A stretch of DNA of 27,794 nucleotides from Candidatus Nitrosotalea bavarica. Its GTDB lineage: Archaea > Thermoproteota > Nitrososphaeria > Nitrososphaerales > Nitrosopumilaceae. Made by a program: the position numbers and the translations under genes. The stretch is from NCBI RefSeq assembly GCF_900167955.1, contig NZ_FUYK01000001.1, positions 51,550-79,343 of the forward strand, read 5' to 3'. Positions 1 to 27,794 of this stretch are shown piece by piece. Numbering within the stretch: the stretch's first letter is position 1; each line of letters begins with the position of its first letter. Under the pieces are notes generated by a model, which did not search any database, was not told where the DNA came from, and saw only the letters and a list, made by a program, of their open reading frames with translations.

Positions 1-1
1 C

Positions 2-412
2 CACAGTGTAGAAATTCTGATCATTTTTCCAATTATTGTATATGGATGGATAGTTGTCTGCTTTTTCTTCATGTATGCCTTGAATACTTCTCTAAGCTTT
101 GGAGCTTTGATGATTATCACGGTGGGAATTATTTTTGCAGCAAGAATTGCGTCATATTGGAATGAGAAGCTTGCTGAAGAAATTATGAAATTTTTGCCAT
201 TTAGTTTACTTTTTACACTTTTAATAAATCCCGTCTTGGATACTAATAAAATTCTTAGTTCCATAGAACACTTTCCAATAATATTATTTGAATTGACAAT
301 CTTTATCATATTTACTGGCATTCTAGAAGGAGTTCTCAAGTTAATTCATTTTCAAGCATCAAAAGGCCGTCACCCTTCAACAGATCGTAGTTCTCCAATT
401 AAAGAAACATAG
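2..412 (+). CDS. Hypothetical integral membrane protein, probably 5'-truncated by the window edge
   Basis: The frame of the 71..412 ORF stays open back to base 2 (HSVEILIIFPIIVYGWIVVCFFF precedes the first Met), so the gene likely starts upstream of the window. It has several helix-length hydrophobic segments. No family motif recognised. Confidence 0.45.
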   Translation, partial: HSVEILIIFPIIVYGWIVVCFFFMYALNTSLSFGALMIITVGIIFAARIASYWNEKLAEEIMKFLPFSLLFTLLINPVLDTNKILSSIEHFPIILFELTIFIIFTGILEGVLKLIHFQASKGRHPSTDRSSPIKET

Positions 413-577
413 AATCATTTGATGGACTAATACTAATTTGGAGTAAGTTCAGATTAGATAGATTTGAAAAATTGTGACTAAAAATATCTAATACGAGGAG
501 AGCTTGTTGCAATTGGTAGCATGATTGCAGTCACAAAACCGATCTTTTTATCAGTCGATTCATTTTTGTCACTCATG

Positions 578-2068
578 TTAATCTTTTCTCATTGAAGACG
601 ACGTCTTGCTTAATGAATCATCAGTTTTATCAGATTCAATAGATTCCTTGGTCATCTCTATTCCAAAACGCGCTTTGACAGCATCAACGGTATCATTGTA
701 ACCATCCTGTAAGAGATGTTTTATTGTGTTTGATGAAAAATCAAAAATTTTATTTGAGACAGAATAATCATCATGTTTTCTTTGTACTCTAATTATTTCA
801 CCAATATTGAAAGCTCCTTCAACACCATCACGATACATAGTTGCTCTTACTCCTTCTAATCGTTCTTGAACAGGTATTGGTCTATCAAGTAATTCATCAA
901 TCATTTTCTGGGTTGTGCCATGATCCTTTGCCAACTGGATCAACTCTTTTACTAGTTGCGAATACATCTGGAAAGCTAACAATACGGTCTCATCATTTTT
1001 GGATCTATCACCAAAAGATATGTCAGAATTTCTATTCACTGCTCCATCATGATCCCAAGGAACCTTGTCAACTCTTGCGGGGTGTAAGTTTACCTGAAAT
1101 ACATTAAGCTTTGGCACTGCATCCTTTACTTTCTTTCCAAAGTACCAATATTGCCGATGAGCCATAACCACTTGCAATAATGGAGTATTAGCTAGAATAC
1201 CACCATCCCAGAAATAACGTGTCTCTTTTTTATAGCTCTTTGTTTGAGGATCATAGCGCTCCGCTTCAATTTGAGTATAATCAAAATTTATGGGAACTGC
1301 AGCACTTGCAATGACATGATCAGAAGTTATTCCTTGAGGATATTTTATTTCATGTTCGTAACCAATTATTTTTTGGTTCTCATTTGAACCATTATTATTC
1401 TCTACAATTAATCTCCCATATCCTGATTTTCTAGTACCATCTTCTTTTGCATAACTATCAAACACTACAGGCAAGCTTTCCATTACATCTACCGTAACCA
1501 GTAGCAACCTGGGTTGATTATCCTCACGACTGGTAGCAATGGGAAACTTTGCAAATTTTTCAAGACTCGCTTTTAGCGGATGATTGTCATATCGGTACCA
1601 TGAATTAAGAGGATCAAAGAATTTTTTATCGGGTTCTGCATGAGGCGGAGAAAAGACATTGGGTGCTCCGGTTATAGCAAATTCCTTTGATGAGTAATAT
1701 CTCCTTGCCGTTTCTCCTTTAGCAACATCGAAAAATTTGTTCCAATATCCCCACCACGACATCATGTAATCAGCAAATTTATCCGGAATGGATTCTGTTG
1801 AAATATAATTCCAAAAGTCAATTAGTTTTTCAGCTGATCCTTCCCATGTCTTGTTTTCTATCACATAACTTGTAAGAATTGCAGAATTTATTGCACCAAT
1901 AGAAGTTCCTGCAATAATATCAAATATCTGTCTACCAGCATCTCCTATTTTTTTGTCTCGGTATTTTATGAATTGGTATCCTGCCTTGTAAGCCCCAACC
2001 TCATATGCACCAAGTGAGCCTCCGCCTTGGAGAATCACTGCTCTTTCTTCCTTTGGAATTGATGCCAT
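578..2068 (-). CDS. Patatin-like phospholipase family protein
   Basis: 496-aa ORF with the full patatin catalytic signature: oxyanion-hole GGGSLGAYEVG near the N-terminus, nucleophile elbow GTSIGA (GxSxG), and the catalytic Asp motif in YFWDGGILANTPL (DGG). Confidence 0.9.
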   Translation of the reverse strand: MASIPKEERAVILQGGGSLGAYEVGAYKAGYQFIKYRDKKIGDAGRQIFDIIAGTSIGAINSAILTSYVIENKTWEGSAEKLIDFWNYISTESIPDKFADYMMSWWGYWNKFFDVAKGETARRYYSSKEFAITGAPNVFSPPHAEPDKKFFDPLNSWYRYDNHPLKASLEKFAKFPIATSREDNQPRLLLVTVDVMESLPVVFDSYAKEDGTRKSGYGRLIVENNNGSNENQKIIGYEHEIKYPQGITSDHVIASAAVPINFDYTQIEAERYDPQTKSYKKETRYFWDGGILANTPLLQVVMAHRQYWYFGKKVKDAVPKLNVFQVNLHPARVDKVPWDHDGAVNRNSDISFGDRSKNDETVLLAFQMYSQLVKELIQLAKDHGTTQKMIDELLDRPIPVQERLEGVRATMYRDGVEGAFNIGEIIRVQRKHDDYSVSNKIFDFSSNTIKHLLQDGYNDTVDAVKARFGIEMTKESIESDKTDDSLSKTSSSMRKD

Positions 2069-2167
2069 GTAAAAGTAAAGTAGGTTTATGATAATAAAAG
2101 ATCAGGCATAATTATCAATTGTGAAAACTAGTATACTAGTCATATGCATTGACACTATAGAAATCAT

Positions 2168-2731
2168 ATGACAATGGATGTTCAAAAAGCTAAACGGGTA
2201 AGAATTATTAAATTCATCATAGGAGGAATTCTTGTTGGTTTTGCGACATATCGTTTTGTTAACATCACTAATGTGTCACCAATTTGGTCCACATATCCAG
2301 GACTAGCTGTATTGATAATTGGAATTGTCAACATATTACAAGGAATTTTAAGCAAAAATGATTCTAAAATGACAAGAACAATTGAAACTGGCATAGGAAT
2401 AATTGGAATAGTTGTAGGAATATTTGTTAAAGCGTTCATATCGGATACTTCATCGAGTTTTAGTTGGCTCATTTCATTATTTCTTATCATTCAAAGTGTA
2501 GGATTTATTGCTACGGGAATTACTCAAAGTAACAAGTCAAAAGCAGTTAGAATTCCAAAAATCATAATCGGAGCTGGCATCATGACATCTCTAATTGGAA
2601 CATTTTTTGAATTACATAATTTGCCAATAACAGAGATAACCATTTTGTTGTCAATCAACATACTCATCATAGGAATTGGAATTATTACAAGTGCAATCAA
2701 ACATAAAATAGTTCAAAATTCTTCATCATAA
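2168..2731 (+). CDS. Multi-pass membrane protein of unknown function (possibly HdeD/DUF308-like)
   Basis: 187-aa ORF made almost entirely of about 6 hydrophobic helices with repeated small-residue GIxxIxxGI patterns (IETGIGIIGIVVGIF, INILIIGIGIITSAI). The family assignment is only a resemblance. Confidence 0.55.
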   Translation: MTMDVQKAKRVRIIKFIIGGILVGFATYRFVNITNVSPIWSTYPGLAVLIIGIVNILQGILSKNDSKMTRTIETGIGIIGIVVGIFVKAFISDTSSSFSWLISLFLIIQSVGFIATGITQSNKSKAVRIPKIIIGAGIMTSLIGTFFELHNLPITEITILLSINILIIGIGIITSAIKHKIVQNSSS

Positions 2732-2819
2732 TAACTGATTTTATCAAACTGTCAAAGTCTTGAAAATAATGAAAATTTCTTGTGTGCTACCTTTTTGTTT
2801 CCCGTATAGAACCTAATAT

Positions 2820-3854
2820 CTACAATGGATAAAGAATTAGAAATACGCCAACAAGTACAATGGGTGCAATTATGCGCATTTTAAAATCTACTTTACGCGA
2901 ATAGTTCAAATCATACTTGTCACCGTAACGAAGACTCAAACGGTTATGAACTAAAACAGAGATTATACAAAAAGTATACAGTGCATATGATGCCATCATT
3001 ATCTTGTCAGCAACTGTAAGATATCCCAACGGCGGAAGTTCTCCCAAAAGAAATTGGGCATGGAAATATGTAGCTGCAAGTATTGCTCCTACGGCAATAG
3101 CTGTTCGTTCTGACAGAGAATCGGGTTTAAACCAAAATGCTCCAATAACTAATCCGTCAAGGATAAGGACTGTGAATAATTTCTTCAAGAGTGTCATAAA
3201 AGCTGGAGATGAAACATCATAATGTACAACTAGACGCGAAAAATGGCCCCATGGATAATCATGAATAGTACTTTCAACAGTACCGGGTGATAGATTCCAA
3301 CCAGGTATATCGCTATCAGCAGATGAATCCTGACCAGAGTATGCTTTGTTTGCTGTAAGTATCACTTTATCTGCAGTTAGAGGAAAAAATGGTTCTACAA
3401 TTATTGGCATATCCAGTATTTCAAAAGGATACATACGGAAATCAAACCCATTTTGGAAAACACCAGATACCTTAAACTTTTTTAGGTGTGGCTCTAGATC
3501 CAAACCAGAAGTTTGAATTTGATCACCATTTACAAAATCTAGTTCAGGAGGAGGATTCACAGTAAAATCGGTTTTGTCAGAAACAATTGTAACCCAAAAT
3601 GTCATATCATAAGTTCCACTGAGTCGATTAACATCTTTAACATCCATCAACTGAATTCCCACTTTGTATTCTTGAATTCCTGAAAGATTGGTCTGGTTAT
3701 CAATGGGTTCACTTTGCAAACTTGGGAGGGCATTGTTCTGAGCCATTACAGGATTGGTAGTAAATAGTGTGTAGAACAACAATATCAATAGTGAAAAAAA
3801 CAAACATTTTCCAAGGTCAATGTTTTTCGCGAGTTTTGCCAAAGATGAATTCAA
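2820..3854 (-). CDS. Pentameric ligand-gated ion channel (Cys-loop receptor superfamily)-like protein, prokaryotic type
   Basis: 344 aa. N-terminal hydrophobic signal/anchor (LFFSLLILLFYTLF..VMA), then a roughly 190-aa extracellular domain. It carries beta1-beta2-like VGIQLMDVKDVNRLSGTYDMTFWVTI and a Cys-loop-equivalent FRMYPFEILDMPIIVE (compare the FPFDxQ motif). M1 ends in AFWF. M2-M3 reads SERTAIAVGAILAATYFHAQFLLGELPPLGYLTVADKIMMASYALYTF (compare eR..lgit.lL......lP.vsY.t.iD). A short M3-M4 loop and a C-terminal M4 follow. Confidence 0.7.
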   Translation of the reverse strand: MNSSLAKLAKNIDLGKCLFFSLLILLFYTLFTTNPVMAQNNALPSLQSEPIDNQTNLSGIQEYKVGIQLMDVKDVNRLSGTYDMTFWVTIVSDKTDFTVNPPPELDFVNGDQIQTSGLDLEPHLKKFKVSGVFQNGFDFRMYPFEILDMPIIVEPFFPLTADKVILTANKAYSGQDSSADSDIPGWNLSPGTVESTIHDYPWGHFSRLVVHYDVSSPAFMTLLKKLFTVLILDGLVIGAFWFKPDSLSERTAIAVGAILAATYFHAQFLLGELPPLGYLTVADKIMMASYALYTFCIISVLVHNRLSLRYGDKYDLNYSRKVDFKMRIIAPIVLVGVFLILYPL

Positions 3855-3921
3855 AGTATTTTGCTCAGAAATAAAACAAAAGGGTAATTATCATTGATGA
3901 TTTCATAATAATAATCACATC

Positions 3922-5307
3922 TTAAAGGTCAAACTCTAGAGTTTTTGGCGAACCAACTTTTGTTTTGAGGCGGCCAGAATTAATAGCTGCTTTGAACACT
4001 TTAAAATCACGTTCTACCTGGTCAGCATATGCAATTGAATACTGAACCATGGCATCATCAAAATTTTCTTTTGTTCCTAAATATCCTGCAATCATCTCCA
4101 CTTCCCCAGCTTTTGCATGGGCCCGTGCCAATGCCCAACCACATACGGTTGCATATGCGGTGAGAGTTCTAGGGTTAAAGGTTTCAACTTCAGGGGAGAC
4201 TTTCATATCACGAAGTTGTCTAACGTAGAAATCTCGTCCATTGAAATTGCGATACCAGCCTAAAAATATGTCACTAGATGCCTGCATAAGATGTTGTCCG
4301 TGCACAACTCTGTGACCTTGATGTTCAAAGAGACTTTTTCCAAATGTGGGCTCCAATACGGATCTTCTTGCTTCCTTGACTTGAAGAAATAGTGGATCAT
4401 CTTCGTCGGCAAGAAACAGAGATACATAACAACGCAGTCCTACACTACCAACTCCAACAACTTTTACGGCAGCATCTTGAAAATGAAAACGCTCCAACAA
4501 ATGTTGTCTGTCAGTCTGTAATGATTTTCTATAATCCTCAAGACTTGTCTGTGCTAGCTTGTTTATGTCCAGATTTTGGACGTGATAGATAAGTGGAGGA
4601 TCCTCCTTTATTCTTGTATTTCCTTTTACAGCCTCTGTAAGCTTTGGAAATATAGCTTCAGATGTTTTGGAGAGTGCCTTGGGTTGTGCACTCTTCAAAC
4701 GATCAATCATTTGTTTATCTTTTTTAAAAAATTCTAAAAGATTTTCGACTGTGATTTGCGTATACCATCTCTGAAGTACAGTCTGATCAGCAAATTCTGA
4801 CATGTGTTCCCTATAAGATGCAACAGCTGCTCTGACTGCATTTTCTGCAACATTCTTTGAAAAATCAAGATCCCTTGCGGCAAGTTCCATACTTACTACA
4901 AGTCGTTTAATGTCCCACTCCCATGGACCAGGAAATGTCTCATCAAAATCATTGATATCAAAAACCATATTGCGTTCTGCTGATGCAAAACCTCCAAAGT
5001 TCATCAAATGACAATCACCACACAACTGGACATGTATTCCAGATACTGGAGAATGCTCTAGATCCCGAGCTTGAATGATTGATGTACCACGAAAGAATTT
5101 GAAAGTAGATTCTGACATTCTCTGATATCTAATGGCGATAAGACCAGGAATTCTGTCAACATTAGTATCTTCTAATAGTTTTATTGGATCAATCGAAGAC
5201 GAACGAGGTTCAAACTTGGCATGCGTGCTACGTGAACATTTTTCGCGAAGTACCTTTCCTTGTTGGATCCTTTCTGCTTTAGTGATGATGTTTGGTTTCA
5301 TTTCCAC
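3922..5307 (-). CDS. DUF2252 domain-containing protein
   Basis: 461-aa ORF with blocks typical of the DUF2252 family: RIPGLIAIRYQRMSESTFKFFRGTSIIQARDL, VQLCGDCHLMNFGGFASAERNMVFDINDFDETFPGPWEWDIKRL. The HxxN and DxNDFD arrangement resembles aminoglycoside/protein-kinase-like catalytic loops (inference). Confidence 0.85.
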   Translation of the reverse strand: MEMKPNIITKAERIQQGKVLREKCSRSTHAKFEPRSSSIDPIKLLEDTNVDRIPGLIAIRYQRMSESTFKFFRGTSIIQARDLEHSPVSGIHVQLCGDCHLMNFGGFASAERNMVFDINDFDETFPGPWEWDIKRLVVSMELAARDLDFSKNVAENAVRAAVASYREHMSEFADQTVLQRWYTQITVENLLEFFKKDKQMIDRLKSAQPKALSKTSEAIFPKLTEAVKGNTRIKEDPPLIYHVQNLDINKLAQTSLEDYRKSLQTDRQHLLERFHFQDAAVKVVGVGSVGLRCYVSLFLADEDDPLFLQVKEARRSVLEPTFGKSLFEHQGHRVVHGQHLMQASSDIFLGWYRNFNGRDFYVRQLRDMKVSPEVETFNPRTLTAYATVCGWALARAHAKAGEVEMIAGYLGTKENFDDAMVQYSIAYADQVERDFKVFKAAINSGRLKTKVGSPKTLEFDL

Positions 5308-5560
5308 CCCAAGTTTGAAAATAGAATATTTCGCATCAATTCGATATTATCTCTAACTTGTAAAATAAAAGGTTAGATCCATGTATCACGTCTGATAACC
5401 ACTAAAAGTTCCATTCACAAGAAATTTGGCATGTGCCAAAAACAGCTCAATTTCTGTCAAAAGTTTAATATAAAACACATATGCTTTCCGATCCAGTTAT
5501 GATACAAAAAATAACCCAGATCATATCGTTGCGATCTGAAAATAAAGAGGAGAGATCCTT

Positions 5561-7684
5561 TTGAATCCAGTAGTCAAAATTTTTGAAGAAACATTTGCAA
5601 CAGATCATAAGGTAATTACCGAAGATCTATCAAAATCCGTACTAAAGAAATATGGTATCAAAGTTCCAGGCTATGCACTTGTAAAAAGTGCAAATGATGC
5701 TGCAAAGGCTGCCAAAAGATTAGGTTTCCCACTTGTAATGAAAATAGTCTCGCCACAAATACTTCACAAAAGTGATGTCGGTGGAGTAAAGGTAGGATTA
5801 CAAAACGAAAAAGATGTCAAAAAGGCATTTCTTGAAATGTACCCAAGACTCTCAAAGAAAAAAGGAGTACAAGTAAAAGGAATCTTACTTGAGAAGATGG
5901 TACCACAAGGAGTTGAGCTTATCATAGGACTCCAAAATGATCCACAGTTTGGTCCAGTAATAATGGTAGGACTAGGTGGTGTCTTGACTGAGATATTCAA
6001 AGATGTCGCATTTAGAATGCTACCAATCACATTAGATGATGCAAAATCAATGCTTGCAGAGCTAAAGGGCTCCAAGATTCTGTCAGGGTATAGAGGTACA
6101 AAACCAATTGATTTGACAATGCTTGCAAAAGCAATTGTCCAGATTGGAAAAATTGGTGTTGACAATGCAAATTACTTTGACAGTATTGATTTCAATCCAA
6201 TTGTAGTATATCCAAAGTCATACTATGTTGTTGACGCAAAAATAATTCTAAGAAAAGAGATCAAAAAGGATGCAATCTCTACTGCAAAACCAAACATCGA
6301 ATTCATGGAGACATTCTTTACACCACAATCAGTTGCACTGGTTGGCGCATCATCAACTCCAGGTAAAATAGGAAACTCTGTACTTGACAGCATTGCAAAG
6401 CACGATTACACGGGCAAAGTATACCCAATCAATCCTAAAGCAGAAGAGATTTTGGGACTGAAATGTTATCCATCAATTGAATCAATCCCAGACAAAGTTG
6501 ATCTAGTTGTAGTATGTGTTGACTTGTCAGTTACACCACCAGTTCTAGAAGCATGTGCCAAGAAAGGAATTCACAATGTCGTAATAGTATCAGGTGGTGG
6601 AAAGGAACTTGGAGGAGAAAGAGCAGATTTTGAATCACAAATTAAGAGCCTCTCAGAACAGCACAAAATAAGAATTATCGGTCCAAACTGTATTGGTATG
6701 TTCAATGCAGCAAACAGACTAGACTGTGCATTCCAAGGCCAAGAGCGAATGGTCCGTGCAAAGCTTGGTCCAGTTGCATTGTTGTCACAAAGTGGAACAA
6801 TGGGAATCAGTTTCTTAGAGACTGCAGACTCGTTTGGATTATCAAAAATGGTAAGCTATGGCAACAGATCAGATGTCGATGAAGCAGACATGATCTGGTA
6901 CTTGGCAAATGATCCTCAAACCAAAGTAATTGCATTATATGTAGAAGGTTTTGGTGATGGAAGAAAATTCATCGAGACAGCAAAACGAGTAATGAAAGAA
7001 AAACACAAACCAATTCTAATCTGGAAGAGTGGAAGAAGTACACTTGGAGCAAAACAAGCAGCTTCACACACAGGTTCACTTGGAGGTTCTAATGCAATCA
7101 TCCAAGGAGCATTCAAACAAGCAGGAATTGTTTCAGTAGAAAGTTACCAAGAACTTGCTGCAAATGCCAAGGCACTAGCATGGCAACCAGCAGCTAAAGG
7201 TCCAAGAGTTGGCCTAGTTAGTAATGGTGCAGGCCCAATGATTGGTGCAATAGACCAATTTGAAAAATACGGACTAGAACTTGGTAAGGTAACAGAAGCA
7301 ACACTCAAGGAAATGAAAGCACATTATCCTCCAACATATGTAATTGGAAACGGCAACCCAGCAGATGTAACTGGAGGAGCAAATGCAGACGACTATAGAT
7401 ATTCCATACAAAAATTCATGGACGATCCAAACATCGACATTGTAATGCCATGGTTTGTCTTCCAAGATGATCCACTTGAAGAAACAATCATTGATTATCT
7501 TGGCGAGTTCTCAAAGCAAGGCAAGAAACCATTACTTGTAGGTGGAAACGGCGGTCCTTATACAGCCAAAGTAGCTGGATTAATTGAAAAGCACAATGTT
7601 CCAGTCTATGACGACTTGCGAGACTGGGTTGCAGCAGCATCTGCTTTACACCAGTGGGGCAAGCATAAACCAAAGGAGTCTTGA
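5561..7684 (+). CDS. ADP-forming (NDP-forming) acyl-CoA synthetase, fused ATP-grasp + CoA-ligase domains; likely 3-hydroxypropionyl-CoA synthetase of the HP/HB cycle
   Basis: 707 aa. The N-terminal ATP-grasp half ([36 protein letters not shown]) is followed by the CoA-binding Rossmann motif ([20 protein letters not shown]) and the phosphohistidine loop ([15 protein letters not shown]). The TTG start is preceded by purine-rich GAGGAGAG at 5547-5554. An enoyl-CoA hydratase follows after 1 nt, the adjacency I recall for N. maritimus Nmar_1309/Nmar_1308. Substrate assignment is by recalled synteny, not by sequence. Confidence 0.85.
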
Positions 7685-7685
7685 G

Positions 7686-8447
7686 ATGTCCCTAGTTCTA
7701 GTTTCAAAAGCAGATGGAATCTGTACAATCAAGGTTAACAGACCAGACAAGCTAAATGCAATGAACATGGATGTTGCAAATGATATCATCCAAGTATTCA
7801 AAGAAATTGAAACAGATGATTCTGTCAAGGTTGTAGTTTTAACAGGAGAAGGTGACAAGGCATTCTCTGCAGGTGCAGATATTGCATACATGTCAACAAT
7901 TACACCAATAGAATCTGAGACCTATGCAAAACTTGGTCATCTTCTAACTTATACAGTTGAAAATTGTAGCAGACCAACAATTGCAGCAATCAACGGATTT
8001 GCATTAGGGGGAGGGTGTGAGCTTGCACTTGCTTGTGATATCAGAGTAGCTGCAGATACTGCAAGAATTGGACAACCCGAAGTAACAATTGGCGTATGCC
8101 CAGGTTGGGGTGGAACTCAAAGATTACAAAGAATAATCGGAATATCTCAAGCAAAAGATTTGATCTTTACTGGAAGAATGGTAAAGGCAGATGAAGCTAA
8201 AGAGATGGGCCTTGTAAACAAAGTAGTAGAGCTTGCAAAATTAATGGAAGAGACTATGAATATTGCAAAGATGATTGCTCAAAACTCTGCAATGGCAGTT
8301 AGAATGTCAAAGATTGCAATCAACAAGGGAAGAAACTCTGACATTGATACAGGTCTTGCATTAGAGCTATACACATGGGGTCTATGCTTTACACACCCAG
8401 ACAGAGCTGAGCGAATGACTGCGTTTGTCAACAAGTCAAAAAAGTAA
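7686..8447 (+). CDS. Enoyl-CoA hydratase/crotonase family; likely 3-hydroxypropionyl-CoA dehydratase / crotonyl-CoA hydratase
   Basis: Crotonase-fold motifs: [53 protein letters not shown] place the start at ATG 7686 ([20 protein letters not shown]), 1 nt after the upstream TGA. The longer track ORF (from 7584) overlaps the synthetase and its extra residues look non-protein-like. Confidence 0.9.
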
Positions 8448-8522
8448 GCTCAGACTAATCTTTGATTCCTATTATGTCCGGTAGGAAAAGATTATTATAA
8501 TTTAAAGCACGAACTAGGTTTA

Positions 8523-8873
8523 ATGAGCAACACACAGACCACTAAATTGGTCACAATTACACCAAAAGCTGCAGAAAAGGTAACTGCTTTTATGGCAGAA
8601 GAAGCCGAAAAGCCACAATTTCTCAGAGTCTACGTACAAGGAGGAGGATGCTCCGGATTATCCTACGGAATGGGATTTGAAAAAGCAGCCGAAGAAGACG
8701 ATCTTGTAATCGAAGAAAATGGTGTAAAGATGCTAATTGACAGTTACAGTGCTGACTATCTAAAAGGTGCAAACATTGACTACATAGAAAGTCTAATGGG
8801 TGCTGGATTTAAAATCAACAATCCAAACGTAACCAAGTCTTGCTCCTGTGGCCATTCATTTAACACATCTTAG
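8523..8873 (+). CDS. iscA: Iron-sulfur cluster assembly accessory protein (HesB/IscA/ErpA family, A-type carrier)
   Basis: 116 aa with FLRVYVQGGGCSGLSYG and the C-terminal CSCGHSF cysteine pair, which is the canonical A-type carrier Cys triad. An AT-rich TATA-like stretch (attattataattta, 8491-8504) is centred about 26 nt upstream of the ATG. Confidence 0.9.
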   Translation: MSNTQTTKLVTITPKAAEKVTAFMAEEAEKPQFLRVYVQGGGCSGLSYGMGFEKAAEEDDLVIEENGVKMLIDSYSADYLKGANIDYIESLMGAGFKINNPNVTKSCSCGHSFNTS

Positions 8874-9145
8874 ATTCCGAAATTTCTTTAATTTTTATTT
8901 CATATCCTAGTGTTAACAATAAACAATTACAAGTCAACTAAAAGGTGACAATAATTTCTTTAGATGAATTTATCTACAAAGGGTTCAAGCTCTGATATGG
9001 CATCATAGTAATTTTTACCAAGCCTTTTATTTCTGAATTTTTTCCCTGCTCTGTAAAATCTATTTTGTAATCTTCAATACATTTCACTAATGTTGTACTT
9101 GATTTACTAAAAATCAATCTTTGAAATAAAAAATGTAAGATACAG

Positions 9146-9289
9146 TTATTCTTTAGTTGTATCTGGTTTGGTTGTATTTGTTTGTGGCTGTATTTTTGGT
9201 AAAGATTTGCTTTTCTTACTTCTTATGTAAAATACGATGGCACCGACTGCAGCTACAATTATGCCTGCAACAATTAGTTCTGTCTTCAT
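9146..9289 (-). CDS. Candidate small single-pass membrane protein (47 aa), not in the ORF track
   Basis: Hand translation of the minus strand gives MKTELIVAGIIVAAVGAIVFYIRSKKSKSLPKIQPQTNTTKPDTTKE. This is an ATG start, one clean TM helix, then a Lys/Thr/Pro-rich tail and TAA. A TATA-like ttgattatatatg lies on the same strand about 50 nt upstream (9334-9343). It occupies the same DNA as the implausible + strand 79-aa track ORF. Confidence 0.35.
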   Translation of the reverse strand: MKTELIVAGIIVAAVGAIVFYIRSKKSKSLPKIQPQTNTTKPDTTKE

Positions 9290-9553
9290 CGCAAATAGTA
9301 AGTTTGAGTTGTATTAAGTCATTGTATTTTACCATATATAATCAAAAAGAGAACCCCTTCTCACGCACAAAAACGACGATACAACTAGAATCATAACTAG
9401 TGTGGGATTTATTGGAAATTGTTTAAGATCATTATTCCAGTAATTATTTTTTATTATGGTAAAAGGAAAACAAAATCATTACAACATTAAATTTCTAAAA
9501 GGTTACAGATTATTGATCAGAGAAAAAATTGACAGATATTTTTACGTATTATG

Positions 9554-9946
9554 TTACCTAGATATTATAACTAAATATGCAATAGTGATAACGCCAAATA
9601 CGACAATAACTATGGTTGACAAATAGACAATAGAAGGTCTTGGCACATAAACGCCTGCTTCAATGGCTTTCTGAGTCTTGATATAATTTACTAGCGCATA
9701 AATTATTAACAAAATTCCGAGACCAATCATACTCATACCAAGTATAGTTGATGAGAAGGGATCTGGTAGATTTGACGGGATTGTTTGATTTTTTGTTATG
9801 ATGCCAAATTCTCTAAGAAAGAGACTAAATCTTGCAACAACAAAGCCCAATCCCATGAGAGCAATGCAAGTGCGCAACCATGCAAGAAAAGTACGCTCAT
9901 TAGCAAGATGTTCGTTTGACCGATCAGATCTTTTACTTTCAGACAA
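9554..9946 (-). CDS. DUF202 (YidH-like) membrane protein
   Basis: 130 aa. The signature LANERTFLAWLRT is followed by three TM helices, the typical DUF202 architecture. Confidence 0.85.
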   Translation of the reverse strand: MSESKRSDRSNEHLANERTFLAWLRTCIALMGLGFVVARFSLFLREFGIITKNQTIPSNLPDPFSSTILGMSMIGLGILLIIYALVNYIKTQKAIEAGVYVPRPSIVYLSTIVIVVFGVITIAYLVIISR

Positions 9947-10311
9947 TTGTTTGAATTTAAATATTGTTTACAATATAAGGTTCTAGTTTTGGGATCGTAT
10001 AGACAATATTATACAAATATTATCTTAGCATCAATTGATTTCTGTGCATACAAAAAGTCTGATCCAAACGAATTAGTTGACATAGAGTAAAAATGGTTTA
10101 CCCCGATTGTTCGTGAGGATATGCCGTCATAGTATAGTAAAGTTTTAGATCTAGAATACATACTCAATTTTGATGAGGATCATCCATTTACTAGTGATCA
10201 TGCTTGATTTTAGTAATAAGATTTTACTTAGGAAATGGTGTATGATTATTTGTGGTATCAAAAAATAAGAACACCAAGTCCTATTTTCAAAAAAGATGTC
10301 TATGGACTGAA

Positions 10312-11058
10312 ATGATATCATTCATGCTTTGCCTGTGCCTTTTCCAACCATCTTTGCCGTCATCATACGAATCAACATCATCAATCTATTCCACTATGAC
10401 ATCGAATCCAGAAGGGGTGACAAGTATGACATTAAAAGTTTCTTTGATATTCCCTCAAGATGGTGCTGTGCTAACAAACTTCCCTGCCAATCTTGAGATC
10501 AAGGTAACTCGTGGTGATATGCCTGTGCAAGGAGCTAGAGTCCAATTCTGGATGATGGGAGGCTTGCATGATGCAGAAATGCATAATGCATTTTTAACTG
10601 TGACTGACTCATCAGGTTATGCACATCTTACACTGTTAAATCAAAACACATTAGATCAAGGCCCATACACATGGTATGCCGATGCAATAAAGCCCGGTTT
10701 CAGGGGAGGAGCTTCCAAAGTTATCGTCTTCATCAATCCTTTTGGCAATACCAATGGGATCTCAACCTCTGGTGGTACAGTTTCAACTGACCAAAATGAG
10801 TATTCAATAGTACCAGGGAATGGTGCAAGCATTGTAATTCATGGCAATGTCAATAATTATCACCTAGGTCAACCAATAATTCTCAAAATAAAATCGCCAA
10901 GTGGTAAGACTGCTCAGATAGTAGAATATGGAACATATCTTGGAGCATTTCAAAGTGTCTACAAACTTGGGCAGAATTCTGAACTAGGGAGGTATTCTGT
11001 GACTGTATCTCACAATTATTCCACATCCTCTACAAATGAATTTCATATTGTAAAATAA
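10312..11058 (+). CDS. Hypothetical protein, possibly secreted, with a beta-sandwich-like repeat
   Basis: The ORF is open from a GTG at 10252. The first ATG (10312) gives MISFMLCLCLFQPSL, a weak hydrophobic N-terminus. Segments such as LEIKVTRGDMPVQGARVQFWM...VTDSSGYAHLTL resemble Ig-like/carboxypeptidase-regulatory-like domains. Start and function are uncertain. Confidence 0.5.
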   Translation: MISFMLCLCLFQPSLPSSYESTSSIYSTMTSNPEGVTSMTLKVSLIFPQDGAVLTNFPANLEIKVTRGDMPVQGARVQFWMMGGLHDAEMHNAFLTVTDSSGYAHLTLLNQNTLDQGPYTWYADAIKPGFRGGASKVIVFINPFGNTNGISTSGGTVSTDQNEYSIVPGNGASIVIHGNVNNYHLGQPIILKIKSPSGKTAQIVEYGTYLGAFQSVYKLGQNSELGRYSVTVSHNYSTSSTNEFHIVK

Positions 11059-11088
11059 TCCTGTAGATATTACAAATTTTAGCTCTTT

Positions 11089-11316
11089 CTAGATTACCAT
11101 CAATGTCATTGTAGTCAGAACATTTGGAATCCTTCGTATTTTTGTTGTAATGATGCTTTCAAGTTCCTTTGAATCTTGTGCCTCAACTTTGGCTATAATA
11201 TCATACAGCCCCAAGGTTCCTGTAACTTCTGAAACACCCTTTATTTCCATTAGCTTTCTAATGATTGGATTTTCTTTTCCAGTATCACAATGAATCGCGA
11301 TAAAAGCCTTGTTCAT
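11089..11316 (-). CDS. Stand-alone Lrp/AsnC-type ligand-binding (RAM) domain protein
   Basis: 75 aa: MNKAFIAIHCDTGKENPIIRKLMEIKGVSEVTGTLGLYDIIAKVEAQDSKELESIITTKIRRIPNVLTTMTLMVI. This is the beta-alpha-beta-beta-alpha-beta pattern of the AsnC_trans_reg domain with no DNA-binding HTH. It lies 34 nt downstream of gdh on the same strand. Confidence 0.8.
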   Translation of the reverse strand: MNKAFIAIHCDTGKENPIIRKLMEIKGVSEVTGTLGLYDIIAKVEAQDSKELESIITTKIRRIPNVLTTMTLMVI

Positions 11317-11350
11317 AAAATAATATCGTAATCTTGCGTATTAGGTATTT

Positions 11351-12598
11351 CTACGGCCAGAGGCCTCGTGCCTCAAATGCATCTAGTACTCTGCCAACAG
11401 CAAGCACCATACTTCCCTTTCGCATGTCAACATTGTGTTTCTTTGATAGTGCATATGTATCGTTAAAACCACGAACTATGTGATTTTCCATCTTGCCTGC
11501 AACCTCGTCAAATGTCCAATAGTATCTTTGCAAGTTTTGTACCCATTCTAGATATGAAATACATACACCGCCAGAGTTTGCCAAGATATCTGGAATAACC
11601 ATAATTTTATTTTTGAATAAAATATCATCTGCATCTGGAGTGGTTGGACCGTTTGCGGCTTCAGCAATTATCTTACATTTGATTTTTCTTGCAACTTGTG
11701 GTGTGATTTGATTTTCAAGTGCTGCTGGTACTAGGACATCACATGGAGTAGTAAGAAGTTCTTCTGTTGATACCTTTTTGCTTCCAGGATATCCAACAAC
11801 ACTTCCATGTTTATTTTTGTATTCCAAAACCTTCTTTGGGTCAAGTCCCTTTAGATTAATTATAGAACCTTTGGAGTCACTTACTCCGATTATCTTTGCA
11901 CCTAACTTTTCAATATATTCTGCTGAATATGTTCCAGCATTACCAAAACCTTGTATGACAACTCTTGCACCTTTGAGCTTTAATCCAATCTTCTTTGCAC
12001 CTTCTCGTACACAATAAGAAACACCAAGACCTGTAGCTACGTTTCTTGCAAGAGAACCTCCTACTGAGAGTGGTTTTCCTGTGATAACAGCTGGTTCTCC
12101 TTGTCCGTGCATTACACTATAAACATCCATTATCTGTGCCATCTCTTTTCCGGTAGTATACACATCAGGAGCTGGGACGTCTTTTCCTGGTCCGATTATC
12201 TCAGATATTGCATATGCATATCTTCTTGTCATTCTCTCTTTTTCTCCTGCTGAGAGTCTCTTTGGATCACAGATGATTCCTCCTTTACCTCCACCAAATG
12301 GAACATCAACAATTGCACATTTCCAAGTCATCCACATGGATAGTGCTTTTACTTCTTCGATTGTAACATCTGGGTGATATCTGATCCCTCCCTTGTGTGG
12401 TCCTCTAAAATCATTATGTTGTGATCTATAACCTGTGAATACCTTGATTCTACCATCATCCATCTTTACTGGTAGTGAAACTGTTAGAATTTTTTTAGGA
12501 TTTGCAAGTATCTCATGAACACCAGCGTCAAGTTTGAGAATTTTTGCAGCGTCTGCAAGTTGCTTGAGTGCATTTTGCCAAGGATCGATTTTAGTCAA
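11351..12598 (-). CDS. gdhA: Glutamate dehydrogenase (Glu/Leu/Phe/Val dehydrogenase family)
   Basis: 415 aa with the catalytic Lys loop VPFGGGKGGI, HKGGIRYHP, and the dinucleotide-binding GFGNAGTY. Apparent TTG start (ttg act aaa atc = MTKI). Confidence 0.95.
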   Translation of the reverse strand: MTKIDPWQNALKQLADAAKILKLDAGVHEILANPKKILTVSLPVKMDDGRIKVFTGYRSQHNDFRGPHKGGIRYHPDVTIEEVKALSMWMTWKCAIVDVPFGGGKGGIICDPKRLSAGEKERMTRRYAYAISEIIGPGKDVPAPDVYTTGKEMAQIMDVYSVMHGQGEPAVITGKPLSVGGSLARNVATGLGVSYCVREGAKKIGLKLKGARVVIQGFGNAGTYSAEYIEKLGAKIIGVSDSKGSIINLKGLDPKKVLEYKNKHGSVVGYPGSKKVSTEELLTTPCDVLVPAALENQITPQVARKIKCKIIAEAANGPTTPDADDILFKNKIMVIPDILANSGGVCISYLEWVQNLQRYYWTFDEVAGKMENHIVRGFNDTYALSKKHNVDMRKGSMVLAVGRVLDAFEARGLWP

Positions 12599-12651
12599 TC
12601 TTTACCGATATGTCTGAACGGTATATTGTATTTAAATTTGTTGAGGATTAC

Positions 12652-13008
12652 TCACTGCTTTGATGTGTTATCCTGATCGGGCTTTGCAGATCCGCCAAGT
12701 TTTGCGTTTACCAAGTTACGTAGATCATCATCTGTTTTACCTTCAGTGTCAACTCCCAAGGATTTGGCAAGTGTATCTAGTTTTTGTCTCTCGGACATGA
12801 CAGGACCTGAGACATTGATGTTAAATTCCCCCCTAGCTTTTTTAATTTCTTCCTGGACCATGTTTTTTGTTTTATCATACTGGGCCATAATTCTTGCAAG
12901 TTTTTTTGTTGCATCTGGTAGTCGTTTTGTTCCAAGTAACAAAGCCAATACTACAATTGCAATCATAATCCAATCATTGCCTATTATATTCAGTGAAAAA
13001 TCAAACAT
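12652..13008 (-). CDS. tatA: TatA/TatE-like Sec-independent translocase component
   Basis: 118 aa. An N-terminal TM helix is followed by the hinge and amphipathic helix: IMIAIVVLALLLGTKRLPDATKKLARIMAQYDK (compare llFGpkKLPelgr.lGk.i.eFk). The C-terminal tail is long and charged. Confidence 0.65.
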   Translation of the reverse strand: MFDFSLNIIGNDWIMIAIVVLALLLGTKRLPDATKKLARIMAQYDKTKNMVQEEIKKARGEFNINVSGPVMSERQKLDTLAKSLGVDTEGKTDDDLRNLVNAKLGGSAKPDQDNTSKQ

Positions 13009-13041
13009 GAATTCATCAAACCTGTTTCTAAAATTAAAGCT

Positions 13042-14178
13042 TTAGACCAGAACGACTTCTTTTTTCTTGAAAAAAACAAATCCCAAGACAAATAGTCCAC
13101 TAATAGATAAAATAAGATACGGAAGGGAGCTACCAAATGAATTGGCAATTATACCTATAATAAGAGGTCCAAAGGCCCACCCTATTCCAAAGGTTGCCTC
13201 ATATGCACCAATTAATGCTCCTGCATTTTCTTTTGCCCTTCTCATTATAATCTCAAATGTTAGTGGGAAGTACACACTAAATCCAAATCCAAGTAAGAGT
13301 ACCGCTATGCTAAACTCCACCATAGAATGAGAGTAAAACAGCATCAGCATTCCTCCAGATATTGATAAAATAACTAGCAGTAAACTAGCAAGAAATTTTT
13401 TCATTAAAAAGTTAGATACAAATAATGAAACAAGCCGAGAAATTCCAAAGACAAAGAAGAGTAGCTCAATGTTGGATTCCGAGATCTTTCTCTCACTCAT
13501 ATACGCAGGAATTATTGCCAAAAAGACACCAAAACTTACACTACAAAATAATAAAATGGCAATCACTGCTGGAAATTTTATCAAATGTTTTGCAGATGCA
13601 ATGGATATGATTCCAGTGCGAGGTGTCTTGCCACTTTGTGATAGCACGAGTGAAAAGACTAGCGAAGTTGCAATTGAAAATGCAGCAATCTGGAAAATTA
13701 TTCTATATGAAACATCAAAGTGTTCAATCAGGAATGAACCAACCAGAGGTCCAATCATAAGACCCGCAACAAAAAATGCCATGAATTGAGATATTGCCTT
13801 GACTCTATTTTGGGGAGTAGTAGATTGCGATATTATTGATTCACATGGAGGCCAGAAAAATGAATGTGCAACTCCAACTAGGGTTCTAAATATTATAACT
13901 TGGGGTACAGAGTCTGCTGCAGATAGTAAGTAGATGGATATTGTATCAATAACTAATCCCAGAGAAAGAAGAAGGCCCTTGTTGAATCTGTCAAGTAATA
14001 ATCCTACAAAGAGCGGAATGAACATGTAAGGAATAAAATTTGAAAATCCAATTACTCCAAGGTCAAAGTACGATGCGCCAAGATCTTTAGAAAATAATGG
14101 AACCACTGGATTATGCATTCCGTATGAAAATCCAACAATTAGCGCTATGATATAGACAAGAATTACTTTTCTGTTCAT
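13042..14178 (-). CDS. MFS transporter
   Basis: 378 aa with about 11-12 TM helices in two halves. An MFS loop 2-3-like motif (GLLLDRFNKG) is present. The ATG lies 2 nt after the ubiE-like stop, suggesting an operon. Confidence 0.85.
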   Translation of the reverse strand: MNRKVILVYIIALIVGFSYGMHNPVVPLFSKDLGASYFDLGVIGFSNFIPYMFIPLFVGLLLDRFNKGLLLSLGLVIDTISIYLLSAADSVPQVIIFRTLVGVAHSFFWPPCESIISQSTTPQNRVKAISQFMAFFVAGLMIGPLVGSFLIEHFDVSYRIIFQIAAFSIATSLVFSLVLSQSGKTPRTGIISIASAKHLIKFPAVIAILLFCSVSFGVFLAIIPAYMSERKISESNIELLFFVFGISRLVSLFVSNFLMKKFLASLLLVILSISGGMLMLFYSHSMVEFSIAVLLLGFGFSVYFPLTFEIIMRRAKENAGALIGAYEATFGIGWAFGPLIIGIIANSFGSSLPYLILSISGLFVLGFVFFKKKEVVLV

Positions 14179-14180
14179 CT

Positions 14181-14870
14181 TTACTTGAATGCCGCAACCA
14201 TAATTGCGCCCCCAAGCATTCCTTTCTCAAATTCCACACGTGAGAATCTTTCAAGAAGGAGTGACTCGAGTTTTTTATTCTGAGGCCAGAGTTTGTAGGT
14301 GCCATATAGAGTAGCAAACTTGAGGCCAAGTCTTCCTCCACCAATGACTGCCAATATAGGAAGTATTGCTCGGAGATAAAATGACACCCCTACTCTGATT
14401 ATTGGATTATCAGGCTTGCCAAGATCAACAATAACAAATCTTCCACCTTTTTTTAATACGCGATGTATTTCAGATATTGCGATTCTGAGGTTAATTGCAT
14501 CTCTAAGTGAGTAGCCTGCAAGTACTACATCAAACTGTTCGTCACGAAATGGAATGTGTTCAAAGACTCCACATGTTAGTTTGGGAGCTATAGAAAATAA
14601 TCGACTAGTATTTTTTAGCATTGGTCTTAATGGATCATACAAAGTTATATCCAGATTACCAGAACAGATCTTGGATGCTGTCTTTGACATGTTTCCAAAA
14701 CCGGAACCGGCATCAAGTATATGATCTCCCTGATTTACTCTTCCCTTGATTCCGCGTTGACGAAACTCTGAATCCCTTCCAAGTGAAATCAAAGAATTAA
14801 CTTTATCATAGACAGGAATTATTTTCTCCAAGACATCGAGGACTTCACCCCAATAACTTCCAAGGCCCAC
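14181..14870 (-). CDS. ubiE: Class I SAM-dependent methyltransferase, UbiE/MenG (demethylmenaquinone methyltransferase) family
   Basis: 229 aa. It has the UbiE/COQ5-type N-terminal block YDKVNSLISLGRDSEFRQRG and SAM-binding motif I ILDAGSGFGNMS, plus post-I/II blocks (DVVLAGYSLRD, LKKGGRFVIVD). GTG start. Confidence 0.85.
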   Translation of the reverse strand: MGLGSYWGEVLDVLEKIIPVYDKVNSLISLGRDSEFRQRGIKGRVNQGDHILDAGSGFGNMSKTASKICSGNLDITLYDPLRPMLKNTSRLFSIAPKLTCGVFEHIPFRDEQFDVVLAGYSLRDAINLRIAISEIHRVLKKGGRFVIVDLGKPDNPIIRVGVSFYLRAILPILAVIGGGRLGLKFATLYGTYKLWPQNKKLESLLLERFSRVEFEKGMLGGAIMVAAFK

Positions 14871-14976
14871 ATCAGACTAGAAATGGTACGACATTATATG
14901 TCATCAGGGTTTTGACATATGTTACACTCAAAGGTTTTACCAAAAATTAAATCAGCCACAATCTTTCTCTGGACTA

Positions 14977-17487
14977 GTGTACTATTGTCCCAAGTGTAAA
15001 TCAAAGATAGACGTACAACGTACTTTTAATCAAAAAATACATTTTGGATGTCCCAAGTGTAAGATCGAAGACATCATAGATTCTAAAAAGAATTTGGATG
15101 AGGCATTTTTAGAATTTTTAATAAAATTTGACAATGACGAGCTACCAGCTAGTGATAAATCTGGAACAACTCTGGAAAAAGAAGGAATTTTGCAGACAGA
15201 AGATGAGATAAACAAAATGATAGGCAGTTCCAAGATTGCAGAAATTACAAGGTCTATTTTGTTCTCAAAGAGGCACTATGTCTCACACTTTAAGGTAATT
15301 GAAGAGCCCGACCCTGAGATGGGCTCTACTGTGACAGATTCAGGTCTTGACCAACGAATAGTTGAGGCATTGGAATCAAAAGGAATAGAGAGATTCTACA
15401 AATTCCAGGAAGAGGCTATACACCATATTGTTTCTGGCGATAATGTTGTAATTACTGCCCCCACTGCATCAGGAAAGACAGAGGCCTTTGTAGTACCAAT
15501 CATAGAAAGAATAAGCAATTCAAAAAGTTCCATCTCAGCAATACAAGCAATTTTTGTTTATCCAACCAAGTCTCTTTCACGAGACCAATATCCAAAGATT
15601 AAAGAAATTGCAGACAAGCTTGATATCAAATGTGCAGTATTTGACGGGGACACCAAACAAATAGAGCGAACTGAAATTCTTGCCAGTCCACCTCAAGTAA
15701 TAATAACAAACTTTGATGTGCTACACTATCACCTATGGCACAGAACTAGATTTGCTTCTTTGTTTAGTACAACAAGATTTCTTGCAGTCGATGAAGCTCA
15801 TGTCTACTCTGGAATTTTTGGCTCCAATGTTCATTATATCATAAAACGATTAAAAAGGATTGCACCAAGACTACAGATAATTGCAGCATCTGCAACTTTG
15901 GATAACGCGTTATCATTTTGCCAGATGTTGTTTGGAGTAAAGATGGTCCAGGTTTCCGGCTCTGGCAAAAAAGGCAAGATAGAATTTTCAATGCTCTTTC
16001 CTTCGTTGATGACACAACGTGCACTGATGATTGATATTCTAAAAAAATTGACAGCAAAACAACACAAGACTTTGGTCTTTTCAAACTCACATCTAAATTC
16101 CGAACTTTTGGCACTTCAGGCAAGAAGACAAAAAGTCGACATCAAGGTTCATCGGGCAGGCCTTATGGCAAATTATAGAAGATCAGTTGAGAACTTGTTC
16201 AAGACTGACAAGTTACTTGCAATATCTGCCACACCTACACTTGAACTTGGAATTGATGTAGGAAATGTCGATGGGGTGATATCATCTACCATACCAGTCA
16301 ATAGACTCACGCAGAGAATAGGCAGGGCTGCAAGAAAAGGCCAAGGAGGATACGCATTCCTAGTGCTTGGCAACGACCCAATCTCGCAATATTACAAGAA
16401 CCATCCAGGAGATTATTTTGAGGATGTAGAACAAATCTACATTGATCCAAAAAATCCCTTTGTTGAAGAGTTTCAGGTTATTGCAATGGCGTGTGACAAA
16501 CCAATTGCAAAACACGAATTGCCTGAACATAAAGAGGTTATCGAAAGACATGTTGGCTCAGGCAATCTAGTTCTAATTGAAAATAGATATGTTCCAAATT
16601 ATGATCAGATAAAATCTATTTTAGAAGATTATAGCATAAGAGGAATAGGAAGATCAATTGACATATTTCTAAATGGTAAAAAAGTTGGAGACCGAGTATT
16701 ACCAATTGCATTAGAAGAGCTTCATCCACAAGCGGTTTACTTTTTGGCTGGTACTAGATATCAAGTCAAAGAAATAGGGTACCCAGAAAAGATGACTGCA
16801 AAATTGGAATACCTTCCAAAGAATTATCCATACTATACAAAGTCTTTAACAGAAGAATGGCCAACCATTGAAACAATTTTTGAGAAAAGATTTGCAAATG
16901 GAATCGAAGTTGCATTTTGTAAATTACATATTCAAAAAAGAGTGTACGGCTATGTCAACTTGGAGCTGGGTCAAGAGGCAGCACAAGGTCAAAAGATAAT
17001 TTTAGAAAAACCACTTGATTATGATTTTGTTACAAAGGGAATTGTCTTCAAGGCACCAAGACCACTAGATGAAATAAGTAAAACAGAGAATGAAGAATAT
17101 GTAGAAGCTAGCGGATATCATGCCACAGAGCATGTAGTAATTGAAGGAAGTAATATGATAACAGGCGGGGTATCACAGGACCTAGGCGGCATTTCTCTTG
17201 GAACATCAGGCCTTGTCTTTGTTTATGATTCTGCCATAGGAGGAAATGGTGCAAGTAGAGCACTATTTGATAGGCTTGAGAAGGCCTTTGAGCGTAGTTT
17301 GAATATAGTATCAGAGTGTCCATGCCAAAGCGAATCTGGCTGTCCTCGCTGTACCTTCTCTTACAGATGTGGTAACAATAATGAATACCTACACAAGCTT
17401 TCGGCAAAAGAGATTCTCCAGAGAATTACAGATGGTGAAAAAACAGAGATTACAGAACCTGTCGAGGGGGATAAACCTCTAGTCTAG
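14977..17487 (+). CDS. DEAH-box superfamily-2 helicase with N-terminal zinc ribbon and C-terminal DUF1998 zinc module (MrfA/YprA/Hrq1-like)
   Basis: 836 aa. N-terminal paired CxxC (YYCPKCKSK...FGCPKCK). Helicase motifs I TAPTASGKTEAF, II VDEAHVYSG, III AASATL and VI QRIGRAARKG. C-terminal 4-Cys DUF1998 signature CPCQSESGCPRCTFSYRCGNNNEYL. GTG start. Confidence 0.9.
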   Translation: MYYCPKCKSKIDVQRTFNQKIHFGCPKCKIEDIIDSKKNLDEAFLEFLIKFDNDELPASDKSGTTLEKEGILQTEDEINKMIGSSKIAEITRSILFSKRHYVSHFKVIEEPDPEMGSTVTDSGLDQRIVEALESKGIERFYKFQEEAIHHIVSGDNVVITAPTASGKTEAFVVPIIERISNSKSSISAIQAIFVYPTKSLSRDQYPKIKEIADKLDIKCAVFDGDTKQIERTEILASPPQVIITNFDVLHYHLWHRTRFASLFSTTRFLAVDEAHVYSGIFGSNVHYIIKRLKRIAPRLQIIAASATLDNALSFCQMLFGVKMVQVSGSGKKGKIEFSMLFPSLMTQRALMIDILKKLTAKQHKTLVFSNSHLNSELLALQARRQKVDIKVHRAGLMANYRRSVENLFKTDKLLAISATPTLELGIDVGNVDGVISSTIPVNRLTQRIGRAARKGQGGYAFLVLGNDPISQYYKNHPGDYFEDVEQIYIDPKNPFVEEFQVIAMACDKPIAKHELPEHKEVIERHVGSGNLVLIENRYVPNYDQIKSILEDYSIRGIGRSIDIFLNGKKVGDRVLPIALEELHPQAVYFLAGTRYQVKEIGYPEKMTAKLEYLPKNYPYYTKSLTEEWPTIETIFEKRFANGIEVAFCKLHIQKRVYGYVNLELGQEAAQGQKIILEKPLDYDFVTKGIVFKAPRPLDEISKTENEEYVEASGYHATEHVVIEGSNMITGGVSQDLGGISLGTSGLVFVYDSAIGGNGASRALFDRLEKAFERSLNIVSECPCQSESGCPRCTFSYRCGNNNEYLHKLSAKEILQRITDGEKTEITEPVEGDKPLV

Positions 17488-17764
17488 AAAATAGTCTTTC
17501 GTCAAAAATATGGCATCATCATCATTATCTTGATTACTCATCTACTAAAATCAGGATTTGTATTATTTCAAGACTTTCCAACAAATCATAACCGTTCCGT
17601 ATTACGTAGTCAGATTCAGTTTTTACTCACAAAGGACAGGCTTTGCCTTTTTGTTAATAAAGAGTAAAAATAGAATCCCCCTCCAAGAACGAAATTGTGA
17701 GTGCATCTACAAGTTAACTGAGATGTCGGTTTGTTGGGAATTATTTGTAACACGTGTATTTTTC

Positions 17765-18694
17765 TTACCATCTAACAATAGGGGGTAATTTTTCAATATC
17801 TTTTGGCAATAATATGGTAAAAGTAGTAGGATGATTTCTTGCGGAGAGTGTGCCGTGATGCTGTTCAATTATGTTTTTACAACTTGGCAGACCTAGACCA
17901 GTACCGTGTTCTTTTGTAGAAAATAATGGCTCAAAAATTCTTTGCATCGATTCATCAGGTATTGGAGAGCCAGAGTTTTGAACATCTATTTGGATCTCAT
18001 TTGCTTTCTTGACAAATCTTATCAAAATTTCTCCAGATGTATCTTCGCCAATTGATTGTATTGCATTTGTTAACAGATTGTAAAAAACAACTTCCAATTT
18101 TGTACCATCACATTTTAGTGAAATATCATTTTCTGGTATGATTATTTTCATATTGTCTGGAACTCGGATTCCTTCTAATGAATTGTGAATTATATTCAAT
18201 AAAGAATTTTTTTCTAACATCAACGGCTGTGTTCTTGCAAAATTCAAAACATCGCTTATGAGCATATTCATTTTAGTAACAGAACGGCTTATTTTTGCAA
18301 AATGTTCAAAAATTTCCCGATCAATCTTGTCTTTATATCGGATGGTCATTACATCTACTGCATTTTTGATTATAGACATGGGATTTCTTAGGTCATGGGC
18401 TAGATCAGATGCCAATTCACCCAAAATTTCCAGTTTTTCTTTTTTGATGTCTTTTTCAGTTTTAATCTGTTGTACACTGGTAACAAATTCACATCTTAAT
18501 CCAAGTGATTCGTGATGCTTCCAAATCGCTTCTTCGTTGGGAGCATCCAAGATACAGTATAACTTGTCTTCATTTTTGTTGTAAAATATCTCTAAATGTT
18601 TAACACCAAAATTATCAACTGGCGAATTTACTGCTTTTTCCAGATCTTCAGGATTAAGACCTTTCATATTGTGACCGTCAACAAAAATAGGCAT
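17765..18694 (-). CDS. Cytoplasmic sensor histidine kinase with N-terminal DUF4242 (SCO4226-like) domain
   Basis: 309 aa with no TM segments. The N-terminus MPIFVDGHNMKGLNPEDLEKA...GVKHLEIFYNKNEDKLYCILDAPNEEAIWKHHESLG matches the DUF4242 pattern (MP.fMDvH...g.t.e.l..aH...gV....w.d...g.v.CL.eAP..EA....H). H-box LAHDLRNPMSII, N-box YNLLTNAIQS, G-boxes VQNSGSPIP and GTGLGL. Confidence 0.85.
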   Translation of the reverse strand: MPIFVDGHNMKGLNPEDLEKAVNSPVDNFGVKHLEIFYNKNEDKLYCILDAPNEEAIWKHHESLGLRCEFVTSVQQIKTEKDIKKEKLEILGELASDLAHDLRNPMSIIKNAVDVMTIRYKDKIDREIFEHFAKISRSVTKMNMLISDVLNFARTQPLMLEKNSLLNIIHNSLEGIRVPDNMKIIIPENDISLKCDGTKLEVVFYNLLTNAIQSIGEDTSGEILIRFVKKANEIQIDVQNSGSPIPDESMQRIFEPLFSTKEHGTGLGLPSCKNIIEQHHGTLSARNHPTTFTILLPKDIEKLPPIVRW

Positions 18695-19089
18695 TAGAGT
18701 ATTTGATATACGTTTTACAAATAAAAGTGTTTTACTTGTAATTTGTAGAATTTACTACGCAGTGCATTCATAATATTTTCATCATTTTTACCATTCACAA
18801 CGGCAGTGGTAAAAAATGTCATTTTATCAGAAATTTTGCATAAATGCATTTCTTAGCTTCCAATACACCCACACCCCCAGATTTTAAGTGATAGTGTTCT
18901 GTTAACACGTGTCCGCAATCACCACCTTTTGGCTGAGCAATATCACACTTACACCATTCCATCTCTTAATGAGTTAATTTTTCTTCTTCCAGTGATTTCT
19001 GACTAAACATTTCCTTGTCTTCCAGATAGTTCTAAGACTAGATTCCTAGAACAATACAAATTATTAATCACATAAACAAATACCAAAAC

Positions 19090-19914
19090 ATGGATAAAGT
19101 TGCAATAGTGACTGGCAGTTCAAGTGGAATAGGTTTTGAGACTGCACTTGCACTAGCACGTGAAGGATATCATACATATGCAACCATGCGTGATATAAGA
19201 AAAGGCAGTAAAATTTTAGATATTGCAAAAAAAGAAGATCTTAAAATCGAAGTTGTAGAACTTGACGTCAATAACGAATCTACTATAAAAAAAGCAGTTG
19301 AAAAAATAGTAAATGAAAAAAATAGAATTGACGTTCTAGTAAATAATGCCGGATATTTTCTTGTTGGGTGTTTAGAGGATTTATCAATTGGAGACCTAAA
19401 AGATCAGTTTGAAACAAACTTTTTTGGAGTGGTAAGAACAATTCAAGCAGTTCTGCCCACAATGCGAAGTCAAAAATCAGGAATCATAGTAAACATAAGT
19501 TCAGTAGCAGGAAGGATTGGATTTCCAGTAACTCCCGGATATATCAGTTCAAAATTTGCATTAGAGGGTTTGAGTGAATCAATGCGGTATGAGCTATTTC
19601 CATTTGGAATTAAAACAATAATCATAGAACCGGGTGTAATCAAGACAAATCTTTTTGCGACCCTAAAAAATACAACCAAGGCAAACTCGCCATATAAGGA
19701 GATGGCAGACAAGGTGATGAAGGGATTGGTAATGATGTCAGAGATGGGAACGCCTCCACAAGAGGTTGCAAAGACCATAATCAAGGCAATTACATCTGAG
19801 AACCCATTACCTCGCTATCCTGTTGGAAATGACGCCATAATGTTTCTTGAAGCAAAAAAAGACAAGACAGACATTGAGTTTGAAAATTACATAAAAAAAG
19901 AGCTTTTTAGCTAA
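19090..19914 (+). CDS. Short-chain dehydrogenase/reductase (SDR) family oxidoreductase
   Basis: 274 aa. Cofactor motif VTGSSSGIG, NNAG, and the catalytic S...YxxxK (SSVAG...YISSKFA). Confidence 0.9.
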   Translation: MDKVAIVTGSSSGIGFETALALAREGYHTYATMRDIRKGSKILDIAKKEDLKIEVVELDVNNESTIKKAVEKIVNEKNRIDVLVNNAGYFLVGCLEDLSIGDLKDQFETNFFGVVRTIQAVLPTMRSQKSGIIVNISSVAGRIGFPVTPGYISSKFALEGLSESMRYELFPFGIKTIIIEPGVIKTNLFATLKNTTKANSPYKEMADKVMKGLVMMSEMGTPPQEVAKTIIKAITSENPLPRYPVGNDAIMFLEAKKDKTDIEFENYIKKELFS

Positions 19915-20070
19915 AATACATCAATTTAGTCACCGATTCATTAATTCAAAAAGGTTAGAACAAAAAATTCCATGATTTTCATACTATTACTTTGGTTAGA
20001 TTGATATACGTCGGAAAGTCAATTTTTGTCAAAGTCAACAGATTTAATCAAAAGTTTAGTGATAACAAAA

Positions 20071-21636
20071 ATGAAATGGAAAACCCTTCAACACAATGGC
20101 ATTGCGTTTCTTCCTCCTTACGAGTCAAAAGGCATTACGATTAAGATCAAGGGAGAGAAGGTTCCTCTAAGCATTGATGCTGAAGAGATGGTGTACCAAT
20201 GGGCAAAAAAGAAAGACACGCCTTATGTTAAAGATCAAGTTTTCCAGAAAAACTTTCTAGCAGCATTTGTAAAAATACTTCCGTCAAAATTCAAAAATAA
20301 TTCACTAACTGATATCGACTTTTCTGAAGCATTCAAGGTAGTCGATATGGAAAAAGATTCCAAATTAACCATGACTAAAGAGGAGAAGAAAAAGATTGCA
20401 TCTACAAGAAAGGAGATCAAGGAGAAAATGAAGGCAAAATATGGCACGGCAGTAATCGACGGAAAAGAGGTTGACGTTGCAAATTGGATGGCAGAGCCTC
20501 CAGGACTTTTCATAGGAAGAGGAGATCATCCACTCAGGGGCAAATGGAAACCAAAGATTACAGAAAAAGACGTTACACTGAATCTTGGAAAAGAAGCCAA
20601 GGTACCTCCTGGGAATTGGGGCAAGATTATTCACGAGTCTGATTTTATGTGGCTTGCAAGCTGGATGGATGTACTAACCGATAAAAGAAAATACGTCTGG
20701 CTATCTGATACATCTGACCTCAAACAAGAACGTGACAAGATGAAATACGACAAGGCAACAAAACTTGCAGCCGAAATTGACAAAGTTTTAGGATTAGTGA
20801 TTAAAAAAATGTCAGACAAGGATGAGAAGGTAAGAAGAGTTGCAACTGTTTGTTATTTAATTTACAAAACTGCAATGAGAGTAGGTGATGAAAAGGATCC
20901 AGATGAGGCAGATACTGTAGGTGCTACAACTTTGAGAGTCGAACATGTCAGTCTAAGACCAGGCGTAATAGAATTTGACTTTTTAGGAAAAGACAGTGTG
21001 AGATGGCAAAAACCACTACCGGTAACAGAACAAGATAAAATGTTTTATGAGAATCTCAAAAAACTTACAGAGAAAAAGAAAAAGGATGATCTCATATTTG
21101 ATGGAATTACTTCAAGACACGTAAATGAATTTCTTGGCGGTATAGTAAAGGGCCTCACTGCCAAAGTATTTAGAACATATCTTGCAACGCAGGTAGTTAC
21201 AAATTATCTTAAAAAAGTGGACAACCTAAAATCAAAATCTGAAAATATCAAGATATACCATGCAAGACTTGCCAACTTGGATGCTGCAATAACATGTAAT
21301 CACAAGAGAACCATACCTAAGAACTTTGATGAAGCTTTACAGAAGAGACGTGATGCAATTAAGAAACTACATGAAACTAAACCTAAAACTGAAAAACAAA
21401 CCGAGAAATTAAAACAACGCGAAGAAAAATTAAAACTTACGCTAGAATTAACTGAAAAAACTCGAGATTATAATTTAGGAACATCGCTTAGAAATTACAT
21501 CGACCCGCGAGTTGTCAAAGCTTGGTCAGATGCAGTTGGACTAGAATGGGAGAAACTTTACACATCTGCACTTCAAAAGAAATTCCAATGGGTATCCAAG
21601 GTTGATACCAATTGGAAAAACATCGCACAAACCTAA
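20071..21636 (+). CDS. top1: DNA topoisomerase IB (eukaryote-type topoisomerase I)
   Basis: The N-terminus KWKTLQHNGIAFLPPYE parallels the eukaryotic Topo I core start (W.fLeHnGp.F.PPYEP). Core-domain blocks include GRGDHPLRGKWK, TVGATTLRVEHV, KVFRTY and CNHKR. The C-terminal active-site motif is LGTSLRNYIDPRV (catalytic Tyr in the SxxNYxDPR context). I prefer ATG 20071; the track ORF starts at a TTG at 20026. Confidence 0.9.
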   Translation: MKWKTLQHNGIAFLPPYESKGITIKIKGEKVPLSIDAEEMVYQWAKKKDTPYVKDQVFQKNFLAAFVKILPSKFKNNSLTDIDFSEAFKVVDMEKDSKLTMTKEEKKKIASTRKEIKEKMKAKYGTAVIDGKEVDVANWMAEPPGLFIGRGDHPLRGKWKPKITEKDVTLNLGKEAKVPPGNWGKIIHESDFMWLASWMDVLTDKRKYVWLSDTSDLKQERDKMKYDKATKLAAEIDKVLGLVIKKMSDKDEKVRRVATVCYLIYKTAMRVGDEKDPDEADTVGATTLRVEHVSLRPGVIEFDFLGKDSVRWQKPLPVTEQDKMFYENLKKLTEKKKKDDLIFDGITSRHVNEFLGGIVKGLTAKVFRTYLATQVVTNYLKKVDNLKSKSENIKIYHARLANLDAAITCNHKRTIPKNFDEALQKRRDAIKKLHETKPKTEKQTEKLKQREEKLKLTLELTEKTRDYNLGTSLRNYIDPRVVKAWSDAVGLEWEKLYTSALQKKFQWVSKVDTNWKNIAQT

Positions 21637-21679
21637 GCAAGTTACATTTAATTGCATCAAGAATTTAGGCGTTAATTAT

Positions 21680-21772
21680 GCCGGGGTAGCTCAGCCTGGC
21701 CTAGAGTGCCAGTCCATACAAAGGGTATTACTCATAATCTGGAGGTCGTGGGTTCGAAACCCACCCCCGGTA
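21680..21772 (+). tRNA. tRNA with anticodon CAT (elongator Met or Ile2-type) containing a 17-nt non-canonical intron
   Basis: Hand-folded cloverleaf. Acceptor GCCGGGG/CCCCGGT (G1:U72 wobble), U8 A9, D arm GCTC-AGCCTGGCCTA-GAGT, T arm GTGGG-TTCGAAA-CCCAC, 5-nt variable loop AGGTC, discriminator A. The anticodon arm forms (CCAGA-CTCATAA-TCTGG, anticodon 21733-21735) only after removing 21713-21729. A T-run (cgttttgttt) follows the 3' end. Confidence 0.85.
21713..21729 (+). other. Predicted tRNA intron between mature positions 30 and 31 (non-canonical site)
   Basis: Removing tccatacaaagggtatt restores a perfect 5-bp anticodon stem. The same boundaries fit a bulge-helix-bulge-like fold: outer helix GAG(21704-06)/CTC(21731-33), central 4-bp helix TGCC(21707-10)/GGTA(21724-27, one G:U), and 3-nt bulges AG|T (21711-13) and TT|A (21728-30), each cut after bulge nucleotide 2. 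Confidence 0.6.
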
Positions 21773-21940
21773 TACACCGTTTTGTTTAATACTCTAACAG
21801 GCGTATTATGCAGGCTTGAGCCAAAAGACTTCTAATCTCAAAAAATCTTCGGTTTACGACTATGATACACTAACGGACGGCATATTCAAACTCATAAGAA
21901 AAGATCTGTCTGTTGAAAATTTCATCCACAATTGTTTATA

Positions 21941-23629
21941 ATGAGAGATCTAAACATTTTCAGTGAATCAAGTGTAATGAACAAATTAACTGTAACCAAA
22001 ATTTTCTCAATTATTGTAATAGTCATAGGCATTATGGTGACATTTGGTTGGATTTTTGACATTGCAAGTCTAAAGTCAATTCTTCCAAATTATGTAACAA
22101 TGAAATTTAGCACCAGCGTATCTTTTATCTTCAGTGGGGTTACACTATATTTTATTTCAAGGTTCAAGGAAGGAAAAAGCGCTATTGCTCAAATAGCTAT
22201 ACCAGCATCAGGATTAGTTATAGCACTCTTCATGGTGACCAATTTGATATCTAGTTTTCTTCCCTTCCAAACCGGATTGGAGAATATCTTTGTAAAAGAA
22301 ACAGGTAATGCCATATCAACAACAATTCCTGGCAAACCCTCAATTGGAACGATGGTAAATTTTATTTTTATAATTGTATACGGAATTTTTTCAATGTCTG
22401 ACTCTATCAGGCTTAGAAAATTTGCATTCGGGGTAGGATATTTTGTTATTGGAGTCGGTTTAGTATCACTTGTAGGATATATCACAAACTTGCCATTGCT
22501 CTATTATGCTAGTCCTGGAGTGAGCACCGCAATGGCACTTCATACAAGTGTGTTATTTGTGATATTAGGTTCTGGAATGATTCTCTTACGATCTTACTAT
22601 CAAGAGATTGGTACAGAGTCTCTGAGTATGAAGAAAAAATTGATGTCTTTATTTCTGATTATCTCTATGACTCCCATTATTTTTCTAGGCGTACTAAGCT
22701 ATGGAATTACAAAAGAAATGGTGTCCGCAGATGCTTTTGAGATCAGTCTTTTGATACTGACTGCAACATCTGCTATAATTGTAGGAATCTTTTCCATTTC
22801 CATATCAAAATCAATAGTGAATCCTATTTTGAAGATAAGACATGTCGTATCTCAAGTATCAAAAGGAGATTTAGATGTAAAAGCAGATGAAAGGTCTACC
22901 GATGAATTAGGAGATCTTGCCAAAGATTTCAATCAAATGACTACCAGTATAAAATTAAATGAAGCGATGAAGATTCAAAATGAAAAAATGGTTGCAATTG
23001 GGAACACAGCTTCTAGATTAGCTCATGACATAAGAAATCCATTATCTGTAATTCTGAATGGTATAGAATTGCTTAAAATGTATGAGAAAAATATGGATGA
23101 GGTAAAACTACGATCATATGCAAGACTTGAGAATGCCATTCATCAGATAACAGCACAAATAGAAGATGTGATGGATTTTGTAAGACAATCCCCACTTGAG
23201 TTGGCAAAACACTCCTTGTTAGATATATTAAAAAATACTGTAGGGATTATAGTCATACCAAATACAGTTAAAATAGAATTTCCAAAAAATGACGCAATAA
23301 TTATTTGTGATCAATTAAGGATTTCAAATGTTTTTTCTAACCTTATTTTAAATGCGATACAAGCCATGAATGATAATGGCACGATAAAAATACGAATCAC
23401 TGATGATGAGAATAAATCAGTAATTGAATTTGAGGACACTGGTCCTGGCATCTCAGATGAAATATTGCCTAAAATATTTGATCCTCTGTTTACCACAAAA
23501 GCTAAAGGAACAGGCCTGGGTTTGGCAACTTGCCAGAGTATTATCAAACAACATGGAGGTACAATATTAGTGAATCCAAAACCAACCATATTTACAATAT
23601 CTTTTTTCAAAAATAAACCAACTCTTTGA
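21941..23629 (+). CDS. Membrane sensor histidine kinase (polytopic N-terminal sensor, HAMP, HisKA, HATPase_c)
   Basis: About 8 predicted TM helices in the first 290 aa or so. A HAMP-like linker follows (PILKIRHVVSQVSKGDLDVKADERSTDELGDLAKDFNQMTTSI). H-box LAHDIRNPLSVI, N-box SNLILNAIQAM, G-boxes FEDTGPGISDE and GTGLGL. The track ORF begins at TTG 21932; the first ATG is 21941, and ATG 21977 (MNKLTV) is also possible. Confidence 0.85.
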   Translation: MRDLNIFSESSVMNKLTVTKIFSIIVIVIGIMVTFGWIFDIASLKSILPNYVTMKFSTSVSFIFSGVTLYFISRFKEGKSAIAQIAIPASGLVIALFMVTNLISSFLPFQTGLENIFVKETGNAISTTIPGKPSIGTMVNFIFIIVYGIFSMSDSIRLRKFAFGVGYFVIGVGLVSLVGYITNLPLLYYASPGVSTAMALHTSVLFVILGSGMILLRSYYQEIGTESLSMKKKLMSLFLIISMTPIIFLGVLSYGITKEMVSADAFEISLLILTATSAIIVGIFSISISKSIVNPILKIRHVVSQVSKGDLDVKADERSTDELGDLAKDFNQMTTSIKLNEAMKIQNEKMVAIGNTASRLAHDIRNPLSVILNGIELLKMYEKNMDEVKLRSYARLENAIHQITAQIEDVMDFVRQSPLELAKHSLLDILKNTVGIIVIPNTVKIEFPKNDAIIICDQLRISNVFSNLILNAIQAMNDNGTIKIRITDDENKSVIEFEDTGPGISDEILPKIFDPLFTTKAKGTGLGLATCQSIIKQHGGTILVNPKPTIFTISFFKNKPTL

Positions 23630-23631
23630 AT

Positions 23632-23898
23632 TTATGAACGCTTGATGGCTCGTTTGACTGATTCTCTATTCTTAAGAAGATAGTAGGTAGAACTGTTGGA
23701 TTTGAACCCCACTTTGGTAATTCCACTTGTAATAAGCCTTACAAGTTTTGCGGGATGTGTTTCCACATCAAACCATTGCCATCCCAAATATTGTTTGTTG
23801 GGTAGATTCTCCTCTTCTTTTTGTACTGCTAGCTGAAGAGTCTTGAGATATTCCGGCTTTTGAGCTAGTAGCTGGACAGCATTGTTATAATCTTGCAT
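23632..23898 (-). CDS. Hypothetical small protein (about 88 aa)
   Basis: The ORF is open from 23943, but the first 15 codons (MFIKKTYAYMYRCVC) look like AT-rich read-through, so MQDYNNAVQLL (ATG 23898) is a more plausible start. No recognisable motif. It lies divergent to the hyf-like cluster and convergent with the kinase. Confidence 0.4.
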   Translation of the reverse strand: MQDYNNAVQLLAQKPEYLKTLQLAVQKEEENLPNKQYLGWQWFDVETHPAKLVRLITSGITKVGFKSNSSTYYLLKNRESVKRAIKRS

Positions 23899-24034
23899 AC
23901 ATACACACCTATACATATATGCATATGTCTTTTTTATAAACAATTAAATGCATATTGTATGAATTTAGCCTCAAAGATCCATTCTATGAAAAATAATTTC
24001 AACAATATCATGGGATCCACACTGGCTGACAATA

Positions 24035-26074
24035 ATGATTAGTAATCTTGTTTTGTTCCAGATTCCAATTTTGCTGTTCTTGGTAGGAGCACTATCTGGT
24101 CTGTTATCACGAAATAGCAGACTTGCACGACCAATGATATTTGTCCCTGCCATGATTGGTTCAATTTTTACCATCATATTTTCAATCGACATCATAACTG
24201 GCGCATCATTAAAATTGGCTATACCAAACATACTTCCTTTCTTTAATCTTGAAATCTTTGTTGATGGAGTATCTGCATTTTTCATGTTAATAATTGGAAT
24301 AGTATCATTTGCTGTTTCATTATACTCGATCGGATATTCAAAGGAATACGAAACTAAAAAAAGAATATCGGTCTTTGGATTTCTTTTTAATATTTTTATC
24401 CTATCAATGATTCTTGTTGTGTCATCAAACAATGCTTTTTTCTTTTTGATATTTTGGGAATTAATGTCACTAGTTTCGTTTTTCTTGGTAATCTATGATC
24501 ATGACAAGGAAGAAAATCTAAAGTCAGGAATTACATATCTTGTGATGACACATTTTGGAACTGCTCTTATTTTTGTGTCATTCTTACTTGGATATATTCA
24601 GACAGGTAGTTTTAGTTTTGATTCACTGCGTGAATCGTCTGCTTCATTTCCATTGTTGGTAAAAAATCTTGTATTTGCTTTTGCATTTATTGGATTTGGA
24701 GTAAAAGCGGGAATTGTACCGCTACATACTTGGTTGCCCCATGCACATCCATCTGCTCCAAGTAATGTTTCTGCATTAATGTCTGCAGTTATGATAAAAA
24801 TGGGAATTTATGGCATAGTTAGGACAGTTTTTGATTTTTCTGGCTTTGGTGCCTCCCCTGACTTTGCATGGTGGGGAGTTCTCATGATTGCTGTAGGTTC
24901 CATATCTGCAGTAAGCGGCGTGCTATATGCAGTAATTGAGCATGACATAAAACGAGCCCTTGCCTACTCTAGCATAGAAAACATAGGGATAATTCTAATC
25001 GGATTAGGACTCTCAGTTGTCTTTGCGGCATATCACCTTGTATCACTCTCAGTATTGGCCTTTGTTGCAAGTATGTATCACACCATAAACCATGCAGTCT
25101 TCAAGGGATTACTTTTCATGGGTGCAGGCTCTGTTGTATATGCTACCCATTCTAGAAACATAGAAGATCTTGGTGGAATCATCAAGCAGATGCCATGGAC
25201 TTCACTGTTATTTCTAATTGGGGCTGTCTCCATAGTTGGATTGCCACCATTCAATGGTTTTGTAAGCGAGTGGTTGACGTTGCAGGCTTTTCTTTCAAGT
25301 TATCAGATACCGTCAACAATACTGCAAATATCCATTGCATTTGCAAGCTTGCCTTTTGCACTCACAATAGGAATTGCATCTGCCACATTTGTTAGATTGT
25401 TTGGAATAACATTTCTTTCAAGAGCAAGAAGTAAACATGCTCTTAATATCAAAGAAGTTCCACGCAGCATGATTATTGGAATGGCAGTGTTGGCAGCTGC
25501 TTGCATCCTACTTGGAATACTTGCATCTTTAGGAATTTCGTTGATAAGTTCCGCATTCCATTTACCTTCACAACCTTCCAGTCCCTTGGATAGTATAACG
25601 TTGCAAAATAATGCAAAGAATGCAGTACATCTCTCCATGCCATTTGTTCTGATATTGTTCTCAGCTATAGCAGTTGGTGCTTTTGGTTTTATTCGAACAA
25701 TTGGTGGAAAAACCAGCAAGACAATCTACGGAACATGGGATTGTGGATTTGGAAATCTAAATGAAAAAATGGAATACACTGCAACATCATTATCTCAACC
25801 AATACGTGCTGTCTTCAAAGTTTTTTTCAAGCCACATAATGTTACAAGTAAGGAATTTTTTGTATCAACAAATCAATACTTGATAAAATCTATCAAATTC
25901 AATTCTATAACAAAAAATATCTTTGAGGAAAGCCTGTACCAACCAATAATATCTTCCACTCTTAGAGTCTTGGACAAGATACGAAAAATCCAGACTGGAA
26001 AGATAAACTCATACTTGCTTTACATAATGATAACCGCAGTCGCACTTCTCTTGTTTGTGAGGTTGAGCCATTAA
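24035..26074 (+). CDS. hyfB: HyfB-like proton-conducting membrane subunit (hydrogenase-4 component B / NuoL-MrpD antiporter-like family)
   Basis: 679 aa with about 16 TM helices. The antiporter-type core is GIVPLHTWLPHAHPSAPSNVSALMSAVMIKMGIYGI, plus SSIENIGIILIGLG, MYHTINHAVFKGLLFMGAGSV and GLPPFNGFVSEW. Size is close to E. coli HyfB (about 670 aa, from memory). Confidence 0.85.
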   Translation: MISNLVLFQIPILLFLVGALSGLLSRNSRLARPMIFVPAMIGSIFTIIFSIDIITGASLKLAIPNILPFFNLEIFVDGVSAFFMLIIGIVSFAVSLYSIGYSKEYETKKRISVFGFLFNIFILSMILVVSSNNAFFFLIFWELMSLVSFFLVIYDHDKEENLKSGITYLVMTHFGTALIFVSFLLGYIQTGSFSFDSLRESSASFPLLVKNLVFAFAFIGFGVKAGIVPLHTWLPHAHPSAPSNVSALMSAVMIKMGIYGIVRTVFDFSGFGASPDFAWWGVLMIAVGSISAVSGVLYAVIEHDIKRALAYSSIENIGIILIGLGLSVVFAAYHLVSLSVLAFVASMYHTINHAVFKGLLFMGAGSVVYATHSRNIEDLGGIIKQMPWTSLLFLIGAVSIVGLPPFNGFVSEWLTLQAFLSSYQIPSTILQISIAFASLPFALTIGIASATFVRLFGITFLSRARSKHALNIKEVPRSMIIGMAVLAAACILLGILASLGISLISSAFHLPSQPSSPLDSITLQNNAKNAVHLSMPFVLILFSAIAVGAFGFIRTIGGKTSKTIYGTWDCGFGNLNEKMEYTATSLSQPIRAVFKVFFKPHNVTSKEFFVSTNQYLIKSIKFNSITKNIFEESLYQPIISSTLRVLDKIRKIQTGKINSYLLYIMITAVALLLFVRLSH

Positions 26075-27015
26075 TGCCTAGTCTTGCAGAGATTGTAATT
26101 GGTATAGTCCAATCTCTTTTCATCATATCATTTTCGCCTCTGATGGTTGGAATAATGAATAAAACCAAGGCAAGAACGCAGAAAAGAATCGGCTCAAGCG
26201 TATTTCAGCCCTATTATGACATCATAAAACTTGTACGTAAAGACGAAGTGGTGTCAGACCAGAGTTCATGGATCTTTAGATCGTCACCGTGGATTAACTT
26301 TGTAGCTATTGGTACTGCCGCATTTTTTATTCCCATATTTCTTTCATATTCACCGTTTGGATTAGTAGGAGATATACTGCTAGTTATTGGCCTGTTTGCC
26401 CTTGCTAGATTTTTTACAATGTTGGCAGGTCTTGACGTATCTAGTTCCTTTGGCGGATTTGGAAGTAGTAGGGAGATGATGATGTCTATGCTTTTGGAAC
26501 CTGCATTGTTTCTTACAATATTTGTTGTATCTCTCACATATGGAGGAAGTAACATTAGTGGCATAGTAACTACATCTGCGGATTCTTCATTGATTTCTCA
26601 TCCACAACTAATCTTTGCAATGATTGCAATGTTTGTCATCATATTAGGTGAAACGGGTAGATTACCATTTGGTAATTCAGCAACACATCTTGAACTTACC
26701 ATGATTCATGAGGCAACGGTTCTAGAATATTCAGGTAAGAGTTTAGCTCTCATAGAATGGTCATCAGCAATAAAGCAACTCATACTGTTATCGTTAATTA
26801 TCAATATCTTTGTTCCGTGGGGAATCTCTTCATCTGTATCAGTACCATTACTTACAACAGGACTGCTATTGTTTATCGTAAAAGTTTCATTACTTGCTGT
26901 ATCTATCGCATTTCTAGAATCAAGAGTTGCCAGGTGGCGTCTTTTTAGATTGCCAGATTTGATTGCGATGGCAATTGCTAGTTCCATGATTGGAGTTGTT
27001 TTCTACTATCTCTAG
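26074..27015 (+). CDS. hyfC: HyfC/HycD-like membrane subunit (NuoH family)
   Basis: 313 aa. FQPYYDIIKLVRKDEV, LARFFTMLAGLDVSSSFGGFGSSREMMMSMLLEPALFL and ETGRLPFGNSATHLELTMIHEATVLEYSGKSLALIEW track the recalled E. coli HyfC/HycD sequence block for block. The ATG overlaps the hyfB stop (TAATG). Confidence 0.88.
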   Translation: MPSLAEIVIGIVQSLFIISFSPLMVGIMNKTKARTQKRIGSSVFQPYYDIIKLVRKDEVVSDQSSWIFRSSPWINFVAIGTAAFFIPIFLSYSPFGLVGDILLVIGLFALARFFTMLAGLDVSSSFGGFGSSREMMMSMLLEPALFLTIFVVSLTYGGSNISGIVTTSADSSLISHPQLIFAMIAMFVIILGETGRLPFGNSATHLELTMIHEATVLEYSGKSLALIEWSSAIKQLILLSLIINIFVPWGISSSVSVPLLTTGLLLFIVKVSLLAVSIAFLESRVARWRLFRLPDLIAMAIASSMIGVVFYYL

Positions 27016-27684
27016 TTGATAATTATGGACACACATCAAATCATGATATTTTCTGGTGCTATACTCCTCATTGCTACCTTTGGTATTGTCACAAGACGTG
27101 GATTTGCGGACTGGCTTGGTGCATATAGATATCAATCAATTGTTCTTGCAGCAGTGACTGCACTAATTGCATATGTGACAGGAATTTGGGAGATCTATAT
27201 TGCTGCAGGTCTCACCCTTGTAATAAAATCAATAATAATTCCCAAAGTCTTACTTTACGTAACAAGAAATCTTGAGATAGAATTCAAGGTAGAAACAAAT
27301 CCATACGTAAGTCTTAGAGCATCAGTAATAATCTCCGCATTTCTTGTTGCGTTGTCATATTTTTTAACACAGCAAATACCATTCAAGTCAGATCCAATAG
27401 TAAGCACTTACTTGCCAATATCTATCGCATTATTTCTCATAGGTCTTTTTGTAATTGTAAACAGGAGATCTGCACTCAATCAAGTAGTTGGTCTTTTGAT
27501 AATAGAAAATGGGCTCTTTCTATTCACCCTGACATTGACGCATGGTGTATCACTCATCATCGAGATGGGCATTTTTGCAGACATATTGGTTGGAATCATA
27601 ATTTCATCCATATTGCTGCTTAGGATTAGCCGCACATTTGATAGCCTAGATGTGGGAAAACTGCAAAACTTGAGGGATGATTAG
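27016..27684 (+). CDS. hyfE: HyfE-like hydrogenase-4 membrane subunit (NuoK-related)
   Basis: 222 aa. The C-terminal half NRRSALNQVVGLLIIENGLFLFTLTL...IIEMGIFADILVGIIISSILLLRISRTFDSLDVGKLQNLRD aligns by eye with recalled E. coli HyfE (QRNILRQIFGYCLMENGSHLV...EIGIATDAIFAVIVMVLLARKI..HGTLDVNNLTALKG). TTG 27016 directly abuts the hyfC stop; ATG 27025 is an alternative start. Confidence 0.82.
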   Translation: MIIMDTHQIMIFSGAILLIATFGIVTRRGFADWLGAYRYQSIVLAAVTALIAYVTGIWEIYIAAGLTLVIKSIIIPKVLLYVTRNLEIEFKVETNPYVSLRASVIISAFLVALSYFLTQQIPFKSDPIVSTYLPISIALFLIGLFVIVNRRSALNQVVGLLIIENGLFLFTLTLTHGVSLIIEMGIFADILVGIIISSILLLRISRTFDSLDVGKLQNLRDD

Positions 27685-27794
27685 ATGGAGTTGACAGATA
27701 TTTTCAGTGGATCAAATGGTACTATACTTGCACTACTCTTGACTCCAGTCATAGGAGCAATTCTTGTTACTGTGATAAGACAAAAAAGAATATC
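27685..27794 (+). CDS. hyfF: HyfF-like antiporter-type subunit, N-terminal fragment truncated by the window end
   Basis: The ATG immediately follows the hyfE TAG. MELTDIFSGSNGTILALLLTPVIGAILVTVIRQKRI resembles the HyfF N-terminus (..[23 protein letters not shown]) and sits at the expected position after HyfE. Only 36 codons are visible. Confidence 0.55.
   Translation, partial: MELTDIFSGSNGTILALLLTPVIGAILVTVIRQKRI

What the first reader, a model, noticed from the sequence alone, without database searches (positions are those of the whole stretch)
24035..27794. Hyf-type (hydrogenase-4 / energy-converting-hydrogenase-related) membrane module in an ammonia-oxidising-archaeon-like genome, cut off before its catalytic subunits
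Four translationally coupled + strand genes encode clear HyfB-, HyfC-, HyfE- and HyfF-like proteins. The junctions are TAATG at 26072-26076, TAG directly followed by TTG at 27013-27018, and TAG-ATG at 27682-27687. Sizes are close to the E. coli Hyf subunits as I recall them (about 672, 315 and 216 aa).

The HyfC and HyfE matches are to the formate-hydrogenlyase/hydrogenase-4 lineage, not to the complex I NuoH/NuoK sequences. The order B-C-E-F lacks HyfA and HyfD.

Everything else in the window (TopoIB, the HP/HB-cycle gene pair, the orphan kinases) points to an aerobic Nitrosopumilales-type ammonia oxidiser. That guild is not normally credited with group 4 [NiFe] hydrogenases. The cluster is therefore either a real energy-converting hydrogenase/formate-hydrogenlyase-like complex or an Ehr-type derivative that has lost the NiFe site and couples something else to ion translocation. 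Either would be a physiologically significant accessory respiratory module. The decisive genes lie beyond base 27794.
Basis: partly seen in the sequence, partly recalled or inferred. Interest (0 to 1): 0.78.

Follow-up and report, generated by a model that had tools for sequence, protein, structure and literature searches.

The report
Hydrogenase-like respiratory complex lacking nickel site
The four genes are real and begin a six-gene, hydrogenase-4-like membrane complex in the acid-soil ammonia oxidiser Nitrosotalea, but its catalytic subunit has lost every nickel-iron-binding cysteine, so it is a known 'hydrogenase-related' (Ehr) complex of unknown function and not a hydrogenase.

Summary
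Window 24035-27794 holds tightly packed HyfB-, HyfC-, HyfE-like genes and the first 36 codons of a HyfF-like gene.

A peat-metagenome contig matching the last 6,038 bases of the window at all but one position supplies the missing genes. These are HyfF, a fused NuoC/NuoD-type large subunit (541 aa) and a NuoB-type small subunit with an N-terminal ferredoxin-like domain.

The large subunit is 100% identical to a Candidatus Nitrosotalea bavarica protein and is most similar to E. coli HycE. However, all four NiFe cysteines are replaced (RxCGxCxxxH becomes RIAGDESIAN; DPCxxC becomes DLSYSG), and the protein ends right after the motif.

The replacements are invariant or near-invariant in 120 archaeal homologues. 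They recur in Bacillota with the same six-gene order. dN/dS is 0.05-0.17.

The iron-sulfur ligands, coupling loops and pump residues are kept.

It is therefore an Ehr complex, most likely an iron-sulfur-dependent ion-translocating oxidoreductase with unknown partners.

This is already published: NDEV_0880-0885 in N. devanaterra (2016) and a 2023 review calling the archaeal clusters Ehr. Interest is low to moderate.

The parts
24035..26074 (+). hyfB-like gene (679 aa): antiporter-like subunit with a C-terminal extension that carries the ND3-type loop
   Evidence: NCBIfam NF005086, 682 bits, above the 667 cut-off. Pfam Proton_antipo_M. Best solved relative is HycC at 253 bits. The ND3-loop cysteine is conserved (WDCG aligned to HycC Cys537 in WVCG), and the TM7 lysine is present (GFGVKAG) where HycC has Leu. 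TM5 Glu (WE) and TM12 Glu (FVSE) motifs are present.
26074..27015 (+). hyfC-like gene (313 aa): ND1/NuoH-type membrane anchor
   Evidence: Pfam NADHdh, 1e-40. Best solved relative is HycD at 166 bits, against MBH 89, MBS 55 and complex I 30-32. The TM5-6 coupling loop reads ...THLELTM(I/V)HEA..LEYSG and is conserved from archaea to Bacillota. Its start overlaps the hyfB stop (TAATG).
27016..27684 (+). hyfE-like gene (222 aa from TTG; alternative starts ATG 27025 or 27043): the C-terminal half is NuoK/MrpC-like
   Evidence: NCBIfam 'hydrogenase 4 membrane subunit' NF008556, 105 bits, below the 136 cut-off, residues 9-220 on profile positions 6-215 of 216. Pfam Oxidored_q2 at residues 132-220. 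Only weak hits to MbsG/MbhG/MrpC. A membrane Glu lies in LIIENG (read from the translation; the aligned MbsG segment has Glu in SIMETG).
27685..27794 (+). 5' end (36 codons) of the hyfF-like gene, cut by the window edge
   Evidence: The sequence continues on contig L001 as a 501-aa antiporter-like protein (L001 6089-7594). Its best NCBIfam match is 'hydrogenase 4 subunit F', 514 bits, below the 610 cut-off. L001 and the window differ at 1 of 6,038 overlapping bases.
23944..24034 (+). Upstream intergenic region, probably holding the promoter
   Evidence: Near-identical in two closely related loci (L009, L016) and recognisably similar in two more distant ones (L010, L013)...CCATTCTATGAAAAATAATTTCAACAA.ATCATGGGATC.ACACTGGCTGACAATAATG. 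Promoter function is inferred, not tested.
23632..23898 (-). Divergently transcribed 88-aa orphan gene (MQDYNN...) that accompanies the cluster in most archaeal loci
   Evidence: Visibly more conserved than the complex's own subunits across the five loci where it lies next to hyfB. It is also adjacent in L044 and L045, but not in L041-L043. The family has 55 clusters; all that carry a name are thaumarchaeal. No significant Pfam or PDB match. Any functional link to the complex is unproven.

Best explanation
The window holds the first four genes of a six-gene operon, hyfB-hyfC-hyfE-hyfF-hyfG'-hyfI'. It encodes an Ehr (energy-converting-hydrogenase-related) complex of Candidatus Nitrosotalea bavarica or a near-identical population.

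**Architecture (shown)**
- Membrane arm: two antiporter-like subunits, an ND1-like anchor and a NuoK-like subunit.
- Peripheral arm: a fused NuoC/NuoD-type 'large subunit', and a NuoB-type 'small subunit' fused to a truncated ferredoxin-like domain.
- The complex descends from the formate-hydrogenlyase / hydrogenase-4 branch of the complex I superfamily.
- It cannot hold a NiFe centre and so is not a hydrogenase. All four metal-binding cysteines are replaced by Ala/Ser, Glu, Ser and Gly, and the protein has no C-terminal maturation extension.

**Mechanism (inferred)**
- Electrons from a soluble low-potential carrier, most likely ferredoxin, enter through the single extra [4Fe-4S] cluster.
- They pass to the NuoB-type cluster and reach a remodelled, carboxylate-bearing pocket (Gly-Asp-Glu...Asn). 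An unidentified acceptor is reduced and protonated there.
- This chemistry is coupled, through the conserved beta1-beta2, ND1 and ND3 loops, to proton movement through HyfB and HyfF.
- In an aerobic ammonia oxidiser the complex could equally run backwards and use the proton gradient to make low-potential reductant.

I put about 0.85 on the identity (Ehr, not a hydrogenase), about 0.6 on 'redox-coupled ion translocation', and no more than about 0.3 on any specific donor/acceptor pair.
For: **Downstream genes**
- They were recovered from contigs carrying the exact HyfC protein. L001 matches the window at all but 1 of 6,038 overlapping bases.

**Large subunit**
- Pfam Complex1_30kDa plus Complex1_49kDa.
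- Best solved relative is E. coli HycE at 294 bits. MBH scores 155, complex I 120 or less, and MBS 77.
- Residue-level alignment: DRVCGICGFAH becomes ERIAGDESIAN, and DPCYSCTD becomes DLSYSGND followed by the stop.
- No paired-cysteine NiFe motif occurs in any of 120 closest homologues (one has a lone Cys, ERISGDECVAN); the motifs read [SAT]ER[IV][ASV]GDE..AN and DLSYSGNDL.
- The same signature and gene order occur in Acetobacterium, Desulfosporosinus, Peptococcaceae and Dehalobacterium. The signature is also found in Ca. Aquicultor.
- Purifying selection acts on all six genes: dN/dS 0.05-0.17.
- Catalytic-pocket proton residues described for HycE are kept: beta1-beta2 loop His and Glu, canopy Arg and Asp, and the adjacent His.

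**Small subunit**
- Proximal-cluster ligands are conserved in 116 of 120 homologues.
- The N-terminal domain carries exactly C...CxxCxxC in about 115 of 120.

**Membrane arm**
- Pump and coupling motifs are present.

**Literature**
- The cluster was tabulated for Ca. N. devanaterra in 2016.
- Cys-less clusters of this kind have been classed as Ehr in ammonia-oxidising archaea and in Sulfobacillus.
Against: - No experiment exists for this complex or, as far as the searchable literature shows, for any Ehr complex. Only nine papers mention them, and the four read for this point all say the function is unknown or never investigated.
- No gene for a donor or acceptor enzyme sits next to the cluster in archaea or Bacillota. 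Only regulators do: TrmB, TetR and histidine kinases.
- The complex I quinone-ligating tyrosine is absent: T. thermophilus Nqo4 Tyr87 aligns to Gly236. From my own knowledge, Acetobacterium woodii lacks quinones. Both points weaken a quinone-acceptor model.
- A few archaeal variants have lost the ferredoxin-like domain altogether: L013, L014 and P0470. This hints that electron input may be dispensable.
- Absence of hyp maturation genes could not be checked genome-wide.
Confidence: 0.85

Rival explanations
1. It is a real group 4 [NiFe] hydrogenase or formate hydrogenlyase-2 that evolves or consumes H2.
For: All subunits are most similar to FHL/Hyf proteins. Databases and early genome papers label it 'NiFe-hydrogenase-4'.
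Against: - All four NiFe cysteines and the motif histidine are replaced, and the replacements are invariant or near-invariant in homologues.
- There is no C-terminal extension for endopeptidase maturation.
- There is no HyfA, formate dehydrogenase or formate channel nearby.
- The Pfam NiFeSe_Hases score is 18.5 bits, below the 25.8 cut-off.
- HydDB explicitly excludes Ehr proteins as non-H2-metabolising.
Confidence: 0.02
2. It is the organism's ordinary complex I (nuo), or an Mrp antiporter operon mislabelled as hyf.
For: Pfam assigns generic complex I / Mrp domains to every subunit. NCBI names several homologues 'NADH-quinone oxidoreductase subunit C' or 'NuoB'.
Against: - Bit scores to complex I subunits are two- to five-fold lower than to FHL.
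- There are only six genes, with no NuoA/J/N-type set and no MrpE/F/G.
- The quinone-binding Tyr is replaced by Gly.
- The NuoC-NuoD fusion and HyfE-type subunit are hallmarks of the FHL branch.
Confidence: 0.02
3. The complex no longer does redox chemistry. It is a proton/cation-translocating machine, useful for pH or ion homeostasis in acid soil, and the hydrophilic cap and its iron-sulfur cluster are structural or regulatory.
For: - The electron-input module shrinks stepwise: eight Cys (two clusters) in Bacillota, four Cys (one cluster) in most archaea, and the whole domain deleted in L013, L014 and P0470.
- No redox partner genes are linked.
- Homologues are common in acidophilic Nitrosotalea from peat and in other terrestrial lineages.
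Against: - The NuoB-type cluster ligands are conserved in 116 of 120 homologues and across domains.
- The remodelled pocket and the proton-delivery residues around it are invariant, and dN/dS of the large subunit is 0.10. That is hard to explain for a purely structural cap.
- Strict anaerobes living at neutral pH carry the same complex.
Confidence: 0.12
4. The cluster is a decaying remnant (pseudogenes) of an ancestral hydrogenase.
For: - The catalytic cysteines are lost.
- One related MAG (L016) shows HyfF and HyfG split into pieces.
Against: - All six ORFs are intact on contig L001, and the four membrane-arm genes (hyfB-F) are also intact on L002.
- dN/dS is 0.05-0.17.
- The replaced motifs are invariant over archaea and bacteria.
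- The L016 breaks are confined to one long-read MAG and are probably sequencing indels.
Confidence: 0.01

Closest known systems
Ehr (Ech/energy-converting-hydrogenase-related) complexes. Examples: NDEV_0880-0885 of Ca. Nitrosotalea devanaterra, the six-gene clusters of Sulfobacillus, and EhrA-S of Geobacter sulfurreducens.
   Same: - Homologous to group 4 hydrogenase large and small subunits, plus antiporter-like and NuoH-like membrane subunits.
- The large subunit lacks both NiFe-binding motifs.
- The N. devanaterra cluster has the identical gene list hyfB, C, E, F, G, I. Its large subunit is 65% identical.
- Sulfobacillus also has six syntenic genes with HyfB/HyfE/NuoH/NuoL homology.
   Different: Nothing essential; this is a member.
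- Not stated in the papers I could read: the invariant GDE...N / DLSYSGNDL signature shared with Bacillota and Ca. Aquicultor, and the single-cluster ferredoxin remnant fused to the small subunit.
- The Nitrospira Ehr is reported to lie near group 4f. Its relation to this clade was not tested.
E. coli hydrogenase-4 / formate hydrogenlyase-2 (HyfABCDEFGHI) and FHL-1 (HycBCDEFG, PDB 7Z0S)
   Same: [quoted passage not shown]
- NuoC-NuoD fusion; a HyfE-type subunit; similar subunit sizes.
- Conserved beta1-beta2 loop His/Glu, canopy Arg/Asp and the ND3-loop Cys.
   Different: - No NiFe ligands and no C-terminal processing tail.
- No HyfA/HycB, HyfD, HyfJ or FdhF.
- HyfH is reduced to one cluster and fused to HyfI.
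- The TM7 lysine is present where HycC has Leu.
- Only 35-37% identity to E. coli-type large subunits. Other, uncharacterised Cys-containing relatives (Planctomycetota, Desulfotomaculum) are closer, at up to 46%.
Pyrococcus furiosus MBH (6CFW) and MBS/Mbx (6U8Y)
   Same: - Same superfamily and the same arrangement of an ND1-like anchor plus antiporter-like subunit.
- From my own knowledge, MBS is the precedent for a hydrogenase-derived complex that lost H2 chemistry and reduces another substrate (sulfane sulfur).
   Different: - Lower similarity: large subunit 155 bits (MBH) and 77 bits (MBS).
- No Mrp-type MbhA-G/MbsA-G sodium module.
- From my own knowledge, MbsL keeps part of the cysteine set; here none remains.
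Respiratory complex I (Nuo/Nqo) and its ferredoxin- or F420-dependent relatives (NDH-1, Fpo)
   Same: - Common core of NuoB/C/D/H/K/L-type subunits.
- Conserved His of the beta1-beta2 loop: Nqo4 His38 aligns to His183.
- The canopy residue is Asn-His as in NDUFS2 rather than Ser-His as in HycE.
   Different: - The quinone-ligating Tyr87 aligns to Gly.
- Far fewer subunits, and much lower sequence scores.
- Reversed orientation of the antiporter-like subunit is expected from the FHL/MBH lineage but was not tested.

Membership tests
Group 4 [NiFe] hydrogenase (Hyf / FHL type) | Large subunit N-terminal motif RxCGxCxxxH, supplying two Ni/Fe cysteine ligands | tested here: not met
   HycE DRVCGICGFAH aligns to ERIAGDESIAN. 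The paired cysteines are absent in all 120 closest homologues.
Group 4 [NiFe] hydrogenase (Hyf / FHL type) | Large subunit C-terminal motif DPCxxCxx(H/R), supplying two further cysteine ligands | tested here: not met
   HycE DPCYSCTD aligns to DLSYSGND, then L and the stop. All 120 homologues carry a Cys-less variant of this motif, DLSYSGNDL in 113 of them.
Group 4 [NiFe] hydrogenase (Hyf / FHL type) | Maturation apparatus: a C-terminal extension cleaved by an endopeptidase, plus hyp genes | tested here: inconclusive
   There is no C-terminal extension; the protein ends one residue after the motif. E. coli-type relatives carry about 30 extra residues. No 'hyp' entry appears in the N. devanaterra supplementary files searched. 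The N. bavarica genome could not be scanned for hyp or hycI.
Group 4 [NiFe] hydrogenase (Hyf / FHL type) | Membrane subunits homologous to HyfB/C/E/F | tested here: met
   NF005086 scores 682 bits, above the 667 cut-off. The best NCBIfam hits of the other two subunits are the HyfE and HyfF models, both below cut-off. Best solved relatives are HycC and HycD.
Group 4 [NiFe] hydrogenase (Hyf / FHL type) | Linked electron-donor module (HyfA/HycB ferredoxin subunit, formate dehydrogenase H, formate channel) | tested here: not met
   None lies within 10 kb downstream or 24 kb upstream. The ORF upstream of hyfB in Bacillota is a TetR regulator, not HyfA.
Ehr (energy-converting-hydrogenase-related) complex | Large and small subunits homologous to group 4 hydrogenases but lacking the NiFe-binding cysteines | tested here: met
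Ehr (energy-converting-hydrogenase-related) complex | Encoded together with antiporter-like (NuoL/M/N-type) and NuoH-type membrane subunits | tested here: met
   Six overlapping or abutting genes: hyfB-C-E-F, then the large and small subunits.
Ehr (energy-converting-hydrogenase-related) complex | Retains the NuoB-type [4Fe-4S] cluster ligands | tested here: met
   GSCNGC, GACAC and PGCPP are present in 116 of 120 homologues and in all Bacillota loci examined.
Respiratory complex I (Nuo) | Quinone headgroup ligands in NuoD (T. thermophilus Nqo4 His38 and Tyr87) | tested here: not met
   The His is conserved (His183), but Tyr87 aligns to Gly236.
Respiratory complex I (Nuo) | An 11-14 subunit operon including NuoA, J and N, with highest similarity to Nuo proteins | tested here: not met
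   There are six genes only. Complex I scores are 120 bits or less for the large subunit and 30-32 bits for the ND1-like subunit, against 294 and 166 for FHL.
MBS/Mbx-type sulfane reductase or MBH-type sodium-coupled hydrogenase | An Mrp-derived multi-subunit sodium module (MbhA-G / MbsA-G), with highest similarity to MbsL/MbhL | tested here: not met
   Only a HyfE-type subunit gives a weak MrpC/MbsG-like hit, E = 0.06. MbsL scores 77 bits and MbhL 155 bits, against HycE at 294.

The most novel reading that the evidence does not exclude
The 'GDE...N' Ehr subfamily is shared by terrestrial ammonia-oxidising archaea, anaerobic Bacillota and Ca. Aquicultor. It may be a distinct enzyme class in which the former NiFe pocket has become a carboxylate-lined, proton-coupled site for a non-H2 substrate.

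In aerobic nitrifiers it would run in reverse. It would act as a proton-gradient-driven generator of reduced ferredoxin from the quinol pool or another mid-potential donor. That would supply the low-potential electrons these autotrophs otherwise have no obvious way to make. The steep pH gradient of acidophilic Nitrosotalea would favour this direction.
Probability: 0.15. Interest if true: 0.7.

Novelty: already known. Interest (0 to 1): 0.3.

Why it matters
[quoted passage not shown] How they obtain low-potential reductant, and how acidophilic lineages manage their proton economy, are open questions.

A conserved, strongly selected accessory complex I-like machine is a candidate player in both. 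However, its existence is already recorded, and this window adds no functional evidence.

The practical lesson concerns annotation. These genes should not be counted as hydrogenases in metabolic reconstructions. Databases still label them 'NiFe-hydrogenase-4' or 'hydrogenase large subunit'.

The incremental points found here would help design mutagenesis or structural work:
- an invariant Gly-Asp-Glu...Asn pocket shared across two domains of life;
- covariation of the Glu with the His-to-Asn change;
- an electron-input domain trimmed to a single cluster.

Tried and rejected
- **Exact-protein look-up of HyfE from the TTG start** found nothing, because gene callers used a later ATG. HyfC worked.
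- **AlphaFold2 model of the large subunit** from 25 homologues was poor: mean pLDDT 59.6, with the catalytic region below 50. No fold search was run, because matches would be meaningless. Sequence homology to HycE over residues 29-540 already fixes the fold.
- **Neighbour-joining tree with 100 bootstraps.** The archaeal clade is solid (100). Its grouping with the Bacillota 'GDE...N' proteins has only 21% support, and deeper nodes have none. I therefore make no claim about direction of transfer, nor about which true hydrogenase subgroup (4a versus 4f) is the parent.
- **The roughly 185-aa ORF upstream of hyfB in Bacillota** was suspected to be HyfA. It is a TetR regulator.
- **A beta-carbonic anhydrase** two genes upstream of hyfB in Acetobacterium bakii suggested a CO2-hydration role. 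In the other Bacillota loci only one or two upstream ORFs were scanned and none was a carbonic anhydrase, so I dropped the idea.
- **The conserved 88-aa upstream gene** was tested as a possible dedicated partner. It also occurs without an adjacent Ehr cluster, so the link is unproven.
- **A literature search for 'Ehr'** was swamped by electronic-health-record papers. A phrase search then found only nine relevant papers, and none of the four read for this point reports functional data.
- **Herbold et al. supplementary text** held no hydrogenase table.

Full report

Yes. The + strand carries ORFs at 24035-26074 (679 aa), 26074-27015 (313 aa) and 27016-27684 (222 aa from TTG). An ORF opens at ATG 27685 and runs off the window. 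The junctions are exactly as described.

- The 679-aa protein matches NCBIfam 'hydrogenase 4 subunit B' above its curated cut-off (682 versus 667 bits).
- The 222-aa protein matches 'hydrogenase 4 membrane subunit' end to end, but below cut-off (105 versus 136 bits).
- Pfam gives only the generic complex I / Mrp domains.
- Against solved structures, the 313-aa protein is closest to E. coli FHL HycD (166 bits; complex I ND1/NdhA 30-32 bits). The 679-aa protein is closest to HycC (253 bits).
- The HyfE start is ambiguous between TTG 27016 and ATG 27025 or 27043. Callers on other archaeal loci use the long form.

The surrounding genes confirm an ammonia-oxidising archaeon. They include eukaryote-type topoisomerase IB, an ADP-forming CoA ligase plus enoyl-CoA hydratase pair, glutamate dehydrogenase and several histidine kinases.

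**2. The genes beyond the window.**

An exact-sequence look-up of the HyfC-like protein found eight contigs, largely JGI metagenome contigs.

Contig L001 is identical to the window from base 21757 to the end, except for one mismatch in 6,038 bases. It continues for 9 kb. The genes that follow are:
- HyfF-like (501 aa);
- a 541-aa fusion of Complex1_30kDa and Complex1_49kDa (NuoC+NuoD, as in HycE/HyfG);
- a 267-aa protein with a NuoB-type domain behind a weak ferredoxin-like region;
- a 51-aa CxxC ORF;
- a TrmB-family regulator and another histidine kinase.

Successive genes overlap or abut, so this is one operon of six structural genes.

The 541-aa protein is 100% identical to 'hydrogenase large subunit [Candidatus Nitrosotalea bavarica]'.

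**3. The decisive test: the NiFe site.**

Aligned to E. coli HycE (7Z0S, E = 2e-86, residues 29-540):
- the N-terminal motif DRVCGICGFAH reads ERIAGDESIAN;
- the C-terminal DPCYSCTD reads DLSYSGND, followed by Leu and the stop codon.

All four cysteine ligands and the motif histidine are gone. There is also no C-terminal tail for endopeptidase maturation. The Pfam NiFeSe_Hases score is below threshold.

This is not decay:
- In the 120 closest homologues (59-100% identity) the motifs are [SAT]ER[IV][ASV]GDE..AN and, almost invariantly, DLSYSGNDL.
- Residues Gly236, Asp237, Glu238, Asn242 and Ser535 through Asp540 are invariant in a 25-sequence alignment.
- dN/dS for the large subunit is about 0.10, and 0.05-0.17 for all six genes.

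The proton-handling residues that the FHL structure paper assigns to the HycE pocket are retained. These are the beta1-beta2 loop His and Glu, the canopy Arg and Asp, and the neighbouring His. The canopy Ser is Asn here, as in complex I. The complex I quinone-ligating tyrosine is not present: Nqo4 Tyr87 aligns to Gly236, while His38 is conserved.

**4. Iron-sulfur clusters.**

The small subunit keeps the four ligands of the NuoB-type proximal cluster (GSCNGC...GACAC...PGCPP). They are present in 116 of 120 homologues.

Its N-terminal extension is a remnant of a HyfH/HycF-type 2x[4Fe-4S] ferredoxin:
- Bacillota homologues carry both CxxCxxCxxxCP motifs, eight Cys in all.
- Archaeal proteins keep only the last Cys of motif 1 and the first three of motif 2. 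The pattern C...CxxCxxC occurs in about 115 of 120 homologues, and the fourth position is never Cys.
- By the known ligand-swapped wiring of such ferredoxins, this set is exactly one complete cluster. That step is inference from established ferredoxin structure.
- A few archaeal variants (L013, L014, P0470) have deleted the domain entirely.

**5. Membrane arm.**

- HyfB and HyfF both carry the canonical TM5 Glu, TM7 Lys (GFGxKAG...P.HxWLP.AH) and TM12 Glu motifs. HycC itself has Leu at the TM7 position.
- The ND3-type loop cysteine of HycC (Cys537) is conserved in HyfB as WDCG.
- The ND1-type TM5-6 loop of HyfC has a family-specific but highly conserved sequence, THLELTM(I/V)HEA..LEYSG, shared by archaea and Bacillota.
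- HyfE has a membrane Glu (LIIENG, read from the translation) at the position where the aligned NuoK/MrpC-like MbsG has one (SIMETG).

Three of the conserved coupling loops of the complex I superfamily were checked (ND3-type, ND1-type and beta1-beta2) and all are present. The membrane arm looks competent to translocate ions.

**6. Relatives and distribution.**

A scan of one genome per species found nine thaumarchaeal loci. It also found 24 Bacillota loci, including Acetobacterium bakii and A. fimetarium, Desulfosporosinus acididurans, Peptococcaceae and Dehalobacterium. These are 41-47% identical.

The Bacillota clusters have the same six-gene order, the same fused small subunit and the same signature: ERISGDE[ST]F..N and NLSYAGNDL. 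Where I scanned it (three loci), the ORF directly upstream of hyfB in Bacillota is a TetR regulator.

An exhaustive HMMER search of 1.8 billion representatives gave 829 proteins with E below 1e-30. Among 153 aligned sequences (the best 150 representatives plus three archaeal references):
- about 120 are Cys-less, and most of these have ..SGD....H / NLSY(S/A)GNDL;
- 31 retain cysteines (ERxCGxCxxSH ... ELCYxCxDR, with no tail). The closest is 46% identical and comes from Planctomycetota (Ca. Wujingus);
- E. coli-type HycE/HyfG are only 35-37% identical.

Glu at the second-cysteine position goes with Asn at the former histidine: 16 of 18 Glu sequences end in Asn, whereas non-Glu sequences mostly end in His. 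This defines the subfamily to which the archaeal, Bacillota and Ca. Aquicultor proteins belong.

A neighbour-joining tree supports archaeal monophyly (bootstrap 100) and nothing deeper.

Named archaeal carriers include Nitrosotalea bavarica, N. devaniterrae, N. okcheonensis, Nitrosotenuis, other Nitrosopumilaceae, Nitrososphaera evergladensis and Nitrososphaerales MAGs.

**7. What is already known.**

- The 2016 N. devanaterra genome paper states that the organism 'contains an Ni-Fe hydrogenase'. It tabulates NDEV_0880-0885 as hyfB, hyfC, hyfE, hyfF, hyfG and hyfI under 'Hydrogenase / formate hydrogen lyase'.
- The 2017 comparative paper, which introduced N. bavarica, notes the 'Ni-Fe hydrogenase' in some Nitrosotalea genomes.
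- A 2023 ISME Journal review says the genes in Nitrosotalea, Nitrososphaera and Nitrosocosmicus are Ehr complexes that lack the CxxC motifs, with unknown benefit.
- The same six-gene Cys-less cluster was described in Sulfobacillus.
- Ehr complexes are also reported in Geobacter, Nitrospira and relatives of Cyanobacteria. The function is always given as unknown.
- HydDB deliberately excludes Ehr from the hydrogenases.

**8. How it most likely works.**

Shown:
- the subunit inventory and the loss of the NiFe site;
- retention of the iron-sulfur ligands, the pocket proton pathway, the coupling loops and the pump residues;
- strong purifying selection.

Inferred:
- A soluble low-potential carrier, probably ferredoxin, delivers electrons. 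No donor enzyme is linked, and the input module is ferredoxin-like.
- Electrons pass through one extra [4Fe-4S] cluster to the NuoB-type cluster, and from there to a substrate in the carboxylate-lined pocket.
- Substrate reduction and protonation drive proton translocation through HyfB and HyfF, or the reverse.

The acceptor is unknown. Menaquinone is the obvious candidate in archaea. However, the Tyr ligand is missing, and the same enzyme occurs in Acetobacterium, a genus whose type species lacks quinones (my own knowledge).

The main rival is a non-redox ion-translocating role. The shrinking input domain suggests it. The conserved cluster ligands and the invariant pocket argue against it.

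**9. Verdict.**

The cluster is a member of a known, uncharacterised family and has already been reported for this genus.

Interest is modest. Its value lies in correct annotation, and in a few sequence-level details that could guide experiments.

Noticed in passing
window 23632-23898 (- strand); also L009 4447-4791, L010 4438-4782, L013 4457-4747, L016 4438-4755, L044 6001-6291, L045 6001-6267: An 88-aa orphan protein (MQDYNN...KRAIKRS) is encoded divergently, directly upstream of hyfB. Across these loci it is visibly more conserved than the Ehr subunits themselves. The family is small (55 clusters); every member that carries a source name is thaumarchaeal. It has no significant Pfam or PDB match. 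In L041-L043 a 69%-identical copy sits without an adjacent Ehr cluster, so the link may be positional rather than functional.
   Followed up: partly
window 21679-21773 (+); L001 1-176; L004 1-16: An intron-containing tRNA lies between the topoisomerase IB gene and the histidine kinase. ARAGORN calls it Tyr-ATA; by eye the anticodon looks like CAU. Contig L001 diverges completely from the window upstream of the last 17 bases of this tRNA (AAACCCACCCCCGGTAT), and contig L004 begins exactly there. This looks like an att-type junction of a strain-variable integrated element at the tRNA 3' end. The Ehr side is the conserved flank.
   Followed up: partly
L001 10006-10161 (just beyond the window); L008 7097-7252, L009 12417-12572, L011 6393-6566, L016 12410-12571: A 51-aa ORF (CxxC...HxxCxxxH, zinc-ribbon-like, with a weak Yippee/Mis18 hit at E = 0.02) overlaps the end of the small-subunit gene. 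It is conserved (80-86% identity) only in the N. bavarica-like clade.
   Followed up: partly
window 17765-18694 (- strand): A soluble histidine kinase whose N-terminal sensor domain matches Pfam SCO4226-like 'nickel responsive protein' (E = 2e-10). It lies 5 kb from a hydrogenase-like operon that can no longer bind nickel.
   Followed up: no
L013 11617-12162, L014 1409-1999, protein P0470: Some thaumarchaeal versions of the small subunit have deleted the whole ferredoxin-like domain, leaving only the NuoB-type cluster. Together with the eight-Cys Bacillota form and the four-Cys standard archaeal form, this makes a stepwise reduction series of the electron-input module.
   Followed up: yes
L016 8497-11627: In one long-read MAG (MFD01231.bin.3.58) HyfF is split into three ORFs and the large subunit into two. 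These are probably homopolymer indel errors, but real pseudogenisation in that lineage is not excluded.
   Followed up: no
L029 3430-4753 (Acetobacterium bakii): A beta-class carbonic anhydrase gene and a TetR regulator sit immediately upstream of the Bacillota version of the operon. In the other Bacillota loci only one or two upstream ORFs were scanned, and none was a carbonic anhydrase.
   Followed up: partly
L041 1-11007 compared with window 13042-17487: A Nitrosopumilaceae contig carries the same MFS transporter, UbiE-type methyltransferase and DEAD/MZB helicase genes as the window, together with the 88-aa gene. It has no Ehr operon within the 11 kb held. This suggests presence/absence polymorphism of the operon in this genomic neighbourhood.
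   Followed up: no
window 3922-5307 (-), 578-2068 (-): A DUF2252 protein (480 bits) and a patatin-like phospholipase lie at the left end of the window. Neither was examined further.
   Followed up: no
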